Assembly: GCA_038087875.1 (NCBI GenBank)
Contig: CM075990.1
Coordinates: 7,628,001-7,692,000, forward strand
Direction: 5' to 3'
DNA from: Malacoraja senta
Lineage: Eukaryota
Length of the DNA: 64,000 nt
Part shown: positions 1 through 64,000 of the stretch, piece by piece
Position numbering within the stretch: position 1 is the stretch's first letter
Layout of the letters: every line of letters begins with the position of its first letter
Notes under the pieces: generated by a model
Told to the model about the DNA's origin: nothing
Databases searched by the model: none
What the model saw: only the letters and a program-made list of their open reading frames with translations
Made by a program: the position numbers and the translations under genes

Positions 1-840
1 GAGTGGCGGGTTATGTTGTTGGTCGTATGGTTCAGTTGCTTGATAACAGCTGGCAAGAAACTGTCCCTGAATCTGGAGGTGGGCGTTTTCACACTTCTAT
101 ATATCTTGCCGGGGTGCGACCTGATTATGCTGGTGGCCTTGCCGAGGAAGCGTGAGTTGTAAATAGAGTCAAAGGAATGGAGGCTGGTTTGTGTGATGGT
201 CTGGGCTGCGTCCACAATTCTTTGCAATTTCTTGCGGCCTTGGATGGAGCTGTTCCCACCATTATAGACAATAGACAATAGACAATAGGTGCAGGAGTAG
301 GCCATTCGGCCCTTCTCCCGCCAGGGATTATTTATTGTAGAATTTAAGCCATCGGCCATCATGTTTTTGAGATGTAGGAAGAAACCAGAGAGCCAGGTGG
401 AGGGAGAGTGGTGGGACCCATGTAGTTATAGAGAGAACCTGCAAACTCCACACTGAAAGCACCAACGATTAAGATTGAATCCAGGTCAGTGAAGCTGTGG
501 GGCAACAGCACTACCTGCTGCATCACTATGGCACCTGCTGTTGAGGTTTTTCTCTGTATGAATATGTACTGAGCTATCGAATCAGCACTGATCCTAGTAT
601 TCAGATATTCCCTCTGCTATAGTTGTGTCTGTTAGTTCATCATCTTGATGACTTAATTTTATCTTGTCATTTGTAGCTTAAAATAAACCTTCTGTAATCT
701 TTTCACCCTGCAAGGTAATTTTGTGTAGGAGTAAAGACCTTATTAGTGTTAATCATTAAATACTTCTGATAGTGTTCATCCACGTTCAGTTGACAACATG
801 CATGTCAAAGATCGGTGAAAACTTTGACTCCTGCCCATCA

Positions 841-972
841 GTCTGAAGAAGGGTCCCGACCCGAAACGTCACCCATTCCTTCTCTCCAGAGATGCTGCCT
901 GTCCCGCTGAGTTACTCCAGCATTTTGTGTCCGTCGTCGGTTTAAACCAGCACCTGCAGTTCCTTCCTGCAC
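841..972 (+). mobile_element. Penelope-like pseudo-LTR with a hammerhead-like core (representative of about 15 arms in the window)
   Basis: CTGAAGA-A-GGGTC-CC-GACCC-GAAA-CGTC at 843-870. Related arms near 5000, 5480, 14341, 19181, 36070-36475, 45830, 53565-53790, 57560, 58750, 59418, 59935-60150 and 62080. Confidence 0.7.
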
Positions 973-1327
973 ATTCTCTGTGTAAACGCTGTGAATTTTA
1001 TTGTCGAGGTTTGATGTTCAGGAATGTTTAATTGTCATATGCACCAACAGCGGAACAATGAAATTCTTAATTGCAGCACTACGCAAGCTTGTGAGTGCAA
1101 TGCACACAGATAATATAAAATAAGTACAAATTCAATCCATTATAAACCACTAAACAAGTGCAAAAGAGAAACCTAAAGTCCTTAATGCAACCAAAGAAAG
1201 TCCGTAGATGTTCATGTTCGAGGTCTGTGTTGTGTAGTGTTCATGAGCCTGATGGTTGTTGGGAAGAAAGCTGTTCTTTAACATGTTGGTCACAATTTTC
1301 AGAATTGGAAATGGTCGAGAATGTTTA

Positions 1328-1666
1328 AGGACCTGTCCCACTTTCCCGAGTTATTCACAAATTCTCCCGAGTGTTCAAACTCGCAGACAGTTCGTAACGA
1401 GTCCGTAGGAGTCCGTGGATATATCGTAGCGGCTCGTTATGCCAGCCGTAGGTACTCGGGGCATCAGGTAAGTCGGGACGTTTTTTCGGCCGGGTGAAAA
1501 ATGTCCATGAGTAAAACAATAGCCCCAAGTACCTACGGCTGGCATAACGAGCCGCTATGATATATCCATGGCCTCCTATGGCCTCCTACATACTCGTTAC
1601 GAACATTCTGCGAGTTTGAAAACTCGGGAGAATTTGTGAATAACTCAGGAAAGTGGGACAGGCCCT
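1328..1666. mobile_element. PIF/Harbinger-like MITE, subfamily A
   Basis: Long TIRs (aggacctgtcccactttcccgagttattcacaaattctcccgag and its reverse complement); tta/taa flanks. Confidence 0.8.
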
Positions 1667-4600
1667 TAAACTTTCTCGAACATTTCCAAGTTGTATGTCG
1701 AAGCAAACTTGCTGAACATTTTTCCCCAGCCAGACTTCAATTTTCTGAGCCATTCTTTGTCCATCAACTGTGACCAAATAATATAATCACCCATAACCAT
1801 CAGTAATTCTATCCACTGATAATTGTGGTGCATTAAAAATTCCACTTAGCCTAAAGCGTTCATTAATTCACTTGAATATGTTTTCAAACTCACTGCACTG
1901 TACTTGGCTGAAACATTAAAAAATGCATCATTTGGCCACAGCTTAACAAATCCTTGATGGTCATTATCAGGTCAAAGCCTTGATCATTTGCACATGCTTT
2001 TGTATTAAAGTCGTTGTTTTCTGTCAGTGGACATAAAGACATAAATTAAATATTAGCTGGGCTATCAATTCTTCATTCACCTTTCAATACTGTGTAGCCT
2101 TCTTGTCTGTGGCTTCTTGCTATTCAGGTTTCCTCTCTGTGAACGTCACATTATTGGATTTGCTTCAATTAATTACCTTGGAAATCAGACTTGCATGCTG
2201 ATAAATGGGTCTATTTTTCTGACGACGAAAGCATTTTGCCATTTTAAACTGACACACACACACACACACACATGATGGACGGGATCCATTACCATTACAG
2301 TATATCTGCAGCAACAATCTATGGGCATCTCCCCCACATTTATTGGAACTGCGGGTCCCAGTTCCACTGTATGGCCTCATAGAGTGATACAGTGTGAAAA
2401 CAGGCCCTTCGGCCCAACTTGCCCACACTGGCCAACATCTCCCAGCTACACTAGTCCCACCTGCCAGCGCTTGGCCCATATCCCTTCAAACCTGTCCTAT
2501 CCATGTACAGTGCCCTTCATAATGCTTGACCCAAAGACCCATCCTTTATTTATTTGCCTCTGTACTCCACAATTTAAGATTTGTAATAGATAAATTCACA
2601 TGTGGTTATAGTGCACATTGTCAGATTTTATTAAAGGCCATTTTAATACATTTTTGTTTCACCATGTAAATTGTCCCTAGTGTGCGTAGGGTAGAGTGAA
2701 TGTGCAGGAATCGCTGGTTGGTGCCGACTCAGTGGGCCATCTCTAAACTAAACATGATCATGGTCGATCGACAATGATTTCAACTACTCCTCTCTTCCTG
2801 TTTTCCATTCCCCTTAATTCATCGTTCTTTCAAGCTTATATCTTTCTCCATCTTAAATATTTCTAATAATGTTGCATGTTGCAGTTGCAGTTGTACCAGA
2901 CATTGATGAGGCAGTGTTTAGACTATTGTGTTCAGTTCTGGACACCATTTTACAGGAAAGATCAAGAGTCAAGAGTGTTTTATTGTCATATGTCCCAGAT
3001 AGAACAATGACATTCTTACTGTGTGATGTGGTTAAGCTGGAAAGGGTACAAAGAAAATTTGCAAGGATGTTACCAGGACTGGAAGATCTGAGCTCTCGGG
3101 AGAGGTTGAGTGGACTGGGACTCTATTGCTTGGAGCGCAGGAGGATGAGCGGTGATCTTATAGAGGTGTATAAAATCATGAGAGGAATAGATCTTGGAGA
3201 AAACCCATGCAGGTCACAGGGAGAAGATACAAACTCCATTCAGACAGAACCCGTAGTCAGGATTGAAACCGGGTCTCTGGTGCTGTAAAGCAGCAACTCT
3301 ACCGCTGCACCACCGTGCTGCCCTGTTGAATGGTACGGCAGGCTTTTGGGGTCTGGTGTACCACTTCCGTTCCTATTTTATGGTAACCTTAGGCATACTG
3401 CAATTTCACCTTGCATTGGATGGAATCTTTAATATTACTCCATATTTGCTCGAGTGACATTGCTGGAACGATATGAGATCCTATACATTTAATAGCTTTG
3501 ATTTAATTTGCTCATTGATTAAACTGCAAACAAATTTGTCACACAGCGCTGTGTCCCAAAAACATCAGGTTAGAGTGGAGCAGACAATTAGAGATAGAGT
3601 TCGGGGATGGGGCCAGTGCACACCTGGAACAGGGATTGTTCGACGTACCCTACAGAGGCAGACATAGAATGCCCATGGGTGCGCCTTGCACTTGGAGGAA
3701 GATGGAGGGTTCGAAGGAGACGTCGTTGAGAGCTTTAGAGATAGGGTTTGTGGATAGGGCCAGTGTTTAGAGTTAGATCATATGATCATAAGTGATAGGG
3801 GTAGAATTAGGCCATTCGGCCCATCGCCTACTCCGCCATTCAATAATGGCTGATCTATCTCTCCCTCCTAACCCCATTCTCCTGCCTACTCCCCATAAAC
3901 CTCTGACACCCGTAATAATCAAGAATCTATCTATCTCTGCCTTAAAAATATCCATTGACTTTGCCTCCACAGCCTTCTGTGACTAAGAATTCCACAGATT
4001 CACCACCCTCTGACTGTAGAAATTGCTCCTAATCTCCTTCCTAAAAGAACGTCCTTTAATTCCTTTAAGTCCATTAATAGAGTTCGGAGAGAGGGCCAAT
4101 GTAGAGATAGCGTTTGGGTTAGAGTGTAGAGCATTGTTAGAGTGGAGCATCGGATCAGACTGGAAAGTGATCCTTCAACACTAGTCTATGCTCGCTAACT
4201 ACCTCTCCTGATTTTAACTCTTCATTCCAAATTTGTAACTCTCTGGAATTTCCAACAGTGCAGGACAAAAATGATCCCTTTGTTTCTCCAGAGTTCTGCT
4301 CAACATCCTTGGGCTTCCGTGGCAACAACAGAATTGTAAACGTGGTTGATTTGGAACCGGTCCCAGCTGTTCACGTTTCTGTATCATAACGTTCTGGGCC
4401 CATGCATTCCTAAAATGAACCATTCATCAAAATGATCTTGTTTGCTCTGAGGAACATTTCTGAAAAATCAAGTTGATTCATTGAAAGACTCAAGCACTAG
4501 ACAGTACTCAACACTCAAGTACAGTTCACGTTCCTGTATAACAACGTTCTGGCCCGGTGCATTCCCAATATCCCCATTAATCAAAACCATCTAATTTGCT

Positions 4601-5891
4601 TTGAGGAACATTTCCGAAAAACCGTTGATAAATTGAAAGACTCAAGCACGATTATGCCCCCAAATCTTCCAATGTACCAATGTGCTCACCAAAATGGCGA
4701 AAGCTTCGCAATGCAACTGCAGAAGCTAGAATGGAAATTTGCCAAATCCATTTGCTCAAATCTGTGCCTTCGTCGCCGCCAATTTGTGCTGGGTGCGTGC
4801 GCTCATTCACTAACTGTGAGAAGTGCAGCAAATATTAACATGAAGGGACATGGAGTGTAGGATAGTGTTAGTGTGCGGGGATCGCTGGTCAGCGCTGACT
4901 CAGTGGGCCGAAGGGCCTGTTTCCGTGCTGTATCTCCAAAACTAAAACGCAAACCTTATGCCCTGATGGCTGGGTATCGGTAAACGTCAACCCTGAGTAG
5001 GAAGGAACTGCAGATGCTGGTTTACACTGAAGATGGACACTAAATGCTAGAGTAACTCAGCGGGACAGGCTGCTTCTCTGGAGAGAAGGAATGGATGACG
5101 TTTTGGTTTGTGGAGCCAATGCTTAGACTATAAGGAGCATCAGTGAAATTGTTAGTTATTCGTCTGGTCACTGCTGTTTGTGCCTGTGCTGCAACCATTG
5201 TGCCACTCTAAGGAGAGAGGTTGAGGAGAAATCCTTTCTTCATGAGATGCTGCAGTCAGATGCCCCATTGTAGAAGTGGTGTTCAGAAATCACAGCGCAG
5301 GCCTGTGACTGGACTATGTACTTGACCCTATGGTAGAGGTCTCCAGCCATTGCTATTGACTGTCTCCTTGTTGGGCCTTGGCTTATCATTGTGGCTGCAG
5401 TAGAGATGACATTATCAGAGCAAGGTGTGTAATTAACAGGTGATGAAAAAGAAGCAAGCCGATACAAAGTGAGATGCAAAATGTTGGAGTAACTCAGCGG
5501 AGAAGCTCAGTACCTCTGGAGAACATGGATGGGGTGACATTTCGGGACAGGGCCCTTCTTTGTTACTTTTTACTGTCATGACTGCATGGTAAAATCATGT
5601 GACAAATAAATGTGAACGAACTTGAACTTCAGACAAAGTGAACTTAACTATTAAGTATTCGAAAGTATTTATACAAAAAGTTGTTTTAATTTGTAAAATA
5701 TTCTTCAGATACAAAGTGAACAAGGTTCTTTTTATGGTACTTTTATTTTACCTTGCACAAGCAATAATCAGTAAGTGTGTGCCCTTGTGTGACTCTACAC
5801 ACGTCTTATACTTGAGTGAGTTACCACATCTGACCCTGAGCATATATATGAGCCTATACATGATATTTTATTGGTAATGGCAATGGTTTCG

Positions 5892-6186
5892 TTTTAGAGA
5901 TACAGTGCGGAAGCAGACCCTTCTGCCCACTGGGTTCCTGCCGACCAGCGATCCCCGCACACTCATGCTATCCTACTGAGGACAATTTACAATTATACCA
6001 CGCCAATTGACCTGCAAATCTGCACGTCTTTCGAGTGTGGGAGGAAACCAGAGATCCCAGAGAAAACGCACGCAGGTCACGGGGAGAACATGCAAACTCC
6101 CTGGGGACAAGCACCCGTAGTCAGGATTGAACCCAGGTCTCTAGCGCTGTGAGGCAGCAACTCTAACGCTGCGCCACCGTGCCGCC
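5892..6186 (-). mobile_element. HE1-type V-SINE just upstream of the NRG3 exon
   Basis: Reverse complement of the same consensus. Other copies at about 8845-9150, 9155-9455, 16930-17240, 28615-28890, 35228-35528, 37495-37775, 45615-46112, 46512-46827 (minus) and 59678-59935 (plus). Confidence 0.88.
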
Positions 6187-6271
6187 GGTTTGCTATTGCC
6201 ACATCTGCTGGGATGGAGTGAGAGACTGTGTGTGAGTGTGTGCTCCTGTGTGGGACGTTGGGTTCCAGTCA

Positions 6272-6299
6272 CTGACCCTGCCTCTCTCTATGTCCGCAG
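6272..6299 (+). promoter_or_regulatory. Branch point, polypyrimidine tract and 3' splice site of the NRG3 exon
   Basis: CTGAC at 6272-6276 (branch A at 6275), then ccctgcctctctctatgtccgcag. Confidence 0.8.
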
Positions 6300-6429
6300 C
6301 TACCACCACCGACACCACAGAGAGGTCGGAGCACTTTAAGCCGTGCACGGACAAGGACCTCACCTACTGCCTGAACGAGGGAGAGTGCTTCATCATCGAG
6401 ACCATCAATGGGAATAACAAACACTGCCG
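6300..6429 (+). CDS. NRG3: Internal coding exon of a neuregulin-3 (or NRG3-like) gene: N-terminal part of the EGF-like domain (Cys1-Cys4)
   Basis: Translates to TTTDTTERSEHFKPCTDKDLTYCLNEGECFIIETINGNNKHC(R), matching the NRG3 signature ERSEHFKPC-DKDL-YCLN-GECF-IET----KHCR. Acceptor ccgcag ends at 6299 after a pyrimidine tract; donor CG|gtaggt at 6430. Phase-1 start, phase-2 end between Cys4 and Cys5, as is typical for ErbB-ligand EGF modules. No other NRG3 exon recognised in the window. Confidence 0.93.
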
Positions 6430-7315
6430 GTAGGTGTGTGTGTGTGTGTGCTGCCCCCAAGCCTGAGAGAGCGTCAGCCTCCTCACGACCCCAGCCTGCG
6501 ACTGATAACAACACAGTCCGTCAACCCTTGGTGTGGAATGTATTGGAACTGATCATGGACCATCCAGTTCAGCCAGCATGCAACTGGTGTGTTCTCCTAT
6601 CTAGTTTAACTAGCAAAGATTAGAATGGGAAGGCCCTGTGTTCATGGTTTAGTGTTTTACTGGACCTCAGTTATCGCCGCTGTTTTTTACTGAGTGGTTG
6701 TAATTGAAGGGCTTGCAAGGATCTGAGCTCAGCTCAACAAAAGAGCATAAGAAATAGAAGCAGGAATCATCTGCTCAATCCCCATAGTCAGTTCCAGCCT
6801 TCAATGGCTGACTGGTTACCTTAATCTCACTTCCCTGCACAACCCTCTCGATTAATACCTCCAAAATTAATCAATCTCCGTCTTACGCATACTCAGTTCC
6901 TGAGCCACCACAGTTCCTAGTTTCATCGACTCATAGGTGAAGACATTTCTTCTCATTACAGGTCCGACCCATGATTTTGAATCTGTGATTCCTGGTTCTG
7001 GTTTCCCGATTGGGGAACCCTCTTCCCTCCAATGTTAAGCATGACAATTTGCCTGTTTCATCCACAGATCCATGACAAAAACTAGACAAGAGATTTTTTA
7101 ATGGTTTACTTGTGGGATGTGGGTGCGGCTGGAAAGGTCAGTGTATTTTTCCCACCCCTAAATGTCCTTTCTTGAAAGCTGCTTTCTTGAACGGCTGTAG
7201 TCAGGGAGAAGGTGTTCCCAGAAGGTGCAGTGGATTCCAGCCTGTAGGCCCAGTTGCAGTGAAGACCTGACAATATATTTCTAGACCAGTTTATCTAGTC
7301 GAGTCTAGTTATTAT

Positions 7316-7562
7316 AGGGCCTGTCCCACTTTCACGACCTAATTCACGACCTCTGCCGAGTTTGCCCTTGACTCATACTCGCAGCATGGTCATCACAAGG
7401 TCGTAGGAGGTCTTAGGAGGTCGCAGGTAGGTCATAGCAGGTCGTGATGCTAGTCGTAGGTACTCGTGGCATCAAGTAGGTCGGGGCATTTTTCTAGCAT
7501 GATGAAAATTGTCCACGAGTAAAAAAGGTTGTGAATTAGGTCGTGAAAGTTGGACAGGCCCA
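7316..7562. mobile_element. Harbinger-like MITE, subfamily B
   Basis: TIR agggcctgtcccactttcacgacctaattcac and its reverse complement. Confidence 0.8.
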
Positions 7563-8808
7563 TTATTGTCATGTGTACCAAGGTATAGTGAAAAGCTTTT
7601 GTTGCATACTAACCAGTCATACATGATTTCCAAGTCGGGATGGAGCAGAACCTGTAGATGGTGGTCCTCCCATCCATCCACCTGCTGCCTTGGACCTTCT
7701 TACTGATAGAAGTTGTGGGGTTTGGAGGAGCTACCAGGAGATCAAGGCAAGGAACAGCAGTGAATTTTGTGAACAGTACACTCTTCCGTCACTGTATTCC
7801 ATCAATTGGCTGGGGTGGGGGGGTGAGGGGGTGGGGGGTTGGGGGAGGTGGGTGGGATGGGTGTGGATGGGTTGCCAGCCAAATGGGTTACTTTGTCCTC
7901 GACGGTGTCAAGCTTCATAACTGCTGACACCGTCGAGGACAATAAAGCAAGTGGAGCAGATTCCAACATACCTCTGACTTGTGCTTTGAAGGTGGTGGAA
8001 AGGCTTTGGGGTATCAGGAGGTGAGTCACTTGTTTCAAGGTACCTAACCCCTGACGTGCTCTTGCATCATTTAAATTATGCCGGTCCAGTTGATTTTGTG
8101 ATCAGTCAAGAGTTAAGAGAGTTAAATTGTCGTATGTACACCGGTCAGTAGTCAATGGTGTTTTATTGGTCACATAGGCAGCTGCACAGTGACATTCATT
8201 TTGCATATATTGCATATTTTTGGCGCCGTTATTCAAAGTCCAAAGTCCGGTTGGCCTGCGCGCTCGATGTACTGAAGCGGTTCCCGGGAACCGACGTGCC
8301 TCTCCTCTCCTCTCCTCGCCCGGCCACCTTTGTGTCCCGGGGGACAACAATGGAACAATGAAATCCTCACTTGTGGCAGCATTACAGGCCTGTAAACGCA
8401 ATACGTATAAACACATATCATAAACAATCAAAAATAATGAATTAATAACCCCAATACTCAGAATTAATAACCCCAATGCAAAGAAGCCCAGTACAGTCCT
8501 TAGTGCAACCAAGACAGTCCACTGTTTATAGTTCAGTGAGGTGTCCCTGGTGTTAATGTTGCCGGTCCAGGCGATGGGAATGCTGTTGAGTCCCAGGAGT
8601 TGGTGGTTAAAACCGGACCAGTTGGTGAAGGCCATTACTTGTCATTTTTGTGGCCAGATACATTAGCCAAGAGTGTTTTATTGTCATATGTCCCAGATAG
8701 AACAATGAAATTCTTACTTGCAGCAGCACAACAGAATATGTAAACATAGTACACTGTAAACAATATAGAAAACGAGAAAAAAAGTTCAGTGTGTGTATGT
8801 ATGTATGT

Positions 8809-8841
<33 letters not shown>

Positions 8842-10031
8842 GGAGAAACAGCATGGAAACAGGCCCTTCAGCCCACCAAATCCAAGTTGACCATTAATCA
8901 CACATTCACACCAGTTCTATGTTATTCCACTTTTTCATCCACTCTCTACAAACGTGTGGCAATTTACAGAGGCCAATTAACCTACAAACCTGCACGTCTT
9001 TGGGACGTGGGGGGGAACCGGAGTACCTGGAGGAAACCCACGCGGTCACAGGGAGAACTTGCAATCTCCACATGGGCAGCACCAGAGGTCAGGATTGAAC
9101 CCGTGTCTCTGGTGCTGTGAGGCAGTGACTCTACCCGCTACTGCACCACTAGTTTTAGTTTTAGAGATTCAACGCAGAAGCAGGCCCTTCTGCCCACCGA
9201 GACGGCACCGACCAGGGATCCCCATACATTAACGATATCCTACACACACTAAGGCCAATTTACATTTATACCTCGCCAATTAACCTACAAACGTATATGT
9301 GTTTGGAGTGTGGAAGGAAACTGAAGATCTCAAGAGAAAACCCACGTAGGTCAAAGGGAGGACGTACAAACTCCGTACAGACAGCACCCGTAGTTGGGAT
9401 GGAGCCTGGGTCTCTGGCGCTGTAAAGCAGCAACTCTACTGCTGCCCCACCGTGCCTCCCTACCCAGCTGGGATAACGGCAGTAAATCTGTCTCAGTGTG
9501 TAGGGTGCAAACGTGAGCTGAAATGCTGTGCTCCTTTAACTCTGCACGCAAGAGGACTTGATCGCCGGACCCATGAACGTGGAGCACGGCACAAGTCAGC
9601 TCGTGATGTCTCATTAGGGACCGACATCAGCTTGGAGTTTTGCATAGATCAAGAGTTAAATCAAGGACACAGGTTCTTTGGTGAGGCTGGAGACAGCTGG
9701 ATGAGTGTGGTGTCTGGAGCTCTGAGCTTTGTAATTAAACCCTGGAGATTCTGGTCTGCACCAAACACAAAACTCCATTTAAATTCTAGGTCATAACTCC
9801 TGCAACTAGATAAATGGGCGTCTGAAATAAACCTGCTGAATATTCATTGTCTGTGCAGAATGCAACGTGATAGAACAAAGACAACTGGATGAAAGAAGCT
9901 CAGAACTGAGAGAGGCTTGCCTGCAGTAAACACACAGCCCCTGCAAACATCACCCACCTTGCCTCAGGTAGCCAGACTGAGCACATTCTGCCATGCTAAC
10001 CCTACCCATCACAGACCCTCTGGTCACTAGC

Positions 10032-10330
10032 TCACACTGACCCCGTGAACTCTAACCCATGGTGACCCTGTGAACTCTACCCCACACTGACCCTGGGAAC
10101 TCTACCCCACACTGACCCTGCGAACTCTACCCCACACAGACCCTGCGAACTCTACCCCACACTGACCCTGTGAACTCTACCCCACACTGACCCTGTGAAC
10201 TCTACCCCACAATGACCCTGTGAACTCTACCCCACACTTGGCCTGTTCCCCACACTGACCATGTCCACTCTACCCCATACTGATCCTGTACGCAGTTCCC
10301 TACACTGACCTTGATCCTTACACTGACCCT
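10032..10330. repeat. 25-bp minisatellite
   Basis: Unit cccacactgaccctgtgaactctac, with degenerate edges. Confidence 0.9.
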
Positions 10331-11100
10331 GTCCACAATTGCCACTCAGAACTGCCCCTACAACAGTGCAGCCCTCTCTCACATCTGCCCCATGCGACAA
10401 TGCAGCATTCATAGAACTGCCCCTTGCAACGATGCAGTAATCTCAGAATGACAGCATACTCCCTCCCCCAGTGCATTGGTGCCTCAGTGCCATCACAGCC
10501 CATATAGAGCGCGGGCTAATTAGATATGAGAGGTGATAAAGGATTTTCTAAACAGTGGTGGAAGAAGGCCAGGGAGCTGCACCAATGGGAAATAGACTAA
10601 ACGGGATATAACCAACATTTAGTTTGGAAACAGAATACCCACAGCTTGGGATGAAGACCAATTGTTGTCACTCGTAGGGATCAACTGCAAATGATGCTGA
10701 GGAGGGAGAAATCAAGGAATCATTTAGAAGCAAATCTACGAAAATAGGGCAACAGATCATATAGATAAGTAATGGAGACTTGTCCTTTTGGAAGGTTTCA
10801 ACTATCTAGAATAAATTTGCATGAAGATATACTGGAAGGAGGAAGAGGGAATGGGTTTACAAGATTCCCCTCATGCATAGCTCATAAAAAGCCCAGCAAG
10901 CATGAAATCTCTAATATCGCTGGTAATTCGAAAGGAAAAGAATGAGTCATCAAGGAGTATCTCAACAATAATGATCAGGACATAATGCAGAATGGAACTT
11001 ATGCTTTTTTTTTATTGGCAAACAACACAATGGAAATGGAAAGTACTTATATCTTTATCTGCAGAGATCAGGAGAAATAAATCCTGCCAATAAGCTGGAA

Positions 11101-11228
11101 TAAAGGACTCACAAGCATCATGAAGGTAGAGCATTGTGAGATAAAGGACTCACAAGCATCATGAAGGTAGAGCATTGTGAGATAAAGGACTCACAAGCAT
11201 CATGAAGGTAGAGCATTGTGAGATAAAG
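11101..11228. repeat. Perfect 41-bp triplication
   Basis: taaaggactcacaagcatcatgaaggtagagcattgtgaga at 11101, 11142 and 11183. Confidence 0.95.
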
Positions 11229-11366
11229 AGTTCAACGGAACAATCAAAGAATTTAAAAGCAAAATGGAAGCTTTTGACAGATGCAAAGAAAACAGAAAAG
11301 AATCTCACCAAGTTCTACGCATGCGCCAGGGAAGACATTTTATCGGGATGCTTCACTGTTTAATTT

Positions 11367-11708
11367 CGGCGACAGATGGCGCAATGGGCTAAGTGTTCGG
11401 CTGGCAACCGGAAGGTAGCCGGTTCGAATCCCGCTTGGAGTGCATACTGTCGTTGTGTCCTTGGGCAAGACACTTCACCCGCCTTTGCCTGCATGTGAAT
11501 GTGTGTGAATGTGTGTGAATGTGTGTGAGTGATTGGTGGTGGTCGGAGGGGCCGTAGGCGCAGATTAGCAGCCACGCTTCCGTCAGTCTGCCCCAGGGCA
11601 GCTGTGGCTACAGAAGTAGCTCACCACCACCGAGTGTGACTGAGGAGTGAATGAATAATGCGATGTAAAGTGCCTTGAGTATTAGAAAGGCGTTATATAA
11701 ATCCCATC

Positions 11709-11737
<29 letters not shown>
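11367..11737 (+). mobile_element. tRNA-derived CORE-type SINE with an L2-like tail, distinct from HE1
   Basis: A box tggcgcaatgg, B box ggttcgaatcc, CORE-like tgtgtccttgggcaagacacttcacc, tail tgtaaagtgccttgagtattagaaaggcgttatataaat plus (ATT)n. TSD ttaattt (11360-11366 and 11738-11744). Confidence 0.85.
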
Positions 11738-11742
<5 letters not shown>

Positions 11743-13008
11743 TTGGGAATAAGACCGCAAGAAATAGCAGAGAATTGTGGACGTAGCCCAGACCATCTGG
11801 GTGGTGGAGGCAGGTTCTCTGGATACTTTCAAGAGAGAGCTAGATAGGGCTCTTAAAGATAGCGGAGTCGGGGGATATGGGGAGAAGGCAGGAACGGGGT
11901 ACTGATTGGGGATGATCAGCCATGATCACATTGAATGGTGGTGCTGGCTCGAAGGGCCGAATGGCCTACTCCTGCACCTATTGTCTATTGTCTATCACGC
12001 AATCCAAGCTCCCTTCCACTGATCTACACTTCACGCTGCCTCGGCAAACCCACTGCATAATCAAGGACCAGTCTCACACTCCCGGACACTCCCTCTTCTC
12101 CCCTCTCCCATCAGGAAATAGGTACAGAAGTGTGAAAACGCATTCCTCCAGGTTCAGGGGCAGTTTCTTCCCAGCTGTTATCGGGCAATTAAATCATCCT
12201 ATCACCAACTGGAGAGCGGTCCTGACGTGCCTACCTCATTGGAGACCCTCAGACTATCATTAATCAGACCTTACTGGACTTTATCTTGCACTGAATGTTA
12301 TTTGCTTCATCCTGTATCTGTACACTGTGGACGGCTCGATTGGAATCATGTATAGTCCTTCTGCCAAATGGATAGCATGCAACAAAAAAATCTCTGCAGC
12401 ATATTCATTATATTTCAGTACCTCGGTATATGTGACAATAAACTAAACTAACGAACAAACTAAGAATGGCTCAGAAAAATGTCCAGATAAGTCCCTAAGA
12501 ACTCTACTAAATAACATAAATATTAAAAGAATGATATTTTGTTGGCATTTAGTAGATTAGCAGTTAGAAGAAGTAATCACGTAAGGATAGGTTATAAATA
12601 GTTGCAGAAAGGACATTAATTGGTAAAATGAGCCTGTGTGTCTAGGTAGATTATGTCTGTGCATATTAAAACGATGTTGGGAAGAGATAACAGAGGCTCA
12701 ATTAATCACATATAAGTTCTTAGACAAGGATTTATGTGGGCAGATTGGGACGTGAAATTTCATTGGCAAATCAAATTCAAGACAATCCCAAGGCATTTTA
12801 TACCCACATTAAGACGATAACTAGGGAGTTCAGTTCAGTTTAGTTTAGTTTATTGTCATGTGTACTGAGGTACAGTACAAAGCTTTTGGTGTGTGCCATC
12901 AGGTGAGTGGAAAGACAATACATGATTACAATCGAGCCATTTACGGTGTATAGATACATGATAAGGGAATAAGGTTTAGTGCAAGGTAAAGCCAGCAAAG
13001 TTCGATCA

Positions 13009-13766
13009 CAACATATAATCCTCCGACATTTTCACCACCTCCAGCGGGATCCTACCACAGGCCACATCTTCCCATCTCCTCCCCTTTCTGCTTTCCACAG
13101 AGACCGCTCCCTCCGTAACTCCCTGGTCAATTTGTCCCTTCCCACCCAAATCACCCCTTCTCCTGGCACTTTCCCTTGCAACCGCAGGAAATGCTACACG
13201 TGTCGCTTTACCTCCCCCCTTCACTCCTTCCAAGGACCCAAGCAGTCTTTCCAGGTGAGGCAGAGGTTCACCTGCACCTCCTCCAACCTCATCTACTGCA
13301 TCCGCTATTCCAGGTGTCAACTTCTCTACATCGGCGAGACCAAGCGCAGGCTTGGCGATCTCTTCACCCAACACCTCCGCTCAGTTTGTGCTAACCAACC
13401 TGATCTCCCGGTGGCTCAGCACTTCAACTCCCCCTCCCATTCCTAATCTGACGCCTCTGTCCTGGGCCTCCTCCATTGCCAGAGGCCCACTGCAAATTGG
13501 AGGAACAGCACCTCATATTTCGTGAAGGTAGTTTACACCCCAGCGGTACGAACATTGACTTCTCTAATTTTAAAGAGCCCTTGCTTCTCCATCTTTCCCC
13601 TCCCCTTCCCAGCTCCCCATAAAGCCTATTGTCTCCACCTCTTCCTTTCTTTTTCCTGCCCCCCCCCCCGACAACAGAAGGGTCTCAACCCAAAACATCG
13701 CCTATTCCTTCTCTCCATAGATGCTGCCTCACCCGCTGAGTTTCTCCAGCATTTTATGTCTACCTT
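13009..13766 (+). mobile_element. 5'-truncated Penelope-like element: GIY-YIG endonuclease remnant plus 3' pseudo-LTR
   Basis: ORF 12979-13446 contains CNRRKCYTC...FTCTSSNLIYCIRYSRCQLLYIGETKRRLGDLFTQHLRSV...PVAQHFNSPSHS, a PLE GIY-YIG domain with upstream Cys motif. 13-bp TSD caaagttcgatca (12996-13008) and caaagtccgatca (13767-13779). Confidence 0.88.
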
Positions 13767-14489
13767 CAAAGTCCGATCAAAGATAGTCCAAGGGTCACCA
13801 ATGAGGTAGATGGGACCACTCAAGAGTAAATTTATGTTTGGAGTCAGAGAATGTATGTGAGGTACGGAACAAGTACTTTGGAGCAGTCTTCACCAAGGAG
13901 AAGGACATGGGGGACAGTGAGATCAGTGTCAGGTATATAAATACTCAGGGATTTGTGAGATCAAGAAGGACGTGCATCTGTTGAAGTGCATTAAGGTCTA
14001 TAAGTTCACAGGACCTGATGGGATGTCTTTCCGCTGACCTGATAGCATGCGACAAAAGCATTTCACTGTACCTCGGTACACGTGACAACAAACAAAACTG
14101 AACTAATCTGACCTCTCTCTCTAGTTACCTTCTTAATGTAAAAGACAATAGACAATAGGTGCAGGAGTAGGCCATTCGGCCATTCGGCCATTCAATGTGA
14201 TCATCCCCAATCAGTACCCCGTTCCTGCCTTCTTCCCATATCCCCTGACTCCGCTATCTTTAAGAGCCCTATCTAGCTCTCTCTTGAAATCCCTGATGGG
14301 ATCTATTCCAGGTTATTGAGAGAGGCAAGAGAAGATATTGTCTGAAGAAGGGTTTCGGCCCGAAACGTTGCCTGATTCCTTCGCTCCATAGATGCTGCTG
14401 CACCCGCTGAGTTTCTCCAGCATTTTTGTGTACCTTCGATTTTCCAGCATCTGCAGTTCCTTCTTTAACAGAAGATATTGTTTGGTCTG

Positions 14490-15425
14490 TGATGAAGATC
14501 CCAGTATGCTCTCTAGCCACAGGCAAGATGCCAGTGAACTGGAGAGTAGCCAATGTTGTCCCTTTGTTTAAGAAGGAAAATCAGGCTAATCCAGGAAATT
14601 ATAGACCAGTAGTTCTCACATCAATGGTCGGAAAGCTATTGGAGAGGATTCTTCAGGAAAGGATTTGCTCCCATTTGGAAGAGAATAGACTAATTAGAAA
14701 TAGTGTTTGGAGTTACAAACTTGATTGAATTTTTTGGGGAGGTGACAAAGTTGATTGATGAGGGTGGAACAGTGAATGTTGTCGACATGGAGTTTGGTGG
14801 GCATTTAACAAGATTATTCGTAACAAGAGGAGTTGAGTATAGGAGCAAAGAGGTCCTTCTGCAGTTGTACAAGCCCCAAGTGGGACCACACCTGTAGTAT
14901 TGTGTGCAGTTTTGGTCCCCTAATTTGAGGAAGGGCATTCTTGCTATTGAGGGAGTGCAGCGTAGGTTAATTCCCGGGATGGCGGGACTGTCATATGCTG
15001 AGAGAATGGAGCGGTTAGGCTTGTATACTCTGGAATTTAGAAGGATGAGAGGGGATCTTATTGAAACATATAAGATTATTAAGGGTTTGGTAACATGTTT
15101 CCAATGTTGGGGGAGTCCAGAACCAGGGGCCACAGTTTAAGAATAAGGGGTAAGGCATTTGGAGCGGAGATGAGGAAACACTTTTTCACACAGAGAGTTG
15201 TGAGTCTATGGAATTGTCTGCCTCAGAGGGCGGTGGAGGACGGTTCTCTGGATACTTTCAAGTGAGAGTCAGATAGGGCTCTTAAAGATAGCGAAGTCAG
15301 GGGATATGGGGAGAAGGCAGGAATGGGGTACTGATTGTGGATGATCAGCCATGATCACATTGAATGGCGGTGCTGGCTCGAAGGGCCGAATGGCCTACTC
15401 CTGCACCTATTGTCTATTGTCTACT
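14490..15425 (+). mobile_element. Nested or degraded CR1 fragments
   Basis: WRVANVVPLFKK...NYRPV and FWSPNLRK...LEFRRMRGDLIE motifs; (TATTGTC)n tail at about 15408-15425. Confidence 0.85.
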
Positions 15426-18400
15426 GTTTATTGTCTATTAAGATGCATGGGATTCTCAGTGAATTGGTAGTTTGGATTCAGAAATGGTTTACTAATAGAT
15501 GTCCGTGACCAGTTGTGTTCTGCAGGGATCAGTGGTGGAACCTCTGTTATTTGTGATATCTGACTTGAACATAAATGTGGATGCCTTGGTTAATAGGTTT
15601 GTAGACAACACATAAATTGGTGGAGTTACAACAGTGAAAGTAACGATCTATATCTTTCTACATCCTTTGACAGCCCCTGGATTAGATGGTATTAGCTGCT
15701 ATAAGGTTGCACTGTTTTCTCTGCAGCTTCAGAATCTAGGGGGAGGCCTGATATGCCTCTCATCATTTATAAAATAAGGTCGGGTAGTTTGTCAGAATCT
15801 TTTTTTCCCAGGGTTTAAAATGTCAAAGACTTTAAGAAACATTTATACAGGGACATGAACAGAATAGGATTAGAGGGATATGAGCCAAACACAGCCAAGT
15901 GGGACTAATGTAGATGGGACATGTTGGTCGGTGTGGGCAAGTTGGGCCGAAGGGCCTATTTCCACGCTGTATCACTATGACTGGAGGTCGTAGCTTTAAG
16001 GTAAAAATGGGGGAATTTAAAGGAGAACATTTTTTTACAGTGAGCGTTAGGTGCCAGCGGTGGTTGTGGAAGCAGGTACGATAATGATGTTGAAAAGGCT
16101 TTTAGATAGTCACATAAGTATGCTGCAAATGGAGGGATATGGATCCCGTGACGGCAGGAGGGATTAATTGACCATGTTCAGAACGGGCATCCTTGGCCAA
16201 AGGGCTGTACTGTTCTATAGTCTATGTTCCATGAAATAATGCCATATGTCAGATGGACAACTATCAAAACTAGGACAGAGTAAACCGATGGAGCAACTCC
16301 AGGGTCTATGATGGGAACGTTTATGAAAGCTTTATTCAGATGTAATGAAAAAATCATCTGGAGAGCAGCAGTAAGCAGATAGTCCAAAAGGAAACGTCAA
16401 GCTTCATCAGCAGTGAATATCTGAAGGGGCCACAGAAAGAAAAGAGATGGGTAATAGACATGAATTTTCAAAAACCTGTGATGTTATTACAGTTGACCTG
16501 ACGGAGGTCAGAAATTGTGAATTCAGCAGACATGGTCTGAATGAAAAGCAAAGCTGGGCCAAAATATTAAAACACAGAGTGGAGATTAAAACACTCCAAA
16601 GACATACAGGTTTGCAGGTTAATTGGCTTGTTAAAATTGTAAATTGTCCCTAGTGTGTGCAGGTTTGTGTTAGTGTGCGGGGATCGCTGTTCGGCACGGA
16701 CTTGGTGGGCAGAATGGCCTGTTTCCGTACTGTATCTCTAAATTAAACTAAACTAAAGGGAGATTATAGTTACCAGAATTGACAGAAAGTCATATGCAGC
16801 ATTCCAATTGCACGTGGTTCTGGTGGGCTCAGGCCAGGATGGTCTTTCTTTGAACAACAGATCTTGGAAATCAGGAACCCATTGGAAACATAAGGCATGG
16901 TATAAATGTATACATTGTCCCGAGTGTAGTTTAATTTAGTTTAGAGATACAGCGCAGAAACAGGCCCTTTCGGCCCACCGGGTCCGCGCCGACCAGCGAT
17001 CCCCGCACATTAACACTATCCTATACCCACTAGGGACAATTGTTTTTTTACATTTACCAAGTCAATTAACTTACATACCTGAACGTCTTTGGAGTGTGGG
17101 AGGAAACCGAAGATCTCGGAGAAAACCCACACAGGTCACGGGCAGAACGTACAAACTCCGTACAGACAGCACCCGTAGTCAGGATCGAACCCGGGTCTCC
17201 GGCACTGCATTCGCTGTAAGGCAGCAACTCTACCGCTGCCTTACAGCGATCCATAGTGTCAATGTGCGGGGATCGCTGGTCGGTGCGGACTCAGTGGGCC
17301 AAAGGGCCTGATTCCATGCTGTATCTCTAAACTACACTAAATAAGGGATCTAGTGGAATTCTGAAATGGAGGTTCTAAGATTTCTCAAGGGAAAGGGCAC
17401 AACAGCTGATAAAGGTCAATAAAGTTAAGGTGAGAGGGTCAAGATTTAATAGGAACCTGAGGGGCAACTTTTTACGCAAAGAGTGATAGGTATACAGAAG
17501 GAGCTGCAGGAGTTCAAGCAGGTACTATCACAAAGTTTAATAAACATTTGGACATGTGCAGGGGTAGGATATGTTTAGAAAGATATGGGCCAAACGCAGG
17601 CAGATGGGACTAGTGTAGATGGGACATGTTGGTCGCCATGGGCAAGTTGGCCTGTTTCCGTGCTGTATGACTCCATGACTTTATGAAAGTTAAGATTTAG
17701 ATCAGCCCTGATTGAGTTAGATGACAGGACAGGCTCAAGTGGCTGAATAAGGTCATGAGGAATAGGAGTAGAATTAAGCCATTCGGCCCATCACGTCTAC
17801 TCCGTGTTCAATCATGGCTGATCTATCTCTCCCTCCTAACCCCATTCTCCTGCCTCCTCCCCATAACCTCTGACACCCGTACTAATCAAGAATCTATCTA
17901 CCTCTGCCTTAAAAATATCGATTGACTTGGCCTCCACAGCCTTCTGTGACAAAGAATTCCACAGATTCACCACTCTCTGACTGAAGAAATTTCTCCTCGT
18001 CTCCTTCCTGAAAGAACGTCTTTTAAATCTGAATGCACTCCTTCTGTTCCTGTGTCCCTTCGCCTCTGGGCTGATGCTGCAGAAGATGCACAGACTGGCC
18101 AAGACATCGTCGATCGTGCAAGTGATTCAAAACATCTGTTCTGGGAAGGAGAGTGTGTATTTTTAGCAAAGCCTTGACCATTACTGTCTGAGGTTAGAGC
18201 CTTGGTGCCTTATTGCAGGTGCTGAATGTTGACTCTTCCACCTTGCTCCAAGGCTTGAGTTCCCACTTGATGATCCTTAGCTCGCCCAGAAGCAATTCTT
18301 TCTTGAAATTCCCACCTCCTGTCTGAATTGCTGACTGTCTGTCGCATAGAGCTAATTGACTTGGGTCGACCCCAGCTTGTCAGGGACTGAATGCCCAATG

Positions 18401-18546
18401 CTTAGAATCAAGCATGATAATTGCCAGTCGAGTTTAAGGAATGGAGCAGGTGAAATCGGACAAAGACCACCGTTTGGAATGAGCAGGTCAGAGATCAAAT
18501 GTCAGGGATCGAGATGTGGGCTGAGAAGTCTAATACGAGGGACTTA

Positions 18547-18762
18547 AGGGCCTGCCCCACTTTCACGACTTAATCACGACCTTTTTTACTCGTGGACATT
18601 TTTCATCAGGCTAGAAAAAACGCCCCGACCTACTTAATGCCACAAGTACCTACGACTAGCATCACGATCTACCTACGACCTCCTACGACCATGCTGCGAG
18701 TATGAGTCAAGGGCAAACTCGACAGAGCTCGTGAATTAGGTTGTGAAAGTGGGACAGGCCCT
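18547..18762. mobile_element. Harbinger-like MITE, subfamily B
   Basis: Same TIRs, opposite orientation to 7316-7562; tta/taa flanks. Confidence 0.8.
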
Positions 18763-19716
18763 TAATTACACTGACACTTACTGGTTTGAGTTTAGTACCA
18801 AATCTGAAAGATACCACAGCTCACTCTGCTAAAATCTGCATATGGCTCTAATGATAAAACATGCTCTTCTTCAAATGTAATCCCTTCAACACCAGCCGGC
18901 CATGCCCTCAGTTGCCAGGTCTCAAACCTTTGGCATCCACCGACCTTCCCTCTCTGCCCCTTTAATCCCCCTCCACGTATAAATAAAACGTAGACCATAG
19001 AAAATAGGTGCAGGAGGAGGCCATTCGGCCCTTCGAGCAAGCACCGCCATTCATTGTGATCATGGCTGATTGTCCCCTATCAATAACCCGTGCCTGCCTT
19101 CTCCACATATCCCTTGTACCTCCATCATTTCACTCAACTCCATTTTCTGACTACCAGTGTCCCCCCCCTCCTTGACTCTCAGTCCGATGAAGGGTCTCGA
19201 CCCGAAACGTCACCTATTCCTTTTCATCAGAGATGCTGCCTGACCCGCTGAGTTACTCCAGCATGTGGTGTCCATTTTCTGACTTCCACCAAAGAAGGTT
19301 CCATTCTAACATGGCATCTCAGTGCGTGGTGCTCTAGTAATGGTTAAACCCACCGTCAATATAATGGCTGTGCAACATCCATAAAAATAACAATCCATAG
19401 ATTAGCTGACCACTGCCTTGTCTCTGGAGAAGGCTAAAAATGGCTTTGCATTTCATCATCTTTGCTCTGAATATTTTCCTGCCTATTTGTTAACAGACAA
19501 AAATAATGTTTCAAATGGTTAAGTGATAAAATGATACAGAGTTCAGTTTGAAAATATCCTTTAATTGAATCAGACGGAGGGTTTTAGTTGAACTTTTCAT
19601 TCAGCAGCTTAATTACCAGATCTTATTCCACACAGTAATGAATGCAGCAAATAAATCCCGCCTTGGTTATTTTTTAAATGAATAAGATTCGCTCCCAACA
19701 GTGGAATGAATTTTAT

Positions 19717-19830
<114 letters not shown>

Positions 19831-19834
<4 letters not shown>

Positions 19835-19842
19835 CTATTAAA

Positions 19843-19882
<40 letters not shown>

Positions 19883-20796
19883 TGGGTGTTTGTGGGTGTC
19901 AGATTTGGCCTTTGATTCCTTGCTCCGCCAAAACCACACGCGAAAACTCCGAGTTTTTTCCATTTTGCTAGACATTACACTTTTACATACCCTAACACAC
20001 TCCTTATTAGATTTACACATTTTTATGTACACATTGTAGCGGCACCAAACGTGGTGAATAAAGAGGAGACCTGTCAGGCCGGTTCAAACAGTTGTTTATT
20101 TAAGGGTCGACACGTTAGGTTGGTGCGCTAACTATTATTAATGTTGTTGCTGAAGCTGAGCGAGGTTGTTCCCTCGGGCTCAGCTACCGGTTGAACACCT
20201 GGTGGTCTCGAGGTGAGATGACCTTAAGTACCAGGACACTCCCTCTAGCCCATGACGTCACGTGCCCGCCCTCGTACTTCCTGACGAGGGTTCGAGCATA
20301 AGTGGCCCGTGTATAGGCTGCCGCCACAACATTATTTAATAAAATCCACCCCCCCACTCACTCATTTTGTCGACTCCTGCTGGACAGCCACCATAACGGC
20401 TGCTGCCGCCCGGCTCTGCTCCAAAAACACCTACATTTTTATTCTTTCGCTGGCAATTTTCACAGCTGCCGCCCGGCTATCCTCCACGACCCCCCCCCCC
20501 CCAGGCCGGCTCTCTCACGCTGGCTCAAGCGCCCGGCTCTCCTCCAAAAACGATGACATTTTTCTTCATTCGCTGGCGATTTTCTCTGCTGCCACCCGGC
20601 TCTCCTCCACTACCCCCCACCCCCCCTCGGGCCGGCTCTCTCACGCTGGCTCAAGCCAAACATCGGCTCTTCCCCCTCTGCTTTTCGCCATCCTCTGTGT
20701 CTACGCCGTCAAGACGCTGAAGCACGTTCGGGAACCAGACCCCGGGGTCTGAAGCATGTTCGGGGTCCAGACCCAACGGGTCTGCACTTGGTCTAG
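19831..20796 (+). mobile_element. Non-autonomous Helitron, copy 1
   Basis: Starts a|TC (tctactattaaaactc). Ends with hairpin cagaccc-aac-gggtctg (20768-20784) followed by cacttggtCTAG|T. No TSD. The 5' boundary is uncertain because it abuts a (TCTA)n tract. Confidence 0.75.
20035..20328 (-). mobile_element. Solo LTR (probably Gypsy-type), 294 bp
   Basis: TG...CA termini with short inverted repeat tgtagcggca/tgccgccaca; 4-bp TSD acat (20031-20034 and 20329-20332). The empty site atgtacacattttt is visible in Helitron copy 2 near 21040. Orientation inferred from minus-strand tacttaag and aataaa. Confidence 0.85.
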
Positions 20797-20808
20797 TATA
20801 CTTTTAAA

Positions 20809-20901
<93 letters not shown>

Positions 20902-21120
20902 ATTTGTGGGTGTCAGATTTAGCCTTTGATTCCTTGGTCCGCCAAAACCACATGCGAAAATTCTGAGATTTTTTCCATTTCGCTAGACATTACACTTTTA
21001 CATACCCTAACACACTCCTTATTAGATTTAGACATTTTTATGTACACATTTTTAAATAAAATCCATCCCCCCCCCCCCCCACTCACTCATTTTGTCGCCT
21101 CCTGCTGGCACTTGGTCTAG
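20797..21120 (+). mobile_element. Non-autonomous Helitron, head-to-tail internally deleted copy 2
   Basis: Begins immediately after the CTAG of copy 1 (tatacttttaaaactc), repeats 19831-20034 plus 20333-20382, then jumps to cacttggtCTAG|T. Confidence 0.75.
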
Positions 21121-21467
21121 TATCATCTTAAACGGAAGTTTGCAGGGGACTATGCGGAGAGAGTACTTTGTAAAATGCATCATTTATAAAGCTAAATCCT
21201 GTGCAATCAGGCCGCTAGACATTTCCCCCTCATTCGGCATGAGCTGGCGGAGACATTTGGAAGTGTAAGAGCACAAGAAATTCTTGATTAGTACGGGTGT
21301 CAGGGGTTATGGGGAGAAGGCAGGAGAGTGGGGTTGAGAGGGAAAGACAGATCAGACACAAAATGCTTGCATTTATTTCAAGAGGGCCAGAATACAAAAC
21401 CAGGGATGTAACACTGAGGCTCTATAAGGCGCTGGTCAAGCCACATTTGGAGAACTGCGAGCAATTT

Positions 21468-23644
21468 GAAGGGGACCCAAAATGTAGGGGAGAAAGAAGA
21501 AAAAGATAATAAACAGAGAATAAGTGGTGGTGGGTTTCTTAAATGTGTATATTTTAATGCTAGGAGCATTGTAAGAAAGGTGGATGAGCTTAGAGCCTGG
21601 ATTGACACCTGGAAGTATGATGTTGTGGCGATCAGTGAAACATGGTTGCAGGAGGGCTGTGATTGGCAAATAAATATTCCAGGATTTCGTTGCTTCAGGG
21701 GTGATAGAATTGGAGGGGCAAGAGGTGGGGTTGTTGCATTGCTTGTCAAGGAAGATATTACAGCAGTGCTTTGGCAGGATAGATTAGAGGGCTCGTCTAG
21801 GGAGGCTATTTGGGTGGAACTGAGAAATGGGAAAGGTGTAGCAACACTTATAGGGGTGTATTATAGACCGCCAAATGGGGAGCGAGAATTGGAAGAGCAA
21901 ATATGTAAGGAGATAGCAGATATTAGTAGTAAGCACAAGGTAGTGATTGTGGGAGATTTCAATTTTCCACACATAGACTGGGAAACATTCTGTAAAAGGG
22001 CTGGATGGTTGGGAGTTTGTAAAATGTGTGCAAGATAGTTTTTTGCAGCAATACATAGAGGTACCTACTAGAGAAGGGGCAGTGCTGGACCTCCTGTTAG
22101 GAAATGAGACAGGGCAGGTGACGGAGGTATGCGTCGGGGAGCACTTCGGGTCCAGTGATCACAATACCATTAGTTTCAATATAATTATGGAGAGGGTCAG
22201 AACTGGACCTAGGGTTGAGATTTTTGTTTGGAGAAAGGCTAACTTTGAGGAGATGCAAAAGGATTTAAAAGGAGTGAATTGGGACATGTTGTTTTATGGG
22301 AAGGATGTAGAAGAAAAATGGAGGACATTTAAGGGTGAAATTTTAAGAGTACAGAATCTTTATGTCCCTGTTCGGTTGAAAGGAAATAGTAAAAAATGGA
22401 AAGAGCCATGGTTTTCAAGGGAAATTGGACACGGTGCGGAAAAAGAGAGAGATCTACAATAATTATAGGCAGCATGGAGGAAATGAGGTGCTTGAGGAGT
22501 ATAAAGAATGTAAAAAGAATATTAAGAAAGAAATTAGAAAAGCTAAAAGAAGATATGAGGTTGCTTTGGCAAGTAAGGTGAAAGTAAATCAAAGGGTTTC
22601 TACAGCTATATTAATAGCAAAAGGATAATAAGGAATAAAATTGGTCCATTAGAGAGTCAGAGTGGACAGCTATCTGCAGAGCCAAAAGAGATGGGGAAGA
22701 TATTGAACAATTTCTTTTCTTCGGTATTTACGAAGGAGAAGGATATGGAATTATGTGAGGTGAGGGAAACAAGCAGAGTAGCAATGGAAACTGTGAGATT
22801 CAAAGAAGAGGAGGTGCGGACACTTTTGAAAAATATGAAAAGGGATAAGTCTCCAGGTCCTGACAGGATATTCCCTAGGACATTGAGGGAAGTTAGTGTA
22901 GAAATAGCAGGGGCTATGACAGAAATATTTCAAATGTCATTAGAAACGGGAATAGTGCCGGAGGATTGGCGTACTGCGCATGTTGTTCCGTTGTTTAAAT
23001 AGGGTTCGAAGAGTAAACCTAGCAATTATAGACCTGTTAGTTTGACGTCAATGGTGGGCAAATTAATGGAAAGGATACTTAAAGAGAATATATATAAGCA
23101 TCTGGATAAGCAGGGTCTGATTAGGAACAGTCAACATGGATTTGTGCCTGGAAGGTCATGCTTGACTAATCTTCTTGAATTTTTCGAAGAGGTTACTAGG
23201 GAAATTGATGAGGGTAAAGCAGTGGATGTTGTCTATATGGACTTCAGTAAGGCCTTTGACAAGGTTCCTCATGGAAGGTTGGTTAAGAAGATTCAATTGT
23301 TGGGTATTAATGGTGGAGTAGCAAGATGGATTCAACAGTGGCTGAATGGGAGATGCCAGAGAGTAATGGTGGATGGCTGTTTGTCAGGTTGGAGGCCGGT
23401 GACTAGTGGGGTGCCTCAGGGGTCTGTGTTGGGTCCACTGTTGTTTGTCATGTACATCAATGATCTGGATGATGGTGTGGAAAATTGGATTAGTAAGTAT
23501 GCAGATGGTCTGAGTGCAGGTAGATGGGACTAGGGGGAAGTATTTATTTTTAATTTAAAAAAAATTTAAAAAAATGTTCGGCACGGACTTGAAGGGCCGA
23601 GATGGCCTGTTTCCGTGCTGTTATGGTTATATGGTTATATGGTT
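21468..23644 (+). mobile_element. CR1-clade LINE (HER1-like): 5'-truncated ORF2 (APE endonuclease and part of RT) with an 807-bp internal deletion
   Basis: Motifs [60 protein letters not shown]. (TGGTTATA)n tail. TSD aattt (21463-21467 and 23645-23649) splits an older CR1 at LENCEQF|GAPYMRKDVL. Confidence 0.95.
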
Positions 23645-24163
23645 AATTTTGGGGCACCATATATGAGGAAGGATGTGCTGGCTCTGGGGAGTGTCCAGAG
23701 GAGGTTTACAAGAACGAACCCAGGAATGAGTGGGTTAACATATGATGAGCATTTGACGGCACTGGGCCTGTTCCCGCTGGAGTTCAGAAGGATGAGGAGG
23801 GACTTCATTGAAACTTATCGAATAGTGAAAGGCTTGGATAGAGTGGATATGGAGAGGATGATTCCACTTATGGGAGAGTCTAGGACTAGAGGTCATAGCC
23901 TCAGAATTAAAGGACGTTCCTTTAAGAAGGAGATGAGGAGGAGTTTCTTTAGTCAGGGGGTGGTGAATATGTGGAATTTTTTGCCACAGAAGGCTATGGA
24001 GGCCGTCAATAGATATTTTGAAGGCAGAGATAGATAGATTCTTGATTAGTACGGCACATGATGGGACACAGGTCCTTCAGCCCACCGTGTCCACGCTGAC
24101 CAACGGTCACCCACACACTAATCCTGTCCTACACACCAGGGAAATTTTTCAGATGCCAATTAA

Positions 24164-27100
24164 CCATATAACCATATAACCATTACAGCATGGAAACAGG
24201 CCATCTCGGCCCTTCAAGTCCGTGCCGAACATTTAAAAAAAAAATTTTTTTTTTCTCTTTCCCCTTCTTTCTTCTTACTTCCCCCTAGTCCCATCTACCT
24301 GCACTCAGACCATAATCCTCCATTCCTTTCCCGTCCATATACCCATCCAATCTATTTTTAAAGGATAAAGTCGAACCTGCCTCCACCACTTCCACTAGAA
24401 GCTCATTCCACACAGCTACCACTCTCTGAGTAAAGAAGTTCTCCCTAATGTTACCCCTAAACTTCTGTCCCTTAATTCTCAAGTCATGTCCCTTTGTTTG
24501 AACCTTCCCTACTCTCAATGGGAAAAGCTTATCCACGTCAACTCTGTCTAACCCGCTCATCATTTTAAAGACCTCTATCAAATCCCCCCTTAACCTTCTG
24601 CGCTCCAAAGAATAAAGACCTAACTTGTTCAACCTTTCTCTGTAACTTAGTTGCTGAAACCCAGGCAACATTCTAGTAAATCTCTTCTGTACTCTCTCTA
24701 TTTTGTTGACATCCTTCCTATAATTAGGCGACTAAAATTGTACTCCATACTCCAGAATTGGCCTCACCAATGCCTTGTACAATTTTAACATTACATCCCA
24801 ACTTCTATATTCAATGCTCTGATTTATAAAGGCCAGCACACCAAAAGCTTTCTTTACTACCCTATCTACATGAGTTTCCACCTTCAGGGAACTATGCACA
24901 GTTATTCCTAGATCCCTCTGTTCAACTGCATTCCTCAATTCGCTACCATTTACCATGTACGTCCTATTTTGATTTGTCCTGCCGAGATGTAGCACCTCAC
25001 ATTTATCAGCATTAAACTCCATCTGCCATATTTCAGCCCACTCTTCCAAATGGCCTAAATCTCTCGGTAGAATTTGAAAATCTACTTCATTATCCACAAC
25101 ACCACCTATCTTAGTATCATCTGCATACTTACTAATCCAATTTTCCACACCATCATCCAGATCATTGATGTACATGACAAACAACAGTGGACCCAACACA
25201 GACCCCTGAGGCACCCGACCAGTCACCGGCCTCCAACCTGACAAACAGCCATCCACCATTACTCTCTGGCATCTCCCATTCAGCCACTGTTGAATCCATC
25301 TTGCTACTCCACCATTAATACCCAACAATTGAATCTTCTTAACCAACCTTCGATGAGGAACCTTGTCAATTACCTTACTGAAGTCCATATAGACAACATG
25401 CACTGCTTTACCCTCATCAATTTCCCTAGTTGCCTCTTTGAAAAATTCAAGAAGATTAGTCAAGCATGACCTTCCAGGCACAAATCCATGTTGACTGTTC
25501 CGAATCAGACCCTGCTTATCCAGATGCTTATATATATTATCTTTAAGTATCCTTTCCATTAATTTGCCCACCACTGACGTCAAACTAACAGGTCTATAAT
25601 TGCTAGGTTTACTCTTCGAACCCTATTTAAACAACGGAACAACATGCGCAGTACGCCAATCCTCCGGCACTATTCCCGTTTCTAATGACATTTGAAATAT
25701 TTCTGTCATAGCCCCTGCTATTTCTACACTAACTTCCCTCAATGTCCTAGGGAATATCCTGTCAGGACCTGGAGACTTATCCGTTTTCATATTTTTCAAA
25801 AGTGTCCACACCTCCTCTTCTTTGAATCTCATAGTTTCCATTGCTACTCTGCTTGTTTCCCTTACCTCACATAATTCCATATCCTTCTCCTTCGTAAATA
25901 CCGAAGAAAAGAAATTGTTCAATATCTCCCCCATCTCTTTTGGCTCTGCAGATAGCTGTCCACTCTGACTCTCTAATGGACCAATTTTATTCTTTGTTAT
26001 CCTTTTGCTATTAATATAGCTGTAGAAACCCTTTGGATTTACTTTCACCTTACTTGCCAAAGCAACCTCATATCTTCTTTTAGCTTTTCTAATTTCTTTC
26101 TTAATATTCTTTTTACATTCTTTAACTCCTCAAGCACCTCATTTACTCCATGCTGCCTATAATTATTGTAGATCTCTCTCTTTTTCCGAACCGTGTCCAA
26201 TTTCCCTTGAAAACCATGGCTCTTTCCAATTTTTACTATTTCCTTTCAACCGAACAGGGACATAAAGATTCTGTACTCTTAAAATTTCACCTTTAAATGT
26301 CCTCCATTTCTCTTCTACATCCTTCCCATAAAACAACATGTCCCAATTCATTCCTTTTAAATGCTTTCGCATCTCCTCAAAGTTAGCCTTTCTCCAATCA
26401 AAAATCTCAATCCTAGGTCCAGTTCTGACCCTCTCCATAATTATATTGAAACTAATGGTATTGTGATCACTGGACCCGAAGTGCTCCCCAACGCATACCT
26501 CCGCCACCTGCCCTGTCTCATTTCCTAACAGGAGGTCCAGCACTGCCCCTTCTCTAGTAGCTACCTCTATGTATTGCTGCAAAAAACTATCCTGCACACA
26601 TTTTACAAACTCCAAACCATCCAGCCCTTTTACAGAATGTGTTTCCCAGTCTATGTGTGGAAAATTGAAATCTCCTACAATCACTACCTTGTGCTTACTA
26701 CTAATATCTGCTATCTCCTTACATATTTGCTCTTCCAATTCTCGCTCCCCATTTGGCGGTCTATAATACACCCCTATAAGTGTTGTTACACCTTTCCCAT
26801 TTCTCAGTTCCACCCAAATAGCCTCCCTAGACAAGCCCTCTAATCTATCCTGCCAAAGCACTGCTGTAATATCTTCATTGACAAGCAATGCAACACCCCC
26901 ACCTCTTGCCCCTCCAATTCTATCACCCCATAAGCAACGAAATCCTGGAATATTTAGTTTCCAATCACAGCCCTCCTGCAACCATGTTTCACTGATCGCC
27001 ACAACATCATACTTCCAGTTGTCAATCCAGGCTCTAAGCTCATCCACCTTTCTTACAATGCTCCTAGCATTAAAATATACACATTTAAGAAACCCACCAC

Positions 27101-27326
27101 CACTTATTCTCTGTTTATTATCTTTTTCTTCTTTCTCCCCTACATTTTGGGTCCGAGTGCTTCCCTTCTCTGCCTCCTGCCTCCCACATTTTCTACTAGC
27201 TTTCTCTATTTGAGTCCCTCCCCCCAACCGTTCTAGTTTAAAGTCTCCCCAGTAGCCTTTGCAAATCTTCCCGCCAGGATATTGGTCCCCCTCGTATTCA
27301 AGTGCAACCCGTCCTTTCTGTACAAG
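24164..27326 (-). mobile_element. CR1-clade LINE: complete but disrupted ORF2, ORF1 C-terminus and 3' UTR
   Basis: ORF pieces 26163-27227, 25623-26060, 24732-25583 (KYADDTK) and 24285-24671. 27233-27325 encodes LYRKDGLHLNTRGTNILAGRF, the SGNH-esterase DGLH motif of CR1 ORF1. Inserted into an HE1-type SINE (halves at 24065-24163 and 27327-27500) with a taa duplication. Confidence 0.96.
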
Positions 27327-28256
27327 TAATCTACAAGCCTACACGACTATGGTATTGGAGGAAACTGGAGCACCTGGAGAAAACCCATGCAGTCACAGGG
27401 GAGAACGTACGGACACCGTACAGACAGCACTTGTAGTCGTAGGATCGAAGCTGGGTCTCTGGTGCTGTGAGGCAGCAACTCTACCGCTGCTCCACCCTGA
27501 TATCATATCTTGTATGATCGCAAGCTCAAGTTTGCATTCCCCATTAACTGGTTACCACCTTGCTGGTTAAATATCTGTCTACCTCCCCTGAAAAATTCTT
27601 CCAACTCTCTGCTTCCACCGCGCTGGAGGGTGAAAGTTCCCCAACCTCTCTCCACCCCTCCCGGGGAGAAACTGCTGCATCTTTCTTTCAAACAGTGATG
27701 TTTAGTTTCCTCTCCACATCTAACCTGCCAACACCCCAGGGGAACATGTGTACTTTAAATTGGCCGCCTTTCGTTCTTCTGAACCACAGCAGATATGGAT
27801 CCAGCATGGCCATAAGACAATGTACCCGTTCTACTTGCCAGTCTTTGCTGTGTTGCTAACATCTTTCCTGATATAAGGAGACCAGCTCTATATATAGTAC
27901 TCCAGATGTGGTCTCACAATATCTTTTATATCTTTTATATTAGTGCAACCTACTTTTGTATTCAATTCCCTTTGCAATAAATGAAAATATTCAGTTAGCT
28001 TTCCTAATCGCATGTATTACCCACATGCTGGTATTATGTGCGTCATACACCAGGATATCCAGATCCTACTCCATCTCAAAGCTCTGCAATCTCTCATCAC
28101 TTAGGCTTCCTGCTGCCTTTATGTTTTCCCAGACAGTATGAGCCCGTTCATATTGTCCCGCATAGTACTCGATTTGTCAGATCTTTGCACATTGAGGGTT
28201 TTTATGCTCTCTTCTCAACTTATTTTCCAACCCACCTTTGCGTTATCGGCAAATTA

Positions 28257-28586
28257 AGGCCCTGTCCCACTTTCCCGAGTTACTCACAAACTCTCCCGAG
28301 TTTTCCCCTTGATTCGAACTCGGGGAATTACGGTAATAGCCGTTCGTAGGTACTCGGGGCTATTTTTGTAACTCGTGGACATTTTTTCAACATGTTGAAA
28401 AAACGTCCCGACTTACCTGATGCCCTGAGTTCCTACGGCTGGCATTACGAGCCGCTACGAAACATCTACGGACTCCTACGGGCTCCTACAGACTCGTTAC
28501 CGACATTACCCGACATTCCCCGAGTTCGAATCAAGGGGAAAACTCAGGAGAGTTCGTGAGTAACTCGGGAAAGTGGGACAGGGCCT
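28257..28586. mobile_element. Harbinger-like MITE, subfamily A
   Basis: TIR aggccctgtcccactttcccgagttactcac; exact TTA duplication; interrupts an old CR1. Confidence 0.85.
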
Positions 28587-29220
28587 TTAGCAACCTTCCC
28601 TTCAGTTTTTAGTTTCAGTTTAGAGACACAGTGTCCACGGAGTCCACGCCAACCAGCGATCCCCAAAACACTTGCACTATCCAACATACTTGGGACTATT
28701 TACAGTTTTACCGAATTCTACAAACCTGTACATCTTTGGAATGTGGGGGGAAACCGGTGCACCCAAGAAATGCCCACGCAGTCACAGGGAGAACATACAA
28801 ACTCAGTACATACAGCACCCGTCATTAGGATCGAACCGGGTTTCTGGCATTGAAAGGCAGCAAATTTATCACTGCGCCATCGTGTCGCCCTTTGGTGCCT
28901 TCATCCGAGTCATAAGATCATGTGATACGAGTAGAATTAGGCCATTCGGCCCATCGAGTCTACTTTGTCATTCAATCGTGGCTGATCTAATTCTCCCCCC
29001 CAACCTCATTCTCCTGCCATCTCTCCCCATAACCTCTGACATCCGCACTAATCAAGAATCTATCTATCCCTGCCTTAAATATATCCACTGCCGGCCTCCA
29101 CAGCCTTCTGTGGCAAAGAAATCCACAGATTCACCACCCTCTGACTAAAGAAATTCCTCCTCATCTCCTTTATAAAAGAATATCCTATAATTCTGAGGCG
29201 ATGACCTCTAGTCCTAGACT

Positions 29221-29420
29221 NNNNNNNNNNNNNNNNNNNNNNNNNNNNNNNNNNNNNNNNNNNNNNNNNNNNNNNNNNNNNNNNNNNNNNNNNNNNNNNN
29301 NNNNNNNNNNNNNNNNNNNNNNNNNNNNNNNNNNNNNNNNNNNNNNNNNNNNNNNNNNNNNNNNNNNNNNNNNNNNNNNNNNNNNNNNNNNNNNNNNNNN
29401 NNNNNNNNNNNNNNNNNNNN
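29221..29420. other. Assembly gap (200 N)
   Basis: Run of N. Contiguity and orientation across it are not guaranteed. Confidence 1.
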
Positions 29421-30049
29421 AGATCAAATGCTATTGAGTTATCATGTTAACATGTAGCCAAAACCTAGTGACGAACGTTTATTTTTGTGTGGTATCACAG
29501 GCACATTATGCCATACAATTAGCACAATGGGTTGCAAAGGAGAGAATTAACAAGAGAGCTGAAGGTTGTGTTGCAGCTACAGAGAAAGTGCAAGACTGCA
29601 ACAAAGTAGATTGGAAGATTGTAATTTGCGCTTGGCATATGAGAGATTCGTACAGAGTTTACTCAGGGTGTTCTTGAATCTGGAGCTTTGTGTTTGCATG
29701 CTTTTGTACTTTCTGCTCAAGGGGAGAGGGGGGGAAGGAGAGAGTGACCAGGGTATGAGAGGGTCCTTCATTGTGAGGGCTGCTGTCCTGAGGCAGTGTG
29801 AAGTGTAAGATGGAGTCGGTGGGTTGGAGGCTGGTTTCTGTGCCGGAACGGGCTGCCTTCACAATTCTCTGCAATTTCTTGCAGACTTGAGCAAAACTGT
29901 TGCCAAACGGAGTTGTGATGCATCTGGGTAGTGTCACAGAGACATACAGGCCCTTCGACCCATCTTGTCACTGCCAAACATAATCCCATTTGCCCACATT
30001 TGGCCTAAATCCTTTAAACTTCTCCTTTCCATGTACCTGTCCAAATGTC

Positions 30050-31360
30050 TTTTAAATACTCTTTTACTCTTCTTTAGTCAGAGGGTGGTTAATCTGTGGA
30101 ATTCTTCGCTACAGTAGGTTGTGGGAGGCCGTTAATGGATATTTGGAGGCAGAGATAGATAGATTAATGATTAGTACGGGTGTCAGGGAACGGGGATAGG
30201 AGGGAGAGATAAATCAGCCATGGTTGAATGGTAAAGACGATGGGCCGAATGGCCTAATTATGCTCCTATCACACGACCATATGACCTATAATACTTGCCT
30301 TAACCACCTGCTTTGACAGCTCGGTTCTATATATTCATCACCCTCTGTGTGAAAAAGTTGCCCTCAGATTCTTTGTAAATCTTTCCTCTTTAACCTTAAA
30401 ACAAATGTCCTCTGGTTCTTGATTCCTTTATCCTAGGTAACAGATTGCGAGCATTCAACCTTTCTTTTGCCCTTTATACAACTCTATAAGATCACACATC
30501 AGCTTCCTGCGCTCTAGCCTGCCCAAACACTCCCTATAGCTCGGGCTCTTGATTCCCTGGCAACATCCTCGTAAAACAACCCTGTATTCCTTCCAGCTTA
30601 ATGGCATCCTTCCTGCAGCAGGGTGCCCAAAACTGAACACAATACTTCAAATGCGGCCTCACCAATAGTCATGGTCATATAGCACAGAAACAGGCCCAAC
30701 TTGCCCATGCCAACCAAGATTCCCCATCAATAGAGAATAGACAATAGGTGGCCATTCGGCCCTTCGAGCCAGCACCGCCATTCAATGTGATCATGGCTGA
30801 TCATCTCCAATCAGTAACCCTTTCCTGCCTTCTCCCATATCCCCTATCTTTAAGAGCCCTATCTAGCTCTCTCTTGAAATTATCCAGAGAACCAGCCTCC
30901 ACCGCCTTCTGAGGCAGAAAATTCCATAGGCTCCCAACTCTCTGTGAGAAAAAGTGTTTCCTCGTCTCCGTTCTAAATGGCTCACTCCTTAATCTTAAAC
31001 TGTGACCGCTGGTTCTGGACTCCCCCAACATCGGAAACATGTTTCCTGCCTCTAGTGTGTCCAAACCCTTAATAATCTTATATGTTTCAAATAAGATCCC
31101 CTCTCATCCTTCTAAACTCCAGAGTATACAAGCCCAGCTGCTCCATTCTCTCAGCATATGACAGTCCCGCCATCCCGGGAATTAACCTTGTGAACCTACG
31201 TTGCACTCCCTCAAAAGCAAGAATGTCCTTCCTCAAATTAGGGGACCAAAACTGCACACAATACTCCAGGTGTGATCTCACTAGGGCCCTATACAACTGC
31301 ATGAAGGACCTCTTTGCTCCTATACTCAACTCTTCTTGTTATAAAGGCCAACATGCCTTC
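30050..31360 (-). mobile_element. Cluster of CR1 3' fragments, mostly minus strand
   Basis: ORFs 30801-31064 and 31087-31329 (LEYCVQFWSP, RRMRGDLI). Further short CR1 3' ends lie at about 2890-3190, 3775-4065, 17750-18030, 28920-29220, 31850-32195, 33105-33445, 38340-38700, 44400-45265, 48390-48990, 49385-49872 and 55810-56270. Confidence 0.85.
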
Positions 31361-32329
31361 AACACTAGTACAATCCATCACTTTTCCTCCTCAGAGAAGT
31401 ATGTTGTTTTTTTTGTTTCACTAATTCCTTCTGTTAAGCTGCATTTCTATTTTACTTATTTTGCCTCCATTTGGCTGGATGGGACCCTGTGACATTTTGG
31501 TAATTCCGTCAGCATTCCCATTTTTCTTCATTTAAGCCCAGTGCATGGTTACATCAACATTTACAGATTGGAAAGTCCTTCTAGGATTCCTACAAATCCT
31601 CTGACAAAGGTTACAATGAATAATTGGGGATTACATTGAACACTTACCCAAACTACGAATGCAATCGCTCACGCATCTAAGGTTAATAAAAGCCTTCTTT
31701 ACATCCATACTTGAGATGCCCCTTTTAGGGATTTGTTTACCTGCACTCCTAGACCCCTCTGCTTGACAACACTCCCCAGGGCCCTACCATTCATTTGTGT
31801 CTTGCCCTGGTTGATTTCTCAAAATGCAACATCTCGCACTTATCCGCATTGGTCTGGATAGAGTTAATGTGGAGACGATGTTTCCACCGGTGGGAGAGTC
31901 TGGGACCAGAGGCCTTAGACTCAGAATATAAGGACGTACCTTTAGAAAGGAGATGAGAAGAAATGTCTTTAGTCAGAGGGTGGTGAACCTGTGGAATTCA
32001 TTGCACAAGAAGGCTGTGGAGGCCAAGTCAATGGATTGATTTTAAGGCGGAGATTGACAGATTCTTGATTAGTAACTGTGTTTGGGGTTATAGGAAGAAG
32101 GCAGGTGAATGGGGTTGAGAGGGAAAGATAGATCAGCCATGATTGAATGGCGGAGTAGACTTGATGGGCTGAATGGCCTAATTCTGCTCCTAGCACTAAT
32201 TAACTTATGCATTAACCTCCATTAATCATTGCTCAGCCCACTTGCCTCGCTGATCAAACTCTTGCTGTAATGTTTGATAACCTTCTTCACAGCATTCAAA
32301 ACCACCTACTTTAGTGTAATAGGACATTT

Positions 32330-33090
32330 TCTATTGTGCTTCTGCAGGAATTGGTAAGAAGCATTGGGGACATGCCAAATGTCCGTAGTATTATCAGGAA
32401 GTTGAGGCAATGACTGCCATCTTGGTCATAGCATTAATATGGTTGGCCCATGGCAAATTGTTGGTGATATTTAAGCCTCGGAACTTGAAGCTTCCAACCA
32501 TCTCCACTTCAGCACCTTGGATACTGGGGCGAGTACTCCACCCATCTTCCTAATGTCGATGACCTGCTCTTTCTCATAGCTGACACAGGAGGGAGGGTTT
32601 GTCACCATGCTACCAAGCTCTCCATAGCCTTGCGCTGTCCCTCGCTGGCCCACTGTGAGGGTGCCATTTGTAAACCTGTAAATGGTGTTAGAGCAGAATT
32701 CAGCTGCACGGTCGTGAGTGTGCAAGGGGTATAATAAAGAGATGAAGATGCATCCTTCGAGGGCACTGAGAATTATCAAGGAAGGTGTTTTATTGCCTAT
32801 CCTTACAGATTGCATTCTTTGGGTCAGGAAGTCGAATTCAGTGGGAGAAGGGGAGCTGAGTCCTGGATTCAGGTGCTCGGAGATGTTTTGTTGGAACAAT
32901 GGTGTTGACAGCAGAGCGATAGTCAGTAAACTGGAGTCTAACTTAGGTGTCCTTGTTATCTAGATGACTGTAGGGCCAAGGAGGTCATGTCTGCTATGGA
33001 CCTATTACCATGGTAGGCAAATTGCAGTGGATGAAGGCTCTCTGGGAGGCTGGATAGATGTGAGCCATGACCAGCCTTTCAAAGCACTAC
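32330..33090 (-). mobile_element. Degraded Rex1/Babar-like LINE RT fragment
   Basis: ORF 32471-32899 contains DFLTQRMQSVRIGNK...LLYPLHTHD...NTIYRF. Related 3' fragments (ILSGCIAAWFGNSS, KKLQRIV, RFRGSFFPAVI) lie at about 1-260, 11300-11810, 11995-12400, 29660-29930, 54950-55210 and 61470-61650. Confidence 0.65.
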
Positions 33091-34007
33091 CTGACGTGGA
33101 GTACTATGTGGAGAGGATGTTTCCACGAGTGGGAGAGTCTAGGACGAGAGGTCGTAGACTCAGAATTAAAGGACATTCTTTTAGGAAGGAGATGAGAAGG
33201 AATTTCTTTAGTCAGAGGATGGTGAATCTGTGGAATTCTTTGTCACAGAAGGCTGTGGAGGCCGTCAGTGGATATTGTTAAGGCAGAGATAGATAGATTC
33301 TTGATTAATACGGGTGTCAGAGGTTATGGGGAGAAGGCAGGAGAATGGGGTTAGGAGGGAGAGATCGATCAGCCATGATTGAATGACAGAGTAGACATGA
33401 TGGGCCGAATGGCCTAATTCTACACCGATCACCAATGATCTTATGATGATGGTGGATATCAGATGGTCATCATTAAGGCACGTTACCTTATTGCATCTTT
33501 GGCACTGGGATGAAGGTGGTCTTCTTAAGGCAGTTGGGAAGCTCAGATTGGAATAGGGAGAGGTTAAAGGTGGAATTTTGGTGGTCAGTAGACTGCAGTT
33601 CCTGTTTCCGTGCTGTATCGCACAATGAATATATGTAAACGGAAAATGGACCAGCTAATGAAAAGTCGTTGTGCCTGGTTTTCCCTCTGCAGATACGGTG
33701 TGGGTCGCTGAGTATTTCTGCATTTTTCTGTTTCTGTGAGTGGTGTTGGCTTTGGGATGGATATTGCTGGAGAGGTGAGCAGGTAGTTCTGCTGCATTCC
33801 TGGTATAAAAGAAGCGTAAATATTTGATGAGACTTTCATTTAACATGAACACAACAGTTAAGTGGGGGTCGAGTGAAACAAGAATTCATATGATATGCAT
33901 CGTAGCATCTTCTTTTCATGCCCACCAACCAAGGCCCCTTCTGTCAACTGTAGAATTCTGTTGTTTTACTCCCCGAAGGTTCAGCAGCTGGAGCACCCAG
34001 AGCTGCT

Positions 34008-34880
34008 GTGTACACACTGCCGTGTACAAACTCACACAGTGTACACACTGCCGTGTACACACTCACACAGTGTACACACTACCGTGTACAAACTCACACA
34101 GTGTACACACTGCCGTGTACAAACTCACACAGTGTACACACTCACACAGTGTACACACTGCCGTGTACACACTCACACAGTGTACACACTACCGTGTACA
34201 AACTCACACAGTGTACACACTGCCGTGTACAAACTCACACAGTGTACACACTCCTGTATGCACACTCACACAGTGTACACACTGCCATGTACACACTCAC
34301 ACAGTGTACACACTGCCGTGTACAAACTCACACAGTGTACACACTCCTGTATGCACACTCACACAGTGTACACACTGCCATGTACACACTCACACAGTAT
34401 CCATACTCCTGTGTACACACTCACATAGTGTACACACTCCTGTGTACACAAACCTGTATACATACTCACACAGTGTACACACTCCTGTATGCATACTCAC
34501 ATAGTATACACACTCACATGTACACACTCACACAGTGTACACACTCCTGTGTATTCACTACCACCCTGGTGTACACAGTCCTACCGTATGCACACCTGTA
34601 TACACATTCCTGTGTACACATTCACATAGTGTACACACTCCTTTGTACACACTCTCACAGTGTACACATTTGTGCAGTATACACACTCCCGCAGTGCACA
34701 CACTCCCACAGTGTACACACTCCCACAGTGCACACATTCCCACAATGTACACACTCCTGTGTACATGTTCCCATAGTGTACACACTCCCATTGAGTACAC
34801 TTTCCCACAGTGTACATGTTCCCACAGTGTACACACTCCCACGGTGTACACACTCCCACTGAGTACACTTTCCCACAGTG
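34008..34880. repeat. 31-bp minisatellite built on the GTGTACAC palindrome, decaying rightwards
   Basis: Unit gtgtacacactgcc + gtgtacaaactcacaca (14 + 17 bp). Confidence 0.92.
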
Positions 34881-37800
34881 ACTAGGGAAAAGTGCATTAA
34901 GATGATCTGAGTTTGGCAGCAGAATGGAAAGAAAAGTAGAGCAATAGATTATTGTAAAAGGATTAAGAAGTGACTAAATCAGAGATGGCAAGTGCCCTGG
35001 TCACTAATTGATTGTATAACATACAACACTTTAAAAAGAGTCAGCAAAACTGTGAACTGATAGATTCTCCTGGGAATATATGTGGAGCCAGTGAGAAGCA
35101 GATTAGAATATAACTGTGCATTATTTAGCATTTTCTGAAAGATTGAACATTAGTTGGTAAATACAAATGATGGAATGATTTTGACAGCCTTAAAAGTCGC
35201 CTCGAGAGACTATGTCAATCTAATAGTGTTTAGTTTAGTTTTGAGATACAACGCGGAAACAGGCCCTTCGACCCACTGAGTCCGCGCTGACCAGCGATCC
35301 CCGCACATTAACACTATCCCACACACTAGGGACAATTTACAATTTTACCGAAGCCAATTAACCTACAAACCTGTACATCTTTGGAGTGTGCGAGGAAACC
35401 AGAGATCCCTTAGAAAACACACGCAGGTCACGGGGAGAACGTTCAAACTCCGTACAGACAGTACCCGTAGTCAGGATCGAACCGACGCTGTAAGGCAGCA
35501 ACTCTACCGCTGCGCCACAGTGCCGCCCATGGCTTGGACATTGCAAACCCAGCTTGAGGATTCAGTGCCACAGGGAACTGCAGGTGCAAAACATAAAGCG
35601 CTGGAGGAACTCAGCGGCTCAGGCACCAACTGTGGAGGGAATGGACAGGCGATTCTAGCTGCAGGAAAAATCTGACCATGTAGCCCCTCTATCTGTGGAG
35701 ATGCGGTCTCTTTAACCATCCTCAGATCAGCAAAAGAAAAATTACCTCTTTCAGACTATGCCGCCAGTGTCTCAGAATCAATTGAATGCCAGCTCTCCCA
35801 AGCCCAATCGCAGCATTTAAGGAGACTCAAGAGACTGCAGATGCTGGAATCTGCAGCAACATACAATCTGCTGGAGGAACTCAGCGGGTCGAGCAGCATC
35901 TGTGAAAGGAAAGGAATGGTTGAAACTCACGGCCCAGCCTGAAGCTAGGTCTTGGCCTGAAACATCAATTATTCCTTTACCCACTAAGTTTCCCCAGCAG
36001 ATTGGCCCGCAGCAAAATTTAAGTATGTTTCATAGGATATGGATGTTATGGGCAAGAGTACATAGTTTAGACACAAAAAGCTGGAGTAACTCAGCAGGTC
36101 AGGCAGCATCTCTGGAGAAACAGAATAGGTGAAGCACCTTCACTGTAACACTCAGACTAAAGAAGGGGTCTGAAGAATATATGTGTGTGTGTATGTATGC
36201 ATGTATATCATATGTGCGTATATGTACTTTTTTTTCTTGTTTATTTTATTGCTGCAGTGTACTATGTTTACATATTCTGTTGTGCTGCCGCAAGTAAGAA
36301 TGTCATTGTTCTATCTGGGACATACGACAATAGAACACTCTTGGCACTTGAAGAAGGGTCTCGACCCAAAACGTCACCTATCCCTTCTCTCCAGAGATGC
36401 TGCCTGACCCACTGAGTTACTGCAGCTTTTTGTGTCTATCTTCGGTTTAAACCAGCATCTGCATTTCCTTCCTACACATTCCGTCAACAGTTTAGAGGTT
36501 AACTTAGTTGAGCGATGCAACACGGAAACAGGCCCTCCATCCCACCGAGTGTACGCCGACCTTCGATCACCCGCTCACACTAGTTCTATGTAATTCTACT
36601 TTGGCATCCACTCCCGACACACTAGCGGCAATTTACAGAGGACGATTAGCTCTTAGGGCTAAGGGAATCAAGGGATATGGGGAAAAAGCCGGAACGGGAT
36701 ACTGATTTAGGAAGATCAGCCATGATCATATTATAATAATAATAATAATCATTTTATTTACTGGCGCCTTTCTAAAACCCAAGGACACCTTACAATGCAT
36801 AGAATCACAACAAAACAGAAAACACATAATCGGAATAAATTAAATAAGAAAACACCACAGTACACAAATCAAGGACAGAATTCAAATTTCAAAAGCACCA
36901 AAAGAAAATAAGAAACACAATTTGAGATGGCGGTGCGGGCTCGAAGGGCAGAATGGCCTACTCCTGCATCTATTTTCTATGTTTCTATGTTTCTTTGGAT
37001 GTGGGAGGAAACCGTGGCACCCAGAGGAAACCCACACAGTCACGCTGAGAAGGTGCAAACTCCACACAGACAGCACCAGAGGTCAGAATCAAACCCTGGT
37101 CTCTGGCGCCGTGACGCAGCAGCGTTACCAGCTGTGCCCCTGCGCCAACATTAGTGTTGGCATCTTTGTAGATGATGAATTATATGGGTTTAATGGATAC
37201 TATTCCTCAAACCAGGTTTTTTGCGTGAAATTCCTTGCTCTCTATCTGATTTAAAACTCCTCTGCTGCCATGACGGGATTTGTACTTGTGTCGCTCAATC
37301 AATGGCCCAGTGCTCTGGATTCCAGCCTAGTAACTCAACCACTGCACCACTAATGTTGTGAGACGTCCAGAGATGATTCACCTTTGTTTTTCAAGCAAAA
37401 TCAGACGTCAAATGAGATTGAAAAAGGTGATATAAAGGATCATCAGTTTCAACAGGGGAAAGAAAGAGGTGGTGTTGGTGGTTCAGGTTTAGTTCCGTTT
37501 AGTTTAGAGATACAGCGAATAAACAGGCCCTTCGGCCAACTCAGTCCGCGCCGATCAACCATCCCCCCCCCCGCACACTCACACGATCCTACACACACGT
37601 GTGGGAGGAAACCGGAGCACCCGGAGAAAACCCACACAGGTCACGGGGAGAATGTACAAACTCCGTACAGACATCTTTGTAGATGATGGCCGTTGTCAGG
37701 ACCCGTAGTCAGGATCAAACCCAGGTCTCTGGCGCTGTAAGGTAGAAACTCTACCTCTGAGTCACCGTGCCACCCGGGTCAGGAACTAATGTCCTTGTCA

Positions 37801-39089
37801 GCTGAAGGCATCAATGGAGGAGAAATGTAGACACAAGGAACTGCAGATGCTGGACACAAAAGTGCTGGAATAGCTCAGGTGTGTCAGGCAGCAACTCTGG
37901 AGGACATGGACGGGTAATGTTTTGGGTCAGGACTTTCTGGAGGAGGAATCGGGGAATGCTTTGCAAACTGGGAGTTGCAGAGGTCTAATGGATTTGGGGT
38001 CCAGAGAAGATTAAGGAGAAGTAAGGGTGAGAGATTTAGATGCAAGAGTATCTGTTGTATAATTAAGGTTGGCTTATCCAGGATCCAGCGTTAAACACTG
38101 AGCTTGGGTACGGCTACGGTATGATCATGGACAGGCAGAGCTTCAATGGTCAGTAGTTTACAGAGAGAGCAATGAAGGAGGGTGGTGGGCAGTGTGTTGG
38201 ATTAGTTGCCTGGGCTTAACAAAGGCAGGAGATTAGAGAGGAGCAGCAAATGATCTGGGGCCTAGGCTGGATTTGGACGGTGTTACTGATGTAGAAGCTG
38301 ATGACGTTAGGCATCTGCTGGGAGGGCTGGATAATGTGTGATAGACTTGGATAGACTGGATGTGGAGAGGATATTCCCACTAGTGGGAGAGTCTAGGACT
38401 AGAGGTCATAGCCTCAACATTGAAGGACATTCTTTGAGGATGGAGATGAGGAGAAATTTCTTCAGTCAGGGGTTGGTGAATCTGTGGAATTCTTTGCCGC
38501 AGAAGGCTGTGGAGGCCAAGTCAGTGGATAGTTTTAAGGCAGAGATTGATAGATTCTTGATTAGTACAGGTGTCAGAGGTTATGGGGAGAAGGCAGGAGA
38601 ATGGGGTTTGGAGGGAGAGATAGATCAACCATGATTAAATGGCATAGACTTGATGGGCCGAATGGCCTAATTCTGCTCCTGTCACTTATGACCTTCTGAC
38701 ATCAAGGCTATGAACTGGCACTCCAGGCAATTGACAAGGTCAGGAGAAGACTGAGTGAGATCGAAGACAACAGCTTCAGTCTTTTGAATACTTGGTGGAG
38801 AATGTTTCTTCTCATCCACCACTGGCAGGCATTTTGACAATTCACAGACAGTGACGGGGTCATGAGGCAGTGGCGATTCAGGTCAAAAGTCATCAGAAAC
38901 ATGTGCAGAAACTGACAATGTTTTTACGTGATGATGTTGATGGAAAATCGTAAGTGTACAGGGTCGATCTTGACTCCCCACAGCAGTGGGAAGAAGGGTG
39001 GGATGGGATGTTGGGGAAATGGTCAACACATGCATGGATACATAGAGAATGGGGCAGTGTGCACAGAGTGGAAGTGAGCCCAAACGTAA

Positions 39090-40605
39090 ATATTACAGTG
39101 AGGGGTGTATCAGTGTTAGAGTGTTACATTGTGGGGTGTATCAGTGCTAAGTCCCTGTCCCACTTTCCCGAGTTACTCACGAATCCTCCCGAGTTTTCCC
39201 CTTGATTCAAACTCGGGGAATGTCCGTAGGAGTCCGTAGATATTTCATAGTGGCTCGTAATGTCAGCCGTAGGTACTCGGGGCATCAGGTAAGTCGGGAC
39301 ATTTTTTCAGCGTGTTGAAAAATGTCCACGAGTAAAAAAAATAGCCCCATGTACCTACGGCTGGCTATTACGGTAATTCTCCGAGTTTGAATCAAGGGAA
39401 AAACTCGGGAGAATTCGTGAGTAACTCGGGAAAGTGGGACAGGGGCTTAACAGTGTGGGATGTATCAATGTTACAGTGAGAGGTGTATCAGTATTACAGT
39501 GTGGGGTGTATTAATATTACAGTGTGGGGTGTATCAGTGTTACAGTGAGGGGTGTATCAGTGTTACAGTGTGGGGTGTGTCAGTGTTACAGTGGGGGGTG
39601 TATCAGTATTACAGTGTGGGGTGTATCAGTATTACAGTGTGGGGTGTATCAGTATTACAGTGTGGGGTGTATCAGTATTACAGTGTGGGGTGTATCAGTG
39701 TTACAGTGTGGGGTGTACCAGTGTTACAGTGAGGGGTGTATCAGTGTTACAGTGTGGGGTGTACCAGTGTTACAGTGAGGGGTGTATCAGTATTACAGTG
39801 TGGGGTGTATCAGTGTTACAGTGTGGGGTGTATCAGTATTACAGTGAGGGGTGTACCAGTGTTACAGTGAGGGGTGTATCAGTGTTACAGTGTGGGGTGT
39901 ACCAGTGTTACAGTGAGGGGTGTATCAGTATTACAGTGTGGGGTGTATCAGTGTTACAGTGTGGGGTGTGTCAATGTTACAGTGAGGGGTGTATCAGTAT
40001 TACAGTGTGGGGTGTACCAGTGTTACAGTGAGGGGTGTATCAGTATTACAGTGTGGGGTGTATCAGTATTACAGTGGGGGTGTATCAGTATTACAGTGTG
40101 GGGTGTACCAGTGTTACAGTGAGGGTGTATCAGTATTACAGTGTGGGGTGTATCAGTGTTACAGTGTGGGGTGTATCAGTATTACAGTGGGGGTGTATCA
40201 GTATTACAGTGTGGGGTGTATCAGTATTACAGTGTGGGGTGTGTCACTGTTACAGTGTGGGGTGTACCAGTGTTACAGTGAGGGGTGTATCAGTGTTACA
40301 GTGTGGGGTGTATCAGTGTTACAGTGTGGGGTGTATCAGTATTACAGTGAGGGGTGTACCAGTGTTACAGTGTGGGGTGTATCAGTATTACAGTGTGGGG
40401 TGTACCAGTGTTACAGTGAGGGTGTATCAGTGTTACAGTGTGGGGTGTATCAGTGTTACAGTGTGGGGTGTATCAGTGTTACAGTGTGGGGTGTATCAGT
40501 ATTACAGTGGGGGTGTATCAGTATTACAGTGTGGGGTGTATCAGTATTACAGTGTGGGGTGTACCAGTGTTACAGTGAGGGGTGTATCAGCATTACAGTG
40601 CGTGG
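39090..40605. repeat. 23-bp minisatellite
   Basis: Unit gtatcagt(g/a)ttacagtg(t/a)ggggt, about 50 copies; the first units are separated from the rest by a MITE. Confidence 0.95.
39150..39447. mobile_element. Harbinger-like MITE, subfamily A, inserted into the 23-bp minisatellite
   Basis: TIRs ccctgtcccactttcccgagttactcacgaat; satellite units on both sides. Confidence 0.85.
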
Positions 40606-41329
40606 TACAGGCTACCTGCAGTGGTTTTCTGTTCCGGCGCCACAACACCACTGATTTGTTTTTCACTGCAGTGGCTGCGTTAACATGGTTAGGGCCTGCA
40701 CAGGCGTCACAGGGCATTGTGAAGGCTGATGAATTACTCGTTTTTTTCAGGCTGAGGGATAAATTATTTCGGTCTCTCCAGAAGTCTCTCCTGTTCACCT
40801 GCAACATAATGACCATGTCTGAGGGAGTGGTGCCTCATCTCCGGTCCCGTACACCATTTACAACCTCCTTCAGCTTCCATCTGCCATACGGCCCATTTCA
40901 CTCACAGTCCTCTCCAAACTCAGCACTCCGTCAGTGCCTCCCCTCCAGACATGCATCGTTCTATCGGTATCCCCCCTACAGCTACATCGCTCTACCCACC
41001 CCACACTTCATTCACTTCACCACACTCTCAGAGTTTTAACCTGTCACATACCCTGTCTGGCCAGATGCAGGGTCTCAATCCACCATGCTCTTCCCTCCAT
41101 GGATCCTCCAGCATTGTTTCTTGTTTGAATTTCTAGGTATAGCCCCTCTCAACAGTCTTCCTGCCTTATTAGTATGGGTGTCAGAGGTTGTGGGGAGAAG
41201 GCAGGAGAATGGGGTTAGTAGGGAGAGATAGATCGACCATGATTGAATGGCGGAATAGACTTGATGGGCCGAATGGCCTAATTCTGCTCCTATCATTTAT
41301 GATCTTATGTATTTCATATTATCTCCCTA

Positions 41330-41670
41330 GGTGTGTGTCTGTCTGTGTAGATGTGTCTGTGTAGATGTGTGTGTCTGTGTGTGTCAGCCTGTGTGTATAT
41401 GTGTGAATATGCCTGTCCATGTGTGTCTGTGTCCATGTCTGTGTCTGTACATGTCTCAGTGTGCATCTATGTACGTCAGTGTGTGTGTGTGTGTGCACAT
41501 GTGTGTGTGTATGTTTCTGTGTGTCTGTGCATCTATGTGCATGTGTGTCAGTGCAGGTGTGTGTGTCTGTGTGTGTTGGTATAGGTCAGTGTGTGTGTGG
41601 GCATCTGTGTGTGTTTATGTGCATCATTGTGTGTATGGTTATGTGTGTCTGTGCATATGTGTGTGTGTTG
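41330..41670. repeat. Degenerate (TG)-rich low-complexity tract
   Basis: Directly visible. Confidence 0.9.
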
Positions 41671-42206
41671 CACTCCCTTACTTATTTATCCTGTCTATTT
41701 CTCAGTCTCTGCCTTAAATTCTAACCATAAACCCTGTCATAAATTGCAGAATTTTCTTACAGAAGTGTCACCAGGTGACACATACATCTTCCGTTGGCTA
41801 GAAACAGACAATCTAAATCCAGGACTAATGACCATCCCATCCATCCATCTCAGCTACACGTTCTTTCCATGTGAGATGTCAGCGTTATTCTTCCACATCA
41901 GGTCCTCTCCAGTAATGACATTTCTCCGGGAATATTGAATGCAGTTTCACCAAACTTTTCTCTGAGGATTCAGTCATGACCTTTCTGTGCTTTCTGTGTG
42001 GAGTTTGCAATGTTCTCTGTCTGGCTGCATCCATTTGCTCCAAATCGTGGAATTAAATTGTTGTAGATGATCACAGACAGAGGTGGGAATGCTAGTTTGT
42101 CAAAAGTGATATTGATGGTTGAGGCAGGTTGGCTGACCTGGATGGTTTTGGCTTGCGGGGTAATTAGAGATTTGTGTGCAAATTAAGAGCACATGGTATT
42201 GGGGGT

Positions 42207-42344
42207 CTTCTACTTGCGTATGGCGTGTACAGCTTAAAGTTGTAGGACAACTTGTTCTACTTGAACTTATTTGATTGTGCACGCCAGGTTGATTGCATGA
42301 GATGAAACAGGGCAGACCACGTGAAGGTTGCAATCTCCCACTCC
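42207..42344 (-). mobile_element. 138-bp short non-autonomous retroposon with an HDV-like ribozyme head and (AAG)-like tail, inserted into a CR1
   Basis: Flanked by an 11-bp duplication, gtattgggggt (42196-42206) and gtattgagggt (42345-42355), which restores the CR1 frame KLRAHGIGGRVFTWIENW. Minus strand ends ...gccatacgcaagtagaag. No A/B boxes. Second copy at 61336-61469. Confidence 0.85.
42291..42344 (-). ncRNA. Putative minimal HDV-like (nested double pseudoknot) self-cleaving ribozyme, degenerate copy
   Basis: Minus strand: GGAGUGG (P1) GA GAUUGCA (P2) ACC (P3) UUCACGU (L3) GGU (P3') CUGCCCU (P1', G1-U wobble) GUUUCAUCUCA UGCAAUC (P2'). P2 and P3 pair perfectly. P1 has one mismatch and J4/2 is mutated in this copy. 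Confidence 0.7.
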
Positions 42345-42696
42345 GTATTGAGGGTAGGGTATTTACATGGATAGAGAACTGGTTGGCAGAAAGGAAGCTA
42401 AGAGTAGGAATTAACGGGTCCTTTTCAGAATGGCAGGCAGTGACGAGTGGGGTGCCACAAGGCTCGGTGTTGGGACCCCAGTTATTATGATATAGGTGAG
42501 TGAATTAAATGTGACATCTCCAGGTTTGCGGATGACACAAAGCTGGGTGGCAGTGTGAGCTGCGATGAGGATGCTATGAGGCTACAGGGTGACTTGGACA
42601 GATTGGGTGAGTGGGCAGATGCAGCATAATACGGTTAAATATGAGGTTATCCACTTTGGTGGCAAGAACAGGAAAGCAGATTATTATCTGAATGGT

Positions 42697-42899
42697 GTAG
42701 GAAAGAACTGCAGGTGCTGGTTTAAATCAAAGGTAGACACGAAATGTTGGAGTAACTCAGCGCGACAGGCAGCATCTCTGGAGAGAAGGAATGGGTGACG
42801 TTGCGGGTCGAAGAAGGGTCTCGACCCGAAACATCACCCATTTCTTCTCCCAGAGATGCTGTTTGTCCTGCTGAGTTACTCTAGCATTTTGTGTCTACC
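42697..42899. mobile_element. Palindromic non-autonomous element made of two inverted Penelope-like pseudo-LTRs
   Basis: Left arm gtagacac...ggagtaactcagc...ggcagcatctctggagagaaggaatgggtgacgtt is the reverse complement of the right arm. 14-bp TSD attatctgaatggt (42683-42696) and attatatgaatggt (42900-42913). Arm sequence matches the 3' end of the PLE at 13676-13766. Confidence 0.8.
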
Positions 42900-45800
42900 A
42901 TTATATGAATGGTCAGATTAGGAAAAGGGGAGATGCAATGAGACCTGTGTGTGCTTGTACATCTAGGAGTGCAGGTGCATGGTTCCTTGAAGGTCGAGTC
43001 GCAGGTATATAAAGTGGTCAAAAAGGCTTTTGGCATTTTGGTTTTCATCAGTCAGAGTATTGAGTATAGAAGTTGGAAGGTCATGTTGCAGTTGTATAAG
43101 ACTTTGGTGAGACTGCATTTAGAATATTGTGTTCAGTTCTGGGCACCATGTTATAGGGAAAATATTGTCAAGCTTGAAAGGGTTCAGAAAAAATTCATGA
43201 GGATGTTGCCAGGACTAGAGGGTGTAAGCTATCGGGAGAGGTTGAGTAGGCTGGGTTGAGTAGACTCTATTCCATGGAGCGCAGGAGGATAAGGGGGGAT
43301 CTTATAGAAGTGTACAAAATCATGAGAGCAATAGATCGGGTAGATGCACAGAGTCTCTTGCCCATAGTAGGGGAATCGAGGACCAGAGGATATAGGTTCA
43401 AGGTTAAGAGGAAACGATTTAATAGGAATCTGAGGGGTAACTTCTTTACACAAAGGGTGGTGGGTGTATGCAACAAGCTGCCAGAGGAGGTAGTTGAGGC
43501 TGGGACTATCCCTTAGTTTAAGAGGCAGTTAGACAGGTGCATGGAAAGGACAGGTTTGGAGGGATATGGACCAAACGCGGGCAAGTGGGACTAGTGTAGC
43601 TGGGACATTGTTGGCTGGTGTGGGCAAGTTGGGCCCAATGGCCTGTTTCCACACTGTATCACTCTATGACTCTATCAGTCACTGAAAGTAAGCATGCAGG
43701 TACAACAGGCAGTGAAGAAAGGTAATGGCATGTTGGCCTTCATTGCGAGAGGATTTGAGTTTAGGAGCAAGGAGGTCCGACTGCAGTTGTACAGAGCCCT
43801 GGTGAGACCGGACCTGGAGTATTGTGTGCAATGTTGCTCTCCTAATTTGAGGAAGGACATTATTGCTATTGAAGGAGTGCAGCGTAGGTTCACCAGGTTA
43901 ATTCCCAGGATGGCGGGACTGATATATAATGAATGAATGGGTCGACTGGGCTTGTATTCACTGGAATTTAGAAGGATGAGAGGGGCTCTTATAGAAACAT
44001 ATAACATTCTTAAAGGATTGGACAGGCTCGATGCAGGAAAAATGTTTCTAATGTTGGGGGAGTCCAGAACCAGGGGTTAAACTCACAGTTTAAGAATAAG
44101 GGGTAGGCTATTTAGGACTGAGATGAGGAAAAACTTCTTCACCCAGAGGGTTGCGAATCTGTGGAATTCTCTGCCACAGAAGGCAATGGGGGCTAATTCA
44201 CTGGATGTTTTCAAGAGAGATTTAGCTCTTAGGGCGAAGGGAATCAAGGGATATGGGGAAAAAGCAGGAACGGGGTACATTGTATATGATAAGCCATGAT
44301 CTAATTGAATGGCGGTGCTGGCTCGAAGGACCAAATGGCCTACTCCTGCACCTATTTTTCTATGTTTCTATGTTTCTATTAGTGCCTCTTTCATAAGTTC
44401 ATGTTCATAAGTGATAGGAGCAGAATTAGGCCATTCGGCCCATCAGGTCTATGCCATTGAAACATGGCTGATCTATTTTTCCCTCCCAGCCCCATTCTCC
44501 TGCCTTCTCCTCATAACCCGTGACACCCTTACTAATCAAGTATCTGTCAATCTCCAGCTAAAAGAAAACCCAATGACTTGGCCTCCACAGCCGTCTGTGG
44601 CAGAGAATTCCACAGATTCACCACCCTCTGTCTAATCCAATCATTCTCGTAAACCTCCTCCAGACGCCAGCACATCCTTCCGCAGATATGGGGCCCAAAA
44701 CTGCTCACAACACTCCAACTGTGGTTTGACCAGTACCTTGTAAAGCCCCAGCATCACATCCCTGCTTAATATTCTAGTCATCTCAAAATAAATAAATACT
44801 AGCATTGCATTTGCCTTCCTTACTACCAATCCGAATTGCAAATTAACTTTTTGGGAATCCTGCACCACCACTCCCAAGTACATTTGCCCCTCCGATTTCT
44901 GAATTATCTCCCCATTTAGAAAATAGTCTACGCTTTCATAATCTATGCCTCCTATCAAAATGCATGACTCCGCACTTTGCTGCGCTGTTTTCCATCTGCC
45001 ACCTCTCTGCCCACTATTCTAACTTGCCCAAGTCCTTCTGCAGAGTTCCATCTTTCTCTACACTACCTGCCCCTCCACCTATCTTCGTATCAGCTGCAAA
45101 CCCGTCCACAAAGCCTTCAATCCCCTCGTCCAAATCGTTGCTATACAACGTGAAGAGTGGCGGCCCCAGCACCGAGCCCTGCGGAACTCCGCTGGTCACT
45201 GGCAGCCAACCAGAAAAAGCCCCTCTTTGCCTTCTGCCAACCAGCCAGCCTGCGATCCATACTTGTCTAGTTTTAGTTTAGTTCTGACCCACTCTTTCTC
45301 CTCACGCTCCACTTTAGAGGCATAAAAATACAGAACTTGTGAAGGAAATTTAGTAGTAATGTGGGTGGTTGTTCAACGTGATTCATTTATTTATTCATGC
45401 TAACCTTGTCAGAGGATTTGTAGGAATCCCATGAGGACGTTCCAATCTATAAATGTTGATGTAAATGTGCATTGAGCTTAAGCGCAGGAAAATGGGAAAG
45501 TGGATAACATAAAAGAAAATATAACAGGACCCTGCACAGATTTATGGGAGTTAAAGGGAATAAATAGAGATTCTGTTCAACAATGAGAAATATTTAAACA
45601 ACAAAAAAATAAGATTAGTTTAGTTTAGAGATACAGCGCAGAAACAGGCCCTTCGGCCCATCGAGGCCGCACTGGCCAGCGATCGCTGCACATTAACACT
45701 ATCCTACACACACTAGGAATAATTTTACATTTATACCAAGCCAATTAACAACAAAAGAATTACCCCCTTTGATATCTCATTCTCACACCTTACTCTTCCT

Positions 45801-47607
45801 TATCTCTGTATCTCCCTGTCCTCTGACTGTCAGTCTGAAGAAGGGTCTCGATCCGAAAAGTCACCCATTCCTTTTCTCCAGAGAAGCCGCCTGTCCCGCT
45901 GAGTTACTCCCGAATTTTGTGTCTATCTTCTGCCTAACCTACAAACCTGTATGTATTTGGAGTGTGGGAGGAAACTGAAGATCTCGAAGAAAACCTACGT
46001 AAGTCATGGGGAGAACATACAAACTCCGTACAGACAGCACCCGTAGTCGGGATCGAACCTGGGTCTCTGCCGCCATAAGGCAGTTGCTCTACCGCTACGC
46101 CACCATGCCGCCATAATGGAAGGCAAAGATAGCAAATAGAAATTCAGTTCAACGATGGGAATTATTTAAACAACAAAAAAATAATGATCGGAAGATAGTA
46201 GTATTGTGTCAAAGCTGACTTGAATGAGAACAGATCTGATTTAAAGCTCAATAGTTTTTAACTTTTACAGGGCAAATAAACAATAGCCAAGATAAAGCAA
46301 GCAGGCAAGCCACACACACAGGATTAGAGAGGCTGAGCAGTGTAGGAAGGGAATTAGTGAAAGTTATAAAGAACATTACAGTGGCTTTCAGTCGACACAT
46401 TAGGAGAAAGCAAATAGATTAAGCAGAGATCGAGTTGCAAAAGATGATAGAGTCGGAGCTGTAATTGAATGTGAAGGGGAATGGCTGAGAGACAAATTAA
46501 GGGTTGGGGCGTTTAGTTTAGTTTAGAGATGCTGCACGGAAATAGGCCTTTCAGCCCACGGTGTCTGCACCGACCAGCCATCCCCACAGGTTAACACTAT
46601 CCTACACACACTGGGGACAATTCACACTTACACCAAGCCAATTAACCGACAAACCTGTACATCTTTGGAGTGTGGGAGGAAAGCGAAGATCTCGAAGAAA
46701 ACCCACGCAGGTCACGAGGAGAACAGACAAACTCCGTACAGACAGCACCTGTAGTCGGGATCGAACCCGGGTCTCTGGCGCTGTAAGCGCTGCAGGGCAG
46801 TAACTCTACCGCTGTGCCACCATGCCGCACATTGGTCTGGTTGGGAGATTGGTGAGAGAGGGAGAGGGAGAGGGAGAGGGAAAGCAGACATGTAAAACTG
46901 GTAGAATGCTGATCACGGCTGCTGCTGAGACTTGGCACCAAGCGGAGAATACATAAAACACCAAACACATCAGGCACTGCCCATGAGGGAGGAAAGCTGA
47001 GGAAATATTACAGATGGATAGCGTAGAATTGGCCAGTTCTGATTCAAAGAGGGAAAAAAATACATTATTGGAAATCGTTATATTTGACATTGAATCCCAA
47101 AGGCTGCAACATGCCCAGACGGAACACGAGGTATACAGTAGTTCCTCAATAAATTAATATTCAATAAATTAGTATTGTGGTTATTAGGTTATTGAGTATT
47201 TTTTTTATTATTTTGCAATATTTTTGTGTATTGTTTTGACATATTCTGTTATGCAGCTGCAAGTAAGAATTTCATTTTTTCTCTTGCCAGTGCATATGAC
47301 AATAAAACACTTAACTCTTAGAGTCATGGTGTCATAGAGTGATACAGAGTGGAAACAGGCCCTTCGGCCCAACTTGCCCACACCGGCCAACATGTCCCAG
47401 CTACACTCGCCTGCGTTTGGCCCATATCCCTCCAAATCTGCACTATCCATGTGCCTGTCTATCTGTTTGTAAAACATTGATTCTTGAGCTTGCACAGGGC
47501 CTTGTAGGAACCGTTCAGAAGTTAACAAAGATGTAGATTATAGTGGGAGTGGGATGGGGAAGTAAAGTGATCGGCAATTGAAACTTCATAGTTGCCCCTG
47601 TGGACTT

Positions 47608-48258
47608 ACATAGATACATAGATACATAGAAAATAGGTGCAGGAGTAGGCCATTCGGCCCTTCGAGCCTGCACCGCCATTCAATATGATCATGGCTGATC
47701 ATCCAACTCAGTATCCCGTACCTGCCTTCTCTCCATACCCTCTGATCCCTTTAGCCACAAGGGCCACATCTAACTCCCTCTTAAATATAGCCAATGAACT
47801 GGCCTCAACTACCCTCTGTGGCAGAGAGTTCCAGAGATTCACCACTCTCTGTGTGAAAATGTTTTTCTCATCTCAGTCCTAAAAGATTTCCCCTTTATCC
47901 TTAAACTGTGACCCCTTGTTCTGGACTCCCCCAACATCGGGAACAATCTTCCTGCATCTAGCTTGTCCAACCCCTTAAGAATTTTGTAAGTTTCTATGAG
48001 ATCCCCCCTCAATCTTCTAAATTCTAGCGAGTACAAGCCGAGTCTATCCAGTCTTTCCTCATATGAAAGTCCTGACATCCCAGGAATCAGTCTGGTGAAC
48101 CTTCTCTGTACTCCCTCTATGGCAAGAATGTCCTTCCTCAGATTAGGAGACCAAAACTGTACGCAATACTCCAGGTGTGGTCTCACCAAGACCCTGTACA
48201 ACTGCAGTAGAACCTCCCTGCTCCTATACTCAAATCCTCTTGCTATGAAGGCCAACAT
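47608..48258 (-). mobile_element. 5'-truncated CR1 3' end
   Basis: ORF 47839-48258 LVRPHLEYCVQFWSP...; (TATCTATG)n tail. Near-identical to 52650-53300 in the opposite orientation. Confidence 0.93.
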
Positions 48259-49872
48259 ACTTAACTTAGCTACACGACAATGCAGGGTTTAGTCTGACTG
48301 TGTAGCATACAAGACCATGTCCTATCACTGCACAATCTCTTACAATCTTCCAACATCGTCCAATGTAAACTTGTATAACATCTCATCTTTCATAAGTTCA
48401 TAAGATGTAGGAGCAGAATTACGCCATTCAGCCCATCAAGTCTACTCCATCATTCAATCATGGCTGATCTATCTTTCCCTCTCAACCCTATTCTCTTGCC
48501 TTCTCCCCCAAATCCCTGAAACCCTTGCTAATCAAGAATCTATCAACCTCCACCTTAAAAATATCGATTGGCCTACACAGCCTTTTGTAGCAATGAATTC
48601 CACAGATTCGCCACCCTCTGACTAAAGAAATTGCTCCTCAACTCCTTTCTGAAAGTACATCTTTTTTATTCTGAGGCTATGACCTCTGGTCCTAGACTGT
48701 CCCACTAGTGGAAACATCCTCTCCACATTCACTCTATCCAGGCCTTTCACTATTCGGTAAGTTTCAATGAGGTCCCCCCTAATCCTTCTAAACTCTGGCG
48801 AGTACAGGCCCAGTGCCGTCAAAGGCTGATCATATGTTAACCCAATCATCCCTGGGATCATTCTCATAAACCTCCTCTGGACCCTCTCCAATGCCAGCAC
48901 ATCGTTTATCAGATATGGAGCCCAAAACTGCTCACAATACTACAAATGTGTTCCGACCAGTGCCTGATAAAGCCTCCGCATTACACCTGGACATGTTGCA
49001 ACTTTCCGGACTGTTTTGTGACTCATTTGAGATCCATTCTTATCTACTGTCAGTAGAAGTAATTAGTACTTTAAGAATTAGTGAAATATCTTGAGAGTGC
49101 CAGTGTACTGGATCTGTGAACCGTACCCAAGGTAATGAGAAACTGGAGGTAAAATGATTAAACTCATTGCACAGTGCAGAAAACTGGGTAATAATGTTCC
49201 TGGAATAATGACCAAAATAGACATTAACATCAGGGTTAAAGTGGATGGAGGTTTGGAGGCAGTGGTGCAACTCAGGCCCTTTGGCCCAACAAGGGGATAA
49301 GACCACACAGGGGAAAAAATAGTGTTCATCTCCAAAAACAAATCAAGTTCAAATCCCACCAAGTAAGCTGTACATTTAGTTAATAGTTTGGAATAGTTTT
49401 GGGCCCCATATCTGAGGAAAGATGTGCTGGCATTGGAGCGGATCCAGACGAGGTTTACGAGACTGATCCCAGGGATGAGTGGGTTAAGATGTGATGGCTC
49501 TGGGCCAGTACTCGCTGGAGTTTAGACAGATGACGGGCCACCTCATTGATACTTACAGAACAGTGAAAGGCCTGAATACAGTGGATGTGGAGAGGATGTT
49601 TCCATGAGTGGGAGAGTCTAGAACCAGAGGGCATAGCCCCAGAATAAAAGGACGTACTTTCAGAATGGAGATGGGAAGGAATTTCTTTAGTCAGAGGGTG
49701 GTGAATCTGTGGGATTTATTTTAAGGCGGAGATTAGCAGATACTTGATTAGTATGGATGTCAAGGGCAATGGGGAGAAGGCAGGAGAATGGGGTTGAGAG
49801 GGAAAGATTGATCAGCCATGATTGAATGGCAGAGTAGACTTGATGGGCCAAATGGCCTAATTCTACTCCTAG

Positions 49873-52800
49873 CGTTGCTGGTTAGAGAGGAGATTAACGC
49901 AATAGAAAGGAAGGACATTAGCTTGGAGGATGTTGAATCGATATGGGTAGAGCTGCGAAACACTAAGGGGGAGAAAACACTAGTGGGAGTTGTGTACAGG
50001 CCACCTAACAGTAGTAGTGAAGTTGGGGATGGTATCAAACAGGAAATTAGAAATGCATGCAACAAAGGTAAAACAGTTATAATGGGTGACTTCAATCTAC
50101 ATATAGATTGGGTGAATCAAATTGGCAGGGGTGCTGAGGAAGAGGATTTCTTGGAATGTATGCGGGATAGTTTTCTAAACCAACATGTAGAGGAACTAAC
50201 GAGAGAACAGGCTATTCTAGACTGGGTATTGAGTAATGAGGTAGGGTTGGTTAGCAGTCTTGTGTGTGGCCCCTTGGGCAAGAGTGACCATAATATGGTT
50301 GAGTTCTTCATTAGGATGGAGAGTGACATTGTTAATTCAGAAACAAGGGTTCTGAACTTAAAGAAGGGTAACTTTGAGGATATGAGACATGAATTGGCCA
50401 AGATAGACTGGCAAGTGATTCTTAAAGGGTTGACGGTGGATATGCAATGGAAGGCATTTAAAGACTGCATGGATGAACTACAACAATTGTTCATCCCAGT
50501 TTGGCAAAAGAATAAATCAGGGAAGGTAGCGCATCCGTGGATAACAAGGGAAATCAGGGATAGTATCAAAACAAAAGAGGAAGCATACAAATTAGCCAGA
50601 AAAAGCAGCCTAACAGAGGACTGGGAGAAATTCAAAGTCCAGCAGAGGAGGACAAAGGGCTTAATTAGGAAAGGGAAAATAGATTATGAAAAAAACTGGC
50701 AGGGAACATAAAAACTGACTGCAAAAGTTTTTATACATATGTGAAGAGAAAAAGATTAGTTAAAACAAATGTAGGTCCCTTGCACTCAGAAACGGGTGAA
50801 TTGATCATGGGGAACAAGGATATGGCAGACCAATTGAATAACTACTTTGGTTCTAAGGAAGACATAAATAATCTGCCGGAAATAGCAGGGGACCAGGGGT
50901 CAAATGAGATGGAGGAACTGAGTGAAATCCCGGTTAGCCGGGAAGTGGTGTTACGTAAATTGAATGGATTAAAGGCCGATAAATCCCCAGGACCAGACAG
51001 GCTGCATCCCAGAGTACTTAAGGAAGTAGCCCCAGAAATAGTGGATGCATTAGTGATAATTTTTCAGAACTCTTTAGATTCTGGAGTAGTTCCTGAGGAT
51101 TGGAGGGTAGCTAATGTAACCCCACTTTTTAAAAATGGAGGAAGAGAGAAAACGGGGAATCACAGACCAGTTAGTCTAACATCGGTAGTGGGGAAAATGC
51201 TAGTCAGTTATTAAAGATGGGATAGCAGCACATTTGGAAAGTGGTGAAATCATTGGACAAAGTCAGCGTGGATTTATGAATGGTAAATCATGTCTGACGA
51301 ATCTTCTAGAATTTTTCGAGGATGTAACTAGTAGAGTCGATAAGGAAGAACCAGTGGATGTGTTATATCTGGACTTTCAGAAGGCTTTCGACAAGGTCCC
51401 ACATAAGAGATTAGTATGCAAACTTAAAGCACACGGTATTGGGGGTTCAGTATTGATGTGGATAGAGAACTGGCTGGCAGACAGGAAGCAAAGAGTAGGA
51501 GTAAACGGGTCCTTTTCAGAATGGCAGGCAGTGACTAGTGGGGTACCGCAAGGCTCAGTGCTGGGACCCCAGCTATTTACAATATATATTAATGAACTGG
51601 ATGAGGGAATTGAATGCAACATCTCCAAGTTTGCGGATGACACTAAGCTGGGGGGCAGTGTTAGCTGTGAGGAGAATGCTAGGAGGCTGCAAGGTGACTT
51701 GGATAGGTTGGGTGAGTGGGCAAATGCATGGCAGATGCAGTATAATGTGGATAAATGCGAGGTTATCCACTTTGTTGGCAAAAACAGGAAATGAGACTAT
51801 TATCTGAATGGTGGCCGATTAGGAAAAGGGGAGATACAACGAGATCTGGGTGTCATGGTATACCAGTCATTGAAAGTAGGCATGCAGGTGCAGCAGGCAG
51901 TGAAGAAAGCGAATGGTATGTTAGCATTCATAGCAAAAGGATTTGAGTATAAGAGCAGTGAGGTTCTACTGCAGTTGTACAGGGTCTTGGTGAGGCCACA
52001 ACTGGAGTATTGCGTACAGTGTTGGTCACCAAATCTGACGAAAGACATTCTTGCCATAGAGGGAGTACAGAGCAGGTTCATCAGACTGATTCCTGGGATG
52101 GCAGGACTTTCATATGAAGAAAGACTGGATAGACTCGGCTTGTACTCACTAGAATTTAGAAGATTGAGGGGGGATGTTATAGAAACTTACAAGATTCTTA
52201 AGGGGTTGGACAGGCTAGATGCAGGAAGATTGTTCCCGATGTTGGGGAAGTCCAGAACAAGGGGTCACAGTTTAAGGATAAGGGGGAATTCTTTTAGGAC
52301 TGGGATGAGAAATTCATTTTTCACACAGAGAGTGGTGAATCTGTGGAATCTGTGGAATTCTCTGCCACAGAAGGTAGTTGAGGCCAGTCCATTGGCTATA
52401 TTTAAGAGGGAGTTAGATGTGGCCCTTGTGGCTAAAGGGATCAGGGGGTATGGAGAGAAGGCCTGTACAGGATACTGAGTTGGATGTTCAGCCATGATCA
52501 TATTGAATGGCGGTGCAGGCTCGAAGGGCCGAATGGCCTACTCCGATTAGGAAAAGGGGAGATGCAGCGAGACCTGGGTGTCATGGTACACCATTCATTG
52601 AAAGTAGGCATGCAGGTGCAGCAGGCAGTGAAGAAAGAGAATGGTATGTTAGCTTTCATAGCAAAAGGATTTGAGTATAGGAGCAGGGAGGTTCTACTGC
52701 AGTTGTACAGGGTCTTGGTGAGACCACACCTGGAGTATTGCGTACAGTTTTGGTCTCCAAATCTGAGGAAGGACATTATAGCCATAGAGGGAGTGCAGAG

Positions 52801-53326
52801 AAGGTTCACCAGACTGATTCCTGGGATGTCAGGACTTTCATATGAAGAAAGACTGGATAGACTTGGCTTTTACTCGCTAGAATTTAGGAGATTGAGAGGG
52901 GATCTTATAGAAACGTACAAAATTCTTATGGGGTTGGACAGGCTAAATGCAGGAAGATTGTTCCCGATGTTGGGGAAGTCCAGGACAAGGGGTCACAGCT
53001 TAAGGATAAGGGGGAAATGCTTTAAGACCGAGATGAGAAAAAACCTTTTCACACAGAGAGTGGTGAATCTCTGGAACTCTCTGCCACAGAGGGTAGTTGA
53101 GGCCAGTTGATTGGCTATATTTAAGAGGGAGTTAGATGTGGCCCTTGTGGCTAAAGGGATCAGGGGGTATGGAGAGAAGGCAGGTACGGGATACTGAGTT
53201 GGATGATCAGCCATGATCATATTGAATGGCGGTGCAGGCTCGAAGGGCCGAATGGCCTACTCCTGCACCTATTTTCTATGTATCTATGTATCTATGTATC
53301 CTGCACCTATTTTCTATGTTTCTATG
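49873..53326 (+). mobile_element. CR1-clade LINE of a second subfamily (nearly full ORF2, frameshifted), with a younger copy nested in its 3' UTR at about 52543-53300
   Basis: ORFs 49818-50711 (GVVYRPP, MGDFN, SDHN), 50741-51214, 51234-51794 ([20 protein letters not shown]), 51855-52478 and 52484-53110. The last ~730 bp occur twice. Tails are (TATCTATG)n and (TTTCTATG)n. Confidence 0.95.
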
Positions 53327-56271
53327 ACGTGGACATGAAGTTTGAAGAAAAATAAGCAATGATGGCCACAAACCGACATGAATGTTCTAAAAACCCATCT
53401 GGGCAGCAAATTGCCTTAAGGTGACTTGATCTGGGTTAAATGGGACACCAGACCCACCACGGAGACAAGATCAGAGGGCATTTTGTGATTGATTGTGAAG
53501 TGAATGTTATTTTTAAGAGTGAGAGGTAAGTACCCATGGAAACGGAACCCTTCCAACTTAACATGGACTAAAAATGCTGGCATAACTCAGCAGCACAGGC
53601 AGCATCTCTGCAAAGAAGGAATGAGTGACGTTTCGGGTCGAGATCCTTCTTCAGACGAGTCAGGAAGAAGGGTTCCCTCGACCCGAAAAGTCACCCAATC
53701 TTTCTCTGTGGAGATAGCTGCCTGTGCTGCTGAGTTATGCCAGCATTTTGTGTCTATCTTCGGTTTAAACCAGCAACTGCAGCTCCTTCCGACACCAGCC
53801 AACTTAACGCCAGCGTGGCGGAGGCTTAGGGCGTTGATTTAACGTGAGCTTGAAATTATGAATGGCCGTTTGTCGGTTGAATAAGATGGATCGTCGCTAC
53901 TGATTGGTGAGAAAAACTGGCCTGAATTTTAGATGAAACAAAGTTAATCAAAAAATATTTCCCGTGTCAGGAAATATATTTTAATCCTAAAACCAAAAGA
54001 TTTAGATTCTGGGTCCTCTCCTTTAATGAAGTTGATCTGGAAGAAAGGACTAGAGTGGAGGAGGGTGTGGAGAGCAGGATTTGATCGGTTGAGCAGAGAG
54101 AGACATCCTGGTCTCTTCCTGTGTCAGTATATTGCCAGATTTGATGCTAAAATATTCATCTGGTTTTTAATCGTTGGTTCATGGAGACAACTCATACTTT
54201 CCTGAGCTCAGTGGTTATATTCCAAACGAACTCTCTAGCTAATCAGCACATTTAAGACATTAGTTTCTTTGCTGTAATGTCATTATCCGGTAATTACTTT
54301 CTAATGCAAGGATATGGAGCTCTCAATTTGTGACTTGCCAACTTGTTACTTCTGACTTGTGTCTGTAAATCTTCCTGTGGCGTGACAACCTGCACAGATG
54401 TTCAATGAGGGGAAGGGGGAGGAAGTGAAGGGGAATAGAAGAGGGGGCAGGAATGGTGCAGATGTGTCTCAAGAGTCATATGTCCCAGATAGAACAATGA
54501 AATCCAACAGAAGATGTTAACATAGTACACTGTAAGCAATATAATAAACAAGGAAAAAACTTAAGTGTGTGTGTATATATACACACACACATTCACACAT
54601 ATACACATATACGATATGATAGAACTTTATTTATCCCAGGAGGGAAATTGGTCTGCCAACAGTCATAAAAGTCCTGAAAAGCGCTATATAAATAAAATCT
54701 ATTATTAGTATTATTATAAAATACAACGAGATACAGGTGACATGAAATTAAAGTGACGAGTGGAAAGTCCATGATTGGGGGATGTGCAAAGATTGGGGAG
54801 TGGGGTTGGAGGGGGGGAGGGGGGAAAGGGAAGTCAGTCTACCCATGACAGAAGGGGGGGGGAGTTTGGTTTATGTGTATATACATACGTGCACATCAAA
54901 AACGAACAATAATAGTTCAAGAATAACAATAATAGTCTACGTACTGCATTTCAGAGCTTAATGGAGGTTGTGGTGCTTAATAACCTGATGGCTGCAGGGA
55001 AGGAGCTGTGCCTGAACCTGGATGTTACAGTTCTCAGGCTCCTGTACCTTCTTCCCGATGGCAGGAGTGAAATGAGTGTGTGGCCAGGGTGGTGTGGGTC
55101 TCTGATGATGCTGGATGCCTTTTTGAGGCAGCGACTCCTGTAGATCCCTTTAGATGGTGGGGAGGCCAGAATCCGCGATGGACCGGGCAGTGTTCACCAT
55201 TTTTTGCAGTCTCATTACGCAGCTCTGACCCCCATTACAGTACAGACAGCTCAGAGTAAAGGTTGAGGGAAAACCACTTTTATTTAGCTTCACACTACAA
55301 TGACATCCCAATCTTGCTCAGTCCACTGACAGAACATTATACACCAGTCGTCATTCTGTGAGATGAGTTTATCCAGTCTGCCGGGCACTGCAAGGGTCTC
55401 GTTATCCTCTGTCAAGCTTTCTCAGGCTGCCGACTTCTGGAATAACTGCAGCAGAAAGGCATCTTCGCCAACCGGGCTTCTGCAGCCTCCTCTTCTGCCG
55501 AATCCTTTCTCTCTCTCTCTCTCCCTGTTGAACGCTGATGTCCCGCAGTTCCCACAGGCTGTGTTTGGACAAGTCAGACGTTTAAACAAGTCATCTCCAG
55601 GATTTACAGCCCAGTTGCAGGTGACGGTTTTGTGCGTCAGTCACGTGGCTCCCACGGCTGCTCCACCGTCCAAGAACATCACGGTTGACCTGGTTGTAAC
55701 CTCAACCCTGTCTTCCCACCTGCCCGCAGTGACCTTTCATATGCGCTGCCTCAATCACACTCAACGATTCTGGTCCACTGCCCTTTGAGCAAGAGAGCTC
55801 CGAAAACCCATCGAACATAGAACAGTGAAGCACAGCAACAGGCCCTTCGGCCCACTATGTCCGTGCTGAACATGATGCCAAGTTAAACTAATCTCCTCTA
55901 CCTGCACACGATCCGTAACCCTCCGTTCCCTGCATATCCATGTGCCTATCCAAAAGCCTCTGAAACGCCACTGTTCTATCTGCCTCCACCACCACCCCTG
56001 GCAGCATGTTCCAGGCCCCCAGCACTCTCTGTGTAAAAACATCCCACACATTTCCTTCAAACTTCGCCCCCCTTATAGCTGTGCCCTCTCGTCTTCACCA
56101 TGTCCACCCTGGGGAAAAGGTTCTGACTGTCTATCCTATCTAGGCCTCACATCATTTTATCTAATTGTGCCTGATCTTCCCTCAGCTTCCGAATCGCTGA
56201 AGAAAACAACCCAAGTCTATCCAACCTCTCGTTACTGGTAATACTCTCTAATCCAGGCAGCATTCTGGTTA

Positions 56272-56496
56272 AGGGCCTGTCCCACTTTCACCACCTAATT
56301 CACCACCTTTTTTACTCGTGGACATTTTTCATCAGGCTAGAAAAACACCCCGACCTACTTGATGCCACGAGTACCTTTGACTAGCATCACAACCTACCTA
56401 CTTCATCCTACGACCCCCTACGACCTCGTGACGACCATGCTGCGAGCATGAGTCAAGGGCAAACTCGGCAGAGGTCGTGAAAGTGGGACAGACCCT
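56272..56496. mobile_element. Harbinger-like MITE, subfamily B
   Basis: agggcctgtcccactttcac...gtgaaagtgggacagaccct; inserted in a CR1 fragment. Confidence 0.8.
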
Positions 56497-56509
56497 TAAA
56501 TCGTTTCCA

Positions 56510-57142
56510 CACCCTCTGCCGAACCTTCCTGTAACGGAGTGACTTGGACCCCTCTGCCGAACCTTCCTGTAACGGAGTGACTTGGACCCCTCTGCCGAAC
56601 CTTCCTGTAACGGAGTGACGGACCCCTCTGCCGAACCTTCCTGTAACGGAGTGACTTGGACCCCTCTGCCGAACCTTCCTGTAACGGAGTGACTTGGACC
56701 CCTCTGCCGAACCTTCCTGTAACGGAGTGACGGACCCCTCTGCCGAACCTTCCTGTAACGGAGTGACTTGGACCCCTCTGCCGAACCTTCCTGTAACGGA
56801 GTGACTTGGACCCCTCTGCCGAACCTTCCTGTAACGGAGTGACGGACCCCTCTGCCGAACCTTCCTGTAACGGAGTGACGGACCCCTCTGCCGAACCTTC
56901 CTGTAACGGAGTGACGGACCCCTCTGCCGAACCTTCCTGTAACGGAGTGACGGACCCCTCTGCCGAACCTTCCTGTAACGGAGTGACGGACCCCTCTGCC
57001 GAACCTTCCTGTAACGGAGTGACGGACCCCTCTGCCGAACCTTCCTGTAACGGAGTGACGGACCCCTCTGCCGAACCTTCCTGTAACGGAGTGACGGACC
57101 CCTCTGCCGAACCTTCCTGTAACGGAGTGACGGACCCCTCTG
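56510..57142. repeat. 36/38-bp minisatellite
   Basis: Unit gacccctctgccgaaccttcctgtaacggagtgac(g/ttg), about 17 copies. Confidence 0.96.
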
Positions 57143-57343
57143 AGAGGAAAATAAAGTCACCACATTTCTGCTTTTAATGAGAAACTCTTTCTTTTTAAAC
57201 GGTGACCTCTATTTATTAATTCTCCCTCAAGATGAAAAATCATCGCCACCGCCTCAGAATGTTACATGTTTCAATGAACCCCCTTTCTAAATTCTAATGG
57301 AACCTTCCCGACCTCTCCTATTAAGACAACTTGTCCCTTCTAA

Positions 57344-57551
57344 AGGGCCTGTCACACTTGGGCGTCATTTGCGCGTCACGAAGCACGTGATGCGCGTATG
57401 GCGTGCATTACGCATGCATGGCGTGCATTACGCGCGCATAGGGCGTGGTGACAGGCGCGGTCGCGCGCAGCACCCCAGGATTTGGGGATTCACAAAATCT
57501 TCGCGCGCCACCTGCGTGACACGCAAATGCCGCCCAAGTGGGACAGGCCCT
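57344..57551. mobile_element. CpG-rich Harbinger-like MITE, subfamily C
   Basis: TIR agggcctgtcacacttgggcgtcatttgcgcgtcacg versus cgtgacacgcaaatgccgcccaagtgggacaggccct; exact TAA duplication. Confidence 0.85.
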
Positions 57552-58042
57552 TAATTCCAAAGAAGGGTCCCGACCTGAAATGTCACCCATTCCTTCTCTC
57601 CAGAGATGCTGCCCGAACCGCTGAGTTACTCCAGCATTGTGTCTATCTTTGGTGTAAAATCCACCATCTGCAGTTGATTTTTATCACACCTTGTACATTC
57701 TAAGTCTCACCTACACCAAGATAGAATCAGGATTCTTGAGGAAAGTACTACGGATGCCGGAAATCTGAAATAAAAACAGTAAGTGCTGAAAACATCTCAG
57801 TAAACAGGCAGCATCTGTGGCAAGAGAAACTGATTTAGATACTGAGTTGACTACATTTGATACATCTGCAGGCTCTGAGAATAAATTCATGTTTATTGAC
57901 ATAAAACCTAGATCTCTCTCTCGTCACCTCACCTGCTGAATATTCCCAGCAATACTCAATTTAAATTCTTATTCAAAATGTATATTTATAGTTAAAACAA
58001 ATCTTCATTATGTTCACTTCGTGTGAAAATAGACATCTTCTA

Positions 58043-58460
58043 GATGCGCTGGGACGCATCCTCAGTGATGTGATCTGGGGTCATCGGGTGTTTGGGGTCT
58101 CACAACATCAGACACCCTCGCCCAGGCGACCCAGCCGGGGTTGATCAGACCCCGATTTGTGTCCCAGCAGCAACCGCCCACGGATCAGCCATCTTAGTAA
58201 CCACTCTGCAGGGGTTGGGAGACTCTAGTGCGTGGAGGGACTGGGCTCTGTGGGGTGAGTCCAGGCCGGGCTCTTCCAGCATCTCACCAGGTTCAAGGCC
58301 TGTGCGCTGCACCTCTTTCTCCTTCTCCGAGCATTTCATTCTCGCCTGATGGATTTTAGGCCACGGTGGTTCATTAGGCCTTTCCGTAGCTTTATTGGGT
58401 GTCTTTCTCATGAAAGGCCCTATGTCTCATTCAGTAGCCCAGTTGTACTTTCAACTGGAA
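58043..58460 (-). mobile_element. Internally deleted restriction-like-endonuclease (HERO-like) non-LTR retroelement
   Basis: With one frameshift corrected it reads NHRGLKIHQARMKCSEKEKEVQRTGLEPGEMLEEPGLDSPHRAQSLH (half zinc finger and N-terminus) fused to ...ADPWAVAAGTQIGV* and a GC-rich 3' UTR ending in hairpin gatgcg-tcccag-cgcatc. Family call is from recalled similarity only. Confidence 0.5.
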
Positions 58461-61335
58461 TCATACCGTTAAATCTGTCATTGTCATGTCAAAGACTGAG
58501 GCCAATACATATGGTTTGAGGCTTATTGAATTCCAATAGATTGGTGAATTCAACCAGAGACCTGAGTGTTAATGTATCTAAGAACGCACTGCCTGAGACG
58601 ATGGTGGACTCAGATTCTCACATAACATTTGGGAAGTATCTCAACAAAGACTGGAATCACCAAGACATAGGAGACGGCAGACCCAGTGCTGGTAAATGGG
58701 ATTCCTATGGATGGGCACTTGATGGTTATGTGCAAGAGCACCGAAGATAGACATAAACTGATGGAATAACTCAGCGGGTCAGGCAGCATTTCTGGAAAAA
58801 AGGAATAGGTGACGTTTCGGGTCTAGACCCTTCATCAGACTGGTTCCCCACAGCCATCAGGCTATTAAACTCGCCAACAAACAGACTCTGAACTGTACCA
58901 TCCTATTGCACTTTATCTGCTTTTTTATGTGTATATTGAACTGAACTGTTCTGTATTTTTGCTTACAATATTCTGTTGTGCTGCAGCAAGCAAGAATTTC
59001 ATTGTCCTATAACATGACAATAAACTCTCTTGACTTGACATTGTGCCGAATGGCCAGTTCCTATGTTGCATGACTCACTGAGTTGGTCATATCATGGAGA
59101 CATGGTGTAGCTGTTATCACAAGGACTCAACAAACAGCTCAGAAACCCTGGTTCATCATAATCATGTGAGCCCAGATTTTGATGTTAAAAACCTTATTTT
59201 CCGAGTGTTGATCCAAGGGCCACATCACCTGTGACAAAAGTAAATATTCTGAAACAATAACACAAGACTTAACCTTCAAAGGTTTACGATGAACTTGAAA
59301 TATCAAATAATGGTACAAATTCACCAACTGCAACATATATTGAACATATTGAAACAATTTTTGGATAAAAATACCTTTTTAATTTTATCTCTCCATAGAT
59401 AATTATGACCAGGTATTAGAAGGGTCTCGACCCGAAACGTCACCCATTCCTTCTCTCCAGAGTTGCTGCCTATCCCGCTGAGATACTCCAGCATTTTGTG
59501 TCTATCTTCCATTAGTTCCCATTAACCTTTTATTGTCATATATATTCTGTTGGCCTCTGCTTTAACATCCAGTAAATTCCACTAATTGGTTCTGTTACTG
59601 AAATAATTGTGGTTTCAGAGTGTCACTGGCACTTTGGGCCATCCTATCCATCAGTAGCCTATCCCTCTTAACACAAGGGGGTGGCACGCTGGCGCAGCGG
59701 TAGAGTTGCTGCCTTACAGCGGCAGAGACCCGGGCTACGATCCAGACTACGGCTGCTTGTCTGTACGGGAGTTTGCACGTTCTCCCCGTGACCTGCGTAT
59801 GTTTTCTCCGAGATCTTCAGTTTCCTCCCACACTCCAAAGACGTACAGGTTAATTGGCTTGGTGTAAATGTAAATTGTCCCTAGCGTGTGTAGGATAGTG
59901 TTAGTGTGGGGAGATCACTGATCACAGTGGCCGAAGGTGCTGGAGTGACTCAGGCAGCATCTGTGGTGGGAATGGATAGGAGACATTTCAGATCAGGACC
60001 ATCCTTCAGACTGAAGAAGACCAGAGTCTGAAGAAGTGTTCCAACCCAAAACATCGCCTATCAACTCCCACCGCAGATGCTGCCTGACTCATTGAGTTCC
60101 ACCAACACTTTGTGCTTTGCTCAAGATTCCAACATCTGCAGTTCTTTGTGTCACCTATCGACACCAATTCTATTTTCCAGCACTCGGTGCATAGCTGTCT
60201 ATGCCACAGTGTTTTGGCTGCTTATCTAAATCCTTCTTCAATGCTATGAGTGTATTTGCCTTCACCATCTTGTCATGCAGGACATTTCATATTCCAACTT
60301 TACCCCCGAAAAAGGTCTGAACAATTTTTTTTACAAAGTCCCCAGATGTGGTCTCGCCAAGTCCTTGTTCAAATTTGCTGCCTGACCCGCTGAGTTACTC
60401 CAGCTTCAAACCAACAACTGTAAACATTCATTGCTCTCGTTCCCTGTTGGCCAACCTATTCCCAATCCATGCCAGTACATTTACCCTGTTCATATGTCCT
60501 TTCATTTTCCACAGTAACATTTTACGTGGGACTTTACCAATCACCTTCTGAAATCCATACCTTTTGTCAGTGACTCGAGTATTTTCCCCGCCACTGTGGT
60601 GAGGCTAATTCATCTATGGCGCCTTGTTTTCTCTCTCCCTCCAATTCCCAAGAACTGTTTCATAAGCAAAATATTTTTGGAAGATGACAACAGTTCTTCC
60701 ATTGTTTTCTACGGAAGCTTCCATTAGTTCTCTGGGACGGATTATCACACTCTGGGGATTTATTGTTTTTCAGTCATTAATTTCTCCAGCACTTTTTCAC
60801 CAACACTAACTTTGTTTAATTCCTCCTTTTCATTAGGTGCTCGTTTCCCTAGAGCTTCTGGCAATGTATTTGTGCCCTCATCCATGAAGGCACAACCAAC
60901 GAATTTGTTTAACTTCTCTGCCTGTTCTTCGTTCCTCATTATAAATGTGCTCACTTCTTCTTACATACATATGTCGTTTATTACAGCTTGATTAGTTTGG
61001 CTTAGCTTAGTTTGGATTTGTTTAGTTTAGTTTATTGTCACGTGTGCCGAGATGCCGTTTTTGTTGCATGCTATCCTGTCAGCAAAAAGACCTACATATG
61101 ATTACAATCAAGCTGTTCCCAGCGTACAGATACAGGATAAAGGGAATAAAGTTTAGTGCAAGATAAAGTCCTATAATAGAATAGAATAGAATAGAATAGA
61201 ATGCTATTTATTGTCATTCAAACCTAGGCTTGAACGGAATTTCATTACTACAGTTTTTTTTTACTAAAGTCTGATTAAAGAAAGTCCAAAGGTCTCCAAT
61301 GAGGTAGATGGAAGATCAGGACTGCTCTCTAGTTG

Positions 61336-61469
61336 TTCTTCCTCTTGTTGCGTATGGCGTGCACAGCCTAAAGTTGTAGGACAACTTGTTCTATTTGATC
61401 TTATTTGATTGTGCACACCGGGTTGATTGCATTCGTCGAAACAGGCGGACCAGGTGAAGGTTGCAATCT
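61336..61469 (-). mobile_element. Second, 5'-clipped copy of the HDV-ribozyme-headed retroposon
   Basis: Highly similar to 42207-42337. Minus strand reads GAUUGCA ACC UUCACCU GGU CCGCCU GUUUCGA CGAA UGCAAUC, with an intact CGAA J4/2 motif but no 5' P1 strand. Tail caacaagaggaagaa. Confidence 0.8.
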
Positions 61470-61662
61470 TATGGTTCAGTTGCTCGGTAACAGCTGGGAA
61501 GAAACCACGGTCTAGGACGGAGCTGTTCCCAAACCATGCTGCGATGCATCCCGATAAAATGATTTCCACGGCACATCTGTAGAAGTTGGTGAGATTTGTT
61601 GGGGACATGCCGAATTTACTAAGCCTCCGAATGAAATAGCTTTGATGTTCCTTGAAAGCTTA

Positions 61663-61975
61663 AAGCCCTGTCCCCCACGGTACGAGTTCATTCCAAGAGC
61701 TCTCCCGAGTTTGCCCTGATTCGAACTCTGAGGTTTACGGTAATGGCCACTCGTCGGTACTCGGGGCTTCCTGGACAAATCTTCAAGAGGCTTCCCGTGC
61801 TTACCTGCCGTTAGCGAGTCTTCCCGGGTACCTGCCGTTAGCGTTACGAGCCGCTAAGAGACGTCCCCGAGCTCCGACATACCCGCTATGTTCATTCTCC
61901 GTGCTTACCACGAGCTTGATTTTTTTTTAACTCGGGAGAGCTCTTGGAATGAACTGGTACCGTGGGACAGGGCCA
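61663..61975. mobile_element. Harbinger-like MITE, subfamily D
   Basis: About 45-bp TIRs (ccctgtccc...cacggtacgagttcattccaagagctctcccgagtt); TTA duplication. Confidence 0.82.
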
Positions 61976-62545
61976 TTACTCTTCTACGCAACAATCTCTT
62001 CTAGTCCATCACTTGTACCCTTTATGCTAAATCCTGTACATCATTCGACCTGCTCCAAAACGCAAAGTCCTGGAGGAACATCAGGTCCGGCAGCATCTGG
62101 GAAGGGAATGGACAGGCGATATTTCGGGTCGGGACCCTTCTTCAGACTTTGAAACAATACTGAGTGGAGAGTGCTGGTTTTGGGGGGTGGACAATGCCAC
62201 CGATCATTTAGTATAGATCCCCCTCACCACCACCCCCTCCGAGCTCCACTCAGTTTGGTGGAATATGTGTAGTCAATGATATCAATGCTATATCTTGCAC
62301 TAAATGGTGTTCCTTTTATGCTTGATCTCTGCAAAATGGACAGTTTGATTGCATTAATGCATAGTCTTTTCTTTGGATAGCATGAAAACAAAAGCTTTTC
62401 ATTGTACCTCGTGCATGTGGTAATAATAAACCAAACTAAACTAATCTGTTTCCTCATGGTCAATGCTACCTGGACCGCTGAGCTCTTCCAGCACTTTGTG
62501 TTTTGCTCAAAATTCCAGCATCTGCAGTTCCTTGTGTCTCCATTA

Positions 62546-63231
62546 AGGGCCTGTCCTACTTGGATGACCTAATCCACGAGTTTAGAAGACCCTAGGCGAG
62601 TTGAAAAAATATCAAGGTCATGTTGACTCGCCGAAGTAAAAGACCTCCTACGACTATGTCTACGACCTCCTACGACCTCCTACGACCCCACTCGACCTCA
62701 GTCTTCCACACCTAAGACCAACTACGACTAGCTACGAGTGGAAAATTATCACATGATCAAATGATGTCATGTTTGCATTTTTTTTCTCGGGGCAGTTACC
62801 GACCTACGACCTACCTACGACCTACCTACGACTACCATCACGACCTACTACGACCTACCTACGACCTACCTACGACCTACCTACGACCTACCTACGACTA
62901 CCATCACGACCTACTACGACCTACCTACGACCTACCTACGACCTACCTACGACCTACCTACGACTACCATCACGACCTACTACGACCTACCTACGAGTAA
63001 AAAGTATCCATTTTTTCCATGCCGATCTTTATTTTACACGTGGACATTTTTATCAGGCTGGAACAAACGCCGCGACCTACTTGAGGCCACGAGTACGCGG
63101 TGACCACTCACGAGCATGAGGAAGAGTTACGAAGACCTCCTACGACCTTGTGGCGACCATGCTACGGAGTATGAGTCAAGGGCAAACTCGGCAGAGGTCG
63201 TGAATTAGGTCGTAAAAGTGGGGCAGGGGCT
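62546..63231. mobile_element. Long Harbinger-like MITE (B-related) with an internal CTACGAC tandem array
   Basis: Shared termini, TTA duplication; 62797-62996 is about three copies of a 66-bp higher-order unit. Confidence 0.8.
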
Positions 63232-63642
63232 TTAGGCCTATTTTTTTCTGGCAATGTTGCACAACTTTGCCCTGTGTTTAATACTACCTTTAGAATCATA
63301 GAGTACAACCTTGCAGAGACAGGCCCTTCAGCACATCCTGTCCATGCTAGCCATGAAGTATCTACATTAATCCCATTGGCCAGTGGTTGCTTCACGGTTT
63401 CCGCGTCTTGGCAATCGATGTACTTGTCTAGATCTGTCCTTCATGTTGTGAGAGTCTCTACCTCCGCCATCTTCCCAAGCAGTTGGGATTGACGGAGCTC
63501 GGAGCGAGGGGGAGAAGTGCGACATGGGGTGGGGGAGGTGTAAGGAGGAGGAATAAATGGGGGAAAAGGCAATGAATATTGAGAGACAGGGCTGTGGAAG
63601 TAAAGATAGAACCTCACCTTGGAAGAGAGAAGCACAGAAGCA

Positions 63643-63952
63643 TGTGGCACAGTGGTAGGGTTGCTGCCTTACAGCGCCAGAGCCCTGGGTCCCGGGTTCG
63701 ATCCTGAGTACAGGTGCTGTCTGTACGGAGTTTGTACGTTCTCCCCGTGACCTGCGTGGGTTTTCTCCAAGATCGGTTTTCTCCAGCACTCCAAAGACGT
63801 ACAAGTTTGTAGGTTAATTGGCTTGGTATCAATGAAAAATTGGCCCTAACGTGTATAGGATAGTGTTAATGTGTGGGGATCGCTGGTCGGTGCGGACTTG
63901 GTGGGCCGAAGGGCCTGTTTCTGCACTGTATCTCTAAATTAAAGTAAACTAA
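63643..63952 (+). mobile_element. HE1-type tRNA-derived V-SINE (representative)
   Basis: A-box-like tggcacagtgg, B-box ggttcgatcc, V-domain gtacggagtttgtacgttctccccgtgacctgcgtgggttttctcc, CR1-derived tail gggccgaagggcctgtttc...ctgtatctctaaa. Confidence 0.88.
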
Positions 63953-64000
63953 GGTCGAGAGGTCGAAGGAAAGCAAGTGGCTGAATCCATCATGTCCAGA

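What the first reader, a model, noticed from the sequence alone, without database searches (positions are those of the whole stretch)
42207..42344. Ribozyme-headed SINE-like retroposon: a minimal HDV-like ribozyme defines its 5' end
Seen: a 138-bp element bounded by an 11-bp TSD. Its first 54 nt on the minus strand follow the HDV-like order P1-J1/2-P2-P3-L3-P3'-P1'-J4/2-P2': GGAGUGG GA GAUUGCA ACC UUCACGU GGU CUGCCCU GUUUCAUCUCA UGCAAUC. It has a G1-U wobble, perfect 7-bp P2, 3-bp P3, 7-nt L3 and a possible single C-G P1.1 pair. The TSD places the element's first base exactly at G1, the position released by self-cleavage. Established: HDV-like ribozymes process 5' ends of R2, RTE and Ingi/L1Tc elements and their short derivatives, and P4 is dispensable. 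Inference: this family has no Pol III promoter, cuts itself out of host transcripts and uses its (AAG)n-type tail to recruit a LINE enzyme, perhaps Ingi/Vingi-like. I cannot tell whether it has been described.
Basis: partly seen in the sequence, partly recalled or inferred. Interest (0 to 1): 0.88.

Follow-up and report, generated by a model that had tools for sequence, protein, structure and literature searches.

The report
Tiny ribozyme-headed Vingi hitch-hiker retroposon
This is one worn copy of a very common, very short jumping element made from the two ends of a longer parent element; it starts with an unusually small RNA fold of the self-cutting type, and the parent's broken copies hint at how such short hitch-hikers arise.

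Summary
The element is real: 138 bp, 11-bp TSD, empty site confirmed, at least 9,300 copies in this 1.94-Gb genome. Of 60 copies picked by the 3' end alone, 55 reach nt 1-5. I found the parent: a ~3.1-kb single-ORF LINE (APE + RT + C-terminal zinc motif, no RNase H, Vingi-type) that shares nt 1-77 and the last ~40 nt. So this is a bipartite, internally deleted LINE derivative (like R2 SIDEs, RIME/NARTc), not a classical SINE. Related LINEs carry HDV-like heads of different sequence with compensatory pairing; this family alone has lost P4 (6-nt loop, 54 nt in all). Cleavage was not shown: Rfam scores are below threshold, poly(A) RNA-seq shows no read starts at G1, and the window copy is damaged (P1 mismatch, altered J4/2). 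Unexpected: 8 of 40 parent copies are 5'-inverted, all 8 running back into the ribozyme, with second priming sites clustered just behind it. The scan had not noted this family; it noted a different ribozyme-headed element in a fungal genome. New variant of a known kind; Repbase/Dfam not checkable.

The parts
42345..42355 (-). Upstream copy of the 11-bp target-site duplication
   Evidence: 10 of 11 identical; empty site restored
42291..42344 (-). HDV-like ribozyme head, nt 1-54; G1 = 42344, predicted cleavage just 5' of it
   Evidence: relatives
42338..42344 (-). P1 5' strand (nt 1-7); pairs with 42309-42315 (nt 30-36); this copy has an A3.C mismatch
   Evidence: pair types across families
42329..42335 (-). 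P2 5' strand (nt 10-16); pairs with 42291-42297 (nt 48-54); J1/2 is the 2 nt at 42336-42337
42316..42328 (-). P3 (3 bp) and 7-nt L3; C22 pairs with G37 (42308) as a one-pair P1.1
   Evidence: P3 pairs in 14 of 14 rows, C-G P1.1 in 14 of 14
42298..42307 (-). 6-nt loop in place of P4 (nt 38-43) and J4/2 (nt 44-47) with catalytic C44 at 42301; damaged in this copy (A46 to C)
42268..42290 (-). Rest of the parent's 5' UTR (nt 55-77); nt 59-69 (42276-42286) form the 5' arm of an 11-bp stem with the tail
42246..42267 (-). Middle part (nt 78-99), not colinear with the parent; looks built from a short duplication and a short inverted copy of tail sequence (read by eye, inferred)
42207..42245 (-). Parent LINE 3' end (nt 100-138): last codons and stop of the ORF, short 3' UTR, (AAG)n-type tail
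42196..42206 (-). Downstream copy of the TSD
61348..61469 (-). Second copy in the window, aligning from nt 9 to 131, 89% identical to the first; no clear TSD

Best explanation
A non-autonomous, internally deleted derivative of a Vingi-type LINE: the parent's first ~77 nt (a 54-nt HDV-like ribozyme without P4, plus a short UTR piece) joined to its last ~40 nt. Shown: architecture, copy number, fixed 5' end, parent, TSD length. [quoted passage not shown] Because the RNA is short and its 5' end protected, most copies are full length and each intact copy in a transcript can seed more. The window copy itself is an old passenger in a fragment of another LINE's RT gene and is probably weak or dead as a ribozyme.
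For: Copies: 9,360 matches of a 16-nt head motif at up to 1 mismatch against 48 for the control; 3,132 and 3,465 exact matches of a head and a tail motif. 5' ends: 55 of 60 copies picked by the 3' motif align from nt 1-5; TSD found in 51 of 60, and the first base after it is nt 1-3 in 40 of 51, 1-6 extra bases in 10, nt 6 in 1; no shared upstream sequence. Parent: at least 484 candidates and 220 exact 3' ends, shares nt 1-77 and 95/100-138, Pfam Exo_endo_phos_2 + RVT_1, no RNase H in 6 of 6 ORF pieces; most relatives are ~1,000-aa proteins on ~3.2-kb contigs and none of the 120 listed carries PF00075. Ribozyme: a descriptor finds HDV-like heads 140-384 nt upstream of the protein match, sense strand only, in 9 of 28 metagenome loci (8 distinct), 0 of 280 shuffles, 0 of 28 reverse strands, and in other LINE families of this genome. 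On 14 heads, 88% of P1/P3/P1.1 cells pair, covariation 0.505 against 0.200, 0 of 500 shuffles. L3 'UC' goes with 'GU' and 'CC' with 'GG' in 9 of 9, a link the descriptor did not ask for. The parent differs at nt 32 (U.G to U-A in P1) and nt 45 (the variable J4/2 position), both structure-neutral. The two best of 4 Rfam matches are HDV families and span nt 1-54. Inverted parent copies also end at nt 1-18 and show no leader.
Against: No cleavage was measured. Rfam scores are far below gathering (20 of 50 bits, E 0.6; 14.4 of 44, E 1.7). In one poly(A) RNA-seq run (about 6% read; species match to this genome not established) the element is covered on both strands but no place shows many molecules beginning; weak, since fragmented poly(A) libraries lose short RNAs and most copies are decayed. 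Only 19 of 54 copies keep all pairs and core residues. J1/2 is 2 nt, and passages of PMC4908430 report little cleavage with a 1-nt linker and more with 3-7 nt in another ribozyme. G37 and the catalytic C44 could close a small UUCG hairpin instead (by eye). The heads were chosen by a descriptor that demands pairing, so the paired share is partly circular; 19 of 28 upstream regions gave no hit (some hold little upstream DNA). No named Vingi sequence was available for a tree.
Confidence: 0.75

Rival explanations
1. Same bipartite element, but the 5' end is set by an internal Pol II promoter in the first ~77 nt (as trypanosome Pr77 is both promoter and ribozyme); the HDV-like fold serves as a protective or protein-binding module and cleaves slowly or not at all after losing P4.
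For: Shared head is ~77 nt, 23 nt longer than the ribozyme. No pile-up of RNA starts at G1. Pr77 dual role stated in passages of PMC4035085; passages of PMC11331408 say the fold, not necessarily the activity, protects R2 templates and that some R2 ribozymes barely cleave.
Against: No excess G at position -1 that would mark copying of a cap (G 8, T 30 of 54). Catalytic C and the two A's of J4/2 are kept in short element, parent and relatives.
Confidence: 0.2
2. A Pol III SINE with a small-RNA head that only resembles a ribozyme.
For: A B-box-like word at nt 37-46 with 2 mismatches.
Against: That match is at chance level (48 found, 42.5 expected); no A box inside the element at up to 1 mismatch; ARAGORN finds no tRNA in 3 of 3 loci; the head is the 5' end of a LINE.
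Confidence: 0.03
3. The copies are independent deletion accidents of the LINE or DNA-level duplications, not a self-propagating family.
For: Independent internal deletions of the parent exist (L192, L337); a few loci are segmental duplicates (L071/L072).
Against: Thousands of copies share one junction and middle part, have their own TSDs and variable tails, carry shared diagnostic changes, and outnumber the parent about 15 to 1 in exact 3' motifs (3,465 against 220).
Confidence: 0.02

Closest known systems
R2 SIDEs and R2/R1 hybrid SIDEs (PMC3414825, passages)
   Same: Non-autonomous element made of a LINE's 5' HDV-like ribozyme plus its 3' end; not Pol III; TSDs set by the partner enzyme.
   Different: SIDEs sit only in rDNA, are rare, and have large ribozymes with P4 and long J1/2; this one is dispersed, has thousands of copies, an APE-type partner and no P4.
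RIME/NARTc/SIDER with Pr77 of the trypanosomatid Ingi/L1Tc clade (PMC4035085, passages)
   Same: Sister clade; ~77-nt 5' hallmark with an HDV-like ribozyme cleaving 5' of +1, shared by LINE and short derivative.
   Different: Those ribozymes have P4; the host is a protist with polycistronic transcription; Ingi proteins carry RNase H (per PMC13708176).
Non-autonomous Vingi derivatives, e.g. of Vingi-1_EE, and SINE2-1_ACar (PMC5786205, passages and section 23; original paper PMC3002237 not held)
   Same: Internally deleted, ORF-less derivatives of a single-ORF Vingi LINE.
   Different: [quoted passage not shown]
Minimal (P4-less) HDV-like and theta ribozymes (PMC10879173, passages)
   Same: No P4, short J1/2, catalytic C first in J4/2, cleavage site at G1.
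   Different: Reported as nearly 99% confined to Caudoviricetes phages and often beside tRNAs; here it heads a retroposon in a large eukaryotic genome.
L1 5' inversions by twin priming (PMC2912911, PMC4245944, passages)
   Same: Inverted 5' part plus non-inverted 3' part inside one TSD; about 20% of parent copies here, about 30% reported for L1.
   Different: Reported almost only for L1; here the inverted part nearly always runs to the RNA's 5' end and 1.5-2.9 kb are usually missing between the two parts.

Membership tests
HDV-like ribozyme | Nested double pseudoknot P1, P2, P3, P1.1 in the canonical order | tested here: met
   consensus pairs fully; compensatory pairs among relatives; Rfam HDV models align over nt 1-54
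HDV-like ribozyme | G1 paired at the base of P1; catalytic C first in J4/2; conserved L3 | tested here: met
   G1.U36, C44, L3 core kept in consensus, parent and relatives
HDV-like ribozyme | Score at or above an Rfam gathering threshold | tested here: not met
   the models include P4, which is absent here
HDV-like ribozyme | Mg2+-dependent self-cleavage 5' of G1, lost on C-to-U | not testable with these tools
   needs a bench assay; RNA reads gave no start pile-up
Minimal (P4-less) HDV-like ribozyme | P4 absent | tested here: met
   7 nt from G37 up to the catalytic C against 16-44 in relatives
Theta ribozyme | Phage genome, cleavage site next to a tRNA | tested here: not met
   eukaryotic repeat; no tRNA
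Bipartite non-autonomous LINE (SIDE/RIME type) | 5' and 3' ends both from one autonomous LINE, no ORF | tested here: met
Bipartite non-autonomous LINE (SIDE/RIME type) | Marks of TPRT: TSDs, simple-repeat tail, some 5' truncation | tested here: met
   TSD in 51 of 60, 3 of 60 truncated short elements
Vingi clade (parent) | Compact single ORF with APE and RT | tested here: met
   genomic copies are frameshifted, intact ~1,000-aa relatives exist
Vingi clade (parent) | No RNase H domain | tested here: met
Vingi clade (parent) | RT phylogeny as sister to Ingi | not tested
   no named Vingi or Ingi sequence among the 120 listed hits or in PDB
Pol III SINE | tRNA/5S/7SL head with A and B boxes | tested here: not met

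The most novel reading that the evidence does not exclude
The 54-nt P4-less fold is an active ribozyme, a minimal type so far reported almost only from phages, here spread in thousands of copies through a large eukaryotic genome; and in the parent's integration complex the ribozyme-bearing 5' module is held next to the insertion site even when the middle of the RNA is lost. That one property would explain both the inversions that prime just behind the ribozyme (9 of 19 at nt 72-83, 12 of 19 at nt 122 or less; 16 of 19 run back to nt 18 or less) and the birth of head-plus-tail elements at the same breakpoint (nt ~77-80), and so offers an answer to the open question in PMC5786205 of why only a few LINE clades give bipartite derivatives.
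Probability: 0.3. Interest if true: 0.75.

Novelty: new variant of a known kind. Interest (0 to 1): 0.52.

Why it matters
It extends 5' HDV-like ribozymes to several Vingi-type families, shows that the fold can shrink to 54 nt inside a successful retroposon, and gives a natural minimal template (138 nt, ends only) for a LINE clade now used for RNA-only gene insertion (PMC13708176, passages). The parent's frequent 5' inversions matter for that use and give a genomic handle on how the 5' RNA end takes part in integration outside R2 and L1.

Tried and rejected
Rfam at gathering score on the window: nothing. MFE z-scores of the head: uninformative. tRNA head, A box, B box: not found or at chance. 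Sequencing-run search: no RNA holder listed; contig rows only repeat the DNA boundaries and were not used for expression. Pairing between the post-ribozyme UTR and the 3' end as a general Vingi feature: strong in the short element (0 of 500 shuffles), modest or absent in two parent comparisons (8 and 128 of 500), nominal in 1 of 8 other families: rejected as general. Lower divergence of the ribozyme than of nt 55-114 (2.8% against 5.7% outside CpG) not used as a sign of selection, because subfamily variants inflate the second figure. In one search row L247 was mis-registered by one base for P2 and J4/2 (it pairs 8 of 8), so the P2 own-pairing of 0.89 there is too low; MAFFT did not align P2', so P2 was left out. 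The uniform null for priming sites is too lenient: nt 67-77 is one of only four very A-rich stretches in the parent and upstream flanks often end in T. PDB has no Vingi or Ingi protein. My guess that the host is a cartilaginous fish is recalled, not tested; the search on it gave nothing with Vingi. Ruminski 2011 and Kojima 2011 were not held.

Full report
Observation. An 11-bp direct repeat flanks it with one mismatch. The element sits in an RT fragment of another LINE (CR1-like by recall); joining the flanks with one TSD copy removed restores an open stretch and matches other copies of that repeat, 18 of 21 hits spanning the junction. The first inserted base is therefore G1. A second, 5'-shortened copy lies at 61348-61469.

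Family. In the own genome (1.94 Gb) a 16-nt head motif has 9,360 matches at up to one mismatch against 48 for the reversed control; exact head and tail motifs have 3,132 and 3,465. To avoid bias I took the first 60 of the 3,465 tail matches. Of these, 44 align from nt 1, 8 from nt 2, 3 from nt 3-5, 3 are 5'-truncated and 2 are LINE-type ends; two loci are duplicates of each other. A TSD was found in 51 of 60 (7-16 bp, 10-14 bp in 44); the base after it is nt 1 in 23, nt 2-3 in 17 (TSDs ending in G, ambiguous), nt 6 in 1, and 10 have 1-6 extra bases. Upstream flanks share nothing but T at -1 in 30 of 54. Mean divergence from consensus is 5.4%; 19 of 54 copies keep every pair and core residue. 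The window copy has 11 differences, among them an A3.C mismatch in P1 and A46 to C; C44 is kept.

Parent. Locus L031 ended in the same tail but carried a coding 3' end with a C-terminal Cys/His motif. Walking upstream gave a ~3.1-kb LINE that shares nt 1-77 and about the last 40 nt with the short element; its stop codon lies inside the shared tail. Six ORF pieces covering it gave APE and RT domains and no RNase H; most relatives are ~1,000-aa proteins on ~3.2-kb contigs, none of the 120 listed with RNase H. This fits the description of Vingi in passages of PMC13708176 and PMC3894237; no tree with named members was possible. It has 220 exact 3' ends.

Ribozyme. In consensus numbering P1 is 1-7/30-36, J1/2 8-9, P2 10-16/48-54, P3 17-19/27-29, L3 20-26, P1.1 22/37, a 6-nt loop 38-43, J4/2 44-47. 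Rfam's two best of four weak matches on a consensus-like copy are HDV families covering exactly this span, far below gathering. A descriptor run on the DNA upstream of related ORFs hit 9 of 28 metagenome loci (8 distinct), all sense and 140-384 nt before the protein match, against 0 of 280 shuffles and 0 of 28 reverse strands; a stricter version gave 7 hits and none in 1.04 Mb of shuffles. At least three other LINE families of this genome have full or partial heads of other sequence. On an unguided alignment of 14 heads P1, P3 and P1.1 pair in 88% of cells with 29 two-sided changes, above all 500 shuffles and all slid controls; the rows were chosen by a pairing descriptor, so this is partly circular, but the match of L3 positions 2-3 to the two bases after P1' in 9 of 9 was not asked for. 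All relatives have 16-44 nt where this family has 7: it alone lacks P4. Passages of PMC10879173 define minimal ribozymes by this lack and report nearly 99% of them in phages, with a limited eukaryote set searched.

RNA. No RNA holder was listed. One raw poly(A) run from the same study as the best DNA holders covers the element on both strands at a depth of a few hundred, and no place shows many molecules beginning or ending. This counts weakly against frequent cleavage in polyadenylated RNA.

Inversions in the parent. Among 51 distinct loci from two similarity searches, 11 are 5'-inverted. As an independent sample I took 40 of the 220 exact 3' ends, consecutive on contig C1 (20 with 3.5 kb and 20 with 1.6 kb upstream; 4 did not show their 5' junction): 8 are inverted, all 8 run back to nt 18 or less, and all lack 1.5 kb or more between the two parts. 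TSDs enclose the whole structure in 12 of 17 inverted loci tested. Over the 19, 16 reach nt 18 or less, 12 prime at nt 122 or less (1.7 expected under a uniform null) and 9 at nt 72-83, where the short element and one other deletion copy (L192) also break. The inverted heads are parent-type at nt 32 in 15 of 16, so they were not taken from the short element's pool. Caveat: nt 67-77 is one of four very A-rich stretches of the parent and flanks often end in T, so composition explains part of the cluster. Passages of PMC4245944 found inversions almost only with L1; PMC2912911 gives about 30% for L1. These junctions are a second record that the template begins at or just after G1 with no leader.

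Mechanism. Shown: architecture, parent, fixed 5' end, conserved fold. Inferred: read-through transcription, self-cleavage, trans-mobilisation by TPRT (0.75). A Pr77-like internal promoter with a protective fold is the main rival (0.2). The short element has also lengthened a stem between nt 59-69 and its tail (3' domain z -3.96; duplex 0 of 500 shuffles), not general among relatives.

Literature. Seen as passages: PMC13708176, PMC4245944, PMC4035085, PMC10879173, PMC4908430, PMC2912911, PMC11331408, PMC3894237, PMC6765202, PMC3414825; passages and section 23: PMC5786205. Not held: PMC3308841, PMC3002237, known only from citations. No supplements were opened; those of PMC5786205 and the two missing papers may already show Vingi ribozymes. 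Eight searches turned up no description of this family, of a Vingi ribozyme, or of Vingi inversions; Repbase and Dfam could not be searched, so the family may be catalogued. Earlier scan notes held nothing on this sequence or genome and one unrelated fungal case.

Verdict. A real, well-defined new variant of a known kind. The concept is established; the P4-less head, the abundance and the inversion pattern are the parts a specialist would look at twice. Interest 0.52.

Noticed in passing
L302:3879-3953(-), L309:3807-3879(-), L316:570-640(+), L305: At least three more Vingi/Ingi-type LINE families in this genome with HDV-like heads of other sequence, all with P4; some copies have open frames of ~1,000 codons.
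   Followed up: partly
L307, 5' junction; also L298: The ribozyme core is copied two to three times in tandem at the 5' junction, as if the RT re-primed on the RNA's 5' end.
   Followed up: no
L031-L090 flanks: T at position -1 in 30 of 54 short copies, and TSDs ending in G in 17 of 51: junctions may be chosen by pairing with the cDNA end or with added A's.
   Followed up: partly
L032, L050, L058, L059, L070: Short-element subfamilies closer to the parent (A32, U45, longer parent UTR, other junctions), suggesting stepwise or repeated origin.
   Followed up: partly
L192:4202-5800, L337: Parent copies with a full head and one large internal deletion inside a single TSD (L192 joins nt ~80 to ~1570): candidate intermediates.
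   Followed up: partly
L184:4147-4168: Inversion junction holds a 20-nt fold-back copy of the ribozyme's P2-P3 region.
   Followed up: no
window 39450-40600: 23-bp tandem array, about 50 copies, 91% matches.
   Followed up: no
window 56512-57142: Very homogeneous G+C-rich 36/112-bp tandem array, 98-99% matches.
   Followed up: no
window 42161-44700 and 51324-53297: Long degenerate RT fragments of an abundant LINE (CR1-like by recall); the element is inserted in one of them.
   Followed up: partly
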